The notes below the pieces were generated by a model. It had not been told where the DNA came from. It was given only the letters and a program-made list of their open reading frames with translations, and did not search any database. A DNA stretch of 64,000 bases. Source: Macrostomum lignano (lineage: Eukaryota). Below are positions 1-64,000 of this stretch, in pieces. The translations under genes and the position numbers were made by a program. Location: assembly GCA_002269645.1 (NCBI GenBank), contig NIVC01000024.1, positions 1 through 64,000 of the forward strand, read 5' to 3'. The stretch's first letter is position 1, and every line of letters begins with the position of its first letter.

Positions 1-1
1 T

Positions 2-186
2 TATTCAATCCATTTCTTGCTGTTCAATTGGAGAGAAAATGATTGTTGCACCCAAACCCCAATATATTATCCTTTAAATCAATATAGCGTTCAATCAATT
101 TATATTAGGATTGTAGATGAAAGCGATAGATTAATAAGTTTTGGTGGGCATCAATAACAATAATTTTACGTATAAAACAGGTTTAG
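2..186 (+). pseudogene. C-terminal fragment of Polinton minor capsid (penton-like) protein, frameshifted
   Basis: Stitching frames gives ...GEKMIVAPKP/PIYYPLNQYSVQSIYIRIVDESDRLISFGGH/ITIILRIKQV*, which resembles the P-x-Y-x-P...I-x-I-x-D-x-x-x-R-L-x-x-F-x-G...I-x-L-x-I-K end of Polinton mCPs. Confidence 0.55.
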
Positions 187-196
187 TACTGTAAAA

Positions 197-871
197 ATGG
201 GTAATCGAACAACATGTTCGCGTGCAAAGCACGATAATAATAATTTAATAAAAAAACAATCAGAAAAAGTTAAAAAAGCTGAAGATAATTACGAACTAGA
301 ACTAGCAAAATTAAGGCAGTTACAAGCTGATAAAATAAGAAAGGAATTGTTAAAACCCACACCTACGAAACTAACTAAAACCAAGAGTTTTCAGGAACAT
401 AAAATGACCATGACGTGGGATGATTTTAAACAAAGATATGGAACGGACACAACAAGCAATATCGAATTAACAAATTGGGCGAGGCAGTTAAAAATAAAAC
501 CATTCAGATGTGTTATGCGAGATGAGATCAAAGACTTACCACAATATGGATGTTTCATTGTTAATATTGAAACAACAAAAGAAAATGGTGTTCATTGGTC
601 AGCAGTTTATTCAAAACCAAAACTTGTTTATTTTTTTGATTCATACGCGCTTCCTCCGTTACAGGAAATAAAAGATAAATTTAATCATACTAAAAATCGT
701 TTATGTGGAGATCATCACGAACAATTTCAAACCTTTGATAAAAGTTATTGCGGGCAAGCGGCGTTGTATTTTTTATATAAAATTAATAACTCGAAGGATA
801 CCCCCGAAGTATTTAAGACTATCATGCAAAGCATGCGACCCTACGGGGCGATTTTAGACTCTATAAAATAG
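197..871 (+). CDS. Adenain/Ulp1-like cysteine maturation protease with N-terminal extension
   Basis: Intact 224-aa ORF with NIETTKENGVHW (His), YFFDSYALPP (Asp) and QFQTFDKSYCG (oxyanion Gln, catalytic Cys). Confidence 0.9.
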   Translation: MGNRTTCSRAKHDNNNLIKKQSEKVKKAEDNYELELAKLRQLQADKIRKELLKPTPTKLTKTKSFQEHKMTMTWDDFKQRYGTDTTSNIELTNWARQLKIKPFRCVMRDEIKDLPQYGCFIVNIETTKENGVHWSAVYSKPKLVYFFDSYALPPLQEIKDKFNHTKNRLCGDHHEQFQTFDKSYCGQAALYFLYKINNSKDTPEVFKTIMQSMRPYGAILDSIK

Positions 872-881
872 ACAGTAAAAA

Positions 882-2866
882 ATGTTATTTTCTGGAACAC
901 CCTCATGGAACGGAACAACAAGTAGTGGTGGTGGTGGCACATCTGGTGGAATAAGTGTTACATTTGGAGATAATCGATATATTAATGAGGATGAAGGTTA
1001 TAAAAAAACTGAATTGATAATAAATTAAATTTAAAAAGAAATGTTGCAGATTCCTATACCAAAACTCAAATAGATGATTCACTAAATCTGAAACGGAACG
1101 TAGCCGATTCCTATACCAAAACCGAAGTTGATAATTCATTAAATTTAAAACGCAATACAGCCGATTCTTATACCAAAACCGAAGTTGATAATTCATTAAA
1201 TTTGAAACGGAACGTAGCCGATTCTTATACCAAAACCGAAGTTGATAATGGATTAAATTTAAAAAGAGATGTAACTGATTCTTATTCTCGAACTGATTCT
1301 GATTCACGTTATGTTCAAACCACCGCAACCGGAAACCTAGATATGAGCAACAACCGAATTATAAATGTTTCAATTACAACTAGTGATTCAGTGGTTGATA
1401 AGAACTATGTCGATAATCAAGTTGCCACTCGTAGTGGTAATATTAATATGAATAATTTTAAATTAACAAATTTATTATTTGGAACAGAGAACGCAGACTC
1501 GATAACTCTAGGCCAAGTAAACGAGCGAGCTAATGCAACCGACGCCGATATTTTTACCACGCCGCTTACATCAAATACTTCAAATCCTGATGTTGTTCTT
1601 ACAGCATCTGAAAATGGCAACACAGCTTTTCGAGTTGGAGATGGAAGCCTTGCGACACAATGGTCACCAAATACCGGAACCACAACCAATATGGAAATTC
1701 AATTTGAATTTTTAGGTTATAATAGAAGAATATTTGAATTAAGAATTACAGGCAGTGAAACAATTGAGATACCCTCGGGTGGTCGGTTCGCGCAAAAAAT
1801 GTTGCTACCGATTCATGGACGACATTAACTACGTCGGGATCACCAGTTCAAGCAACATCATTTGCTCTATCTAATTTAACGACTAATTTTTGGAAATATT
1901 ATAGCGTATTCTTCCCAACTGGTGGTACCGGTACACAACCTATCGAGGTTCGTCAAATACAATTATTTGAACACCGTGTTGAAATTCAAGATCTTAATTG
2001 GCCAACTCAAATACTTTCTGCAGTTCCGCGAGCGTACGTAGATCAGCTAGCTACTCCAACATCAAATGGTAGAATGTCTGGAAGCGATAAAAATAAATTG
2101 GATGGAATACCTGCTATTGATGCGGCCTTGTTCGAACCAGTAATTTGCAATTGGTCTGGATATCAAAATCCAACAACCGCCGGAGATATATATCCAGTCG
2201 GTTCTTTAATTGCGATGCTTCTTATATCGATTATCAAAACGGGCTAGAATTACTCGTGAAACTTCTGGAGTAAGTGGTGCTTTACAATTCAATTTCACAC
2301 ATTTTCAAAATATATCTGCGTCTTTCTTTTTCCGAGTTGCTAATTCTACAGGAGATGGTGCAGATGCGGTTTGGTTTTATGCATATTGTCACGAACGTCC
2401 AACATCGGAATTTGGACTGGATTATCAACCGACGCCGGGCTGATAGTGTTTGCTAGTGAGTGGACTGATAGGTTTGGAGTTGTTTGGAGTAATAAAAAAT
2501 CAGACGGATCTACGGTTCGTAACGATGTTAGTAGTGATGCGGATCAAACTGTAGCCTATGCTAATATTGATAACGGATTGGCATTTATTTGAAGTTAATA
2601 TTTTAAATCAAAGGGTTTGGTACCGATTACAGTCATACAATGTTGCTGGTGATTCTTTTACCCTCATTGGACAGAACGTTTTCACATATGATAGTGGAAC
2701 TTGGGGAACTTTAGATAAATCTGGAACCCTTATGGGTTTTGGTGCTCGAACTGGTGGATCGGATGCTGCACATTTTATTCGTGGTGCAGTTGTATGTGGT
2801 AGTACGTCGTTTGGTTATGTTTTTCCCTCTACTGCTTATTTGGAAAAACCTCCTACTCAAATATAA
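882..2866 (+). pseudogene. Fibre/receptor-binding protein: repeat shaft, discoidin (F5/8C)-like domain, neck, L-type lectin-like head; several 1-nt frameshifts
   Basis: ATG at 882. Stitched product has LNLKRNVADSYTKTEVDNS repeats, GNLDMSNNRIINV...DKNYVD, AFRVGDGSLATQW...IEVRQIQLF, ATPTSNGRMSGSDKNKLDGI, and GDGADAVWF...GFGARTGGSDAAHFI. Confidence 0.75.
1024..1290 (+). repeat. 57-bp (19-aa) coding tandem repeat, about 5 units, fibre shaft
   Basis: TATACCAAA recurs at 1055, 1112, 1169 and 1226. Variation is largely at third codon positions. Confidence 0.9.
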
Positions 2867-2897
2867 AATATTTATATATAAAATATTTCTATATAAA

Positions 2898-3224
2898 ATG
2901 GCTTTTAGTAGAACTCCATCGATGCGGCAAAATAATGTTATTATTCCTATTCCTAAACAAGAATCAAATATAAAAACATTCAAATCTCATACCAAATTTT
3001 TATTTAGTACTGTAAATGTTCAGGATAATAAGAAGCTTCAAGAATTAATTAAGTTATTAAAAAATCATATTATACTTCAAGAGTTTTGGAAAATAGGATT
3101 TAAATGGGAGAAAAAAGAAAGAATAACTCCAATACAATACCTATTGAGCTCGGGACAAATCCCCAAAGAGCGCGGGGAATTCATTTTGGTGCTATTAAAA
3201 ATAGACGAGAATGTCGGTATCTGA
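2898..3224 (+). CDS. Hypothetical viral protein (108 aa)
   Basis: ATG at 2898 preceded by TATAAA. The ORF packs against its neighbours and overlaps the next start. No motif recognised. Confidence 0.5.
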   Translation: MAFSRTPSMRQNNVIIPIPKQESNIKTFKSHTKFLFSTVNVQDNKKLQELIKLLKNHIILQEFWKIGFKWEKKERITPIQYLLSSGQIPKERGEFILVLLKIDENVGI

Positions 3225-3866
3225 AGCAGATAAATGGGAACGCGACCGGTTCAACCAACGTAAAGGTCAGATGTTAAGTAATGTTGATCGTATTAACTAT
3301 GATTATGATTTATATGCTAAAAAAGTAAGAAGAGTTTCAAACCATATAAGAAATATGGACTTTTTCAATATTGGATTTGGAAGCTTATCAATGTTATGTG
3401 TAATCGTTTTAGGTATTTTACAATCTATTCCAACTCTTAATTTATCTCAATTATTTTTAGGTATTTCAATTGGCTCAATATCAGGTTTTGAATTGATCAG
3501 GAACTTATCAATACTTTTAGCAATTAAATTATATCTTAAAAAAAGAAAGGAAAAATATAAATCATTAAGAGATGTTGCAAGCAATATAAAAATCAATTAT
3601 ATTTATATGTGCAAAAAATATTGGATGACGGAGAGATAACGATTCATGAATTATCAACCGCGGTTGAATTATATGAAAAATATTTAAAAGATAGAAATAG
3701 AATTTTAGATGTTGAAACTTTTACCGATATGGAATTAAAAGAGTTGAGACTCGATAAACCCAAAGCTCCACCGATAGAAACATTAGGTATTTACGAACCT
3801 GAAACTATTGCTACTGGGGCACAAAGCCCGCGGTCAGGAAGTGCTGTAGAACTTAATGTTGTTTAG
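3211..3866 (+). pseudogene. Polinton-type two-TM membrane protein (about 218 aa), frameshift near 3610
   Basis: Two hydrophobic segments, then KKRKEKYKSL...(shift in A-run)...KILDDGEITIHEL, a motif I recall from conserved Polinton/adintovirus hypothetical proteins. Confidence 0.6.
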
Positions 3867-4346
3867 TTTATTTAATGCATATGTTATATATTCTTCCCAA
3901 AGTGGTAACTCTCTTCTGATCCTAGGTTTAAATTTTTTATCAATACATAAAAATTCCAATGACTTTTTCAATAACATTTCGTTAGGTATGTTACCTATCC
4001 TTATAAACTTTGTATTCTCTCGAATAAGAAAATTGAAATAATATCCAACTAAAATTAAAATCCTTTCGGAGTCTTTCGAACTTAATCCCTTTCCTTTATT
4101 TAAATGGAAAAAGTTATTATATAAATAAACATTATTTCCGGGAATTAAAATTGGATCAGAAATGTCTCTTGTAAGATTTCTTAAAATTGTGTTTTTAAAA
4201 TAGTAATATGAGTTTTCAATCTTTTTTGTTTTTTCAAATTGATATATTTTAGAACATGAATAACACATATGATATATATCTCCGTTTGCTGTTTGCCCTC
4301 TGTGCATAGTCACATTACATTTATTACAAACATAAATGTCTTTCAT
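3834..4346 (-). CDS. Hypothetical viral protein with N-terminal Zn ribbon
   Basis: CNKC-x18-CYSC at the N-terminus; 170-aa ORF with AAAAAATG start context. Confidence 0.55.
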   Translation of the reverse strand: MKDIYVCNKCNVTMHRGQTANGDIYHMCYSCSKIYQFEKTKKIENSYYYFKNTILRNLTRDISDPILIPGNNVYLYNNFFHLNKGKGLSSKDSERILILVGYYFNFLIRENTKFIRIGNIPNEMLLKKSLEFLCIDKKFKPRIRRELPLWEEYITYALNKLNNIKFYSTS

Positions 4347-4372
4347 TTTTTTGTTATTTTTTTAGATTAAAA

Positions 4373-4702
4373 ATGGAGAGCTGGTTCAAAACCGATTCTA
4401 ATGTGATTAATTATCTCACACCCAATATGTTGGAGAATAAAGAATATAATATTGTATGTTTGAGACAGGTTAAATTTATTGGACTTCAATCGATATTTTT
4501 ACAATTAGATGGGCAAAAAATTTTATGTCTAAGCGGAGATGATGTTAAAAATTTTCCTGTTTTAGTTATTAATAAACCTAAAGCGTTTGTTATGAAATAC
4601 AGCAACGAGGGTGGATTGCAATTTAAACTAAAACAAACAAATAATAAAAAGAGTGATAGGACTGTAAAATTGGCGGCTGTTTGGGAGGATGACCCCGAAT
4701 AA
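4373..4702 (+). CDS. Hypothetical viral protein (109 aa)
   Basis: Compact ORF divergent from the 3834-4346 gene, AAAAATG start. No recognised motif. Confidence 0.5.
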   Translation: MESWFKTDSNVINYLTPNMLENKEYNIVCLRQVKFIGLQSIFLQLDGQKILCLSGDDVKNFPVLVINKPKAFVMKYSNEGGLQFKLKQTNNKKSDRTVKLAAVWEDDPE

Positions 4703-4723
4703 GTTTAAATTTTTTATAAGAAA

Positions 4724-5083
4724 ATGGATACGATAAAAATCCTTATCACTAAAGAGCGTGAACTTAATGATATTAATAAAAAAATAAATATAATTATATC
4801 TCAGAAATATCATGAGTATGGGGACGATATGTTTCCCATCCGATATGAGATAGATAAAAGAAAACGTTTTTTAAGACAAGATATTGTTTATGCTGAAATA
4901 GTAATTGAAATTGAAATAGATAGATTGGTTAGAAAAATAAAAAAACTTAGGAAAAAAATAAAGGATTGTTTAAGTTACCCTGCCGACTGTGAGGATAATT
5001 GGTGCTCAATAATATATGAAATTGAAGTTAATGATTTGCTCAAACAATTACATGCTTTAGTTTTTTACAGACCCGATAAGTAA
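4724..5083 (+). CDS. Hypothetical coiled-coil viral protein (119 aa)
   Basis: Heptad-like K/E/I/L pattern, tight spacing with neighbours. Confidence 0.45.
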   Translation: MDTIKILITKERELNDINKKINIIISQKYHEYGDDMFPIRYEIDKRKRFLRQDIVYAEIVIEIEIDRLVRKIKKLRKKIKDCLSYPADCEDNWCSIIYEIEVNDLLKQLHALVFYRPDK

Positions 5084-5278
5084 TTTTTCTGTTAATCTCT
5101 TCCAGTTATTCAAGACTTTTTCCTTATTTAATTTTTTAAGTTCTTTTGGAAATGTTGAATAATAATTATCTACATGTATATCTTTTTCATATTCTAGAAA
5201 TGTATTATATTCACAATCACATTCGGATTCACAATCACAATCGTAATAATAATTATTTATTGCCGCCTTTGTATTCAT
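5057..5278 (-). CDS. Small hypothetical protein with Cys/acidic DCDCESECDCEY stretch
   Basis: 73-aa ORF whose start overlaps the reconstructed PolB end. Confidence 0.35.
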   Translation of the reverse strand: MNTKAAINNYYYDCDCESECDCEYNTFLEYEKDIHVDNYYSTFPKELKKLNKEKVLNNWKRLTEKLLIGSVKN

Positions 5279-8200
5279 TATATTTGCTTATTATATCTTC
5301 TTTTTGTTTTTTATCTTTTATCATATTTTTTATCTCTTCTTTTAAACCATATGGATATGTTTTAATTTTATCATCTAAATACTTTTATCATCAAATGGAC
5401 TTAATGTTTTTTTATCTGTCTCGATGACAAACATCTGATGCTTATCTGAATTTAATCGATATTGTGGAGCATGATAATTTTCAATTGTATTAAGGTAATC
5501 TAAAAGTACGTTTTTATAATCATCAAATGTTATCTTTTTTACTGCTGCTCTTGATACCCCTTTTATTTTTTTTACCTCTCTCTCCTGTCCTAAAACCTTA
5601 AATGCATAGCATTTTGATCTTATTGCTATAAACTCGGTTATGATTTTGCTATTTAATTCATCTTTCATTTTAAGTACAACTTTTTTATTTTGATCTGATT
5701 TTAAAGGATGGTTATCCGGATAGTCTGATGTGTCCAATGTATCCTTAATTTTTTCCATATCTTTATAGACTTCTGGTGTTTCAACCTTAAATACCAAACT
5801 GTCGGTGTCTGCATATATTGGATAGTTATCTGGCCATGTTTTATTTATAACATCATAATAGTATTCATACATTACTAGCTTTGCAAAAATCTAAAACAAC
5901 CATTCCAATAAATATTGGTTTAAGAAATTTTGTTGTTTTATTTCTCATATGAATACCCATAAAGTTATCATCAAATTTTATAAAGTCTTTAAAGTTAGGT
6001 TTTGAGAAATATTTCTTTGCTTTATCAATATCCTTTTCTAAATGGAATTGGGTTCTATCTCTAATATTTTCAACCGTTTTTCCATAAAAAGCATTATTCA
6101 TTAATTTCCAATAATCTTTCTCAAAATTTGTTTTTGACATCTGTCTCTGATTTGAATTAAAATCAATATATTTAGCTAACCAATCTTCCTCAATAAACGA
6201 TATTGTTCGATGTACTTTTGTAACTTTTAATCCCTGTTTTTCATAAAATTGTAGAAGCTTATAATGCACTACATAGTTTTTCTTATCATGTAAATTTAAT
6301 ATTAATTTTTTTGTTGCTAGATGTTTTGCATTATCTGCTTTAAGATAATCTTTTTGTGTTTGTGATAAATCATCTTCATTAACTGAACAATGCTCTGGAG
6401 CTAAAGGATATTTATATGTTTTTGCTTTTGCTTCCCGAGTATATTGCAAATCCACTTCTACGATACAGCCCCTTCCTTCGGGAATATTTTTGTAATAATC
6501 GGGGTCATCTTCCCATTGGAAATCAGCTATTGGTAATTTTTGTTTCATACAACCACCGTATAAATTGTTTGCATCTAGATATAATACATATGATGATTTT
6601 TCTTTTTTATTATAATTTGGAAGATACTTATTATTTACTTTAGTATATCTATCTCCTAGTACACCCGAGAATCCGCCGCGAATTCCTCTCTCAATCATTA
6701 ACAACATATCATGATCAGTTAGTAAATCAATCTTAACATCTGTATGTTTCAAACCACAAGCCCATGTTAATCCCGGTGCACTGAAACAATATGCGGGATC
6801 AATTTTAAAATTCTCATATGTATAATTCCTAAAGTTTTCAAATGCATCAGCTAATAGGAGAACATCTGCTTTAAGATATAGATTATGATAATCTTTAAAT
6901 GTTTTACAATTAAAGTATTTCCATACTTTTTGAGCGTGTTCATAATCCGATTCACTTATGTTTGTTTGTGATAATGTTGAATAAAACTTTTCAATTGGGG
7001 GTAATTCGGTATGAGAAAATACCTCTTTAGATGTTACATATTCATATGGGTAGATGCCCTTACGAGTTAATAGCATTAGTTCTTCCTCGGATAGTTTTTC
7101 TTTTTTGAAACGATTCAATAAGATTGGAAAGTTTTTCTTTACTATTTCTAAATCCCATGGTTTTGGAACTAATGATGAAACAACATTTGCTAAAGATGTT
7201 GATAAGAATCTCAAGGAATCTAGAAAAACTAGATGGGAGTATTTCTTACCATATGTTATTGATATGTAATTTTCTGATGTTTTAGGTAATATATTTATTT
7301 CATATTCATCCTTTCCTAAATGAAGCAATTCTCGAACTAAGAAATGAAAATCATATCCGGAACCATTATGAAAAAATACTGGTATTTCCTTACATCCTTT
7401 TCCTTCTTTTGCATTACATGATCTACATGCTGCCCCTCGATAATTTCCTGTTAGATGACAATGTTCTCGTATCTTATTATTCTTACTTAAATGTCTTTTG
7501 CACATAAAACAATTTGTTGCATTTTTATAATTGTCTCTATCCTTATTTGTCATATTAATATTTTTTGATAATTTATCATATTGATTTTGAATATATTCAA
7601 ATACATTTACTAATGATTCTGCCATGTGCTTAGCTGCATCATTACCGTGGTAAGTAATCATCCTTGATTTAAATATATGATCAGCTACAGAGTGTACATA
7701 TATACAATAACTATTCGGAAACTGTTGTGCCAATTTTTTTGTGCATTCACCGTCATCAGATACCGTCTGTGATTCTTTTAAGGGAACATTTGTTGCTTCA
7801 AAATCAGCATATATTACTATTGGTTTTTTAACTGCCATATAATGTTGTTGGAACATTAGGGTTGCATCTTCATAATCTGGCATTTTAGCAATAGTAAATT
7901 TGTGATCTAAACAAAATCGTTGATGATTTTTAAGAGCTGTTTCATCCTTTTTAAATGTGAAACAATTTCTACATAGTGGATATCTATTTCTATTTTCTCT
8001 TAAAAAGGAACTAATGTCCTTTATGTATATATAATGTGTTTCATTTTCGCGCTGCATGTACAAAAGATCGATTTGATCTGGTGCAGTTATATCAGTTGCT
8101 GGTTTTACTAAATAACAGTTTTTCTTATACCATTCTGGATCGACCTGCTGAATTTCTTCTAGATCTTCTGGTTCTTCAATTGTAAAAACATTAATATTTA

Positions 8201-9002
8201 AACCATTCATTTTTTCAATCTTATATATATCATCTATTGCTACTGGGTATGAGATGTTTTTCATTATTATTTCATCCTCATATTGTCTATAATTATATAT
8301 TTTATTAACATGTGATTTTACTTGTTTATGATATTTATGAATTAATAAACACCATAATAAACATTTATTATCTCTATTGTCTGGATTTATAATCATTGGT
8401 GATTTAAAGTATAGCTTCATATGTGATCGTCCTTTAAGAATTTCTATAGGTGCAATCTTTACTATTGCTGAATTACAGGATACAAATATAAACCCAGATC
8501 CGTTTTCTGTCATCTTATCTATCCATTCATCAAACTCAGCTTCTATTTGATCGAATTGATTGTTGTAATTTCCCATTGATAATAATGTTTTATATGATTC
8601 TTGTGAAAAGTTATTTATTACTTCAATTTCTGAATTTGCATTAAGAATATTTGGTTTTTTAAATTCTGTTTCAACTTCTATTTTATACTTAATTGGCTGT
8701 CGTTTGTTATTTGGCCTTATAGTATAATTGTTTAATATGGTCTTTAATTTATCTTTCATTTGTTTAAAATATTCTTTATAATTTGTATTTATATCTATAT
8801 CTATATATATTACTTCAGCTCCATTTTGTCCTTGTGGTTGGGGGTTATTAATATCATTTAATTGTCTTTCTAAACGTATCTCATTTTCTGCCCTAATTCT
8901 TGCTTCTATTTCAGCCCTATCGGCAATTCGTTGTGCATCGATTTGAGCTATTAATTGCGCTCTAAGTTCAGGGTTGTCGATTTGAGCTAAAATTGCTTCC
9001 AT
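5253..9002 (-). pseudogene. polB: Protein-primed family B DNA polymerase (pPolB), two 1-nt frameshifts (about 5885 and 5380)
   Basis: ExoI IYADFE, ExoII FHNGSGYD, ExoIII YLKADV; polymerase motifs YLDANNLYG, KLMNNAFYGK, YADTDS; C-terminal LSPFDDK(R)YLDDKIKTYPYG. Endonuclease VII-like Zn insert CFMC...REHCHLTGNYRGAACRSCN. Confidence 0.95.
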
Positions 9003-9085
9003 TTTATAGAATAAAATTTATATAATGTTTGAATTATTGATTTTTTAATTTTGTGTTTTTGGTGTCCAGACCCTCCCCCAGGAGC

Positions 9086-10072
9086 CTATTCGAGATCTGC
9101 TTTTGGTAATAGCAATCCATTGCCCATAACGTTTGAATTTAAGAAAATTCCTGAACCTGCTTTTGGTCTCATTTCGAGATATAATCCGCTTCCGTCGTGT
9201 TTTTCAATGATATTAAAATCTTTTCCTAATTTATTAAAAATTTTCTGAACAGCTGGTCTAAAATTGGATCCAATATTGTCAAAAAATCCTTTAGCTTTCT
9301 CACCCGTTTTTTCTAAAGTTTGACCAAATTCATGTAGTTTATCTGCGACAACTCCACTTCCTTGGGTTGTTCCTTTTAGTACCAAACCATTCCCGTGATT
9401 TGTTCCTTGCAAGAGTAAACCTTTTCCGGCTGCTAACCTAGCTTCTGCATTTCTTTTTTGCTCTGCTGTTGCTGAACTACTATTAATGGTATCAATAAGT
9501 TTCTGTTTGAATTGTGCGTCCTGCGTTATTTGCTGTCTTTGAAATTCGGCCTCTCTTTTAGCTTTTTCGTCCGCAGCTTTTTTGTCATTTACTGCTTTTG
9601 CAATTCCAGCTGCTCCGCCAGCAACTCCTCCAGCTGCTCCAATTCCTGCAAAAATTATTGGGAGCAAAGCTGCAAGGGGCAAGATTCCCCCCTGTTTCGC
9701 TCTTAACTCTCCTAGCTGTTTTACATTATCATGAATTCTTTTTCCGGCTAAACCGACTGCTCCAGCTGCACCAAGTCCTAAAAGAAGCGGTAGAATGGGT
9801 AGTAATCCGCCGTCCTTTTTAGTGTGAGTCTCCATTAAAAATTTCACATCGGAGTCTGTCAACCTATAATTTCTGCCGCGATTCTTAAAGGATATTGGCC
9901 TTCCTTCTTGTGCATATTTTGCTGCGAGTTTAAATGTATCGATGTCGTAGTCAAACTTTTTACCTAATCGATCCAATCTTTTTAACATTGTGTGGCTATG
10001 TTTATTATCATCTAGATCTAAAGTATCTACAATTTCTCCTATAAAATATAAGCGGTCGTTATCTGTGTCCAT
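9086..10072 (-). CDS. Putative virion core / membrane-active precursor protein (adintovirus-type)
   Basis: Intact 328 aa. GG followed by hydrophobic helices (GG-LLPILPLLLGLGAAG; GG-ILPLAALLPIIFAGIGAAGGVAGGAAGIAKAVN) and six GxG-hydrophobic motifs. Confidence 0.75.
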   Translation of the reverse strand: MDTDNDRLYFIGEIVDTLDLDDNKHSHTMLKRLDRLGKKFDYDIDTFKLAAKYAQEGRPISFKNRGRNYRLTDSDVKFLMETHTKKDGGLLPILPLLLGLGAAGAVGLAGKRIHDNVKQLGELRAKQGGILPLAALLPIIFAGIGAAGGVAGGAAGIAKAVNDKKAADEKAKREAEFQRQQITQDAQFKQKLIDTINSSSATAEQKRNAEARLAAGKGLLLQGTNHGNGLVLKGTTQGSGVVADKLHEFGQTLEKTGEKAKGFFDNIGSNFRPAVQKIFNKLGKDFNIIEKHDGSGLYLEMRPKAGSGIFLNSNVMGNGLLLPKADLE

Positions 10073-10082
10073 TTTTATATTG

Positions 10083-10481
10083 TTAAAATTTCTTTAATCC
10101 TTTTCCACCTTTAATAGTATTTAACATTTTATTAAAATCCTGAATATCTTTATTACTTATTGGTGCGCTTTTCGTGGGGGTTTCTGTTGGTTGTGCGGCT
10201 TGTGCCAGCTTTAAATCTTTTATTGCATTTATTTGTGAGAGGGTGTCGTTAAAATCTCTCAATTTCTTTAGTTCTTCTGCCGCTCTAGCTGCTTCAATTC
10301 CTCCTTTTACAGCATTTGTTATAGAGCCTGCTGCAGAGCCAGCTTGCCCTATAAGCCCCATATTGTCTTTAACAAAATTTGCTGCTGTTCCAACCACATC
10401 AAAAAGCCCCTCACCTCGGTATTCAACTGGGTCTCCTACCTGCAATTCATTCAGATTTTGCATATGTGTAACGTGTGTCAT
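10083..10481 (-). CDS. Putative virion core protein with amphipathic helix (132 aa from the first ATG)
   Basis: RGEG-LFDVVGTAANFVKDNMGLI amphipathic segment; C-terminal IKGG-KGLKKF matches the adenain (M/I/L)xGG|x consensus. Confidence 0.6.
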   Translation of the reverse strand: MTHVTHMQNLNELQVGDPVEYRGEGLFDVVGTAANFVKDNMGLIGQAGSAAGSITNAVKGGIEAARAAEELKKLRDFNDTLSQINAIKDLKLAQAAQPTETPTKSAPISNKDIQDFNKMLNTIKGGKGLKKF

Positions 10482-10520
10482 TTTTTGTTCTATTTTTAGT
10501 AACAGAAAAAAGATTGTCTG

Positions 10521-10618
10521 CATTCCATTTAGACCAGATTTTAGACCAAATTTTTGAAAACGAAAACCAAAACGATAGTCTAGTTTTGTTTGGTCTAAAA
10601 TCTGGTCTAAATGGAATG
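10521..10618. repeat. Perfect 30-bp inverted repeat with 38-nt spacer
   Basis: CATTCCATTTAGACCAGATTTTAGACCAAA (10521-10550) is the exact reverse complement of 10589-10618. Confidence 0.95.
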
Positions 10619-10700
10619 TTGGGTGGGTAGGTGAGCTGACTATAAATAGCTTCTATTCTTTCCGACCCTTCGCGCCTGCGGCGCGGGCAAGGGGTTATAG

Positions 10701-10971
10701 AGTAGTAGTATAGAAAAAGACGCTTCTAGATCAGACCTTATTTTAATGGCCGTTTGTAAGGTCTTAAGAGGGGGGACGCGAGGGGGGTGTTAGGGAGTGT
10801 TTGGAAGTGTTGGGAAGTGATTTTTATTGTTAGGGGTGATTATGGGTGATTAGATGTGTTAAGGGTGTTTAGATGTGTTTTTTTATTTACCCCCCGTGTC
10901 CCCCCTCTAGACCCTTAAAACGGTCATTAAAAAAGTGCTCTGGGTCTAGAAGCGTCTTTTTATATACTACT
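10701..10971. repeat. Polinton terminus plus a diverged internal inverted copy (about 100-bp arms)
   Basis: 10701 AGTAGTAGTATAGAAAAAGACGCTTCTAGA... aligns with the minus-strand read from 10971, AGTAGTATATAAAAAGACGCTTCTAGA... Homology extends through TTTTAATGRCCGTTT and GAGGGGGGAC. Confidence 0.85.
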
Positions 10972-12140
10972 GTGGATGAAGGCTTGAAGGGGGTCCCTGA
11001 GGACTGCGGGTGATGGTCCAGCCACAGTGGCAATAAAATCGGCCGCATAGCCGACCTTCTGAACTGGGTCCGAATGCGGGCTGCAAAGCAGCTCGTCCAT
11101 GACTAAATTCCAGAGGATCGGGCTGAGGACTCCACCTTGCGGTCCGCCTTTCTGGACTTACACGGGGCGGGAGTGTCCCAGGAAGTGCGAAGTGGCAGTA
11201 CGATGGGAGACCATGTACATGATCCAGCAGGTAAGGTGCTCGAGCGTGCCCCGGGATTCCAGGGCCCGCTTAAAGGCTTCAAAAAGCACATTATTGAAAG
11301 CACCATCAATGTCGAGGAAAAGGGACAGCGCGTATTCACTGCCAAGCACAGCGCTCTTGCTTGTCGACAATGGCGTGCAGCGCACTTTCGATGGAGCGTC
11401 CAGGACGAAAGGCGTGTTGATTGGGGGAGAGCGGGGAGTTCCTCAGCTCTACGAGGAGGAGGCGCCAGAGCACCAGCCGTTCCATCAGTTTGAGGAAGAA
11501 ATACGTCAGACTGATAGGGCGGTAAGCTTTGGCAGAATGATAGTCTCCCTTCCCTGGCTTAGTTATGAAGACTACCGTAGCCTCTTGCCAGGCTTTTGGC
11601 ACGTACCCGAGGGTAATGCTGGCCTTGAAGAGATTGCAGAGGAGGCCGAAAAACCTGTCATTTTTAACTGCCTCATAAAGGAAAGCAGGATAAATGTTGT
11701 CAGGTCCTGGTGACTTGAAAGGAAAGAAGGATTTTGCGGCGCGAGCCGTCCTTTCTTTAGTAATGATGGTCGAAGCCAGGATCTGTCCGCCCGGAGAGTG
11801 GTCCGGTGGGCCTAGCTGCTGCGCGGCACGTGGGAAAGAGCTGGTGAGCATGATGTCCAGCGATTCCCCAGGGTTCTCAGCGAGCCGGCCGTCCGGTCTT
11901 TTAATGACTGAGAGCTTTGACATTTTGTCGAGGGTGAGAGCCTTAACCACGCGTGAAGTAGGGCGGGTGCCTTCTAACTCCGCGCAGTATTGGCGCCATT
12001 TGTCGGACTTGGCTTTCCTGGTTTCACGCTTAAAGTCGCGGATCGCTTCTTGGTAGGCGGCCAGGTCAGCTGGGTCCTTGCTCTTGCGAGCTTTCCGCTG
12101 GAGGCACTTTGCCTTGCGCCGGAGGGATCCAAGAGCCAGG
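10972..12140 (-). pseudogene. Reverse transcriptase part of ORF2 (frameshift, stop, YAAD)
   Basis: Motifs as above, spread over ORFs 11336-12313 and 11158-11385, with an in-frame TAA near 11158. The frame runs ...LQAFIH directly into the Polinton terminus. Confidence 0.9.
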
Positions 12141-13279
12141 TTGTTGTTGAGCTGCGCCCGTCCAGTGCTTGTGCACTTTGCCCTTGTTTTTCTTGTTGTT
12201 ATTTTTGCATGCCACCCCGCCCCGTCCCCCGTCTCGCGCCCGGGGCCAGGGTTTGTGAGAGGCGTAAGCCTCAACCCTGGCCTAGCCTTTTCTGCACCCA
12301 GCCCCCTGTCCAATTCCTGTCCAATCTGGGTGTTGCCCTACCCCTCCCTCTTTGCCCCGTCTCACCCTGGGGCTACTCGCATTGGCTGGCTGGCTGATAA
12401 GCCGGCTGGGCCCCAGGGTTTGGCTCGCCCTCTCCTATCTGCCCCACCCCTTCCCCTAAAGGGGGGTGTAATATTGTACACCCCCCTTTTGTGTACAATA
12501 TTATTTAAGGGCCCGCCCTGAGCGTGCTGCGCCCCACGTGTTCGTATTACTTTCCGTTTCTTCGGTGTCATTCTGAGAACCTGCTCTCTGCAATCTGATA
12601 ATTCGTTTGCAAACCCCGTAATCGCTGGTTATCTGCTTCGCGCCGCATACCGAGTCTCGCCAATAAACGCTTCGCCAATCAAACCTATCTAAATATACTA
12701 AATCTCTAAGGTTTGTATGTTTGTCCATAAGTCTCTAAACGCAGAGGTTGTTGTGTTGAGAAAGTCAGACTGAATTTAGGGGTACACACGAACTTAGCCC
12801 AAGTTGGCCTATCGACTGGTATATTTATACTTATATATTCATTTAGCTGCGACAGATCAATATCGGAAAACAGATGTACATAGCATATGTACATATCTGC
12901 AAACCAACTACACAACAGAGGTGAGCGCGTGTTTTCGTCTTTCGGGTTGCTGCGTGGGGCCGGGAGCTGGTATGGACCTGGGACCGGTGAACACTCGCTG
13001 ATCTCAGGGTGGTCGGTCCGGCGAACTCTCGCCAAGCCGAGCCTTAGGGTGCGTAGGAGTAGCCGGGGTAGAGGGCTGGGACCGGGGTGTCTCAGGCGGG
13101 AGGACCCGAACCCTGACCCGTCCAGCGGCCATTAGGTCGAGACACAATACCTTTCTTGGTCCAGGGCTCCTGGAGTAGGATGATGCCCGGTTTCACGAAG
13201 TTTGCCACCTGCATCAGGTTGGTCGAAGCCGCGATGCAGTGGTGTAGGTTTAGCTGCAGGATGTCCACTCCGGGGAATC

Positions 13280-14758
13280 CACGAGTGGTCCGCGCAGCTT
13301 TCTGCCGGCTCAAGGCGAGTTGTGCAGGAGAGCCGCCTCTTCTGCCTCGCCGATAGCTCCAGGCTCCAGTTCCATGGGCTCCTCCCGGATGGACTCCATG
13401 GTCGAGGGCGGGGCCGCCACCGGTTTCGGCCCGGTTTTCCGGGTGCCGCAGTGGTGACACTAGGCTGAGGGTTGCTGCGGTTGTTTGCCTTAGCGGTGTC
13501 CAGCAGCTGCTTCGCGCTGAGTCAGACCAGAGCAGATAGTGTTCCGGGCGGGTTTCCAGCCCTTTCCACGTCCGCCTGTTGCTGCAGCTTTCGCGGCTTC
13601 CCCCTGACAGGGTCCACGTCCTCGGAGGGGTCGTGACGAACGGGAGCTTCTTTTCCTGGGCGTTTCCGCCCGGAAGAGCCCTGCTCGCCCGCTTACGCTT
13701 CTCCGGGGGCGGTGGACGGGTGGCGTCAGACTCAAAGCTAAAGAGCTGAATCTGCATCAGCCTGGCAGAGATGATGGACATGTCCGGATAGCGGAGCATC
13801 CAGCTATCCGACAGTCCAAGAATAGCCGTGAAACCGTCTTTGCCCGGCTTGGAGATGGTCTCGTGAACTACGACGCCATTGGCTGGTAGCTCCGGGTTAG
13901 TAGCCACTAGCAGGCGACGCAACTCGTCGGCCTTGGTGATGGAGCTGCGAGACGGAATCCAGGCACGGTGCCGGTGTGTCCGGGGTCGCTCGTCCTCCCT
14001 GTAGATAAACAGGTTTTCCAGCTCCGTACCCCAGTCGAAGGTTTTCAGCATCTCGAGGAGCTGCTGCCCAGACTGGCTGTCGGCGGGCTGGATATGGAGG
14101 GCTTGGTCCTCGACTTTTGTCTTTTGGACGGGAATAGCGGTACCGCTCAGGGCTATCTTGACCAGGTGGGAGTCCAACCTGCGCCAGATAAGGTCGAGCT
14201 GTTTGGCCGTAAGAGTCGTCTCCTGGCCTTGAATGATCAGGGCCGGCTGCCTCTTGGTCATAGCCGCATAGGTGCGTTTCGGCTTGGTGGTTTGGCCAGC
14301 ACCCCGCTTTGGATCCCTTCACAGCCGTGGGAGCTTCCACACGGACAGAGGTCCCGCCACGGGAGGGGTCAGCCGCACCAGGAGCTTCAGCGGCACCTGA
14401 CGCTTCTGACCGGCGCGCGGGGTCCGCCCCCTTGTCGGATGTCGGCTCCTCCGCGGGATTCGCAGAGTTACCGGCACCCTCCTCGGAGGTGGCCGGAGGG
14501 GCGGCTTTCGCATTCCTCCGTTCCTCCGCTTTGCGCTTGAGAAAAGCTTTGTAGCGAGCAATGCTACGGGCCTTCTTCTTAGAGGGCTGAGGTCCGCTGT
14601 CCTGTTGTCCAGCCACTTCGGTTGTCCTGAGCGGCGGCAGGGGCTGACTGGGAGGCACCGGGGGTTCCGGTGTTGCGAATATCCGGCTGGGCCGCGGTAC
14701 CAACCTCGGTTGGTGCTCCAGCAGCCTCGGACGTGGCGGAGGTAAAAGAATACTCCAT
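13280..14758 (-). pseudogene. ORF1 (gag-like) of the LOA-like element, frameshifted; 3' boundary approximate
   Basis: ATG at 14758. Low-complexity basic N-terminus, then QPALIIQGQETTLTAKQLDLIW...; lies directly upstream of the APE start. Confidence 0.65.
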
Positions 14759-16340
14759 GAGTCGCTGAAAGGCGAATGGGAACTAGAGGTGAGAAGCTTC
14801 TGGGCCGCAACCCCAAACCCAACAGCCAGGCCAAGAGGTAGCGACCGGGGGTGGCTTAAGCCCTTACCGGCCCGACCGCTAGCAACCGAGAAACTCCCCG
14901 GCTAAGAGCCCGGCTTGGAAAGAAACCAGAGGCCGAACCAAAGGTCCGGTACTACACTGGGCCCTTGAGGGAAGCAGGAGGACTGCCTCCGGAGCCTGCG
15001 GACTGGCCGCATACCCTGTTAAGGTCAGAGGGTGATACCTGTTCCTCAGAGCCGTGGCCAGAGGTATCTGATACGCACAGGTTCACTTCCGGGCGGAGCC
15101 CGTACCCAAGTCGGCCAGCAGGCTACGGGTGGGTTGCCGCCGCCGGAGCCCAGTCAGTCCAGCAGCCCTAGAGCTGCCTTGAACACATGCGGGGCGTGAA
15201 TCCCTGGGTCGGCTTGTGAGTCAGCTTGGAGAGAGTTCTCCTGCCATTCCTGCACCAGAATAGAGGGGGTGCAGGTGTGTAGGATCGCAGACCTTACCTC
15301 GTAAGCCTGATCTGTCTCATGCTACACAGGCGTGCTGAGCCCACCATTGCCTGCAATTCACACCTTCACGGTTTCTTTATCTTACGGCTAACGCTTGATG
15401 CCTAATTTCTAGCGCCTAATTTCAGCCTTCAAGGCTTAATCTCCCAACCTGAGTCTGCACGATTTTGTTAGTCCCTATTCTGAGTCTACGACTTCAGTAT
15501 AGTACCTAAATTCCAAGTATTTCCTATTTTGAATCTCTACGACTTCGACATTCCATATTCCAATTATTTCATATTTTTGGGCTTTTACGCCTCTGTTCGA
15601 ATCACGCTTGAAATGGTTAAGACTGTAAAATTTTCTCTCGATTTAGTAAAGGCTGTATTCTTCCAAAATTCTTTTTTACCCAAACAGGGCCTATATATAA
15701 TAATATACTAAAATCATGGTAAACCGCCATTGGCTGACGTACAGTAAAACAAAAAAGACGATTTATAACAAAAGGGATAATTTTAACAAATGCGAAGTAT
15801 CTTAACAAAATTTAGATAAATCCTATGATTGGCTAGAAGAGTAAGGCGCAAATACGACTACTTGTAGTAGTAATACATTAAGAAATATTTAGCCCCTACT
15901 GCAGTACGAATAGGCAAACGATGTTCTCCACGTTTGACACACAAATTAGTATAGCCTGAACTATGGGCCTATTCACTTTTTGTAACCCTCACTAAATTTT
16001 TATATAAAGCTCTGCTATGAATGTTAATTTATATTTCATTTATGTTATATTTACTTCCACTGTATATGTACATGTTATAAAATTATACATTCACAAGACA
16101 ATTTGTGTAGGACGACGAATTCTCTGTGGCGATCGCAGAATTAAGTTTTAGTCACAGACAACCATATGTGATGAATGTGGCTCCCTCAGCCGGCCCTCAT
16201 GAATTGTTTTGCCCCCTTGTACTATATATTCCATGCCCTGCGACAGGCGCACTCACTACTAACACTTACATGTATACCACGACTCCTGGTAAATAAGTAA
16301 ACAGACAAGCAACAGAGTTTAATGGCTAAATGCCCTGAAT

Positions 16341-17082
16341 TGTTGGCCCTAAACTTGGCCCTAACAGTTTGGTTTATTATTAAAGCGAAATACTCGTAGG
16401 TAGGTTAAGACAGAACATTAGGAGATGTGAGCAGCAATGGGTCGGGAGGAGACAGCAGGCTAATGCGACCCAAGGGCAGCGCAACAGAGGAAAAATACCT
16501 TAACAGACGCGGCCGACGGCGGTGGTCGTCGGATGGTCACGGCGGCTGCAGTCATGGGCGACCCGGAAGTCTCGTATTGGGTGTTGTGTTAGGGGAAGCC
16601 GCAAACGATGGGGAAGGAAAGGATAGCTAGCGGGTGCTTTCGAGTATTGGGAAGATCCTGAGGATAGAGGAGCAATCAAAGTATTAAAGGGCGAGAGTCG
16701 ATCCAGTCCAGAGAAGGTGGGTTTTCACAAACTCGAAATTTTGACCTTGTGAAAGTGGCTTCTATGGGTTTTCGACCTTGTGAAATTTCGACTTTATGAA
16801 GTCCCTTGCTAGAATTTTTGTTGTTGTGAAATTTCAACCTTGTGAAAGCATCCCCCCAGAGAAAAGATTGGAAGAGTTGCCCATTCGGGTGCTGAGTTTC
16901 TCAGGGAAGGTTTGGTCTCGTTAGCAAACAGAACAACACAAAGGACTGAAGCCCAGACAACAGCACAGCAAAGTAAAGGGTAAAAGATAAGGTAAAATTT
17001 TCCGCTCAAGGCTTAAACAGGTTCCTATTTATAGCCCTGAGATCACGCGTCACGCGATCACGTGAGCGTGTGATGTGTGACA
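16341..17082 (-). mobile_element. Probable solo LTR (742 bp including a nested MITE)
   Basis: TGT...ACA ends. On the minus strand there is CTATAAATAG near the 5' end (17025-17034) and AATAAA about 33 nt before the 3' end. Flanks CTGAAT/TTGAAG match only 4 of 6. Confidence 0.45.
16716..16855. mobile_element. MITE with GG-ended TIRs and 8-bp TSD (same family as 55692-55997)
   Basis: TSD CCAGAGAA at 16708-16715 and 16856-16863; ends GGTGGGTTTTCACAA and TTGTGAAAGCATCCCC. Confidence 0.7.
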
Positions 17083-18295
17083 TTGAAGGCTGAGACCTGT
17101 CCTTGGACATCCATTACAAACAACCCTAATGACGTCACCTGCGCCGGCAGACGCGCTGTGATTGGCCGAGAAATCGGGTAGGGGCACAGCAGAGAGAAGT
17201 GATTAATGATGGGGGATTACGTAACAGGTGGGGAAAGCTTGGAGAGACTGGAGGTCGTGTAAAGCTGTCCCTCTCATGATTTATTTGAGGTGGGTGTTGG
17301 TGCGCGGGGGAGTGGGACGGGCGATAAGCATGCGCATGAGTCCCCATGCATGTACATGTAGCAACAGTACCTAACTACCCTTTAAAACTGCCCTTAGCAG
17401 GGCAACAAGACTGAATCCGACTCAAGGCTTCTCAATTCTTACTGTGGTCAGACATTTGTGCGAGTAGCGGTTCTGTAAGTGCACCTTGATTTACTGCACG
17501 ATCGATCAGCCTTGAGCTCGCACCTGCATATTACGCTCGTTTACCCAAAAAATGGCTTTGACTTATTATTGACTCAAAAGACAGTCTCTACAGTAAATAA
17601 GTTCCCCAGTGTTTACCATCGTGATCCCGTTCGTGTTGCTATGGCGAATGAATGAGACATTAAATTAAGCGCTGTTGATTTTGGTCCATCATTCGCAGTC
17701 GCTTGGCTTGCTTAATGCAAATACTCCAATATTTGCACGATTAATTCTCGTTTCTTTTCAGGGGTATTGACTCCGATAGGGAAAATGGATAGATTATAAA
17801 GCTTTAAACTATAGCCATTGGCTCATGGCATTGTAGCTAATAGTTTAGTATATCACATTTTATCAACGGATTGCATTTTACTGGACTTAAAAAACCTCTT
17901 AGACATTTTGCTGACGGCTATGACCACTGATCGACTGCATGGCTGAATCAGGTAAGAATTTAAGAGCTCAAAAGATTACATATTTAAATAGTTTATAACA
18001 GTTCATACGGAAACACAAACGGTATGGTATAGAAGTGGCCAATCGAACACCAAAACTTTATGACACTAAAAAAAACTAAATGCAGTTATAGTTATAAGCA
18101 TCCACTGAACCTAGCTGAAACTGAAACTGAAACTACGATACATTCAAAATGGTGTTCTTTCTTACTGGAACTCGCAATAGCCATTGCTACAGTAGATAGC
18201 TCAATAGCAGCTGTGCTGTGAAAATAATTGAAGCCCAACCGACATCTCAATTGGTAGAGCCGCACAGCCCCTCTACCATCAGCAGCTGCTCCCAG

Positions 18296-21200
18296 ATGCT
18301 CCTACGCCAACAGCTCAGCCAGTTCGCCACGGAGACAACCGCCCACGGTTTAAATCGCCTAGTGACGGGTAATCGACCAACTCACCTGAAATTTTTGTGG
18401 GCTCTGGCTTTTCTCGCGGTGTCCGCACTATTTGGATATTGCTTATTCAACTCGGCCGTGAAATACGCTAGCGGGGCACACAGCACATCTCTGTACAAGG
18501 ACTATATGAACTTTGTTTTTCCCGACGTGTACATCTGCCCATGGAACATCTTCTCCGGTAGCTACTCGATGAGCTTGAACGCAACTGAGGCCGAATACCT
18601 AAGATCTAGAATTGATCTACTGATGAATCAGTTTGAGCCTCATTACAAAGACATCTATGTACTGATGCGAGCTGTGCTGAACTCGCTACCAATTAAACTG
18701 GTTGCAGACTTGCTGGGCCATCGCACTGAGCAAACAGTCCTGTGGGCTATTGCAGTCAACAATCCACTGGCTCCTCTGACAGTTGAGCCGTTCTACTACA
18801 CAAACGGAATGCGTTGCACCAAACTGGTGCTGTCGGATGCTTTAAGAGATGCTCTGAGAGATCCAGCAAACGCTGTGCAATTCTACTTGAGCGTCGACAG
18901 TCACATGCTGCAGTTTCCCAGTGATCTAAATAACCAGATATTCTACTCCAGAGCTAATAGCAACGCAACCGTGACGCCAACACAGTGGAGCTATCTTGAC
19001 GGCCTGGATTACATGAAGCCAGCCGCTCTGAGGCTGTTCTTAACGGAGCCGGGGACTTATCCCAGTGAGCTGAGCTCTGCCTCGGTGCTGCTCAGGCCCG
19101 GTACATTCACTGAGCTGGGCATCTCAATGCTCCAGACCGAGATGGACCACAAGATGCTGACTGACGAGTGCTTGCCAGATGAGGGACAGGTCCGCTTTTA
19201 CAACCCTTACTCGCCTGACCAGCCCTATAGCAGCCGGTACAGCTACGACTACTGCTATTACGATGGTGAGTTTATTTTGTTTTATTCGGAATGAAAATTC
19301 AGACATAGGAGACAGATCCAGTGTTCATCTTTTGATATGTTGTGCCTTTCTTATTGCTCTATCGATATTCATAAAGCTTTTTGTTTAAAGAATTAGGATT
19401 CTATGTTAATTTTTATTCTACGTACATTTCCTGCACCTAACAATCATAAAATGCATGGCACAGCTCCAATATTTGGTTTTATGAATCTATTTTATCATCT
19501 CTGTTACAAATATTTGTTACACAGTCAGCTAAGAATGATAAAATAGACTCAGAAAAAATAGAGCTGAGCCGTGCCATTTTAATGGTTTTTAGGCTTTAGT
19601 TTTTAGTTGTAATGCTTAACATAGAATTTTCATGTTAAATTGGTCTTGTCATTATTTTAAACGTTTTTTTCAAGTGAACAGACCAATTTAACATGAAAAA
19701 TCGATCAATGAGTCGTTAGAGCAGCATGTGAGGCACAAAATAGTGTGATTAGAACTTTCTCTGACCCTGTTGAGAGACCCAATCACTGAATGTTCCTGTC
19801 GCGCTAGGACGAGCTTCTACTGTCGACATCAGAGCAAGCGATCTCAACTTATTTTCATTACAAATTTCGATGCTAACTTAATTATTAAAAGCTTAAAACA
19901 ACTTGAGTTGGTATACTCTAATGAACGCATAGCGATGAAACATAAGTGCACTATCAATCAAACTATGCACCGAAGAAAATCAACTTCTTTCAACTTGAAT
20001 TGTCCATGGCGACCAGTGTTGGGCAAAGTTCCGGCACTTCCGGCACTTACTTTTTTTAAGCGGCACTTTTTCCGGTTTTTTAGAATGCCGGACTTGGGTA
20101 ACGGAAGTTACTTTTTAATAAGTCCGGTCCTCCGGTACTTGAACATGAAATTTTAGGTGCCAAACAGTCAATTTAGCACTAAAATATTTCCTTAAAGCAC
20201 AAAACTTTCATCAAAATACTCGTATTACAATTATAAGAAGGTAAAACAAGAGATGGTCCTAAGTTCGTGTGGTTTTTCTTTTTTAGGTTCATAGCGGATC
20301 ATAGAATCATAGAATAAAGTAATTATTGGTAACTACTAATGCTTAACAAGACACTTTCAAAACAATGAACATCCTTTAACAATTCCTTGCAAGTTTTCTA
20401 ACAAGGATAACTAGCAGTACATCAGGAAGCTACACTCGTGATTCGTGGAAAATATTTTGAAGGCCGATTTCTTTATTTAGATGTTCGTGCAGGACGACAC
20501 GAGTGATGTATTCTAAGAGAGTTTTTTGACTTTTAACTCTGAGGCTAATTATAATTTTTTAATTGCAGAGCATGGCACTAATTAAGTTATTTATCTTTTC
20601 TCTTAATTGTTAACTGACATTTCCAAGGCTGCCAGAAGATTATCATTGATTCTAGATGAGTCAGCATTCCAAAAGTATACTTACAATACTGTAAAAGTAT
20701 AGCTGCTACTACAGCACAATACCATGTAGTAGGGCGACGAGAATTACTCAAAAAATTAAAAATCGTCTGGAGTATTCTACTAATTGTGACACACCTTTCG
20801 GACAAAAAATTATCTCCATACTTCTGAAGATTCAGAATCAAAATTTGAAAATCGGCCTCCAAATTTTTTTCTACGAATTGCGAGTGTAGCGTCCTGATAT
20901 ATCAGATACTGATATTCCTTGTTTTGTAAAGGTTTTGTTTGTTTCCTTAAATTTTGGATGCGATAATAATAAAAATATTATGTTGCATCTTTATTTGAGG
21001 AATAACAGCATGTATAACTCTCGGCTAACACATACTTTTTGTTTTTTTTACAAAGACATGTTTAAACACTTTTTAATTGGCGGTTATTTAAAATTAGAAA
21101 GGACCGGTAGTGGAAGTACCGGAAGTTCCTTTTTATAAAAAGTACCGGTACCGGAACAAGTGCCGGAAGTTACTTTCCTTGGAACCGGAAGTTACTTTCT

Positions 21201-22134
21201 CAAAGTACGAGCGTAACTTGCCCAACACTGATGGCGACACAGCTAGCAACAGACCAGCTCGATCGGGGATCTCCCGAGTAATAAAATCAAGAAAAAGCAG
21301 TCAATAAATCAAATCTCTTCTTACAGCTTTCATTCAATTGAATATTATACTCGTATTTACATGTAGCCTCATCTACCCTGTTGTTTCACCTGCCCAGAGC
21401 TGCACAAGCGAACCAAGTCATTGCTAAACTGCACAGAGCGGAGCTATCCAAGACCGGACCATCACGCTGACATCATCAACTGCTATAACTGGTCAGCTAC
21501 TGGAGTCTACGGTAAACCCAACGTTTCCCTACTGGCATCCGTCAGCAACGACGCGGCCATGGCGTGCGCGAAGCGCCGGCCATGCAAGGAGAAGTCGTAC
21601 AGTTTGGCAAGGTCAACGGGCACCTGGCCGACAGGAACTGACAATCGAAACATGCTCGGCACTTTGCGACTGCTGTTGGCCCAAACCAAGCCTAGTAGTT
21701 TAGCGGCCCCACTAATCAGCTATTTCTATTCAATGCTGGACAATATTAGTCTGGTTAATTCCACCGATTCCCAGCTCCGACAGCGGCTGCTACTGGACTT
21801 CAACGAGCAGCTGCAATCGCAGGTCCTGTCCGTGAGGCTGAGCAGTACAGAGCAGCTCAGCAACGGACTCGTTGTGACTCTGGCCTACACAGGAATCAGC
21901 TTTTTCGCCGAAGTGGGCGGTCTGTCCGGTCTCTATCTGGGCTGCTCCGTGCTCACCTTTGTTGAAGTGCTCGAACTGGCGCACAATCTTCTAGGAGCGG
22001 CTTTTGCCTGCAAGAAGTCTTCTTCGTCGGCTAAGGTTGGACAAGCGTCCGAGAGTGTGAGATCGACTATGGATAGTGCTAATAACAGTAGCCAGGAGGG
22101 CGTGTTTGTTGAGAGTTTGGAGAAAAATTCTTGA
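18296..22134 (+). CDS. DEG/ENaC (ASIC/degenerin-like) sodium channel subunit, 2 coding exons (18296-19265, 21398-22134), about 568 aa
   Basis: ETTAHG pre-TM1 motif, TM1, FPDVYIC, Cys-rich thumb CKEKSY...WP, TM2 GGLSGLYLGCSVLTFVE. Phase-1 GTGAGT donor matches the CCCAG acceptor. The start could be further upstream (frame open from 18218). Confidence 0.85.
20014..21230. mobile_element. Non-autonomous hAT-type DNA transposon (1217 bp) in the ENaC intron
   Basis: Perfect 13-bp TIR CAGTGTTGGGCAA; 8-bp TSD ATGGCGAC (20006-20013, 21231-21238); inverted subterminal CCGGYACTT/AAGTRCCGG motifs. Confidence 0.9.
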
Positions 22135-22771
22135 ATTTTGTGCTCTCGTTTGATTGAGCATAAATGACATGCACTGCTGCATATTGGAATGCCTCTAACC
22201 AAACATTTACAGCACATGAGACTGAGACATTTGGAGTGACACTATGTGAGTAGGAGTGACACTCTAACTGCATATTGCATAAAAAGCTGTTATGATTTTG
22301 TGGGACTGACGCTTACATGTATTATTTATTCAATCCACTTTCCCTTCCTCGCAGCGGCTTAGTTGCGTAACTTAAGGACTGAATTGTGAGTGAGAAGTTG
22401 TCACAATTAGTGAGAAAATTTTCATCTCGCTTGGATGGTGGAACTTTTGACTGTTGCTGAGTATACATCGGGCTCTATCAGCCATCAGACAGACTAAAGC
22501 CAGGCCTTCGTAGCATACTCAATTGATTCACTAGTGTTATGGTGATGCGTTTTATTGCAAACGTTACTCTCTGAGTTGTGCATCTTGTAAAGGGATGAAT
22601 TCTGTACAGGATGGCGAAAACCAGCCTTCTATGTTCAATAGTTCAATAGCATTGCGGCTGCACAGACTTAGGGCAGTGAGTCCCAACGCCTGGCAGTATC
22701 TGTAACATACTTGTGTAAGCATAGTCCGATTGTGGAGCGGCGGACCGAACCGACCACAGCCAACACATAGG

Positions 22772-23368
22772 ATCGAGTGACACTGAGTCAGTAGGAGTGA
22801 CACTGAGTCAGTAGGAGTGACACTGAGTCTGTAGGAGTGACACTGAGTCTGTAGGAGTGACACTGAGCCATTATGAGTGACACTGAGTCAGTAAGGGGGA
22901 CAGAGAGTCGGTAGGAGTGACACTGAGTCTGTAGGAGTGAAGCTGTGCCAGCAAGGGTGACACTGAGCCATTAGGAGTGATACTGAGTCAACTGGAGTGA
23001 TACTAAGTCAGTAAGGGTGACAGAGAGTCGGTAGGAGTGACACTGAGTCAGTAGGAGTGACACTGAGTCAGTAGAAGTGAAACTGAGTCAATAGGAGTGA
23101 CACTGAGACATTAATGAGTGACACTGAGTCAGTAAGGGTGACACTGAGTCGGTAGGAGTGACACTGAGTCAGTAGAAGTGACACTGAGTCAGTAGAAGTG
23201 AAACTGAGTCAATAGGAGTGACACTGAGCCATTAGGAGTGACACTGAGTCAATGGAGTGATACTAAGTCAGTAAGGGTGACAGAGAGTCGGTAGGAGTGA
23301 CACTGAGTCAGTAGGAGTGACACTGAGTCAGCAAGGGTGACACTAAGTCAGCAGGGGTGACACTGAGT
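22772..23368. repeat. 20-bp minisatellite (GAGTGACACTGAGTCAGTAG), about 30 units
   Basis: Direct inspection; orphan units also occur at about 22215-22270. Confidence 0.95.
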
Positions 23369-24991
23369 CGCAAGGATGCCACAGCAGACGAAAATAACAA
23401 AACAAAATTAACAACCAGCGACACGTTGCTTTACCTTAATTTGGAGTCAATAAGCTTCTATTCCTGCTAAGCCGTTCATCCGAGCCAGCCACTGATGTGA
23501 CCAAGCACAGCTCTCTCTCTTTATATATATTTATTGATCTGACGATCATATCTGGGCAAATAAGTTTGGCCAGACAAATTTAACACCGAAGAGCTGTGTT
23601 CGGACAATCAGTTCGCCTGGGTCAGTGCCTTCTACATGGGGGAGGGGAGAGCAGGTCGGCAGTGAGAAGAGCAATGGCGCTGCTGCAGCTACTTGCATGG
23701 TTTTCCAGTCCACTTGGCCCGCCGTGTCCGCATCCCAATTTGTATTATAGTTTGAGCCGCGGCGGAGGCTGAGGAGGGGCTGATGAGGGAGGAGGGAGGG
23801 CTCTGATGGTCATAATACAAACTCAACGTAGGAGGAAAGAGTAGTCATATAAATTTGACAGGTTTATGCTCAGCACGCCTGGGGCTTCCGTGAGCTGCCG
23901 AGAGAAGTTCTTTGTTTCTATGGGGGATGGGGGGAGCGGAGCTGAAGGGAGGGGAGTGGAGGGGAGCAGAAAAGCTGACATGGGGCTCGCGTGGAGGTCT
24001 GAAAGGAGCCTCTGGAGTGGAAACAGACCCGACTGTCTCAAAAAATGACAATTTTGTTCCCCGGACTCAACTGCAATGCGTTACTATTGTTTGCTTAGGT
24101 TTTGTCTGTTTAAACTAGAAATCACCAACATTTGCTCCGAAGTTGGTTAAACAAAACAAACAGTTTATTGATTTTTGAATTCTCAAAGGCGACTTTGGAG
24201 ACTTTGTTTCTTGGAAAGTTTTGAAGGCTGAATTTTATTAACATGTATTCGTGTAAAAAGTTACCGCTTTTTAACTTATTATTTTTGAAAAGTTAAAAGC
24301 TAGAAAACAGATGCTCTTGGCCATGTGTTTCCAGTCCAGACGTCTAGAGTTCTAGTATTCCATGCCATGCCATCGTGAGGGAAGATATACACGATTGCTC
24401 CAATGGAATACTAGCAAACAAACCCAGCGCGGTAGAGTCGGCAAACATCAAAGAGACGCCCGCGCAGCTGGGGGGGGTCTAGCGGTGGCTGCTCATTGTC
24501 TCTGCTCAGACAATGAATCTGAATGGCAATCGCCCGCTGCTTCTGCGACAGACGGCAAAAAAGCATAGCAGAAATCGACTCTACCATGCAGGTGTAGGGG
24601 AGGGGAAAAGTCATCAATCAGTCATCCCCCGCGCTCTTCTTGGCCTGCAATTCAAATTCATTGCTTTTTATTCTCTGTTGGAATAAAAAAATAATAATTA
24701 ATTTGTTGCATTGACTCTCCTTTACCTGCTGGTAGGGTGTTTCTATTGAAAAATTAAGGCTGTCGGAAGCTTCTTTCATCGCCATGAAATGAAGATCCTT
24801 GTTAATTTGATTCTGTTTGGCTCTCAGCTCATGGCATAATAATAATGTCTACGAGTTAGCTACTCGTAGATAATGATTAAAACTTCATGTTATAACAGCC
24901 TTTTTTATCCACACTTAAGAGAATGTGAACTTAAAAGTCAAGATGGAGCCTGAAGCATTTGGGGATCTCTGTGGAGAGAAATGGGAGAAAT

Positions 24992-26051
24992 GGGGATTTC
25001 ATGCGAACTTAAGGCTCTAGAATGGAGCCTGAAGCATTGGGTCCCGAGCTTGAAATGCTTAACTGACGAGATGACAATAATAAACGCTCTGTTTATGTTT
25101 GTATGAAAAACAGGAGCGATAACGATGCCCCATTATGTTATCTCTTAATAATGTTTATGTTATCCCCCCCCCAATCCAGCTCTCATTGTGTTTCACCGCC
25201 TTGATGGATACATAAATAGCGTCAAGGAAGTTTGTTTCACAAATTTTAGACAGACGATTTCTACCTCGACGAAGTGGAGGTTAACCCGACGTTTCCCCAA
25301 TTGCTGCTAAAGTGGTCGGTTTTCGGCATAACAGGAACCTTTTGGCTCCAAATTAAGGGATGGGCGTACAAGGACTACTCAAGTAGCATATACAGGACGC
25401 AACACTCGAAATCTATGGTAAATGTTTTGAAGGCAACTTTTCGCCGAAAAATACACTACAGAGATAGGAGGTTTTCATTTTTTCAGCACAAAAATTGTTA
25501 TTGCTTTTGATAGGAGGCAGATCCAGTGTTCATTGTAGGCACCTGCTGCCCAGTGCTTGCATAATAAGTGATTTTAGTCCTGGTGTGCATTTCCGATGTA
25601 CATCCAATATTCTTGGCTTTCTGTTTTTAATGTTCGCAGTCTCAACTGCAGGGTCGCTGCTAAATATACGAGTATAAATCGATCGCACAGAGCCTACAAT
25701 AGATTGAGGCTTTATCGGCTTCACACAACACATAACTTTCTCTCAGCTTCGCTCTCCACATTCATCTTTTGATATGTTGTGCCTTTCTTATTGCTCTATC
25801 GATATTCATAAACTATTCTTTCAGAAATCATATTAGTTTTAATTAAAGGCAGGTTTCACCGGAAAAATACACTACGGAGATAGGAAATTTCATGATTTTC
25901 AACACTAAAGCAGAGATTGGGTCTCTCAACAGTGTCAGAGAAAGTCCTAATCTACTTACATTGTCCTTGTGGGCGTAGAGAAATCGGGACCCAATGCTTC
26001 AGGCTCCAGAAGTTCCAACTTCAGGAATTTGAGCCTGAAGTTCACATCCCC
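24992..26051. mobile_element. Degenerate TIR element
   Basis: GGAGCCTGAAGCATTGGGTCCCGA (25024-25047) is inverted at 25984-26007; outer GGGGAT...ATCCCC ends; no convincing TSD. Confidence 0.4.
25413..25523 (+). repeat. Dispersed repeat (inverted copy at 57390-57498; partial copies at about 19305-19375 and 25760-25910)
   Basis: TGTTTTGAAGGCMACTTTTCRCCGAAWAATACACTAC...TTTTGATAGGAGGCAGA is shared between the copies. Confidence 0.65.
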
Positions 26052-26360
26052 TTTGCTAGTTGCGCACGCGTTATATTTAATTTTTCGCCGCACAAATAAT
26101 CATCAAGTATCTATTTCTAAAGCGTGATTTAGCAGCGCAATGTATTCAAAAGATTTCACCCTCTATAGATAATAAGCCACGAAATGTTCTGCTAATTTTT
26201 ACTCCCACGGTCTCTGACTTGCTACAGAGAGTCTGAAGCGTAGCTATTTTTGCGCATGAATTGCTACTTATATCATTAAAAAGAGAGTCGCAAATTTAAT
26301 AAAAAGGCTGCTTTATGCTGCGGGGTTGTAAAATAGACATTTTCTGACGATACTTGGAAA

Positions 26361-28493
26361 ATGCAGCAGCGATCTACGAGTGTCTCAGCAGCTGCTGTTT
26401 TCTTGCTAACTCTGCTTCTGAGCGGAGCAGCAAGCCAGAAGTCTTTGCCAACAGCCTGCACAGCCGATGCGGAGTGTCCTCAGCTGCTGCTCAGTCGCCT
26501 CACCGCCTGGATGAACCGCAAGGCCGAGCCGTGCGACAATTTCTACGAGTTTGCATGCGGCAACTTCAGCAACGCTGTACGAAGCCCCAACAACCAGCTC
26601 AGGATGCAGAGCCTCGCTGACAGTGACATCAGCCAGCGTCTGGTTGATCTCATCCAGGGCAACCAGACGGTCGCGAGTCATTCGGATCCGACAGTCGATC
26701 GCCTGTACCAATTCGTGCGAGAGTTTGGCGAACACTGCAACGACTTCCGGAGACTTCTGAAATCACCAACTGGAGCTCAGGATGCCAGTGTCTACCAGAA
26801 CTTTGCAGCGGTTCTGCTAAGCCAGCTGGAAGAGGAAATCTTGTCAAGCGGGCAAAACTTAAGCGCAGAAGTTCTACTAGCGGCGCTGGTGAAGCACAAT
26901 CCGAGTGGTCGGTTCAGCTTAAGGCTCCACTCGAAGACACTGATAGAAGCTGTCAGTCATCTTGAAAAAATATTGCCATTGGTGCCTAGTCTTCATGCAA
27001 ATTGTAAGATTTCTGGGTTAATATTTGGTTACGATGACTATTTTAAATATTTTCTCAGTAATATTAATTCGAAGAGCCGGTTATATTTAAGCAGAGCAGC
27101 ATTCCTGGCCGTAAGTCGGTATGCAGAAAGTTGTTGCAATTCAAATGTGCCGTTGAGTTTAAGGGGCTGCTTCCGGGAGAGCCCTGATGGAATGTACACA
27201 GTTGAAGAACTGGACAGAATCACGAAATGCGCCTCCAAGCAGCTCGAACCGTTCATCTGGACGAAATTTTTCGAGCGCTTACTCGACAATGACGACAATG
27301 TGGGAAAGCGAGTGGTTCACGTGACTGATGTGCCTCAGTTAGTCAAGTTCGTCATGCTGGTAAAGAGTGCAACTGTTGGAATTGACGATCTGCTAGATTC
27401 TAGCTTGATCAGATTCCTGATTCTGGACTGGCTTTCCCAATTATCACACCAGGTAGCTTTCGCTCCATCATGCGCAGTTTTGATGCAAAATAGTCTCGGA
27501 AGTATTGTATCCAGTATGTTTTACGCCAAGTACTTTTACCCAGGAACTATCCAAGATGTAGAGAGTATTGTCACCGAACTTGTAAACGTAACCGCGCGTC
27601 AAATTCAACGCAGTCCTCTGCTATCCGCTGCCGGAAAAGAGGTCCTGCTGCGCAGGCTCACCGAACAACTGCAATACAGCATCGGGTACAACCAACTATC
27701 TACGTCAGAGATGAAGAGACTTCATCAAACTTTAATTGACTTTCTGCAGATTATTGACTCTAGTAATACTACTACATCCACAAGTAGCCACTTCAGTCAG
27801 TTGCTGTGGGCATTAACCGAAGCACGCTGGTTTTACAATGTGAAAATGTTACTCACCGGTGAACGAAATCTTTCAGCTTTTGATAACACGGACCCTTTCA
27901 AAGCGAATGCATTCTTGTACTCTGGCGAGTCACATCCCGGCTATAACCTGGTGGTACCTCTGGCCTATATGTGGCCTTTATTCTACCACACTGCGCTGCC
28001 TCGCTACATCAACATTGGTAGCATTGGATCTACAATTGCGCACGAGATCGGGCACATATTTCACGATCAAGAACTCATCCAGTGGCTGAACCTCACCGCG
28101 CAGAAGGAGTGCCTTGTACGCCAATATTCTCAGCTTCATAGTAGACTGTTCAACTCAAATGATGCAGCTAACACGTTCAGTGAAGACTTTAGCGACACAG
28201 TCGGCATTCGAATTGCATCCGAGGCTGCGAAGAGAAGCATCATGGAAGCTACAGCGATGCCAGACCACCCAGAGGATCTCGGGCTCACCAGGGAGCAGCA
28301 GTTTTTTGTGCTCGCGGCGCAGCAGTTCTGTTCAGAAGAATCGCCTCACCTTTTTGAAGGTCTGGTTGAGCAGCTCAGTGTGGCCAGTGTTCGAGTCAAT
28401 GGTCAGATGATGAATAGCGGCGAGTTTGCTCACCAGTTCGGTTGCAGACCAGGCGATCGAATGAATCCAATTGTAAAGTGCGTGTTTTGGTAA
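26361..28493 (+). CDS. Secreted M13 (neprilysin/ECE-like) metallopeptidase, intronless, 710 aa
   Basis: Signal peptide, PCDNFYEFACG, NAF, HEIGH zinc motif, EDFSD third ligand, EF...FGC...MNP..KC.FW terminus. Confidence 0.92.
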   Translation: MQQRSTSVSAAAVFLLTLLLSGAASQKSLPTACTADAECPQLLLSRLTAWMNRKAEPCDNFYEFACGNFSNAVRSPNNQLRMQSLADSDISQRLVDLIQGNQTVASHSDPTVDRLYQFVREFGEHCNDFRRLLKSPTGAQDASVYQNFAAVLLSQLEEEILSSGQNLSAEVLLAALVKHNPSGRFSLRLHSKTLIEAVSHLEKILPLVPSLHANCKISGLIFGYDDYFKYFLSNINSKSRLYLSRAAFLAVSRYAESCCNSNVPLSLRGCFRESPDGMYTVEELDRITKCASKQLEPFIWTKFFERLLDNDDNVGKRVVHVTDVPQLVKFVMLVKSATVGIDDLLDSSLIRFLILDWLSQLSHQVAFAPSCAVLMQNSLGSIVSSMFYAKYFYPGTIQDVESIVTELVNVTARQIQRSPLLSAAGKEVLLRRLTEQLQYSIGYNQLSTSEMKRLHQTLIDFLQIIDSSNTTTSTSSHFSQLLWALTEARWFYNVKMLLTGERNLSAFDNTDPFKANAFLYSGESHPGYNLVVPLAYMWPLFYHTALPRYINIGSIGSTIAHEIGHIFHDQELIQWLNLTAQKECLVRQYSQLHSRLFNSNDAANTFSEDFSDTVGIRIASEAAKRSIMEATAMPDHPEDLGLTREQQFFVLAAQQFCSEESPHLFEGLVEQLSVASVRVNGQMMNSGEFAHQFGCRPGDRMNPIVKCVFW

Positions 28494-28685
28494 ATTTAAG
28501 AACGCAGGAACCTCACGTGCTGACAGATTACGCTTAATTATTATTGACAATTTTCTGTATACTCTTCAATACTTGTTATCGTGAAAAAGTAATTATTTTG
28601 CTAAACTATCGCTTTTGAATCAGGTAAAGTGGCTCGCTTGGCAAATAAAATAAAAAGAAATCCGAAAATCAACATGTGGTTTTTT

Positions 28686-28719
28686 CGACGCGTTTCGCAC
28701 ACCAAGGTGCATCGTCAGG
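28686..28719 (-). ncRNA. Minimal type I hammerhead ribozyme (PLE-type), left copy
   Basis: Minus strand C-CTGACGA-TGCACCTTGGTGTGC-GAAAC-GC-GTC|G: complete core, stem II GCAC/GTGC, palindromic ACGCGT stem III. Confidence 0.75.
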
Positions 28720-29189
28720 TATATTGTTTGAAACGAAAGGTGTGAGTAAGCAAATTTATAAATTATTTGTCTATGAAACGTATGTAGCTGGTGATGAGTA
28801 AGTATTTTGTATGTACAGAGTAGAAGGAGGTTGATAGTCCGTAGGGCGGGGCGAAGACCAATAGGCAGAAAACGAAATATAATTGAATGAGCACTGGTTA
28901 CAACAAGGTCAGCAAGGTCAGTGCTCTCTCACTCAGAATACACGGAGAACATGGCCTGCACTACTATGTTGGAGTTGCGTATTAAGGGTGGGCGACTGGT
29001 TTTTAGGTACAAGGCTTCTAAGATCTTGAGCTTGTGATCAGATGGGCATTGGTCGATGATTTTAAAACGTTCTTCAGGTGTACAATTAGAGTAACTGTTA
29101 CATTCCAAAAGGTGGGTTTGGACCAAGAAATTAGATTCCTGACCAAAATGCTCCAACAAAACGGTTACCCATCTGCCTTCATCCACCAC

Positions 29190-29302
29190 CACCAACAACA
29201 ACAACAACAAAATACGCTGTCAGGATGGCAAAAGTCAGCGTCACAGGGCACGCTTCATGGCTTGGGCGCGAACAAAGGCCGCGCCACCGGCAGTGTCCGG
29301 TT
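29190..29302 (-). mobile_element. 113-bp retroposed insertion with (TTG)n tail
   Basis: 13-bp direct repeat CTTCATCCACCAC at 29177-29189 and 29303-29315; (CAA)n run at its left end on the plus strand. Confidence 0.6.
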
Positions 29303-30076
29303 CTTCATCCACCACAACATCCACAAATTCATTTCTGAAAGAATGAATAACCTAAAAGTTTCCAAACCTGACCACATTGACATTAGTGAACCAACCCTCA
29401 TTCTCCCTTTCTTTGGCCATCCTTCTCTCACCTTCAAAAACAGGATTTGCAAATTATTCCACAACTCTTTCAACAGCCAAATTCGCGTTATTTTCCGCTC
29501 TTCCAAAGTTGGCAGTTTTGTCGGTCGGTTAAAGTCACGTGTACCCCCTGCTCTGCGTGCAGGTGTTGTCTACTGTTTCAACTGCTCTGTTGACCAGAGC
29601 GTCTCCTACGTGGGGAAGACCAAAAGACACCTGCACACTAGAACCAGGGAGCACTGGCTCAAACCGTCGGCCATCCAAACCCACCTTTTGGAATGTAACA
29701 GTTACTCTAATTGTACACCTGAAGAACGTTTTAAAATCATCGACCAATGCCCATCTGATCACAAGCTCAAGATCTTAGAAGCCTTGTACCTAAAAACCAG
29801 TCGCCCACCCTTAATACGCAACTCCAACACAGTGGCGCAGGCCATGTTCTCCGTGTATTCTGAGTGAGAGAGCACTGACCTTGCTGACCTTGTTGTAACC
29901 AGTGCTCATTCAATTATATTTCGTTTTCTGCCTATTGGTCTTCGCCCCGCCCTACGGACTATCAACCTCCTTCTACTCTGTACATACAAAATACTTACTG
30001 ATCACCAGCTACATACGTTTCATTGACAAATAATTTATAAATTCGCTTACTCACACCTTTCGTTTCAAACAATATA

Positions 30077-30110
30077 CCTGACGATGCACCTTGGTGTGGG
30101 AAACGCGTCG
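30077..30110 (+). ncRNA. Minimal type I hammerhead ribozyme (PLE-type), right copy
   Basis: C-CTGACGA-TGCACCTTGGTGTGG-GAAAC-GC-GTC|G; predicted cleavage after 30109. Confidence 0.7.
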
Positions 30111-30903
30111 AAAAAACCACATGTTGATTTTCGGATTTCTTATCACTTTTGAATTTGAAGAGACAGTGAGGGAGAGTGTAGCAATGGGACCGCGTGGTAT
30201 TTAGACAGAGAAGAGTCAGTGTAGGACTTTAATTAATTTCTTAACCACATTAACCACAAGTAACCACGATGGAATCGAAATATCGAAATAAATATCTATA
30301 TATCTAAATATATAAATATATCTAATATCGACAAGCATCGAAATATCCACAAAAAATTCGATTCAAACAAACAAAAATTGATTAATAATTTTGTTTACGT
30401 CAGCTTCGTTCGTGCCTGGACTTGTTTTGACATTGCATTCACTGATCACGATCTATTGAAGTTTAATGAAATTTCTGTTGATAATAACTCGCAGTGGATG
30501 TAATAAGCTAAAAAAGAGGCTAAAGAAAACACAAAAAGAATAATGCATGCTAGCAGCTAAAAGGTGTTTTCCTTCAGTTGGTCTGTTTAATTAAGTATGC
30601 AGATTGTGCGTAACGGAGTGACCCCGAGGACCTGAAAATTTTCAGAAAAATATGTTGCCTCTGCTCAAGGCCCGGACTTATTAAGTTACTTCTGCTGAAA
30701 CTAGGAAGTGAATACAAGACAATGACGGGTTCTTCACCAGGGTAGTTTTCCGCGTGTACAATGTACCATCATGTATAGCAGGGGTCAGAAAGGATTCCAT
30801 CATCTATAGCACGGGTTGACAGTCTTAGACATAAAACGACAGGAAAGGTGGTAACGTGCACCCTTCCACGCTAGAAACAGTCGAAACTTTCTCAGAGGCG
30901 CAG

Positions 30904-32819
30904 TCAAACTGGTCGTCCATAGATCTGCCTGGGCGTCAGTCTGTACTCGCACCGCTGCCTCTGACTTGCTGTTAGTCGCTGCTGAAACAGCAACACCTGT
31001 CTCTGATGCTGACGTCGCCTCAGCCGCTTCCGCTGCTGCCGCTGTCGAAGACGCCTCTGAAGACGTCCAGAGCAGCACATGAGCAGCTGCAGCAGCCAGC
31101 GACGCATTTCGTTGCGAAATCGGCCTCCAAGGACCAGGTAGAAGACCCAGTTGCTAGCATTGTTGGCGTACATCAGTATGGACAGGGCCCGTTCGAAAAT
31201 GTTCAGAGTAACCAATTCCCCTAGCTCCGTTGGTGCCGACGGTTGAGCATAGTTTCTGGCCAAGAGCAGCAGCTCGTAGGGCAGGGCGAACACCAGGAAG
31301 CTGCAGTTCATACCGATCAGGATCAGCCCAACCCGACGGCGCTGCTGATTTAATCTGCGACTGGCTTCGTCAACTTGATGATTGAAAGTTCGGCGGAACC
31401 TGTACAGACTGTACAGCATGACGGCCGTGCTGACGGTAAGGCAAGCTGCCGGTAGCAGGACTCGAAGAGTTATACTACTGTAGTAGTATCCTTGGGAGTT
31501 CGATCTTGGCTGGCAGCTGCCTTGCCCTGGTCCGGTCGAGTTGCTGCTGACCCTGAACTCCAAAGTGCTGGGCACCACGCAGGCAACCGCCAGCATTGAG
31601 GCGGCCAGAGTGACAGTCAAAGCTTGACGAGAACTGCGATCACTGACTGGCAGTACGATTGACAAGCAGCGTAGAAGGGAAATACCAACCTGAGCATGAA
31701 TCGATGGCTAATTATCAGCTAAAACATAAAAGAGCATCGACTTTAAGACGAATTGGTAAAGCTACTGACCTGAACCCAACTGGAAGCCAGTAGGGTGAAC
31801 AGCTGCAGAGTCATGATGCCGTAGCAGCAGGCTGCATTCCATTTCCTGGGATCGAGCTCCTTCACTCCTGAGCCGTCCAGGGCAAGCAGCACCTATTAGT
31901 TGTCCAAGTTCAAGTCAGGAGAGCATCAATAATAGATATGGTTGTGATGACGTGTTCTGTTGGTTGTGGTGACGTGTTCTGCTGGTTGTGGTGACGTGTT
32001 CTGCTGGTTGTGATGACGTGTTCTGCTGGATGTGATGACGTGTTCTGTTGGTTGTGATGACGTGTTCTGTTGGATGTGGTGACGTGTTCTGTTGGTTGGG
32101 ATGACGTGTTCCGTTGGGTGGGATGACGTGTTCTGCTGGTTGTGATGACGTGTTGTGCTGGATGTGATGACGTGTTCTGTTGGTTGTGATGACGTGTTCT
32201 GCTGGATGTGATGACGTGTTCTGTTGGTTGTGATGACGTGTTCTGTTGGTTGTGGTGACGTGTTCTGTTGGTTGTGGTGACGTGTTCTGCTGGTTGTGGT
32301 GACGTGTTCTGCTGGTTGTGATGACGTGTTCTGTTGGTTGTGGTGACGTATTCTGTTGGTTGTGGTGACGTGTTCTGTTGGTTGGGATGACGTGTTCCGT
32401 TGGGTGGGATGACGTGTTCTGCTGGTTGTGATGACGTGTTCTGCTGGTTGTGATGACGTGTTCTGCTGGTTGTGATGACGTGATCTGTTGGTTGTAGAAT
32501 GTTTTGTTGAATAATTTGCCGCTCTCACCTGCACAATGTTAGCATACAGCAGCGCCAGGCCCACGCTGAGCACGCCAATGTCCAGCAGGCAGAGCGCTAT
32601 AAACCAGGGCCTGGCGAGCTCCCGTCTGGTGCAACGGCTACGGAGAAGCACCAGAGCGCACAGGGCGCTGCCGCAACAGCCTAGCAGGTACAGAACCGGC
32701 ACCACCCAGACGAAGGCCAGTCGATAGGCCAAGGACAGGGCGCGGATTGCGGAACTGTCCAAGGCGCTGCCCGGCTCTGCACCATCCTTGACATCCTGAA
32801 TTGTATCATTGTCTGGCAT
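30904..32819 (-). CDS. Class A (rhodopsin-like, peptide-receptor-type) GPCR, 3 exons (32819-32529, 31892-31770, 31689-30904), 399 aa
   Basis: Seven hydrophobic segments; TM1 LGCCGSAL, TM2 LCLLD, TM6 FLVFALP, TM7 NNASNWVFY followed by RFR. All junctions are GT-AG, phase 0. Confidence 0.85.
31939..32495. repeat. About 22-bp minisatellite in GPCR intron 1
   Basis: TGGTTGTGATGACGTGTTCTGY units. Confidence 0.92.
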
Positions 32820-33017
32820 GGCACCGGACTTGTGTTTAAGTCAAGATGATTCAAAGTACAGCCTAAAACTTTGGTTTCACTTTTTTTCGTCTGAGCTCCG
32901 TGTTTTATCTGAGATGGATATCTACTAATACGGCAGATCTTAAACTAGGGCACCGGCCAATCACGAGGCAGATGGGCTAAACTCAAAGTAGGATGTAGCT
33001 AGAGACAAGGTACTTTA

Positions 33018-34104
<1,087 letters not shown>

Positions 34105-35047
34105 TCTGCTAATTGAAATAGCCGGATCAGGTAACAAGCATGGGGCAACAGGAGGTCAGGCACACGCCCAAAATTACTTAGCCAAGTTTCTGTTGATGTT
34201 TGCTCTGAGATTTACGAGCTATTCCTGAAAGCTGAAAGCGGTACCGTCTGTTCTCATTAGCATGGACAATTGAGAAGGAAACACTTTGAGAGCTCAGAAC
34301 AAAAACTGGCTTGAAACACGGAAGCAATGATACACAGAGAGAAGAAGCAGTCTAAGACGTATTCTTGGATCCTTTCAAGAAATTCTGCTTCCTGGTCACT
34401 TGAATCCGTTCATCCGTTCTTGAGCTCTCTGCTCGTCTTCCCAATTCGTTCAAGTTCCTAATGACTTTGTTCAGTGTCGATTAAAGCAAAATTTGATTAG
34501 ATCAGCTCCGGCCACAGCCAACACGCAGCAGGAGGAGCACGCATACTGGAAGGCCGATATTTCATGCTTGAGCCGCAAATTCATGCAGAATCGAACCTAA
34601 GAAACATTAGGGCGAGCATGCTTCAACATTTTTGCAAGGCAACGATCTATTTGAAACCGAAAGGAGGCTGGCCATAGGGTAGCTTATAGAAGCAGCAAGA
34701 CAGCAAGTGGACTTTAACGACGCGGGGGTTTAGAACAATACAATAATTTTCACAGTTATTTTTATTCGGTCAAACTTATGTAAAGCACGACTCGCGTCAC
34801 ACCAGACAGTTGAAGATAAATCAACTGCGACTTCAACTGCCCGCGACCGTGACGTGAGCCGTCAGATGTCTCAGCCTCCTTGAAAACGTTTCTTTAGCCT
34901 CCATAGCCGATTCTGGTCACGCACGTGCAGACATCCGATATCAGGTGAGATAAGTTTTTGACAGCTACCTAATACAGGTAAGAATATTGATCAAAGTTCA
35001 TTTTGAGTAGTAATAATTCGAAATTCGTCATGAGTAAAGTAGCACGA

Positions 35048-35245
35048 AAACTGTCGCTGGATAAACTGGTAATGGCCTCATCACTAATCAGAAACTGTCG
35101 CTTGATAAACTGGTAAATGGCCTCATCACTAATCAGAAACTGTCGCTTGATAAACTGGTAAATGGCCTCATCACTAATCAGAAACTGTCGCTTGATAAAC
35201 TGGTAAATGGCCTCTTGATTCATCAGAAACTGTCGCTTGATAAAC
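35048..35245. repeat. 45-bp tandem repeat, about 4.5 units
   Basis: AAACTGTCGC recurs at 35092, 35137, 35182 and 35227. Confidence 0.92.
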
Positions 35246-35616
35246 GCAGTAGACACAGACAGAATCGCCCATGACCTACTATACTGCACAGGACAAATGT
35301 ATCAAGCCCTATTTAGTTAGCGGGGGCCATGTAAATGTGACTGGATCTCATATTTCCTCACCATGCATTCATACCCAGATACGAAACGTCACACTGTAGC
35401 ACGTTGTTCCAGCAAGCGGAAGATTTCCTCCCGTCTAACAGCTGTTAGTCGTGTCCCTGAAGCATTGAGCAGGGCAGCAGTCGGCTCTGGAGAGCGGATC
35501 GCTTACTTCCCTGCTCCTGTTAAATTGCAACTATGCTCAAAGAAGAGAAAGATATCAATTTCTCAAAAAATACTTGCCCTGCTCCAACTCTAATTTCGAC
35601 CTAGGATAGAGCAGTC

Positions 35617-38113
35617 ATGCGAATTTCTTGTCGCAAAATCGTACCTACTCCGTGCAGACTGCTCAACTTCTTGATGCTGGCTTTGCTAATTTTGCTGCTG
35701 TCCGAAGCCATTCGTCGCAACACGAAGCACATCGAACGCAAGCAACTTAATTTTCTCCCGCCTGACCAGCACTTTGTACGAATCTCTGGCGAAAATATGC
35801 ATGAAGCTGTGCGGACCCTTGCACCTGACAAGGTAAATACTGACTGACTGACTGACTGACTGACTGACTGACTGACTGACTGACTGACTGACTGACTGAC
35901 TGACTGACTGACTGACTGACTGACTGACTGACTGACTGACTGACTGACTGACTGACTGACTGACTGACTGACTGACTGACTGACTGACTGACTGACTGAC
36001 TGACTGACTGACTGACTGACTGACTGACTGACTGACTGACTGACTGACTGACTGACTGACTGACTGACTGACTGACTGACTGACTGACTGACTGACTGAC
36101 TGACTGACTGACTGACTGACTGACTGACTGACTGACTGACTGACTGACTGACTGACTGACTGACTGACTGACTGACTGACTGACTGACTGACTGACTGAC
36201 TGACTGACTGACTGACTGACTGACTGACTGACTGACTGACTGACTGACTGACTGACTGACTGACTGACTGACTGACTGACTAACTAACTGACTGACTGAC
36301 TGACTGACTGACTGACTGACTGACTGACTGACTGACTGACTGATTCACTGACTGACTGACTGACTGACTGACTCACTGCTTTTTCTTTTCTAAGGCTTCA
36401 ACTTTTCCTTTCTAGGCTCGTAGTTTTAAGCTGGGCAGTCTGAGAAATCTTACAAGTTGGTAAACTGGATTAGGCTTGTACAACACGAACCCAGCCTCTG
36501 AAACTTGGAGCCATAACACAGGAATTTTAAGCATTAATTAAATCCAAAAGTGCAACGCCAAAATCTTTCGCTGACGCAGGGAGTCGCGAGTCGGCAGAAA
36601 TCGACAACAATGAAGAGTTATTCAGCGACAACTGTCAACGCCAAGAAAAGTCCCAAATCTAAAAGTACATTAAAAATGCAGATATTCTCATCGACTACAG
36701 CTCGCACTTTAACAAAGCTGGACCGGGATCTGGCTAAGGCCAGAGAGCGGGTCAAGAATGTGAAGCTGTTTAAGCCGTTCGTTACAAAGCAGGAGCGGTG
36801 GGTTATGCTGCGACTGTTGAAGAGAATCGACCATGTTTTTCGGGTGAGTCCTGCTGTAGCGAATTGAGTTATTAGCTCAATAACGCTTGTAGTTACACTT
36901 AGTGACCTATCAAAGAAGTCCCTAAAGACTTTGAGGTCTCAAACCTCTCGCTCCAAGCAATTACCATCTCCCTTCGGGCAACCCTCTCCCTTCCGGAATC
37001 CCTCTCCCTTCCGGCAACCTTCTCCCTTCCGGCAACCCTCTCCCTTCCGGAATCCCTCTCCCTTCCGGCAACCTTCTCCCTTCCGGCAACCCTCTCCCTT
37101 CCGGCAACTCTCTCCCTTCCGGCAACCCTCTCTCCCTTCCGGAATCCCTCTCCCTTCCGGCAACCCTCTCTCCCTTCCGGCAACCCTCTCCCTCCAGACG
37201 TCTCTAGCCGAAGGAACCACTCATTCCAAGCCCAATCGCTACTCACTCCCAGTAGTACAATGTCACACTACCAGAAGTACTATGTCACACTCCCAGAAGT
37301 ACAATGTCACACTCCCAGAAGTACAATGTCACACTCCCAGAAGTACAATGTCACACTCCCAGAAGTACAATGTCACACTCCCAGAAGTACAATGTCACTT
37401 ACATAATCTACGGCGGCACCCTGCTCGGCTCGCATCGGCATCACGGCCTGGTGCCCTGGGACGATGACGTCGACCTGCTAGTGAACAAGACTGTCCGGCG
37501 ACATTTGCCAGCAATGCTAGCAGCCGCCGCGCCGGAACTGGTGCTTCAAGAAGCTGGCGGACACGACAAAATCTATGATGGAGGCTTGTCGCGTCGAACC
37601 AGTACTTATCCGTGGCGCTGGCCCTACCTGGACGTGAGCTTCTTTGAGGAAAACTCAACGCACCTGTGGGATCACATGGCCACTTATTCGCACTGGTTTG
37701 TCTATCCCAAATGGCTAGTCCTGCCTACGCATGCCAGACCGTTTGAACACCTGCGGTTGCCCGTGCCTCGGGACACCCTGGCCTTTCTCCAGCTGACCTA
37801 CGGCCGCACTGGGACCTGCCTGACCTCAGCCTACAGTCACATGATTGAAGACGGCATGCCGTCCGGCAGGAGGCCGTGCCTGAGCCTCAACGGTTCCGTG
37901 CCATTCGTGCATCGGAAGCCGTGCACAACTAGCAGCAACCAGCGGACAGACAGTTGCGTGCTCGAGACCCTGGTGCTTGGCAACAGGCAGCTGAAACCAG
38001 CCGTAGCAGTGGCAGAGCCGTCGTTTGCCATTAACGAACCGTTCTCCTTGAAACTTGTCCACGGATTCACTCAGCCGCCTTATTACCCATCCATGAGTGA
38101 CTCGGATCTCTGA
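35617..38113 (+). CDS. LicD/fukutin-family type II membrane phosphotransferase, 3 exons (35617-35832, 36682-36843, 37385-38113), about 368 aa
   Basis: N-terminal TM anchor; YGGTLLGSHRHHGLVPWDDDVDL signature, WPYLDV, PFEHLRLPVPRD..AFLQLTYG. Phase-0 joins give ...IDHVFR|KYNVTYIIYGG. Confidence 0.87.
35839..36373. repeat. (TGAC)n microsatellite in LicD-like intron 1
   Basis: Starts a few nt after the GTAAAT donor. Confidence 0.99.
36967..37194. repeat. 18-bp pyrimidine-rich minisatellite in LicD-like intron 2
   Basis: CCCTCTCCCTTCCGGCAA units. Confidence 0.92.
37245..37398 (+). repeat. 22-bp x7 tandem repeat spanning the exon-3 splice acceptor
   Basis: ACTCCCAG|AAGTACAATGTCAC units; the last unit supplies the real junction. 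Confidence 0.92.
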
Positions 38114-38661
38114 TGATGATCTCCATATGCGCATTTCGATTCGAATGAAAGTGACTGCTACATGGTGTTACGGATTGTTCACATCGGCAGTTCATCGCTA
38201 AAAGTGCTTCGCCTGTATAATGCAGGTGAACGAGCAGGCAGTCAGACATTATACCTTGGTATGACCACTCATAAAGGAACAATCTTAATTGCATACGGGA
38301 ATTAGCGAGTCACGAGAGTTTTACAAAGTCTCAGATAGCTTTTAGCGAGCTGAAAGACTCGGTGTACTCCCTAGCTATATGATATACATTGCGCGTGACT
38401 GGCTTTAACTACCGGCAATTGCGCGTTGCTCAATCGTGGTGTGGGCTTGTGACTGTCTGACTATACAGGCACACGTGTTCATGCGCTTCTTTTTGAATTC
38501 ATTTTACTGCCAGTGACAGCTTCAAAATAAATTGTTATTAAATAAGTTATCACCAGTCTAAGTTGGTGATTCACTCAACCCACAGGCTGAGTGAATTGAT
38601 TCATGGATTATTTCTGAGAAAGCGATTATTGCAATAGCTGAGGAAATTGTTGCACTAGCTA

Positions 38662-40410
38662 CTTGCTGTCTGGGTGATGTTTGCTATATGGGGGGACGCT
38701 TGCTATCTGGAGGGATGCTTGCTATCTGGGGGGATGCTTGCTGTCTGGAGGGATGCTTGCTATCTGGGGGGATGCTTGCTGTCTGGGGGATGCTTGCTGT
38801 CTGGGGGGATGCTTGCTGTCTGAGGGATGCTTGCTATCTGAGGGGATGCTTGCTATCTGGGGGGGGGATGCTTGCAATCTGGGGGGATGCTTGCTATCTG
38901 GGGGGGGGGGGATGCTTGCCAAATGGGGGATGCTTGCCAAATGGGGGATGCTTGCTATCTGGGGGGATGCTTGCTATCTGGGGGGGGGATGCTTGCCAAA
39001 TGATGGATGCTTGCTATCTGGGGGGGGGATGCTTGCCAAATGATGGATGCTTGCTATCTGGGGGGGGGGATGCTTGCTATCTGGGGGGGATGCTTGCCAA
39101 ATGGGGGATGCTTGCTATCTGTGGGGGGGGGATGCTTGCTATCTGGGGGGGGATGCTTGCTATCTGGAGGGGGGATGCTTGCCAAATGATGGATGCTTGC
39201 TATCTGGGGGGGGATGCTTGCCAAATGATGGATGCTTGCTATCTGGGGGGGGGGATGCTTGCTATCTGGGGGGGATGCTTGCCAAATGGGGGATGCTTGC
39301 TATCTGGGGGGGGGATGCTTGCTATCTGGGGGGGATGCTTGCCAAATGGGGGATGCTTGCTATCTGGGGGGGGGGGATGCTTGCTATCTGGGGGGGGATG
39401 CTTGCTATCTGGGGGGGATGCTTGCTATCTGGGGGGGATGCTTGCTATCTGGGGGGATGCTTGCTGTCTGGGGGGATGCTTGCTATCTGGGGGATGCTTG
39501 CTATCTAAGGGGATGCTTGCTATCTGGGGGGGGATGCTTGCTGTCTGGGGGGATGCTTGCTATCTCGAGGGATGCCTTGCTATCTGAGGGGATGCTTGCT
39601 ATCTGAGGGGATGCTTGCTGTCTGGGGGGATGCTTGCTATCTGGGGGGGGATGCTTGCTATCTGGGGGGATGCTTGCAATCTGGGGGGATGCTTGCTATC
39701 TGGGGGGGGGATGCTTGCCAAATGGGGGATGCTTGCCAAATGGGGGATGCTTGCTATCTGGGGGGATGCTTGCTATCTGGGGGGGGGATGCTTGCCAAAT
39801 GATGGATGCTTGCTATCTGGGGGGGGATGCTTGCCAAATGATGGATGCTTGCTATCTGGGGGGGGATGCTTGCTATCTGGGGGGATGCTTGCCAAATGGG
39901 GGATGCTTGCTATCTGTGGGGGGATGCTTGCTATCTGGGGGGGGGATGCTTGCTATCTGGGGGGATGCTTGCCAAATGATGGATGCTTGCTATCTAGGGG
40001 GGATGCTTGCCAAATGATGGATGCTTGCTATCTGGGGGGGATGCTTGCTATCTGGGGGGATGCTTGCCAAATGGGGGATGCTTGCTATCTGGGGGGGGGA
40101 TGCTTGCTATCTGGGGGATGCTTGCTATCTGGGGGGGGGGGGATGCTTGCTGTCTGGGGGATGCTTGCTGTCTGGGGGATGCTTGCTATCTGGGGGGATG
40201 CTTGCTGTCTGGGGGATGCTTGCTATCTGGGGGGATGCTTGCTATCTGGGGGGGATGCTTGCTGTCTGGGGGATGCTTGCTATCTGGGGGGATGCTTGCT
40301 ATCTGGGGGGGGGGGGGATATGCCTGCTATCTGGGGGATGCTTGCTATCTGGGGGATGCTTGCTGTCTGGGGGATGCTTGCTATATGGGGGGGATGCTTG
40401 CTGTCTGGGG
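38662..40410. repeat. G-rich 18-21-bp minisatellite, about 1.75 kb
   Basis: G(n)ATGCTTGCTATCT units with variable G runs and GCCAAAT variants. Confidence 0.97.
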
Positions 40411-40699
40411 TCTTGCTAATTGGTTCAGCAATAATTATATGTACATTAGCCAGTCCACTGAAATGTACATGGCAGCTTTAAGCTGGAATTCCGAGAAAGG
40501 CAATAAAAATTGAGGCGGGGCGGAGCGGGGAAAGGCGGTGGTTGGAGGGTTTAAGCTACGGGGGGGAAGAGCCGATAAATGAGCATAGGCTTTAAAAATA
40601 CATTAAAATGCCTCTGTTTTAACTTACTACTGAACAAAAAGTAGCTTAAAAATTCACCAAGAGCTCATAAAGGTCCTCCTCGGAGAAGCTGCCTCATCT

Positions 40700-40840
40700 A
40701 ATCAGATTAGTCAGGAAGTGGTTGCGGGAGATTCAATAAGGCCAAGATTCCAGGGAGGACAAAGAACGTTCTGGAAGACAAAGATCTGCCAATGCTGAGC
40801 GCGTGAAGGCTGGTGTGAGTGAAGACAACCGGCCGGCAGA
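40700..40840 (+). pseudogene. Tc1/mariner transposase N-terminal HTH remnant
   Basis: Translates VRKWLREIQ*GQDSREDKERSGRQRSANAERVKAGVSEDNR, matching the mariner W...F..G..S.ED..RSGRP motif, with an internal stop. Confidence 0.55.
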
Positions 40841-41335
40841 CATGCAGTGAGCCACTGGTGCACAAGGAACAAGTGAACAACAGCGCCTCATCAGCTCTGC
40901 GGCACCTGACGATCGGTGGCTATACGCCCCTGGCTTTGAAGCGTTGGCGCACCGTGACAGGTACTATAAGGGTTAAGTATAAATGGACTTAGTTAATACA
41001 CTCACTTTTGGGATATCTAAGCCCGTGGGATTTCAGGCTAAACACTGACTCATTTGATGGTTAGTGAGAAAATAAGCAACTGCCACTCCCCGAGCCATGC
41101 ATTTTCACACGCTAGTATTGCCATGACCTCTGTACCAGGTCTGTTTTTTGCTGCGAACTCTCGAAGATTTTTTTTCATTTCAGCCTTTGCCTGATCGAAA
41201 CAATTAAAAAGCTGTCACGAAAGAAAATCTCTTGCACGGGCAACATTGCATGCAAAGCTTATTAATATTCCATAAAGCATGTACTTCTACAGTTAGACGG
41301 CTTTAAGTTTCAGTTCAATGGTGCTGCAAGATCAA

Positions 41336-42049
41336 TCAAACCAGGCCAAACTTGACCCAATCGGCGCTCGTCTCGATCTCCGCCTCCACCTGAGCGTCGG
41401 TGAACAGCAGCAGGCGGCAGGCTCTCAGCTTGCTGTTGTACAGCACGTGTCTGCAGCTGGCCGCACGCATGCCGGCAGCCACGCAGTGCATTGCGTTCTT
41501 CACCTGCAGCAGGTCAGCGTGGCAGAACTCGGTGTTGTAGGTGGCTCTCTTGAACGATACCTTCTTCCAATTTTCGTACTTTTGGCCCACCGAGGGGCTC
41601 TTGTACTCGCAAGCGAATCCATAGTTACGGTTGCAATGGATGTCTCTGAGCAGTCTGAGTTCGTCCATCCGAATGCAGTTTTCATCAGCACCTCCTGATG
41701 GTTCGTTTGTGCTAAAGAGACTTTCAGGACTGGCGATGCCGTTTCCGTTGACCCTCTGCCAGCCGTCTCTCTTGTTGCCTCTCTCATCGGCCAGGTCACT
41801 CAGTCCGAGCCACAGCTGGCAGCTGCAGGATGAGCTGATGCCGCTGCTACTCAGTGCCTTGATGGAGCTGTGCGAGTTGAGCAGCTCGCCTCCGATCGAT
41901 GCGCACTGCCGATTGGCTGAGCACCAGCTGTGGCTGTGAGCTGTGCTCACGAACAGGCACAGACCGGCCTGCATGGTGAACGGTGCGGGACACGGCAGGG
42001 CCTGCGACTGCAGCAGCTGGCAGCTCAGAAGAAGCAGCAGCAGCAGCAT
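41336..42049 (-). CDS. Secreted C-type lectin domain protein with C-terminal PAN/apple-like module, intronless, 237 aa
   Basis: Signal peptide; CP..F....LC, SW..A...C...GG.L, LWLGLSD, EPS..ENC, DI.C....GFACE; then C...C.....C....Y....ACRL. Confidence 0.85.
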   Translation of the reverse strand: MLLLLLLLSCQLLQSQALPCPAPFTMQAGLCLFVSTAHSHSWCSANRQCASIGGELLNSHSSIKALSSSGISSSCSCQLWLGLSDLADERGNKRDGWQRVNGNGIASPESLFSTNEPSGGADENCIRMDELRLLRDIHCNRNYGFACEYKSPSVGQKYENWKKVSFKRATYNTEFCHADLLQVKNAMHCVAAGMRAASCRHVLYNSKLRACRLLLFTDAQVEAEIETSADWVKFGLV

Positions 42050-43333
42050 GGCTGACTCACAGATCCGGTAACGTATTCCGTAGCTAAATTCACTGAGGCT
42101 AAGAAACTCCCACAGCAGAGGCGCCGAACCAGGATGCGGTTTTTAAGCTAGAGTTTTATTTATTTAGCAAATTTGCTCAGAGGGTCTTGCTGGCTGCTGA
42201 AGAGTTTTTGTGAATCCATGTCAAATATGTTTATTAGCTGCAAATTTTGCTGCATGATCCGTGAAGAATCTGCTTCTGGCGATTAGCAAGCTGAATAAAC
42301 AGTCTCGCAATTTCGTGATGAAAAGATGATCGAGTGCTTCATCTTCAGTGCTGCGGCTGAATCGTTGTCAAGTTCAAGTGGTTCCTCACAACTCATGGGA
42401 TTTCTAATATTTTTTTAAAACTCTGGCGGCTTGCCACTTGCCAGGTTCAATGGGTATGTCAGAAACTTTAAGCTGTATATTTGAAACAAGAAGAAACTTT
42501 TCGATCGAATAGTTGTTACGTCACCAACTGAACTGAAATTCGGTAACTTAACACTCCCATTTTGGTGCGATATATGTCTTACGCTCGGATTATCGTGGCC
42601 AAATACGTTAGCAAAATAAGAAACTCGCTTAGACTCGGTAAGCTTGCAAATCATCTCGGATCGAAGCCTGCAGTTACTAAATAATCTAAACAACTGACTG
42701 CGGAACTAATCTAAACCTAATTTAAATCTGAACTGCTTATCTAACCCTAACCTAAACCCTAATACTAAAATCTACATATTATTCCTAAACCCTAACCCTA
42801 CTAGCTCTTACCTTAACCTACACCGTGTTTTTTATTTCAGACAGGGGCTGTGTGCACCCTGGCGCACTTTAAGCGACATTGTCACCGGCGAGAGGCACTA
42901 CTTTCCATTCCGCCGACTCCCTTGAGCAGGCACACAAGCGCGCGGATACGTACGCAGGCACACACTCACACGGGAGTGTACAGCGGCCCTAATTTTATCG
43001 TTAGGCCATGTACACTTCACTGCGCCTTGGGTGTTGGCCCTCAAGCTGGGCGTTAATTGCACGAGCAGAGCCAAGCCGAGACTCCAATTTAGCCCCAAAT
43101 TAATGTGACTGCACTTGGAATCGAACCTGGGCTGCTGGGCTACGCCCCCCCCCCCCCTAATCTTTATCGTTGGCTATTTCATTAGAACTCATTAAATGAA
43201 ACAAAAGCATTAGTTCAAGTATAAAAACATAGCAACATAAGCTTCAGTAAACTAGCCGTATTACGAGTGTATATAAGTTTTAATTAACAACTATTGAAAG
43301 GCTGTGTATTCGTCAGCACAAGATGTCTCAGCA

Positions 43334-43819
43334 TCACTGCAGCTGTGCGTCAGAGGGGCCGCCGCCAATCTCAACGTCGTTGCTTGGCACCATCCGCTGG
43401 TTCCAGTTCCGTCGGCGCCTTTCAGCAAAGCGGAACTCCTGGCAGAAGTGCAGGATGAGCAGGTAGCGGGTGCCGCGGTTCAGCGCCACCAGGTGCAGAT
43501 GGTCGCCAGATGCGAGGCCCAGATAGCGCAGACTGACTGAGTCGTCTGGCCGCGAGAACTGAGTCTGGTCGGCGGAGGAGCCACCGTCCGTGATCACGTT
43601 GCTGGTGCACCTGTAGATTAATTGATCTCGCAAGGGAATCTGCAGCTTCTCCAGCACCATCAATTTGAGCTCTCTAATAGTAATGTCGGTTGATAGCAGG
43701 TTCAAGCTGAACGACATGCTGTAGCGATGTCGGAGTAAATTTTTTTGGAACTGAGTCTCCTCGTTGTCGGGCTGGTCCATCTCTCTGTTATTACGCGAAG
43801 CTGAGGTAACTACGCGCAA
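43334..43819 (-). CDS. Ubiquitin-like-domain coding exon or small gene (upstream exons not identified)
   Basis: DITIRELKLMVLEKLQIPLRDQLIY...DDSVSLRYLGLASGDHLHLV fits the UBL pattern; GC-rich codon usage. Confidence 0.5.
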   Translation of the reverse strand: MRVVTSASRNNREMDQPDNEETQFQKNLLRHRYSMSFSLNLLSTDITIRELKLMVLEKLQIPLRDQLIYRCTSNVITDGGSSADQTQFSRPDDSVSLRYLGLASGDHLHLVALNRGTRYLLILHFCQEFRFAERRRRNWNQRMVPSNDVEIGGGPSDAQLQ

Positions 43820-44015
43820 CTTGGTAAGCTTTTAGAGTACCACTAGTCTTGCAGAACACATGGCTCAAGTATCATAAAACCATAGAGATGACAGAAAGAC
43901 TTTGTACGCAATTGAGTCTACTTTTAGAAGAGATTTGAAAGGACATACTAAAACAAAAATCTTGGATGGACACCATTTACGTTGATATTGAGGCGATTTT
44001 TCAGTAGATACTTCA

Positions 44016-45090
44016 TATTTAGAGATAATCCGGTGAATATTTGAGTGATTATCCAGTGAATGTTTGAGTGATTATCCAGTGAATATTTGAGTGATTATCC
44101 AGTGAATGTTTGAGTGATTATCCAGTGAATGTTTGAGTGATTATCCAGTGAATGTTTGAGTGATTATCCAGTGAATATTTGAGTGATTATCCAGTGAATA
44201 TTTGAGTGATTATCCAGTGAATATTTGAGTGATTATCCAACGAATATTTTAGAGATAATCCAGTAAATATTTGAGTGATTATCCAGTGAATATTTGAGTG
44301 ATTATCCAGCGAATATTTTAGAGATAATCCAGTGAATATTTGAGTGATTATCAAGTAAATATTTGAGTGATTATTCAGTGAATATTTGAGTGATTATCCA
44401 GTGAATATTTGAGTGATTATCCAGCGAATATTTTAGAGATAATCCAGTGAATATTTGAGTGATTAACAAGTAAATATTTGAGTGATTATCCAGTGAATAT
44501 TTGAGTGATTATCCAGCGAATATATTAGAGATAATCCAGTGAATATTTGAGTGATTATCCAGTGAATATTTTAGTTATTATCCAGTGAATATTTGAGTGA
44601 TTATCCAGCGAATATTTTAGATTATCCAGTGAATATTTGAGTGATTATCCAGTGAATATTTGAGTGATTATCCAGCGAATATTTTAGAGATAATCCAGTG
44701 AATATTTGAGTGATTAACAAGTAAATATTTGAGTGATTATCCAGTGAATATTTGAGTGATTATCCAGCAAATATATTAGAGATAATCCAGTGAATATTTG
44801 AGTGATTATCCAGTGAATATTTTAGTTATTATCCAGTGAATATTTGAGTGATTATCCAGCGAATATTTTAGATTATCCAGTGAATATTTGAGTGATTATC
44901 CAGTGAATATTTGAGTGATTATCCAGCGAATATTTTAGAGATAATCCAGTGAATATTTGAGTGATTAACAAGTAAATATTTGAGTGATTATCCAGTGAAT
45001 ATTTGAGTGATTATCCAGCGAATATTTTAGAGATAATCCAGTGAATATTTGAGTGATTATCCAGCGAATATTTGAGTGATTATCCAGTGA
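44016..45090. repeat. 23-bp satellite (TTGAGTGATTATCCAGTGAATAT), about 46 units
   Basis: Direct inspection, with recurring variant units. Confidence 0.97.
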
Positions 45091-45360
45091 GTGGGCAGAT
45101 GTGCAACCGACAGCTCAGCCGCAGCTATTGCGCGGCGCATCTGAAGGCTGCGAACGGCTGTTCAGTCCAAGGACTGGGGGTCGCCACACACACCCTCAAT
45201 AACCCCAGCTAATGCTGGCACCCATTTTACAGCTGGGTGAACTGAAGCAATGCAGAGTTAAGTGTCTTGCTCAAGGACACAAAGTGTTCCGACTTGGTCG
45301 AGAATCGAACCCCCGACCTTCAAGTTGTGGGTCCGACGCCCTAACCACGAGGCTACAACC
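45091..45360 (-). mobile_element. tRNA-derived SINE with CORE-like central domain
   Basis: A-box TAGCCTCGTGG, B-box GGTTCGATTC, then CCTTGAGCAAGACACTTAAC...CAGTTCACCCAGCTGTAAAATGGG resembling the MIR CORE. Confidence 0.75.
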
Positions 45361-46010
45361 CCCTTTATACGATTACCCAAGAGTCATGAAATTGATAAAA
45401 GAAACTCTGCAATCAACTTTCGCGGTTTCAATGATTTTCTTGGGAAATACAGTTGTAAGTCTTCATTAGAACAGAAGTGATGCATTTAAATTACGAGCTA
45501 ATTACAAAAAGGAATGTACAATTTTTATTAGAAATTAGAAAAAAAACAGCTGTTAACGTGTGCAAAGTACGCATTGAAATGAAAAGTGCGCCCTCATTGC
45601 ATCGATCTGCAACTGAAATCTCTATACACAACTGAAAATGATACAAAGTGAGACTAGACAAAAAAATAATATTTATAAATATAACTTAAAATACAAGTCA
45701 AAATTACTAATATTTTTGCATATTACTACTAATAGTAATACGGTAATCATCCGGTTTAGTTTATCAAAAAGTAGGAAATTTTTTAACTCTAAATACTGAG
45801 CTATCAATAATTATATACTACTGTAAAGGAGTAATATGCATGAAAACTTAGGAAAATTATGGTTAGTTTAATTGGCACAGCACTAAAAACACATCATACA
45901 GCATTGTGCGCAAATGGCTGCGCACATGATAAATGAAACATGAAGCGAATGATATTTTCAACGATAATTGCTTCCTCTCTATAACAATTATTCAAAAAAT
46001 TACTAACCAG

Positions 46011-48412
46011 TAAGTAGCTAATAAGTAGCTAATAAGTGACTGAGTAGCTAATAGGTAGCTGATAAGTAGCTGATAAGTAGCAAATGAGTAGTTAATAACT
46101 AGCTAATGAGTACCTAATAAGTAGCTAATAAGTAGCTAATGAGTAGTTAATAAGTAGCTTATGAGTACCTAATAAGTAGCTAATGAGTAGCTATTAGGTA
46201 GCTAATTAGTGGCTATTAGGTAGCTAATTAGTAGCTGATAAGTAGCAAATGAGTAGTTAATAAGTAGCTAATGAGTTGCTAATAGGTAGCTAATAAGTAG
46301 CTGATAAGTAGCAAATAAGTAGCTAATAGGTAGCTAATAAGTAGCTAATGAGTAGCTAATAAGAAGCTAATAAGAAGCTAATAAGTAGCTAATAAGTAGC
46401 TGATAAGTAGCTAATAAGTAGCTAATGAGTAGTTATTAGGTAGCAAGTAAGTAGCTAATGAGTAGCTAATAGGTAGCTAATAAGTAGCTAATGAGTAGCT
46501 AATAGGTAGCTGATAAGTAGCAAATAAGTAGTTAATAAGTAGCTAATGAGTAGCTAATAGGTAGCTAATAAGTAGCTGATAAGTAGCAAATAAGTAGCTA
46601 ATAGGTAGCTAATAAGTAGCTAATGAGTAGCTAATAAGAAGCTAATAAGTAGCTGATAAGTAGCTAATAAGTAGCTAATGAGTAGCTATTAGGTAGCAAG
46701 TAAGTAGCTAATGAGTAGCTAATAGGTAGCTAATAAGTAGCTAATGAGTAGCTAATAGGTAGCTGATAAGTAGCTGATAAGTAGCTAATAGGTAGCTAAT
46801 AAGTAGCTAATGAGTAGCTAATAGGTAGCTGATAAGTAGCAAATAAGTAGCTAATGAGTACCTAATAAGAAGCTAATGAGTACCTAATAAAAAGCTAATA
46901 AGAAGCTAATAAGTAGCTAAAAAGTAGCTAATGAGTAGCTATTAGGTAGCAAATAAGTAGCTAATGAGTAGCTAATAAGTAGCTAATGATAACCTAATAA
47001 GTAGTTAATAAGTAGCTAATGAGTAGCTAATAGGTAGCTAATGAGTAGCTGATAAGTAGAAAATAAGTAGCTAATGAGTAGCTAATAGGTAGCTGATAAG
47101 TAGCTAATAAGTAGCAAATAAGTAGCTAATGAGTACCTAATAAGAAGCTAATGAGTACCTAATAAGAAGCTAATAAGAAGCTAATAAGTAGCTAATAAGT
47201 AGCTAATGAGTAGCTATTAGGTAGCAAATAAGTAGCTAATGAGTAGCTAATAAGTAGCTAATGATAACCTAATAAGTAGCTAATAAGTAGTTAATAAGTA
47301 GCTAATGAGTAGCTAATAGGTAGCTGATAAGTAGCTGATAAGTAGCAAATAAGTAGCTGATAAGTAGCTAATGAGTAGCTAATAAGTAGCTAATGAGTAG
47401 CTAATAAGTAGCTAATGATAACCTAATAAGTAGCTAATAAGTAGCAAATGAGTAGTTAATAACTAGCTAATGAGTACCTAATAAGTAGCTAATAAGTAGC
47501 TAATGAGTAGTTAATAAGTAGCTTATGAGTACCTAATAAGTAGCTAATGAGTAGCTATTAGGTAGCTAATTAGTGGCTATTAGGTAGCTAATTAGTAGCT
47601 GATAAGTAGCAAATGAGTAGTTAATAAGTAGCTAATGAGTTGCTAATAGGTAGCTAATAAGTAGCTGATAAGTAGCAAATAAGTAGCTAATAGGTAGCTA
47701 ATAAGTAGCTAATGAGTAGCTAATAGGTAGCTGATAAGTAGCTGATAAGTAGCTAATAGGTAGCTAATAAGTAGCTAATGAGTAGCTAATAGGTAGCTGA
47801 TAAGTAGCTGATAAGTAGCAAATAAGTAGCTAATGAGTACCTAATAAGAAGCTAATGAGTACCTAATAAGAAGCTAATAAGAAGCTAATAAGTAGCTAAA
47901 AAGTAGCTAATGAGTAGCTATTAGGTAGCAAATAAGTAGCTAATGAGTAGCTAATAAGTAGCTAATGATAACCTTATAAGTAGTTAATAAGTAGCTAATG
48001 AGTAGCTAATAGGTAGCTAATGAGTAGCTGATAAGTAGAAAATAAGTAGCTAATGAGTAGCTAATAGGTAGCTGATAAGTAGCTGATAAGTAGCAAATAA
48101 GTAGCTAATGAGTACCTAATAAGAAGCTAATGAGTACCTAATAAGAAGCTAATAAGAAGCTAATAAGTAGCTAATAAGTAGCTAATGAGTAGCTATTAGG
48201 TAGCAAATAAGTAGCTAATGAGTAGCTAATAAGTAGCTAATGATAACCTAATAAGTAGCTAATAAGTAGTTAATAAGTAGCTAATGAGTAGCTAATAGGT
48301 AGCTAATGAGTAGCTAATAGGTAGCTGATAAGTAGCTGATAAGTAGCTGATAAGTAGCAAATAAGTAGCTAATGAGTACCTAATAAGAAGCTGATAAGTA
48401 GCTCATAGTAGC
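46011..48412. repeat. 11-bp satellite (TAAGTAGCTAA), 2.4 kb, with block duplications
   Basis: Diagnostic variants recur at +1364 and +979 nt. Confidence 0.97.
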
Positions 48413-48463
48413 CAAGCTATTATTTATTCAGCAGATCATAAGGAAGTTAGAGAGTACTTTTGC

Positions 48464-51400
48464 TCAAGCCGACACACCCAGCGGGATGCTGGCCTCACCC
48501 CCATCTCCGACGCCCCCTGTAGACAGTCGGCGCCATTCCACCGCCGCGCCTCGCCCGCCAGCGCCGGCCGCCGCTTGTCGACGTCTGTAGAAGAGAAACA
48601 GGCCGACAGCGGCCGCCGCGGCCAGGAGGGTCAGCGCAGCGGCTGTCAGCCCAGCAGCTGCGCCGCTGAGGCCAGTCGGAGCTGCAGGCGTTGTTGGCTG
48701 GCGAACGACTAACTTGCAGTTGTCTGGGAGCGGTTTGAGGAGATCAGAAGGGAGGGCCATGAGGATGGGTGCTAGAGAGGGTGAGGGACCAAAGGCGTAG
48801 GAAAGTTTCAAAAACACAGGGCGCACGCCCCCATCGAGTTGGATTTTTTATATGGAAAATGCACATCATGCACCGATTATTTTCAGAATCTGTCTTGTCA
48901 GCACTCATTTTATAAAGCGCTGCAGGCACTCATTTTAGCGCCGCAGGCACTCATTTTAGCGCCACAGGCACTCATTTTGGCGCCGCAGGCACTCATTTTA
49001 GCGCCGCATGCACTCATTTTAGCGCCGCAGGCACTCATTTTATAAGCGCTGCAGGCACTCATTTTAGCGCCGCAGGCACTCATTTTAGCGCCACAGGCAC
49101 TCATTTTAGCGCCACAGGCACTCATTTTGGCGCCGCAGGCACTCATTTTAGCGCCGCATGCACTCATTTTAGCGCCGCAGGCACTCATTTTATAAGCGCT
49201 GCAGGCACTCATTTTAGCGCCGCAGGCACTCATTTTGGCGCCGCAGGCACTCATTTTAGCGCCACAGGCACTCATTTTGGCGCCGCAGGCACTCATTTTA
49301 GCGCCGCATGCACTCATTTTAGCGCCGCAGGCACTCATTTTATAAGCGCTGCAGGCACTCATTTTAGCGCCACAGGCACTCATTTTGGCGCCGCAGGCAC
49401 TCATTTTAGCGCCACAGGCACTCATTTTGGCGCCGCAGGCACTCATTTTAGCGCCGCATGCACTCATTTTAGCGCCGCAGGCACTCATTTTGGCGCCGCA
49501 GGCACTCATTTTAGCGCCACAGGCACTCATTTTGGCGCCGCAGGCACTCATTTTAGCGCCGCATGCACTCATTTTAGCGCCGCAGGCACTCATTTTATAA
49601 GCGCTGCAGGCACTCATTTTAGCGCCACAGGCACTCATTTTGGCGCCGCAGGCACTCATTTTAGCGCCACAGGCACTCATTTTGGCGCCGCAGGCACTCA
49701 TTTTAGCGCCGCATGCACTCATTTTAGCGCCGCAGGCACTCATTTTATAAGCGCTGCAGGCACTCATTTTAGCGCCACAGGCACTCATTTTGGCGCCGCA
49801 GGCACTCATTTTAGCGCCACAGGCACTCATTTTGGCGCCGCAGGCACTCATTTTAGCGCCGCATGCACTCATTTTAGCGCCGCAGGCACTCATTTTATAA
49901 GCGCTGCAGGCACTCATTTTAGCGCCGCAGGCACTCATTTTAGCGCTACAGGCACTCATTTTGGCGCCGCAGGCACTCATTTTGGCGCCGCAGGCACTCA
50001 TTTTAGCGCCGCAGGCACTCATTTTGGCGCCGCAGGCACTATGTTTTGTCGCCCTGCAGCAAAATGCATTCATGCAAAGCAGCAAAAACCAAAAATAAGC
50101 AAAAAGTCTACATTTTACATTTAAAATTTGGAGGGGCCAGATACCATTACTGGCCCCCATTTTAAAAAGTGGGGGGGCATAGCCCCACTGCCCCCCGTTC
50201 CTGCGCCTATGTGAGGGACTGGCGATCATTGATAAGTTTGATGGGGAAACCGCAGGAAGCCGAGAGGAGAGGAGGGGAGGAGGGCAAAGGAGAGGGGAGG
50301 AGGGCAAGGGAGAGGGCCGAGGGAAGGAGGGCAAGGGAGAGGGGAGGAAGTCAAGGGAGAGGGAGGAGGGCAAGGGAGAGGGGAAGAGGGCAAGGGAGAG
50401 GGGAAGAGGGCAAGGGAGAGGGGAAGAGGGCAAGGGAGGGGGAAGAGGGCAAGGGAGGGTAAGAGGACAAGGAAGAGGGCAAGGGAGCGGGAAGAGGGCA
50501 AGGGAGAGGGGAGGAAGTCAAGGGAGAGGGAGGAGGGCAAGGGAGAGGGGAAGAGGGCAAGGGAGAGGGGAAGAGGGCAAGGGAGGGGAAGAGGGCAAGG
50601 GAGAGGGGAAGAGGGCAAGGGAGGGGGAAGAGGGCAAGGGAGGGGAAGAGGGCAAGGAAGAGGGGAAGAGGGCAAGGGAGAGGGGAGGAAGTCAAGGGAG
50701 AGAGGAAGAGGGCAAGGGAGATGGGAAGAGGGCAAGGGAGAGGGGAGGAGGGCAAGGGAGAGGGGAGGAAGTCAAGGGAGAGAGGAAGAGGGCAAGGGAG
50801 ATGGAGGAGGGCAAGGGAGAGGGGAAGAGGGCAAGGGAGAGGGAGGAGGGCAAGGGAGGGAGGAGGGCTAGGGAGATAAGGGGAGGAGGTTAGAAGGGGC
50901 GGGAAGAAGAGGCCAGAAGAGATTGGGACAATGAGGAAAGCATGACTGGAAGGAGATGCATGAGCTGCAAAAGTTCCATTGAGAACTTTCATCAGCAGCA
51001 TTGCTAGAAGAGCCCAGCTCACCCAGAGCCTCATCCGCCAGCGAGTTGTGGCACTGAGCGGCACCATCGCACAGTTGGTGACAAGCTATCACTCCCAGGT
51101 CGCCAGAACCGCAGTCGCAAACGCAGGCCAGTTGGCAGCCGGCCAAATCGCTGTTGCAGCCTTTAAACTGACAGGCTGGACAGCCCAGACAGTCCATCCT
51201 AGCTGTGTACCTGCTGACGGGCTGGTGGTACTCGCAAAACTGCCTAGTTGGATCAAAGCATGTCAGGTATTCCACTGGGCTAATGAAGCGAATGCTGCTA
51301 TTCAAAGGTTTATAACTGCCTGTGAGTACAAGCCACGCACAGTTCAGCTTGGGCAGCTGAGCAGCTTGGGCAGTTGAGCACTGTTGAAGAGCATTCTTTA

Positions 51401-51548
51401 CTGTTCTCTGCTCCAATTGCATTGCTAGCAGTGCACTCAGAGCTGCTTCAGAGGTATTATTTAATAACTGAGAAGATTGGCCAATGTTGAATAATATGGC
51501 AACAATGCAGCAGGACACAAGGCAATATGAGGAATACCAATGAGGCAT
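48464..51548 (-). CDS. Type I membrane protein with LDL-receptor class A-like module, 2 exons (51548-51023, 48723-48464), about 261 aa
   Basis: Signal-like N-terminus; the phase-1 join restores CGSG...C...CDGAAQCHNSLADEAL|DNC; TM LTLLAAAAAVGLFLFY followed by RRR. Confidence 0.72.
48790..50211. mobile_element. Non-autonomous hAT-type element (1422 bp) carrying a 21-bp satellite
   Basis: TIR CAAAGGCGTAGGAA vs CATAGGCGCAGGAA (12/14); 8-bp TSD TGAGGGAC (48782-48789, 50212-50219). Confidence 0.87.
48899..50040. repeat. 21-bp satellite (GCAGGCACTCATTTTAGCGCC) with periodic TATAAGCGCT variant units
   Basis: Direct inspection. Confidence 0.97.
50262..50890. repeat. Polypurine minisatellite (GAGGGCAAGGGAGAGGGGAA-like)
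   Basis: Direct inspection; intronic. Confidence 0.93.
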
Positions 51549-53888
51549 AACAGGATGAGCAATCCAAGCTATCAATGCATGCAGCAAATATGAAAATTAC
51601 AAAATTGAGAAATAGTAGCATTCCTAGAACTAAAATTACTTAAAACATTTATTGTTATATAATATGATTTATCACAATATACTAAATCTCTAATATTTGC
51701 TAAATTTTGACCTTGCAAAAAAGGTATAAAAACTTTAAATTATGAATAAAACTGAATTTTTAATGGTAAAATAGAAGCCAGATGACTCTTTTTGATAAAA
51801 AAAATTTATATTAATATTTGATTGAACTTATAAGTTATACCTAATATACCAAAAATTCTGATATAAAATCAAGAGTTTAAATTAGCTAGTACTAATCTGA
51901 TTTAATATTAACTATTTGGCTTAATATTAGAATTCAACTTTTTATATTTTAAAAATAAATTAAATTCACAATATACAAAATACACCCAAGCCATGTTAAA
52001 TTATCTATAGACTATAGCTGACTACTATGCTATATCTTGCCACATTATTACCAATTAAAAATTATTTTTTATCAATTAAGAAGCTCATAATAGAGCTGAC
52101 TGTCAATGGTCATCATTAATTAAATCTAATAATAAATAATGTTTTTTAGCTAAAGTCTAAATTATTAAATAAGGCCTAGGCCCTATTGGCAATTATTAAA
52201 ATGGAATTATTCCATATAATTTAGTAGTAGGTACCAATTTGAATTTAATATTTGCATCTGTATTTACACCATAAATAAAATTAATCAAACTATATCAATC
52301 ATAGTTATATAATTTAAATCATATATAACTTCACTTGTTTAACTTAAATAATTTCCTAATAACTAATAGGACTACAAACAAACAATATAAAAATAGCAAA
52401 GGATACAAATAGCAAATAGGCCTGCCTAGAAAATATTAAAAATATTCTGAATTTTGAATTTTTAGCCTAGCTTTGTTTAATTTTATGTGCTTAATCAGAC
52501 TATCAAATAGCAACTTAGGTCTTAGCAAGTCCAAAAGTGATATCTCATATGGTTTCCTATATTTACTGTTTATGCCAATAATGACCATTTACTAAATGAT
52601 TTAGCAGTCTTGGAAAAACTCTCATGTGAATGGTAAAAAATAGGTGCTTATTTGCGGCAAATACTGCTCTTTGCACCAATACATGCTTCGCTGCTTCATT
52701 GCTGGGTATTTTTTCATTTTACACAACAGCAGACGAACCGTCCACCCTAGCACGGCAAGCACGCAGGACAGGACCTCCGGCAGACGAAATGACCCGCAAC
52801 CGCAGTCTCCCGTTTCCTGGGCAAGATATTCTGATTCTGATTTTATAGCTTTATCAAATTGGATTTGTAATCTCATGGAGCTAAATATTCACAGAGCAAT
52901 ACGAGCCAACAAAAGCATTATTACGAAACCTCGTCCTCATAATCATAAAATTTTTTGTATCATTTAAAAATACAATATACTTTCGGTTAGCAGCATTGCC
53001 ATAACTGCCTATTTTCGAATTAATCGCTTTCATGTATATTAGTTAAGCCATCTATATAACTAACTAAACTTAACTTCACTATGTATGTCTTCTTGACTAA
53101 ACTCGAAACGAAACAACGCATGTGTGCGCGTTGTGCGCGATTTCCTGTGAAATTCCCAATTTAAATATGATTATTTAAATGTAATCAATGTGACTTTTAC
53201 GAAAATCCGGAAACTAAGTTTCATAAGGAAAGGCATATTTTTGGAAGCTTCTTGATCGATTAGTTCCAATTCCAATCAAGAATTTTAACAAATACGAACC
53301 CTAAACTAATTGTTATTAACAATGGAAAGGCTTAAAGAAATTCAACCTTGCTTATTTTAGATTCATTTAAGCTGACGTGTAGATTGAGTTATACATGCCC
53401 TACACGTATATCAAAATCGAATCCAATAGAAAGTTGGGCGTTTCCAACACGTATTTTTTAGATTGTGGGAACATCCTTGAGACGAATCCAATTCATTTAT
53501 GATCCTCAAAGAAGCTTTATCTACAAAAAAACGGTGAATCATAATATAATCACCATTATGGAAGTATATTATTATGAGCAATATATATTTGAACATTATC
53601 AAACATGAATGCGAGCTAATCATCATACCCCGTGCATCATACAGCTTGATCATGTGGTTCAAAAAGTCAAAAAATGCTTCTTTTGCTGACCTCACAAGGG
53701 CCGAGTCAAAATGATTCTTTTGACTTTTTCACCCTTCAAATTAAAGTTAAATACACTTAAGAGGTTACATAAACTGCAGTGCATGGCATACGGTACATTA
53801 CATGCACGATTAAGTGTCTGCTTAAGACCCCCACGCATCTCCGTGTTTGAGTACTTTGAGTTTAAGTTCCTACCCTCGTTCCAACTCA

Positions 53889-56800
53889 TCAGCATCTTTC
53901 AGGCGAAGGGACTTGCGAGACTTCCTCCAAGCCGAGTCGACGACACAACTGGCCGCACTGGTGACCGTTAAAAAAGGCCTGCATGCCGGATCGGCCGAGG
54001 TTCAACGGCGCATAACGCGTAACATCCAAGCAGTGGATCGCAGGATCCGTCATCAGCACCTTCTTGGTTTTTGTCTTTTTGACGGCTGCAGCTTTAGCAT
54101 CATTCGACTTCTGCAGCGATGTCGTTATCGTGCCGTCCTCACAGATGCAGCCCTGCAGAGTTGAGATCGAGTAGATAAGCAATTTGGCTCTGCTATACGT
54201 ATACATGTATTTAAACACGCGGGATCGCTGCCCTCAACAATAGATAAGTGTCGTTTAGAATTACCTGCAGATCAACAACCATTAAAAAGCCGTCGGTGCG
54301 TTGAAACGTCCAGTGGCTGAAGGCCATGACCGTGCCCACAATGCGCGGATCGACGCCGCTCGTGCTGACCTCACGGGCGGCGGACTGCATCGAGTAGGCG
54401 CAGTTGTTGCTGAACTTGACGAACTTGACGTCGCCAAAGAACTTTCTCTCGCACGACATAATGCGCAGTCCTTTCGAGGACGTCAATAGCAGAGCTTTGG
54501 TCTTTAGAAACTTGATTGGCGGCTCGCCCAGCGGGCCAGTCAGTGAGTTGAACTGGTCAGCCAGGTAAAACGCAACAGTCTGAGCCTCGCACGCCGTCTT
54601 GTACCGTTCTAGCGTGTTCTGCTTCTTACCGAGGTACTTGTACTCCTTCAGTACAATGTCTGTCGGCGTGGCTGCCGGAGTGGGCTCTGCGACCACTACT
54701 GTGCGCCTTGGTGCGCTGACAGCTCTGCCGCCTCGACGCGTCGCTGAACGAGCTCGATGGTCGCCGTATCCAACAAAGAGATCCTGCCCAAAATAGGCGA
54801 TTCGTTCCGAGCCTTCAGCGAACGGATTCGGGGCGATTTTAACTCGAACATTGCTGATCTGCTTCTCAACTAGCGGCTTGTCGTCTACGACATCTTCAAC
54901 GGTGTCTGGCAGCTCGTAGACCAGGTAAGTGCCCTGAAGGACGGGCAGCGAGTCCCAGGCGGGTGTGCCTCCGTCGAGTCGGTAGTCTCTCAGTTTGGCC
55001 TGACGCGAGATGCCCAGCTTAGACTTTTCAACGTTCTCCTCAACAGAAGTGCTGATGGAGGAGATCACTGAGCCGGCTATTTTTGAGACGTCCTCAACGC
55101 TGAAAGTTGTGATAAACCGGCCGTAGTCTTTGCAGAACTCGTCAATCATCTGATCGGTGTGGCGGCTAATCTTGCCAAAGTAGTAGTCGATGCCAAGCTC
55201 TCTGCAATGTTTATATTTGCATCAAACTCGGTTTTTACAATTTTACCTTGGCTTTTAAAAGTACACCCTGACGTTTTGTATTAAATTTTTAAAGGGGGGA
55301 TTTTCTCCTCCTTCTGACCACTATTTTGCTTGCCGGAACGGAGCAACACAGGCTAAATTTTTTTTGCGCACCTTCTCAAGCAAGAACCAAGTCGCCAACT
55401 CTCCGGACCGTCGAGATATTCAATTCAACGATTTTGCCGGAAGGTCGGGTTTCTCCCACAAACGCCACTGTCTCCATGATCAATACACCCTTGTGCGCCC
55501 ATCAGCACTGAGACTCAGTGCGCATGCGGCCTTGCCAAGTCTCCAAATTTCATCAGTACGTCGAGCATATGTGCCTGCATCAGCCCTGACTTTTTTGGTC
55601 GCTGGCTTTCACCCAGACAGAGCTTCTGGACCTTCAACTGATGGCACCAGGCGACTATGGTATGGACACCCTTTTGCGAATTTCTCTAGTTGGGTTGCTT
55701 TCACAAACGCGAAATTTCACAACCGCTAAATCACCTACTTTCATAAACGCGAAACTTCATAACCGCTAAATGTCATCTACTTTCACAACCGTGAAACTTC
55801 ACAACCGCTAAAAAGACTGTTGTATATGAAAGTAAGTGCAAAAATTTTAGCGGTTGTGAAGTTTCGCGGTTATGAATCTCATTCATGAATCTCGCGATTA
55901 CGAATCTTCAATCTCACAACCGCGATTGAAGTTTCGCGGTTGTGAAAGTAGATGACATTTAGCGGTTGTGAAGTTTCGCGTTTATGAAACCCACCCCCTC
56001 TAGTTTCACTGATCAAGCCTCGACAGGGGGCCCTTGGTGTTAGGGTTAGAGAATGTGCCTTTTTGAGCTTGTGATAGTGGTTGCTAAACTTTTCGACGAT
56101 GTGATTTTTCGAGCTTGTGATGGTGACTGCTAAATCAGTTTTCGACTATGTGATTTTTTGAGCTTGTGATGGTGGTTGCTAAATCAGTTTTCGACGATTG
56201 ATTTTTTGAGCTTGTGATGGTGGTTGCTAAATCAGTTTTCGACGATGTGATTTTTTGAGCTTGTGATGGTGGTTGCTAAATCAGTTTTCGACGATTGATT
56301 TTTTGAGCTTGTGATGGTGGTTGCTAAATCAGTTTTCGACGATGTGATTTTTTGAGCTTGTGATGGTGGTTGCTAAATCAGTTTTCGACGATTGATTTTT
56401 TGAGCTTGTGATGGTGGTTGCTAAATCAGTTTTCGACGATGTGATTTTTTGAGCTTGTGATGGTGGTTGCTAAATCAGTTTTCGACGATGTGATTTTTCG
56501 AGCTTATGATGGCGACCCCCTCGACGGTGGAGCAAACCTCAACTGCTGGACATCCTCAGCTAGTCTTTCAAGCATTTCTTCATCACCCCCTGGGAAATTA
56601 CCCGGAAAATAGCTTGGTATTCTTGCTGTTGAGTTGACAAAAGGCTCAACAAAACCAACAAAGACTAGCGTGTAGAGAGAGTACTTTTGGAAACAATTGC
56701 AACTGAGCTGGTAGCAAAACTAGATATATAACTGGAACGATCTTTAAATCTTGATTTGAGTAACATACTGAAGTATCCAGAACTTGCAACAGAGCCAGAA

Positions 56801-59800
56801 AAATGCTTACTTGAAGCGCTTAAACAGATCTTGCGAGGTGCGACCCCGAGGATCGCCATTGGGATAGGAATCCCGCATTGAAGCGGCGTGGTATCGGTTG
56901 CCATGACACGGACTGTCGCCCATGTGGAAGACAATCCTGGTGCCCGCGTCTTTCGACCACTGAAGCTTACTCGCCTGCAAAATATTAAATGTCATTGTTG
57001 TACATTTACAACTGACAGGGCAGAGTGACTTGTATATTGAGTGTACAAGGACTACTAAAGTAGAAAGACGCAGCATTTTAGAATAGTTTCTTATTCTACT
57101 TACAAATTGTACATATCCCGCGCCTAAAAACCATTAAAATGGCACGGCTCAGCTCATTGGTTTTATAAATCATTTTGTCATTCTTACATGTAGCTTACTG
57201 TGTAACAATATATGTAACGGATATGATATAATAGATTCATGATACCAAAGAGTTGAGCTGTGCCATGCATTTTTTATGATTTTTACACGTAGAATAAATA
57301 AAAATAAACATAGAATCCTAATTTTCTGAACAAAATGCTTTATGAATATCAATACGACGAGTAGAGCTATTGGGTCATTTAGGTCATTCGGTCTGCCTCC
57401 TATCAAAATCAATAACAATTTTTAGTGCTGAAAAATGAAAACTTCCTATCTCCGTAGTGTATTATTCGGTGAAAAGTGGCCTTCAAAACACTTTCCATGA
57501 AACGTGAGTGTCGCGTCCTGTATATACGTTGATTTATTGTCCTTGGAGTCTCATGAAAAGCATTTTAAGGACACAGATTGGCTTTTTACCTGTTCAAGTC
57601 CCCCGAAAACATCTTCCGGAGGGTCGTGCTTGGCCCCACTAATCGCTTTGGCGTTCTTGCAGAAATCGACGCATTTGTCGGGACTTTCCGTGAACTGGCA
57701 CACCTCCATGGGTGTCGGATTGTCGAAATCGCGGTACACAACTACAGCCAGTCGGAGCTGCTCGATGCCGGTAGGTGTCGCCCTGCTGCGGACCATGGTG
57801 TTGACGATCTTGGCCACGCTATCCCGAACTCCTTCAATGTGTGGCCGCATGCTGGACGTGCCATCGATGAGGAAGCAGAGATCGACAGTTTTTGCTCGCC
57901 TGATTTCCGACATGACGCCGCGAATTGTTTTCGCTGTCAGCTGAGTGGCCACTCGAAATCGTCTGACAAGCTCGTCCTCATCGAGCACGTCTTCGCCATA
58001 GTCCATGCCTTCTCTCTCGCAGATGTTTCTCAACCGCCTGTTGAGGCTGCTAAGGGGCGTCTGTACTGAGCTGGCCATGCGGTATCTTCTTACCACAGTG
58101 TCTAATTATTGAGCTCGGTATGCATTTATTTCAATGTATTTATTTTACTTTTGTTCAGTTTTATACTTTGAAAATGAAGCCATAAGGAATTTCCAAGAAA
58201 TTGTCGGCTCACAAACTTTCTTGGAAATTCCACGGTCAAACTTATGTACACCGTAGGGTGTACATTGCGGGCAGGTTGTGCACGGTATAGACAGTTGTAC
58301 AAGTATGCTATTTATAGAAACACAGAGGGTCTATTTGAAGGGGAATGTTAAAAGAACTAGATCGACATATTTATTAGTCCATTCATCAATGTAAATCTAG
58401 CAAACTGTGCGTTTTATCAAGTGGCCCTATACCTATACGTAGCACGAACTTAGCTTTAGACTTAACTTAGCACTGTCCGTCACAGTCAATAAGTGAGTCG
58501 TGTCTATTGCGGCATGCACATAACTCACAGTAACTCAGTCAGTACTCCTTAAACTTCCCGGGAGGTTGTTTTTGAGCAATCCTAGATGGGGAATCACCCT
58601 AGATGAGGAATCATCCTAGATGGGGAATCACCCTAGATAGGGAATCATCCTAGATGGGGAATCACCCTAGATGGGGAATCACCCTAGATGGGGAATCACC
58701 CTAGATGGGGAATCACCCTAGATGGGGAATCACCCTAGATGGGGAATCATCCTAGATGGGGAATCACCCTAGATGGGGGGAATCACTCTAGATGGGGGAA
58801 TCCCTCTAGATGGGGATCTAGATGGGAAATCACTCTAGATAGGGAATCATTCTAGATGGGGAATCACTCGAGATGGGGGAATACCTCTAGATGGGGATCT
58901 AGATGGGAAATCACTCTAGATGGGGATCTAGATGGGGAATCACTCGAGATGGGGGAATACCTCTAGATGGGGAATCATCCTAGATGGGGAATCACTCTAG
59001 GTCTAGATGGGGAATCAGGGAATCACAATCCGTGATAACTGATAAAAACAATCGTTAATTACAAGACGTTAATGTTGAATCACAGTTCAAATTAGGCCGA
59101 GAGCAGGGCAGGAAAGCATGTATAGCTCGTACGCTCGTATGTAGTGTATTGACATGTTAATTACATGAAATGTAAGATATGAAAGCATGTAAACTGTATT
59201 TGTGAATTACAGGAATAAAACATCGTTCTTATGAGTGACAAACTAATTGACTATCTGGAATACAATTTAATAACTTTTAATTTATATGATATTAATTTAA
59301 CTTAATATCTGGAAACTGTTATTCCTATTTTAAATTTATTGTTTACTTTTTTTATCAGCATGTTGCTACTTATTAGTTTACGTTGTTTCAATGAAAAGCT
59401 TTTTATTGCTTTTTTATTTATGGAGGATTTAGTGTACCGATTTGGTCTTAATTAATTAATGAATAATTAAATCATTAATAATTAACGATTTAATTAAATT
59501 AATAAAATCTTAGTATTGCTTTCCCCGAAGGGTGAAGCTGGAATAGAAAAAAAGGTTTGTTTGTTTAGACAGTTATAATATCCTTGGTTAATTGCAACTA
59601 TTGAAATCAGTACACACAAATGTACATGTTAATTGAGCTCGAAAGCATTAACTTCAGCACAACTTGAAGCACGGACACCTTCTGAGGTTGCGCCTCGGTT
59701 TGCTACCTGAGGACTACTGGTTTCCACGGTAGAGTTACCGTTCGGACCGGACTGGGACGGCATGTCCGAGGCCATGTCGTGTTCTGCAGTCTGAGGACCG

Positions 59801-62079
59801 GACTGGGACGGCATGTCCGAGGCCATGTCGTGTTCTGCAGTCTGAGGACCGGACTGGGACGGCATGTCCGAGGCCATGTCGTGTTCTGCAGTCTGAGGAC
59901 CGGACTGGGACGGCATGTCCGAGGCCATGTCGTGTTCAGCAGTCTGCGGACCGGACTGGGACGGCATGTCCGAGGCCATGTCGTGTTCTGCAGTCTGAGG
60001 ACCGGACTGGGACGGCATGTCCGAGGCCATGTCGTGTTCTGCAGTCTGAGGACCGGACTGGGACGGCATGTCCGAGGCCATGTCGTGTTCTGCAGTCTGA
60101 GGACCGGACTGGGACGGCATGTCGGAGGCCATGTCGTGTTCTGCAGTCTGAGGACCGGACTGGGACGGCATGTCCGAGGCCATGTCGTGTTCTGCAGTCT
60201 GAGGACCGGACTGGGACGGCATGTCGGAGGCCATGTCGTGTTCTGCAGTCTGAGGACCGAGCTGGCCCCGGGGCCTGGTGCCATTTTTTTGCCTTTGGCG
60301 TCGGCGCACTTTATCCTGCTGCTGCCGACCGTTCGAGGATGACTCACTTGGGGCAAGAAATGATGATTTGTCCACATTTCAGGGGTTGCCAAACTTCGGC
60401 CCGCGAAGACTCTCTACCCTGCTCTCGGGTCCTTTAAAAAATTTCACAATAGCAATCTGGCCCGCTCAAGGTCTAGCTGTATCTCTTCTCAGCTCTCTCC
60501 CCTCTTGTCTCATATATATCTTCTCATCTCCTATTTCCCTTCTCTCTCCTGATCTGTTCCCTCTCCTTTCCTCTTTCAATCTATTAAATCACTCCCCAAA
60601 CAGCAGTGGACAGTGGAACAGCTTACGGGACATCCTGTTGGCTCCGGCCGTGGTTTCCTGGATCCGACGCAGAATTCGACTCAACGTCACCGTCACGGCC
60701 TGAAGAGTCAATGTGAATCATCTGAACTCTGCACTGTCAGCAGATTTCAACAGTTGAACTAATAAACTGTCGGTATAACATGTCGGGGTAAGTCGGGTAC
60801 ATCGGCAGGCGTCGGAATTTTTCAGGGACAAGGTTTGAGCACCTCACTAGTTCTTACAAGTGCTGATAGGAAAGCAGTGGGTAAATAAAACCTTTTGGCT
60901 TCGCACCATTTAGCCATTCGTGCAAAACAAAGTAGCTACTAATAGATCAAAAGCAGACAGCCGACACATACCGCTTGAATCAGTAGACATTTTCGATTCG
61001 CGACCCGACGACGCGTCTGAGACAGCACCGTCTAGGGATGAACTTCGCAGAACAATCTCCTCTCCTTGTGGGGGACCACAGGAGCCAGTCTCTTGCTGTT
61101 CTTTCTCGTTCGGGTGACTGGACACGTCGGCCTCTTGCGAGTTGTCACGGTGACTGGACACGTCGGCCTCTTGCGAGTTGTCACGGCGACTGGACACGTC
61201 GGCCTCTTGCGAGTTTTCAGGGTGACTGGACACGTCGGCCTCTTGCGAGTTGTCACGGTGACTGGACACGTCGGCCTCTTGCGAGTTGTCACGGTGACTG
61301 GACACGTCGGCCTCTTGCGAGTTGTCACGGCGACTGGACACGTCGGCCTCTTGCGAGTTTTCAGGGTGACTGGACACGTCGGCCTCTTGCGAGTTGTCAC
61401 GGTGACTGGACACGTCGGCCTCTTGCGAGTTGTCACGGTGACTGGACACGTCGGCCTCTTGCGAGTTGTCACGGCGACTGGACACGTCGGCCTCTTGCGA
61501 GTTTTCAGGGTGACTGGACACGTCGGCCTCTTGCGAGTTGTCACGGCGACTGGACACGTCGGCCTCTTGCGAGTTGTCACGGTGACTGGACACGTCGGCC
61601 TCTTGCGAGTTGTCACGGTGACTGGACACGTCGGCCTCTTGCGAGTTGTCAGGGTGATTTGACTCATCTTCCTCCTTGATACTTGAATCGTCGATTGCTC
61701 TTCCATCAATCTCCGACACCCTTAGCACGCTTTTGGACTGGGACGATCTCTGAGAGTCTCGGGACGCCCGAGACCCGGGCCGGCTGTAGTAGGCGCTATC
61801 AGTCGAAGCCGCACTGTCTCGCCCTCCTGCATTTTCCACTTTTCTCCGTCTCTCAACATTCGATGAGTCTTTTGGCTTATCTTGTAGCTCTGAAACGGGA
61901 GGCTTCAACTCTGATGCGTCCATTTCAGCTGCTTCACATATAACCTGTTTTGCTTGCTGCAAGAGCCTCCTTGCATGGGTGTATGCTGCATGGTTAACGA
62001 ATGGCGAAGAGAAGTATCTTATTAAATTGGAAGCCTGGGCTTTAACATCACGGAAACGAGTTTGAAATTGTAACCGAAA
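53889..62079 (-). CDS. vWA-domain alpha-kinase (VwkA/eEF2K-like) with long repetitive N-terminal region; exons 62079-60972, 60699-60627, 60346-59679, 58101-57590, 56974-56811, 55201-54265, 54152-53889; 5' exons not found
   Basis: vWA: DLCFLIDGTSSM, YRDFD, PEDVFGGL, HMGDSPCHG, YPNGDP. Kinase: PFAEGSERIAY, VLKEY, EAQ, KFSNN, AFSHWTF, VVDLQG, TDPAIH, NLG...HQCGQLC. All seven exons join in consistent phase (3726 nt). The donor at 59679 is weak. Confidence 0.9.
55692..55997. mobile_element. Fold-back MITE with 8-bp TSD (same family as 16716-16855)
   Basis: TSD CTCTAGTT (55684-55691, 55998-56005); arms built of inverted TTTCACAACCGC/GCGAAAC motifs. Confidence 0.8.
56059..56513. repeat. 48/49-bp tandem repeat, about 9 units, largely alternating variants
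   Basis: GAGCTTGTGATGG at 56160, 56208, 56257 and onward. Confidence 0.95.
58579..59025. repeat. 17-bp minisatellite (ACCCTAGATGGGGAATC)
   Basis: Direct inspection; intronic. Confidence 0.93.
59744..60259 (-). repeat. 51-bp x10 coding repeat (SQSGPQTAEHDMASDMP)
   Basis: Near-identical units inside exon 60346-59679. Confidence 0.95.
61112..61657 (-). repeat. 36-bp x15 coding repeat (NSQEADVSS-HRD/RRD/HPE) with 4-unit higher-order period
   Basis: HPE/HPN variant every fourth unit (4, 8, 12, then 15). Confidence 0.95.
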
Positions 62080-62716
62080 CTATGTACGGCTCGTATATTC
62101 GTTTATTTTTTATCAAGCCCTGCATTTTGTACAGCAAATTATATCTGTTTATGTTAAAGAAGCTAGAAGTGCCCAGTTCTAAAAACAAACATGCATCATT
62201 TCTATTTTGATGCTTTCTAAAAGTAGAAAAATGAACTTACGAATACGGACACAGGCTATTTTTGGATGCAAAAAAACTTCTGGATGTAGACAGGCTTGAG
62301 CTTAGACAGACGAAATAAAAACGACAGTTTCTTAGAAAGGAAAAGGTCGAAAAAATATCCGGGGCTCTGCAATGTCTATAGCGACAAAAATCTCAACCTG
62401 CTGGTAAACTAAATTCCCGGTCTTAAAGTATAACATGCAGATGAGGGGCCTTGAAAGGAATGGCATTCAACACGTGACTGCGATTTGATCTTATCGTACT
62501 GCTATAAGGCGTCAGAAAACACAAGTCAGCATGATTCAAATTTAAAAGCATGTACAGTAACTTAGTGCAAAATTATGTACAAATACCAGGGCACATATGG
62601 GTCTCTTGCAATGTTTTACACAAGTAACACCGCACTTCTAAACTTCAGTTCTCAAATGCACGGATTAAATAAATAGCTGTGGCTGTACTGATAGTACATG
62701 TACATGCTATACTACT

Positions 62717-62931
62717 CAGGGGCGTCACCACGGATTTTATGATGGGGGAAACAAATCCAAGAATTCTACATGTACATGACTTAATCGCCGCAGGCACATA
62801 TTTTTCGACTTAGAGCAATTTCACAACGGGTCACAAAGTGGGGTGGCGGGGACAAAGCATCGGCATGTCCGCCCATAGCTTCTGCGGGGGGGGACAGTTC
62901 TCCTCTTGTCCCCCCGGCGGCTACGCCTCTG
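62717..62931. mobile_element. Small hAT-like MITE (215 bp)
   Basis: Ends CAGGGGCGTCACC and GGCTACGCCTCTG with subterminal G/C runs; no clean TSD. Confidence 0.5.
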
Positions 62932-63166
62932 CTACTAACAACTACATAGTCGCAGTAGACTTCCTTATCTCACGAAAAATATCGGTCCAGCGTTAAGAAG
63001 TACAGCGTTACTATATACTCAAGCAAAAGTTGATGAGCTTAGACATGCAGCCCTCATCCGTAGCGAGCCAGGGGGGGGGGGCACAGCTACCCAACATGGC
63101 TCTTCCAAAAGCTAAATTACTTTTTCCACCTCTTGCCTCTTGAGCGTAACAAAAAGACGTGTTATA

Positions 63167-64000
63167 GGGGGCGCCAACAAAGAGACAGGGGGCGCCAACA
63201 AAGAGACAGGGGGCGCCAACAAAGAGACAGGGGGCGCCAACAAAGAGACAGGGGGCGCCAACAAAGAGACAGGGGGCGCCAACAAAGAGACAGGGGGCGC
63301 CAACAAAGAGACAGGGGGCGCCAACAAAGAGACAGGGGGCGCCAACAAAGAGACAGGGGGCGCCAACAAAGAGACAGGGGCGCCAACAAAGAGACAGGGG
63401 GCGCCAACAAAGAGACAGGGGGCGCCAAAAAAGAGACAGGGGGCGCCAACAAAGAGACAGGGGCGCCAACAAAGAGACAGGGGGCGCCAACAAAGAGACA
63501 GGGGGCGCCAACAAAGAGACAGGGGGCGCCAACAAAGAGACAGGGGGCGCCAACAAAGAGACAGGGGGCGCCAACAAAGAGACAGGGGGCGCCAACAAAG
63601 AGACAGGGGGCGCCAACAAAGAGACAGGGGGCGCCAACAAAGAGACAGGGGGCGCCAACAAAGAGACAGGGGCGCCAACAAAGAGACAGGGGGCGCCAAC
63701 AAAGAGACAGGGGGCGCCAACAAAGAGACAGGGGGCGCCAACAAAGAGACAGGGGGCGCCAACAAAGAGACAGGGGGCGCCAACAAAGAGACAGGGGGCG
63801 CCAACAAAGAGACAGGGGGCGCCAACAAAGAGACAGGGGGCGCCAACAAAGAGACAGGGGGCGCCAACAAAGAGACAGGGGGCGCCAACAAAGAGACAGG
63901 GGGCGCCAACAAAGAGACAGGGGGCGCCAACAAAGAGACAGGGGGCGCCAACAAAGAGACAGGGGGCGCCAACAAAGAGACAGGGGGCGCCAACAAAGAG
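63167..64000. repeat. 21-bp satellite (GGGGGCGCCAACAAAGAGACA), runs off the window
   Basis: Direct inspection; preceded by a hAT-MITE-like end CATCCGTAGCGAGCCAG(G)nC at about 63056. Confidence 0.97.

Follow-up and report, generated by a model that had tools for sequence, protein, structure and literature searches.

Attachment fibres are best described for the Polinton-like viruses (PLVs) of protists, in which phage tail repeats are combined with Laminin G_3 (ConA superfamily), discoidin or H-lectin domains and for which, in the available part of the account, a role in host attachment has been proposed (PMC12220804). The Ltf fibre of PLV Gezel-14T was found in particles, according to the accessible text of its report (10.1101/2022.07.28.501842), and the sections available of another study note a discoidin protein in Tetraselmis elements (PMC9356565). 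Fibre genes have also been recorded in adintoviruses and Polintons. Fiber and Lectin genes are labelled in non-animal MELD viruses, and one Fiber in the extra adintovirus maps, in the accessible portion of PMC8502044 (Suppl. Fig. S2); the available text on leafhopper adintoviruses annotates T7 tail fibre genes (10.64898/2026.07.28.741253) and that on oomycete Polintons describes beta-helix fibres (10.1101/2023.08.22.554363). The main texts of PMC8097293, PMC11161782, 10.1101/2023.10.16.562556 and 10.64898/2026.06.19.733378 contain neither "fiber" nor "lectin", and the available text of 10.1101/2024.03.25.586562 mentions a fibre once, for adomaviruses. Particles of vertebrate Mavericks had not been observed, in the sections accessible of PMC8097293. 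How animal Polintons reach new cells and hosts is an open question, and a fibre gene in such an element hints at a way in which it might attach to cells.

The fibre gene considered here, at positions 882–2866 of a 64-kb stretch of DNA (the window), is part of an endogenous Polinton/Maverick in an animal genome. It shares with the protist PLV fibres, as far as these are covered in the accessible text, the modular build of phage tail repeats and carbohydrate-binding-type domains, but differs from them in the animal host, in its setting within a Polinton that encodes a protein-primed DNA polymerase B (pPolB), in the presence of F5/8 type C and L-type domains in one chain and in having no S74 chaperone here. 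For the PLV fibres, the available descriptions mention neither an L-type (legume-like) domain nor a tandem of discoidin and ConA-like domains (PMC12220804; 10.1101/2022.07.28.501842). With the adintovirus and oomycete Fiber genes the locus has in common a phage-tail-fibre-like gene in a Polinton; the accessible accounts of those genes consist of labels or of beta-helix fibres, and head domains are not described there. Our literature search, which covered few subscription papers and so gives weak evidence of absence, found no animal Polinton fibre with F5/8 and L-type domains. The initial annotation had called such fibres poorly described, which is true only in part, given those of protist PLVs and the Fiber genes of animal adintoviruses. 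The value of the finding is limited by the similar fibres known in protist PLVs, by the putative nature of the heads as binders and by the broken state of this copy as assembled. Still, a fibre with two foldable head domains, for both of which intact natural relatives exist, makes a concrete and small target for the study of binding.

The element occupies positions 1 to about 10972, is AT-rich (26–39% GC) and represents the right part of a Polinton/Maverick. Its left side extends beyond the window edge, and no capsid, penton, packaging ATPase or integrase gene lies within the 64 kb. The gene order is protease-like ORF, fibre, small ORFs, polymerase on the minus strand, protein X-like ORF and ACTACT end (Table 1). 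The ORF upstream of the fibre, which matches no family in Pfam, PDB or NCBIfam, is a candidate adenain/Ulp1-type protease by its pattern of H, D, Q and C motifs. The polymerase is identified as a pPolB from its exonuclease and polymerase motifs; Pfam gives no polymerase family match for it, the endonuclease VII insert alone being matched (PF02945, 28.4 bits against a cut-off of 23.6). At 10967–10972 stands an ACTACT followed by a jump in GC, which marks the right end of the element only; (AGT)2//(ACT)2 is the Maverick end motif (PMC8097293). The host is placed among animals on the basis of the flanking DNA, in which an amiloride-sensitive channel and an M13 peptidase both score above the Pfam cut-off and receptor-like ORFs also occur. 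In these flanking genes, the pPolB motifs and the ACTACT end, the animal host and the Polinton context originally proposed for a "Polinton-like virus" are borne out; Polinton/Maverick is the better name.

Table 1. Features of the fibre gene and of the surrounding element (window coordinates)
Feature	Position	Strand	Basis or remark
Probable adenain-type cysteine protease	197..871	+	directly upstream of fibre; H, D, Q, C motifs by eye
N-terminal piece: Met at 882, G/S-rich linker	882..1025	+	probable capsid-docking end
Shaft, 57-bp (19-aa) YTKTEVD..LNLKR repeat, 5.1 copies	998..1285	+	Tandem Repeats Finder, 81% matches
Two phage-fibre-type neck motifs	1337..1525	+	motifs at 1337, 1442
F5/8 type C (discoidin/CBM32-like) domain, broken near 1780	1550..1985	+	via relative P0085
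Third neck-like motif and GMS segment	1990..2115	+	GMS = modelled trimer clamp
C-terminal L-type (legume-like) lectin fold and short tail	2115..2866	+	broken near 2210, 2240, 2420, 2580
Protein-primed DNA polymerase B with endonuclease VII insert	5375..9002	-	a single frame change near 5880; motifs of exonuclease and polymerase read directly
Protein with weak adenovirus protein X match	9086..10072	-	PF05829 E 0.01, under cut-off
Right end of element, terminal ACTACT	10704..10972	.	within long imperfect palindrome

All motifs recorded in the initial annotation are present on the plus strand of 882–2866 where it had placed them. When this stretch was base-shuffled 2000 times and read in six frames, the YTK pattern appeared once, GMS never, GAD once, GFGA never and the neck pattern nine times, these patterns having been picked after the sequence had been seen. 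The gene lies in about seven frame pieces with six breaks, and comes to some 660 codons ending in the stop codon at 2864–2866, much as had been claimed for a single protein with six or seven frame shifts. The 159-aa middle piece had 157 matches among 1.84 billion representatives. Nearly all of the 150 listed aligned through the short GMS segment, and two of those listed were true relatives, P0085 (197 aa) and P0054 (332 aa), both intact. A single frame of P0085 spans 1460–2031 (E 4e-29 against the window), and P0054 spans 1942–2851 (E 2e-53 and 7e-35). In frameshift-aware alignment, P0085 is 39% identical over 188 residues with one frame change, and P0054 58% identical over 298 residues with four, with zero stop codons in either case. 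The two relatives overlap in the middle piece; therefore 1013–2866 is one gene, and its pieces, being continuous in the frames of P0054 and P0085, are not separate unrelated ORFs. Five of the frame changes are placed by alignment to intact relatives, whereas the sixth, near 1010–1025, is placed solely by the start of the repeat array at 998, inside the first piece and in a stretch that no relative spans; the first 45 codons are thus weakly joined to the rest of the gene, by the repeat array only. That N-terminal piece matches no family and has no visible signal peptide or membrane segment. A profile built from four relatives matched four of the 1771 six-frame pieces of the window, all in the fibre gene and in order. 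Searches from the shaft, from P0085 and from the tip found no intact full-length relative of the fibre; longer relatives numbered zero among 2671 candidates for P0085 and one among 2345 for the P0054 tip. Another candidate relative, P0064, proved to be a spurious repeat protein and was dropped.

The shaft is of phage type, as first suspected. Five LNLKR units are spaced at 57 nt, in agreement with the five repeats initially counted, but the repeat starts (at 1055, 1112, 1169 and 1226) comprise only three exact YTKTEVD and one YTKTQID. Its matches include the L-shaped tail fibre 8HQZ in the PDB (E 2.3e-7) and 30 phage records, the best being an SPO1-like phage tail fibre (58.6% over 70 aa); the neck region matches the tail fibre family PHROG 25848 (E 4.9e-6) over residues 139–184 of its piece. 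The two neck motifs of the original reading are there, and a third, neck-like motif near 1990–2045 was added by eye. SPO1-like gp1.4 and the T5-like L-shaped tail fibres (8HQZ) are built on the same YTK.EVD shaft repeats, but the likeness is limited to the repeat, about a quarter of the piece. Likewise, 53 proteins found in the shaft search all align through the repeat and none to the fibre heads. Six of these end in an S74 chaperone, others combine the repeat with collar, Mtd_N, collagen or GDSL domains, four are named from the protist Streblomastix strix, and none of the 53 has an F5/8 or lectin match in Pfam. In these sequences the YTK repeat is a general shaft that is combined with many heads.

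The fold evidence for the two heads was obtained entirely on relatives of the window's chain; taken by themselves, the window pieces have no significant match to a lectin or discoidin in Pfam, NCBIfam or PDB. A discoidin/F5-8C-like domain part-way along the chain was already part of the first reading and is supported by the 39% identical relative: P0085 passes the Pfam cut-off for F5_F8_type_C (PF00754, 35.9 bits against 28.2) and that of a NedA-like galactose-binding model (32 against 27.8). The two halves of the window's F5/8 region, taken alone, do not match PF00754, and the direct match of the window piece to the AlyQ module is weak. A single-sequence fold of P0085 gave a low-confidence model (pLDDT 34.9).

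Between the heads lies the GMS segment, GRMSGSDKNKLD at 2068, which corresponds to the ATxxxxGRMSxxDKxKLDGI pattern of the initial annotation. The trimer modelling that the annotation had recommended was carried out on P0054. Three copies of residues 38–332 scored 0.62 as a trimer, compared with 0.01 for the best of three controls, and the confident interface is confined to the GMS segments (residues 41–78), so that in the model this segment would act as the clamp. The runs share at least 50% of their contacts, and pLDDT is 67 or more. The mark used is reached by 21 of 30 solved pairs and by none of 23 single chains, a calibration done with two copies, not three. A segment like GMS is present in PDB 9J1K/9J1L, which we take to be bacteriocin side fibres, and the pass may reflect likeness to, or memory of, solved fibres such as 9J1K. 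In P0054, residues 38–80 hold two GMS segments compared with one in the window; the copy number of the clamp varies within the family.

At the C-terminus, the predicted fold is that of an L-type lectin, in line with the original proposal: the model of the 58% identical relative P0054 is a two-sheet beta-sandwich. When P0054 was folded together with three relatives, pTM was 0.63 and most of the lectin-fold domain had a pLDDT of 60–90. This model aligns with ERGIC-53 at Z 21.2 (rmsd 3.3, 213 aligned), with peanut lectin at Z 19.6, with bacterial L-type adhesins at 16–18 and with GH16 folds at about 14; Foldseek ranks pea lectin first (5.2e-10). The Atlas model of P0054 agrees with an L-type fold (TM 0.65–0.72), and for the last window piece the Atlas gives a legume lectin as first match at 0.88, which is a lead only. 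No lectin family of Pfam matches P0054. Viral ConA-like domains are common in BFVD, with 377 matches at E ≤0.001 among 500 counted.

The binding site of this tip departs from the canonical one. Like all four relatives, the window retains the loop A Ala-Asp (GAD, with GDGAD at 2351) and the loop D GFG.R.GG (with GFGARTG at 2735). The canonical L-type metal site draws Glu, Asp, Asn, Asp and His from 16 residues, in the available text of PMC5008829. In P0054 and three relatives a short hairpin, of about four residues, comes after a conserved Glu, and in the P0054 model some four residues connect the strands at 189–195 and 200–206, compared with a span of 16 in the canonical site, loop C having been mapped by motif and secondary structure and not by superposition. 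The canonical loop C, with its Ca/Mn ligands and sugar-binding Asn, therefore appears to be cut short in the modelled tip, and because of this we class the tip as an L-type fold whose site is non-canonical, and not as a canonical legume lectin. It shares with L-type lectins (ERGIC-53, VIP36, legume lectins, SraP, Aap) the fold (Z 16–21), the loop A Asp and the loop D motif, but is only 13–16% identical to them and has the short loop C. Any binding of sugar by the tip would probably be non-canonical and metal-free. One or both domains probably bind carbohydrate; that both heads bind glycan is about an even bet.

The tip domain occurs in three of the 204 proteins fetched, and a scan for the tip with one genome per species turned 103 pattern matches into two confirmed loci. 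The other tip relatives found, which are new here, are three only: a Rickettsiales protein from the tail-fibre family of gene transfer agents (GTA), a surface protein of Saccharibacteria and a tail protein of phage-like type. The first is encoded on a contig (L001) of Ca. Deianiraeaceae, presumably members of the Rickettsiales, at 5316–7316 (666 aa, P0166), and begins with a DUF2793 domain. DUF2793 marks the GTA tail fibre, according to the accessible parts of PMC5026251 and PMC10883770, the former of which describes it as serving host recognition. P0166, of a length similar to that of the window protein, carries the GMS segment, the junction and the L-type domain as one contiguous block (51% identity to the window in the initial 57 aligned residues and 40% over 221). 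It differs in its N-terminal DUF2793, which has no match in the window pieces, in a different shaft, in the lack of any F5/8 domain found and in being a bacterial gene. On its contig it lies among housekeeping genes, 4.5 kb from a prohead protease (256–747), as expected of a dispersed gene transfer agent. The Saccharibacteria protein (L002, 65–6112) has at least 2015 aa and combines the same L-type domain with four CBM_4_9 modules, and the third relative, P0204, has phage tail-type flanks. Cultured phage genomes match P0054 in its first third only, and neither P0085 nor the lectin domain of L002 has a match in them.

The P0054 tip is 32.5% identical to P0166, 32.8% to L002 and 40.0% to P0204, compared with 13–14% for ERGIC-53 and VIP36; this difference places it in a bacterial or phage-type subfamily. 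One could envision that the whole fibre tip, clamp and L-type domain together, passed as a block from the tail fibre of a GTA or prophage in a Rickettsiales symbiont to an animal Polinton, where it was fused to a YTK shaft that carried an F5/8 domain. We regard this as improbable, and the lectin domain alone does not favour a Rickettsiales donor since P0054 is nearer to P0204 than to P0166. If true, it would mean that receptor-binding tips pass straight from the particles of bacteria into DNA viruses of animals, and a metal-free L-type subfamily, if real, would be a new kind of receptor-binding domain for animal viruses. The link of the tip to bacterial GTA, phage and surface proteins adds an instance of modules exchanged between particles of bacteria and virus-like elements of animals.

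We think it likely that the gene encodes the attachment fibre of the endogenous Polinton/Maverick, a homotrimer composed of shaft, necks, F5/8 domain, GMS clamp and L-type tip. This reading is favoured by the place of the gene beside the protease-like ORF of an element that has a pPolB and an ACTACT end. The chain, which has no signal peptide, would be made in the cytosol and trimerise, the GMS segment holding three chains together, and its N-terminus would dock on a capsid vertex. Three F5/8 domains would then stand part-way along the shaft and three L-type domains at the tip, and together they could provide avid binding to the surface of a host cell before entry. The parts would be drawn from a module pool that phage, GTA and bacterial surface fibres have in common, and the L-type lectins of the host itself would not be their source. 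The virion and the exchange of fibre heads inferred in the initial annotation find no support: the capsid genes lie outside the window, this copy is broken as assembled, and no swapping of heads between copies was seen, both close relatives, P0054 and P0085, fitting one and the same layout.

A fibre could also bear heads that do not read glycans, the L-type domain binding a protein receptor or serving as a structural tip and the F5/8 domain binding lipid or protein. Retention of the loop A Ala-Asp and of GFG.R.GG throughout the relatives speaks against this, as does the company of four CBM_4_9 modules in L002, and we hold it to be somewhat unlikely, even though there is precedent: in the available text of PMC5008829 a shortened loop C, like that suggested for the tip, appears to inactivate monosaccharide binding in arcelin 1; the L-type domains of SasG and Aap bound cells and none of 492 glycan probes (accessible part of PMC9999234); and discoidin domains are functionally diverse (PMC9356565, in the sections available). 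Alternatively, the fibre might be aimed at a target other than the cells of the animal, for example at the polysaccharide of symbiont or food bacteria or at the glycosylated fibrils of a helper virus, with the particle hitch-hiking. The tip relatives are indeed bacterial surface or GTA-type proteins, and the partial texts cited describe DUF2793 as a GTA tail fibre (PMC5026251) and the entry of Sputnik on giant-virus fibres (10.1101/2022.07.28.501842). No helper virus is visible within the window, however. Borrowed binding domains switch ligands easily, and we rate such a target as distinctly improbable. Least probable by far is that the gene has no part in a virion, being a set of separate ORF fragments or a captured host lectin gene. 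As this reading would have it, neither Pfam nor PDB yields a significant match to a lectin or discoidin for the window pieces taken alone, but it is largely refuted by the relatives that join the pieces in single frames and by the four-relative profile; the low identity to animal L-type lectins and the lack of visible introns or signal peptide weigh in the same direction.

If an attachment fibre is what the gene encoded, its breaks call for comment. They might be real, the lineage having given up its extracellular stage to move only in the germ line, so that the fibre decayed and the polymerase stayed under selection. There are six breaks in the 1985 nt of the fibre compared with one in about 3640 nt of polymerase (p 0.009, or 0.001–0.027 for one to five breaks elsewhere), break counts in other genes being taken from ORF lists and not from alignments. 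This concentration makes uniform decay after insertion unlikely. The base runs beside the breaks are not longer than background (3.5 compared with 3.2, the break places being approximate), and both close relatives look like fragments. On the other hand, there are no nonsense codons in the aligned segments, each break costs one or two codons, and five of the six frame steps go in the same direction, which fits long-read consensus error in a variable stretch of a multi-copy element that was poorly polished. The missing stops, the small size of the breaks and their common direction suggest assembly error, and we give real decay a little less than an even chance. The copy is broken as assembled, be it in the animal itself or through the assembly alone.

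Some further features of the locus deserve mention. The endonuclease VII (HNH-type) insert corresponds to residues 487–549 of the ORF at 5865–9017 on the minus strand; an HNH insert is treated as common only to oomycete and terrestrial nematode pPolB2 in the available text of 10.1101/2023.08.22.554363. Downstream of the fibre, the plus strand of 2898–3866 holds three overlapping ORF pieces, one of them with two hydrophobic segments, that are possibly one or two broken genes. They have no significant match in the family libraries, and we presume a SLATT-like resemblance. A 175-aa ORF at 3834–4361 on the minus strand, likewise with no significant family match, starts with a Cys/His-rich, zinc-finger-like stretch. 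The terminal palindrome at 10704–10972 contains AGTAGT and ends in ACTACT; its folding energy is -62.5 kcal/mol, with a z of -12.7 against 200 shuffles, and a second, perfect inverted repeat of 30 nt lies at 10521–10618. The end of the Polinton is adjoined, at 11063–14901 on the minus strand, by a GC-rich, broken non-LTR retrotransposon with a reverse transcriptase match.

Follow-up and report, generated by a model that had tools for sequence, protein, structure and literature searches.

An internal inverted repeat with sequence exchange between its arms in the terminal inverted repeats of a Macrostomum lignano Polinton

The window analysed here, a stretch of 64,000 nucleotides at the start of Macrostomum lignano contig NIVC01000024.1 (G000:C24), begins inside a mobile element: positions 1–10971 are the right half of an integrated Polinton, and the other half lies on a second contig (G000:C10:1-8655). 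The window half encodes a protein-primed family B DNA polymerase (pPolB) with an endonuclease VII-like insertion (5865–9002, minus strand; PF02945, E = 1.5e-06), whose C-terminal part sits in a separate frame (5375–5872) and matches a PHROG DNA polymerase at E = 6.8e-04. Profile searching gave no direct PF03175 match in the window polymerase; its atlas neighbours carry PF03175 together with PF02945 at scores of 0.95–0.97. Open frames of this gene, which occupies two frames here (5375–9002), vary widely among copies, through assembly error or decay. The other half of the insertion supplies an rve integrase (L200; E = 8.4e-07, slightly below the curated cut-off) and a Pox_A32 packaging ATPase (E = 8.4e-07, above the cut-off). 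We take an open reading frame at 197–871 (plus strand) to be a probable adenain-type maturation protease on the basis of a His/Asp/Gln/Cys pattern recognized by eye; it has no Pfam protease match, and profile searches gave no family match for the candidate protease and capsid open reading frames present in the element. With a pPolB, an integrase, an ATPase, a 308-bp terminal inverted repeat (TIR; 100–1500 bp in Polintons) and a 6-bp target-site duplication verified at the empty site (5–8 bp in Polintons), the element is a Polinton/Maverick whose protease and capsid labels are unconfirmed.

Loci related to this end fall into two classes: some continue inward with the window's own interior, and the rest match 10664–10971 only and share another interior. 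Because these left-end loci match exactly that interval and no further, the TIR common to the left and right ends is 308 bp long (10664–10971). The original prediction had called for the left terminus to be inspected for the same double end; it is present on C10, where the partner-end TIR is 100% identical to that of the window, and C10:1-1908 overlaps window positions 1–1902 at 99.4%. On three uninterrupted LINE copies, the host flank of C10 and that of the window adjoin and have 6 bp in common, identifying GTGGAT (10972–10977, plus strand; partner end L004) as the target-site duplication, which occurs once at the empty site. The insertion target was a host LINE reverse transcriptase region (10972–12313, minus strand; RVT_1, E = 2.8e-06, below the curated cut-off; 40 matches at 93–100%). 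Further into the host sequence, the window also holds a fragment of an amiloride-sensitive sodium channel (ASC) gene at 18218–19294 (E = 2e-18).

The outer 268 bp of the TIR form a fold-back, and the TIR extends 37–40 bp further inward than this unit. As predicted from the letters, ACTACT closes the element at 10971, and AGTAGT(AGT) begins in inverted orientation at 10701/10704. The outer arm (10890–10971, plus strand) is the true terminus, where every full-length copy ends and flanks differ. The inner arm (10704–10785, plus strand) is an inward-facing copy of the terminal 82 bp and was never found as an integration end, none of 116 bordering host DNA; it is preceded by an extra AGT (10701–10703, plus strand) that sequence and fold place outside the pairing. 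The predicted identity of about 80% was close to the 82.1% found over 84 alignment columns, and the predicted arm length of about 100 bp had to be shortened to 82 bp; the outermost 27 bp match at 26 of 27 positions. Between the arms, where G-rich repeats had been noted, lies a G/T-rich loop with short direct repeats (10786–10889, plus strand), predicted to be unstructured, which has a fixed orientation, holds no C across 95 nt (10790–10884) and has a tip-strand G+T content of 0.80–0.84 in 100/100 copies. The 308-nt TIR strand folds at −73.9 kcal/mol (z = −13.8; 0/100 shuffles as good), with z = −13.8 and −12.7 against shuffles for the two strands. A small GC-rich hairpin (10666–10693, plus strand) marks the inner boundary of the TIR; every type-A variant retains it, as does the type-B TIR described below, and the fold, the variants and two loci with a tip overrun (L077) and a deletion (L037), both of which terminate at its stem, make it a candidate polymerase brake and crossover point. 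The fold-back is thus one TIR with an internal inverted repeat, and the generalization that Polintons have one TIR at each end still holds. The absence of a 6-bp duplication around the 270-bp unit, seen at the outset, is accounted for because the unit is not an element: the duplication, GTGGAT, belongs to the complete Polinton and flanks it beyond its outer tips.

From 129 loci we retained 100 unique full-length TIR copies, dropping 29 as duplicates by flank, partial or divergent. These comprise 49 left ends and 51 right ends (36 window-like and 15 of two other types), and the fold-back is present in 100/100, at both ends. Six same-contig pairs have matching 6-bp duplications at their outer tips (on C110, C326, C1530 and C3967, in one C4439 element and in the C349 subfamily element) and four have mismatched ones (C632, C904, C4661 and the other C4439 element). 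For 6 of the 8 mismatched ends the hexamer matches one on another contig, as expected when assembly joins through a near-identical repeat, and no partner hexamer was found among the loci fetched for L062 and L114; cross-contig pairing was verified by flank for the window insertion alone.

Comparison of these copies reveals sequence exchange between the arms. Among matched positions, six of 14 inner-arm variants have their complement among 15 outer-arm variants (expected 1.7; permutation P = 0.00095), and 5 of 10 remain mirrored after adjacent changes are merged (P = 0.0039). Two mirrored substitutions lie in cis (L096/L097; L063/L068/L108): in the first case both outer-arm carriers of the change also carry the inner change, and in the second all three inner carriers also carry the outer one, which amounts to two events among related copies. 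Recurrent mutation could explain the other three mirrored pairs, none of which lies in cis. In two independent insertions (L044; L063/L065), outer sequence has taken the place of about 45 nt within the inner arm, and at 10713/10962, the sole mismatch in the outer 27 bp, all four tip combinations occur in 38, 50, 9 and 2 of 100 copies. One end (L077, L183; G000:C2245:9559) continues for 19 nt beyond the tip with sequence complementary to the interior, stops at the GC hairpin and then enters host DNA; this is a single case, its partner end was not found, and host repair or an assembly error could produce such an overrun. Inverted loops were found in 0/100 copies. Flip/flop of the 268-bp unit, suspected from the tip patterns, was rejected, the patterns being single-base exchanges beside a fixed loop. 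The arms exchange sequence in both directions while loop orientation is kept, and only the outer tip is integrated. Arm divergence, originally read as evidence against a recent snap-back, is not simple decay: the arms have been repeatedly re-matched, and a 2-nt bulge persists.

The pattern of exchange bears on the form of the DNA in which it took place. As described in the available text of PMC8604942, intramolecular template switching homogenizes the arms of an inverted repeat, and an intermolecular route is needed for spacer inversion; by that mechanism, homogenized arms without inversion point to intramolecular switching and therefore to a folded single strand. Left and right TIRs are likewise homogenized (2.5 versus 6.3 differences). 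G·T mismatches favour the 3′-tip strand (25 versus 10, P = 0.017), but they lie in related contexts and this strand has a G/T-rich composition; by folding energy it is preferred in only 9/16 variants. We also considered that the inner copy might store a dinucleotide lost at integration; this idea is weak, as GT precedes 19/19 type-A inner arms but not that of L163, and 5/8 in the more distant family at 57% polymerase identity.

The same terminal geometry recurs across variants and in one more distant family. A polymerase search returned 127 scored matches, from which the samples were 20 close-family, 11 57%-family and 6 53%-family stretches; those without a located tip (6/20, 3/11 and 2/6, respectively) were left out. 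All 14 close relatives with a located tip have arms of 80–89 bp with 79–89% identity. Across 19 distinct arm pairs, own arms match at 26.0/27 positions versus 22.8/27 for crossed arms (0 of 100,000 permutations). Loops of 82–136 nt contain 0–2 C in 16/16 variants, and the bulge after position 27 is retained in 15/16. A type-B TIR, represented by 17 exact matches and by 12 loci that include 5 end pairs whose duplications match, is joined to the same interior; past the GC hairpin its sequence is unrelated, yet it too folds back, with its last 8–10 terminal nucleotides unpaired. In a family at 51–57% polymerase identity, a 100-nt hairpin of unrelated sequence has 26/27 positions paired and matched changes in 8/8 located tips. 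A 3′ end flush with the stem is predicted in type A and the 57% family, not in type B. The inner copy is absent from 4/4 located tips of a 53%-identity family. Because this family and a palindromic element described below lack the inner copy, the fold-back is unnecessary for integration and is not needed by all Polintons. No relatives outside the genome were found in viral contigs or metagenomes by searches that are insensitive, and generic end-pattern scans of 110 loci (30/30 and 80/121) gave none above 23/27, the top ones being simple repeats.

Several further features of these ends and families were observed. The TIR beyond the GC hairpin is swappable, with type-B ends on the same left and right interiors (L134–L145; for example, G000:C2506:60227-77710), and at least three right-end sub-terminal types exist. 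An 8-kb subfamily element with a 6-bp duplication (G000:C349:312303-320328; L039, L046) has a left TIR from which the inner tip and GC hairpin are gone through a short deletion. A link between the fold-back and the endonuclease VII-like domain was rejected, the motif being present in all three families (8/8 stretches), including the one without a fold-back. In the 57% family, which has the short near-perfect terminal hairpin, the polymerase exonuclease motifs of L188 and L190 look degenerate by eye relative to the other two families; both copies are broken. Outside the TIR and at the right end only lies a separate invertible segment (10521–10618) with 30-bp perfect arms and a 38-bp spacer that is inverted in 8/35 typed unique right ends. 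It is directly upstream of an open reading frame at 10083–10523, whose promoter it could switch.

Polinton tips are also found on an otherwise distinct replicon. The C1500 element (G000:C1500:203854-219354; L120, L121, L193, L194, L201) is a 15.5-kb palindrome with 99.96% identical arms and a centre of about 830 bp, and contains long tandem arrays and a 985-amino-acid open reading frame without a Pfam match; Rep_trans (32% of a cluster) is among the atlas leads for this frame, which score below 0.9. Both ends of the element carry the outermost 125 bp of the Polinton TIR, and a 6-bp duplication, TAAGTA, flanks them. The element was found as a single full copy, with a decayed relative on C578, and is a candidate passenger integrated by the Polinton integrase.

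We propose that the unit is an intrinsic part of the Polinton TIR, a fold-back that serves as its own template and caps or repairs the tip, a reading to which we assign a probability of roughly 55%. The arm exchange itself very probably proceeds by intrastrand template switching on a single strand, as in protein-primed strand-displacement synthesis: the 3′ end may fold onto the inner arm, or a nascent strand may copy its own other arm. According to the available part of PMC11886824, whole single strands are displaced during protein-primed replication, and what becomes of them is debated. The odds are slightly in favour of the structure having been kept as a free-end cap and as a local template from which a trimmed or damaged tip is rebuilt, run-on being limited by the GC hairpin. 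On the displaced strand the 3′ tip would pair 270 nt away, enabling the tip to be rebuilt without the far end 17 kb distant; the C-free loop would prevent competing pairing, the GC hairpin would halt run-on synthesis, and initiation itself would remain protein-primed. In phi29, an origin that carries a 5′ single-stranded overhang works poorly (PMC4150772), so the fold-back is unlikely to be an origin by itself. The unpaired last 8–10 nt of type-B ends fit a cap, not tip repair. The sequences behind this reading are assembled contigs, and no extrachromosomal DNA was seen.

A first alternative, which we consider rather unlikely, is that the fold-back is a neutral relic of one ancient snap-back that duplicated the tip, with template switching keeping the arms alike and no selected role. 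Template switching alone makes inverted-repeat arms co-vary and can homogenize them without selection, as set out in the available portions of PMC8604942 and, for co-variation, PMC8794818, and matched arm changes therefore do not prove selection. The absence of the fold-back from the 53% family and the C1500 element, and the rearrangement of the nearby 98-bp segment, are also consistent with neutrality. However, the same terminal geometry is built from three unrelated sequences, loops stay C-free even as their sequence and length turn over, the bulge persists despite full conversions, and neither loop nor arm has been lost in any of the 100 copies, although the searches favoured intact copies.

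A self-priming hairpin telomere, in which the 3′ end primes synthesis on the inner arm in the manner of a parvovirus or a virophage/Polinton-like virus (PLV), is unlikely, including in an asymmetric variant. The original prediction of an intrinsic hairpin telomere holds as far as the fold-back goes, which is present in both TIRs and in 100/100 copies, and is disfavoured for resolution by simple hairpin transfer, as no flipped unit was found. An asymmetric resolution route, as in minute virus of mice, could avoid flips. Such priming would be served by a 3′ end that is flush with the stem in type A and the 57% family and has the rest of the genome as template; the L077 end exhibits an extension of this kind, these tips also terminate the C1500 element, itself a 15.5-kb palindrome, and the model has been proposed elsewhere (bioRxiv 10.64898/2026.07.28.741278). 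Against it, hairpin transfer yields flip/flop ends, according to the available text of PMC11575299, and here 0/100 loops are inverted and 0/116 inner-type arms lie at a tip; in addition, the element encodes a protein-primed polymerase, and the 3′ tip is unpaired in type-B ends.

More doubtful still is an excision or resolution signal, in which the fold-back or a cruciform at the provirus–host junction would be cut, with the bulge as the site, by the integrase or the endonuclease VII-like domain. In its favour, the stem mimics the terminal duplex beside a host flap, the bulge is conserved, the polymerase contains a PF02945 domain, and Polinton exit is modelled, in the available text of PMC4196379, solely as a racket of whole-element TIRs. 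The nuclease motif, however, also occurs in the family without a fold-back, and such insertions have been read as homing endonucleases or inteins (PMC11161782).

Very improbable is the other proposal made at the outset, that the unit is a 270-bp non-autonomous mini-Polinton, a satellite fused to or replacing the end. The unit does start AGTAGT and end ACTACT, variants that share an interior can exchange the part of the TIR outside the GC hairpin, and its features are MITE-like: short, non-coding, with inverted ends resembling those of an autonomous partner. A genome-wide exact-match search, carried out as proposed for free-standing copies with their own duplication, found neither these nor flipped units: 0/116 exact inner arms border host DNA and 116/116 have the element's own A five bases upstream, a test that a free or flipped unit would fail three times in four. 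The single free-standing candidate proved to be the end of a subfamily element. Within the sensitivity of exact matching, then, the unit was not found free; it has no duplication of its own, occurs at both ends within a TIR that continues 37–40 bp inward, and in each variant has an inner tip that follows that variant's own outer tip. Last, an assembly artefact or one-off rearrangement, to which a contig beginning inside a collapsed repeat and the four mismatched same-contig end pairs might point, is excluded for practical purposes because 100 unique copies with different flanks carry the structure at both ends and single contigs from two other studies (X1 and X2, 2 of 4 sequencing runs) span 10664–10971.

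The fold-back can be set beside the closest known terminal structures. As far as the available text of published descriptions goes, the element resembles other Polintons/Mavericks in its 100–1500-bp class of TIR, 6-bp duplication, short terminal tandem repeat, single-stranded intermediate, pPolB with a nuclease insertion, rve integrase and A32 ATPase. In the racket model, pairing is between the opposite ends of the whole element (available parts of PMC4196379, citing Kapitonov and Jurka, and bioRxiv 10.1101/2023.08.22.554363), whereas here each TIR also self-pairs over 82 bp. Literature searches found no description of a self-folding TIR in animal Polintons, with subscription papers and repeat databases thinly covered and a prior mention possible; the available portions of PMC11296320 and bioRxiv 10.1101/2022.07.28.501842 contain nothing on one. 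The nearest precedent comes from a 2026 preprint (bioRxiv 10.64898/2026.07.28.741278), which describes palindromes of about 52 nt in the TIRs of endogenous virophages/PLVs of Halocafeteria seosinensis. In its available text, every complete copy of a subtype likewise has such an inverted repeat inside the TIR, adjoining the target-site duplication; the palindromes were assigned a candidate hairpin-priming role and occur mainly with non-pPolB replication genes. Our case differs in being an animal pPolB element with imperfect 82-bp arms (82%) and a 104-nt loop, and in the population evidence for arm exchange and fixed orientation; the screen used there (gap limit 10, at most 4 mismatches) would miss this fold-back because the loop is about 100 nt.

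Comparison with other linear replicons is subject to the same limit of available text. The parvovirus (AAV) telomere likewise folds back at the terminus and offers a 3′ end that can prime (PMC11575299), but there are no flip/flop isomers here, a protein-primed polymerase and an integrase are present, and no Rep nuclease was found among the Polinton open reading frames scanned. Streptomyces telomeres share a folding single-stranded 3′ end, a terminal-protein system and co-varying stems (bioRxiv 10.1101/2025.10.14.682034); they carry several short Tap-bound palindromes and patch lagging-strand ends, in contrast to the one long stem-loop of a strand-displacement replicon. The adenovirus/PRD1 panhandle also pairs terminal repeats on a displaced strand, and is invoked for initiation and for restoring homology (PMC11886824), but it requires both genome ends, whereas the fold-back stem forms locally.

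Polinton end copying and chromosome exit are known from models only. The roughly 100 near-identical copies amount to a sequence record of single-stranded folded intermediates and count against simple hairpin transfer; they also extend the terminal palindromes of protist virophages/PLVs to an animal pPolB element, in a long-loop form. The structure is short enough to be testable with oligonucleotides and purified polymerase. More tentatively, and with the chances clearly against it, many animal Polintons may carry an exchangeable end module, composed of a GC brake, an inner tip copy, a C-free loop and the true tip, that the viral polymerase would use to rebuild ends after chromosomal release or that marks the release junction. 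Such a module would have been missed elsewhere because TIRs have been scored end against end only. If this reading is true, the module would supply the missing step from provirus to free linear genome, and its tip could be borrowed for integration by unrelated replicons, the C1500 palindrome among them.
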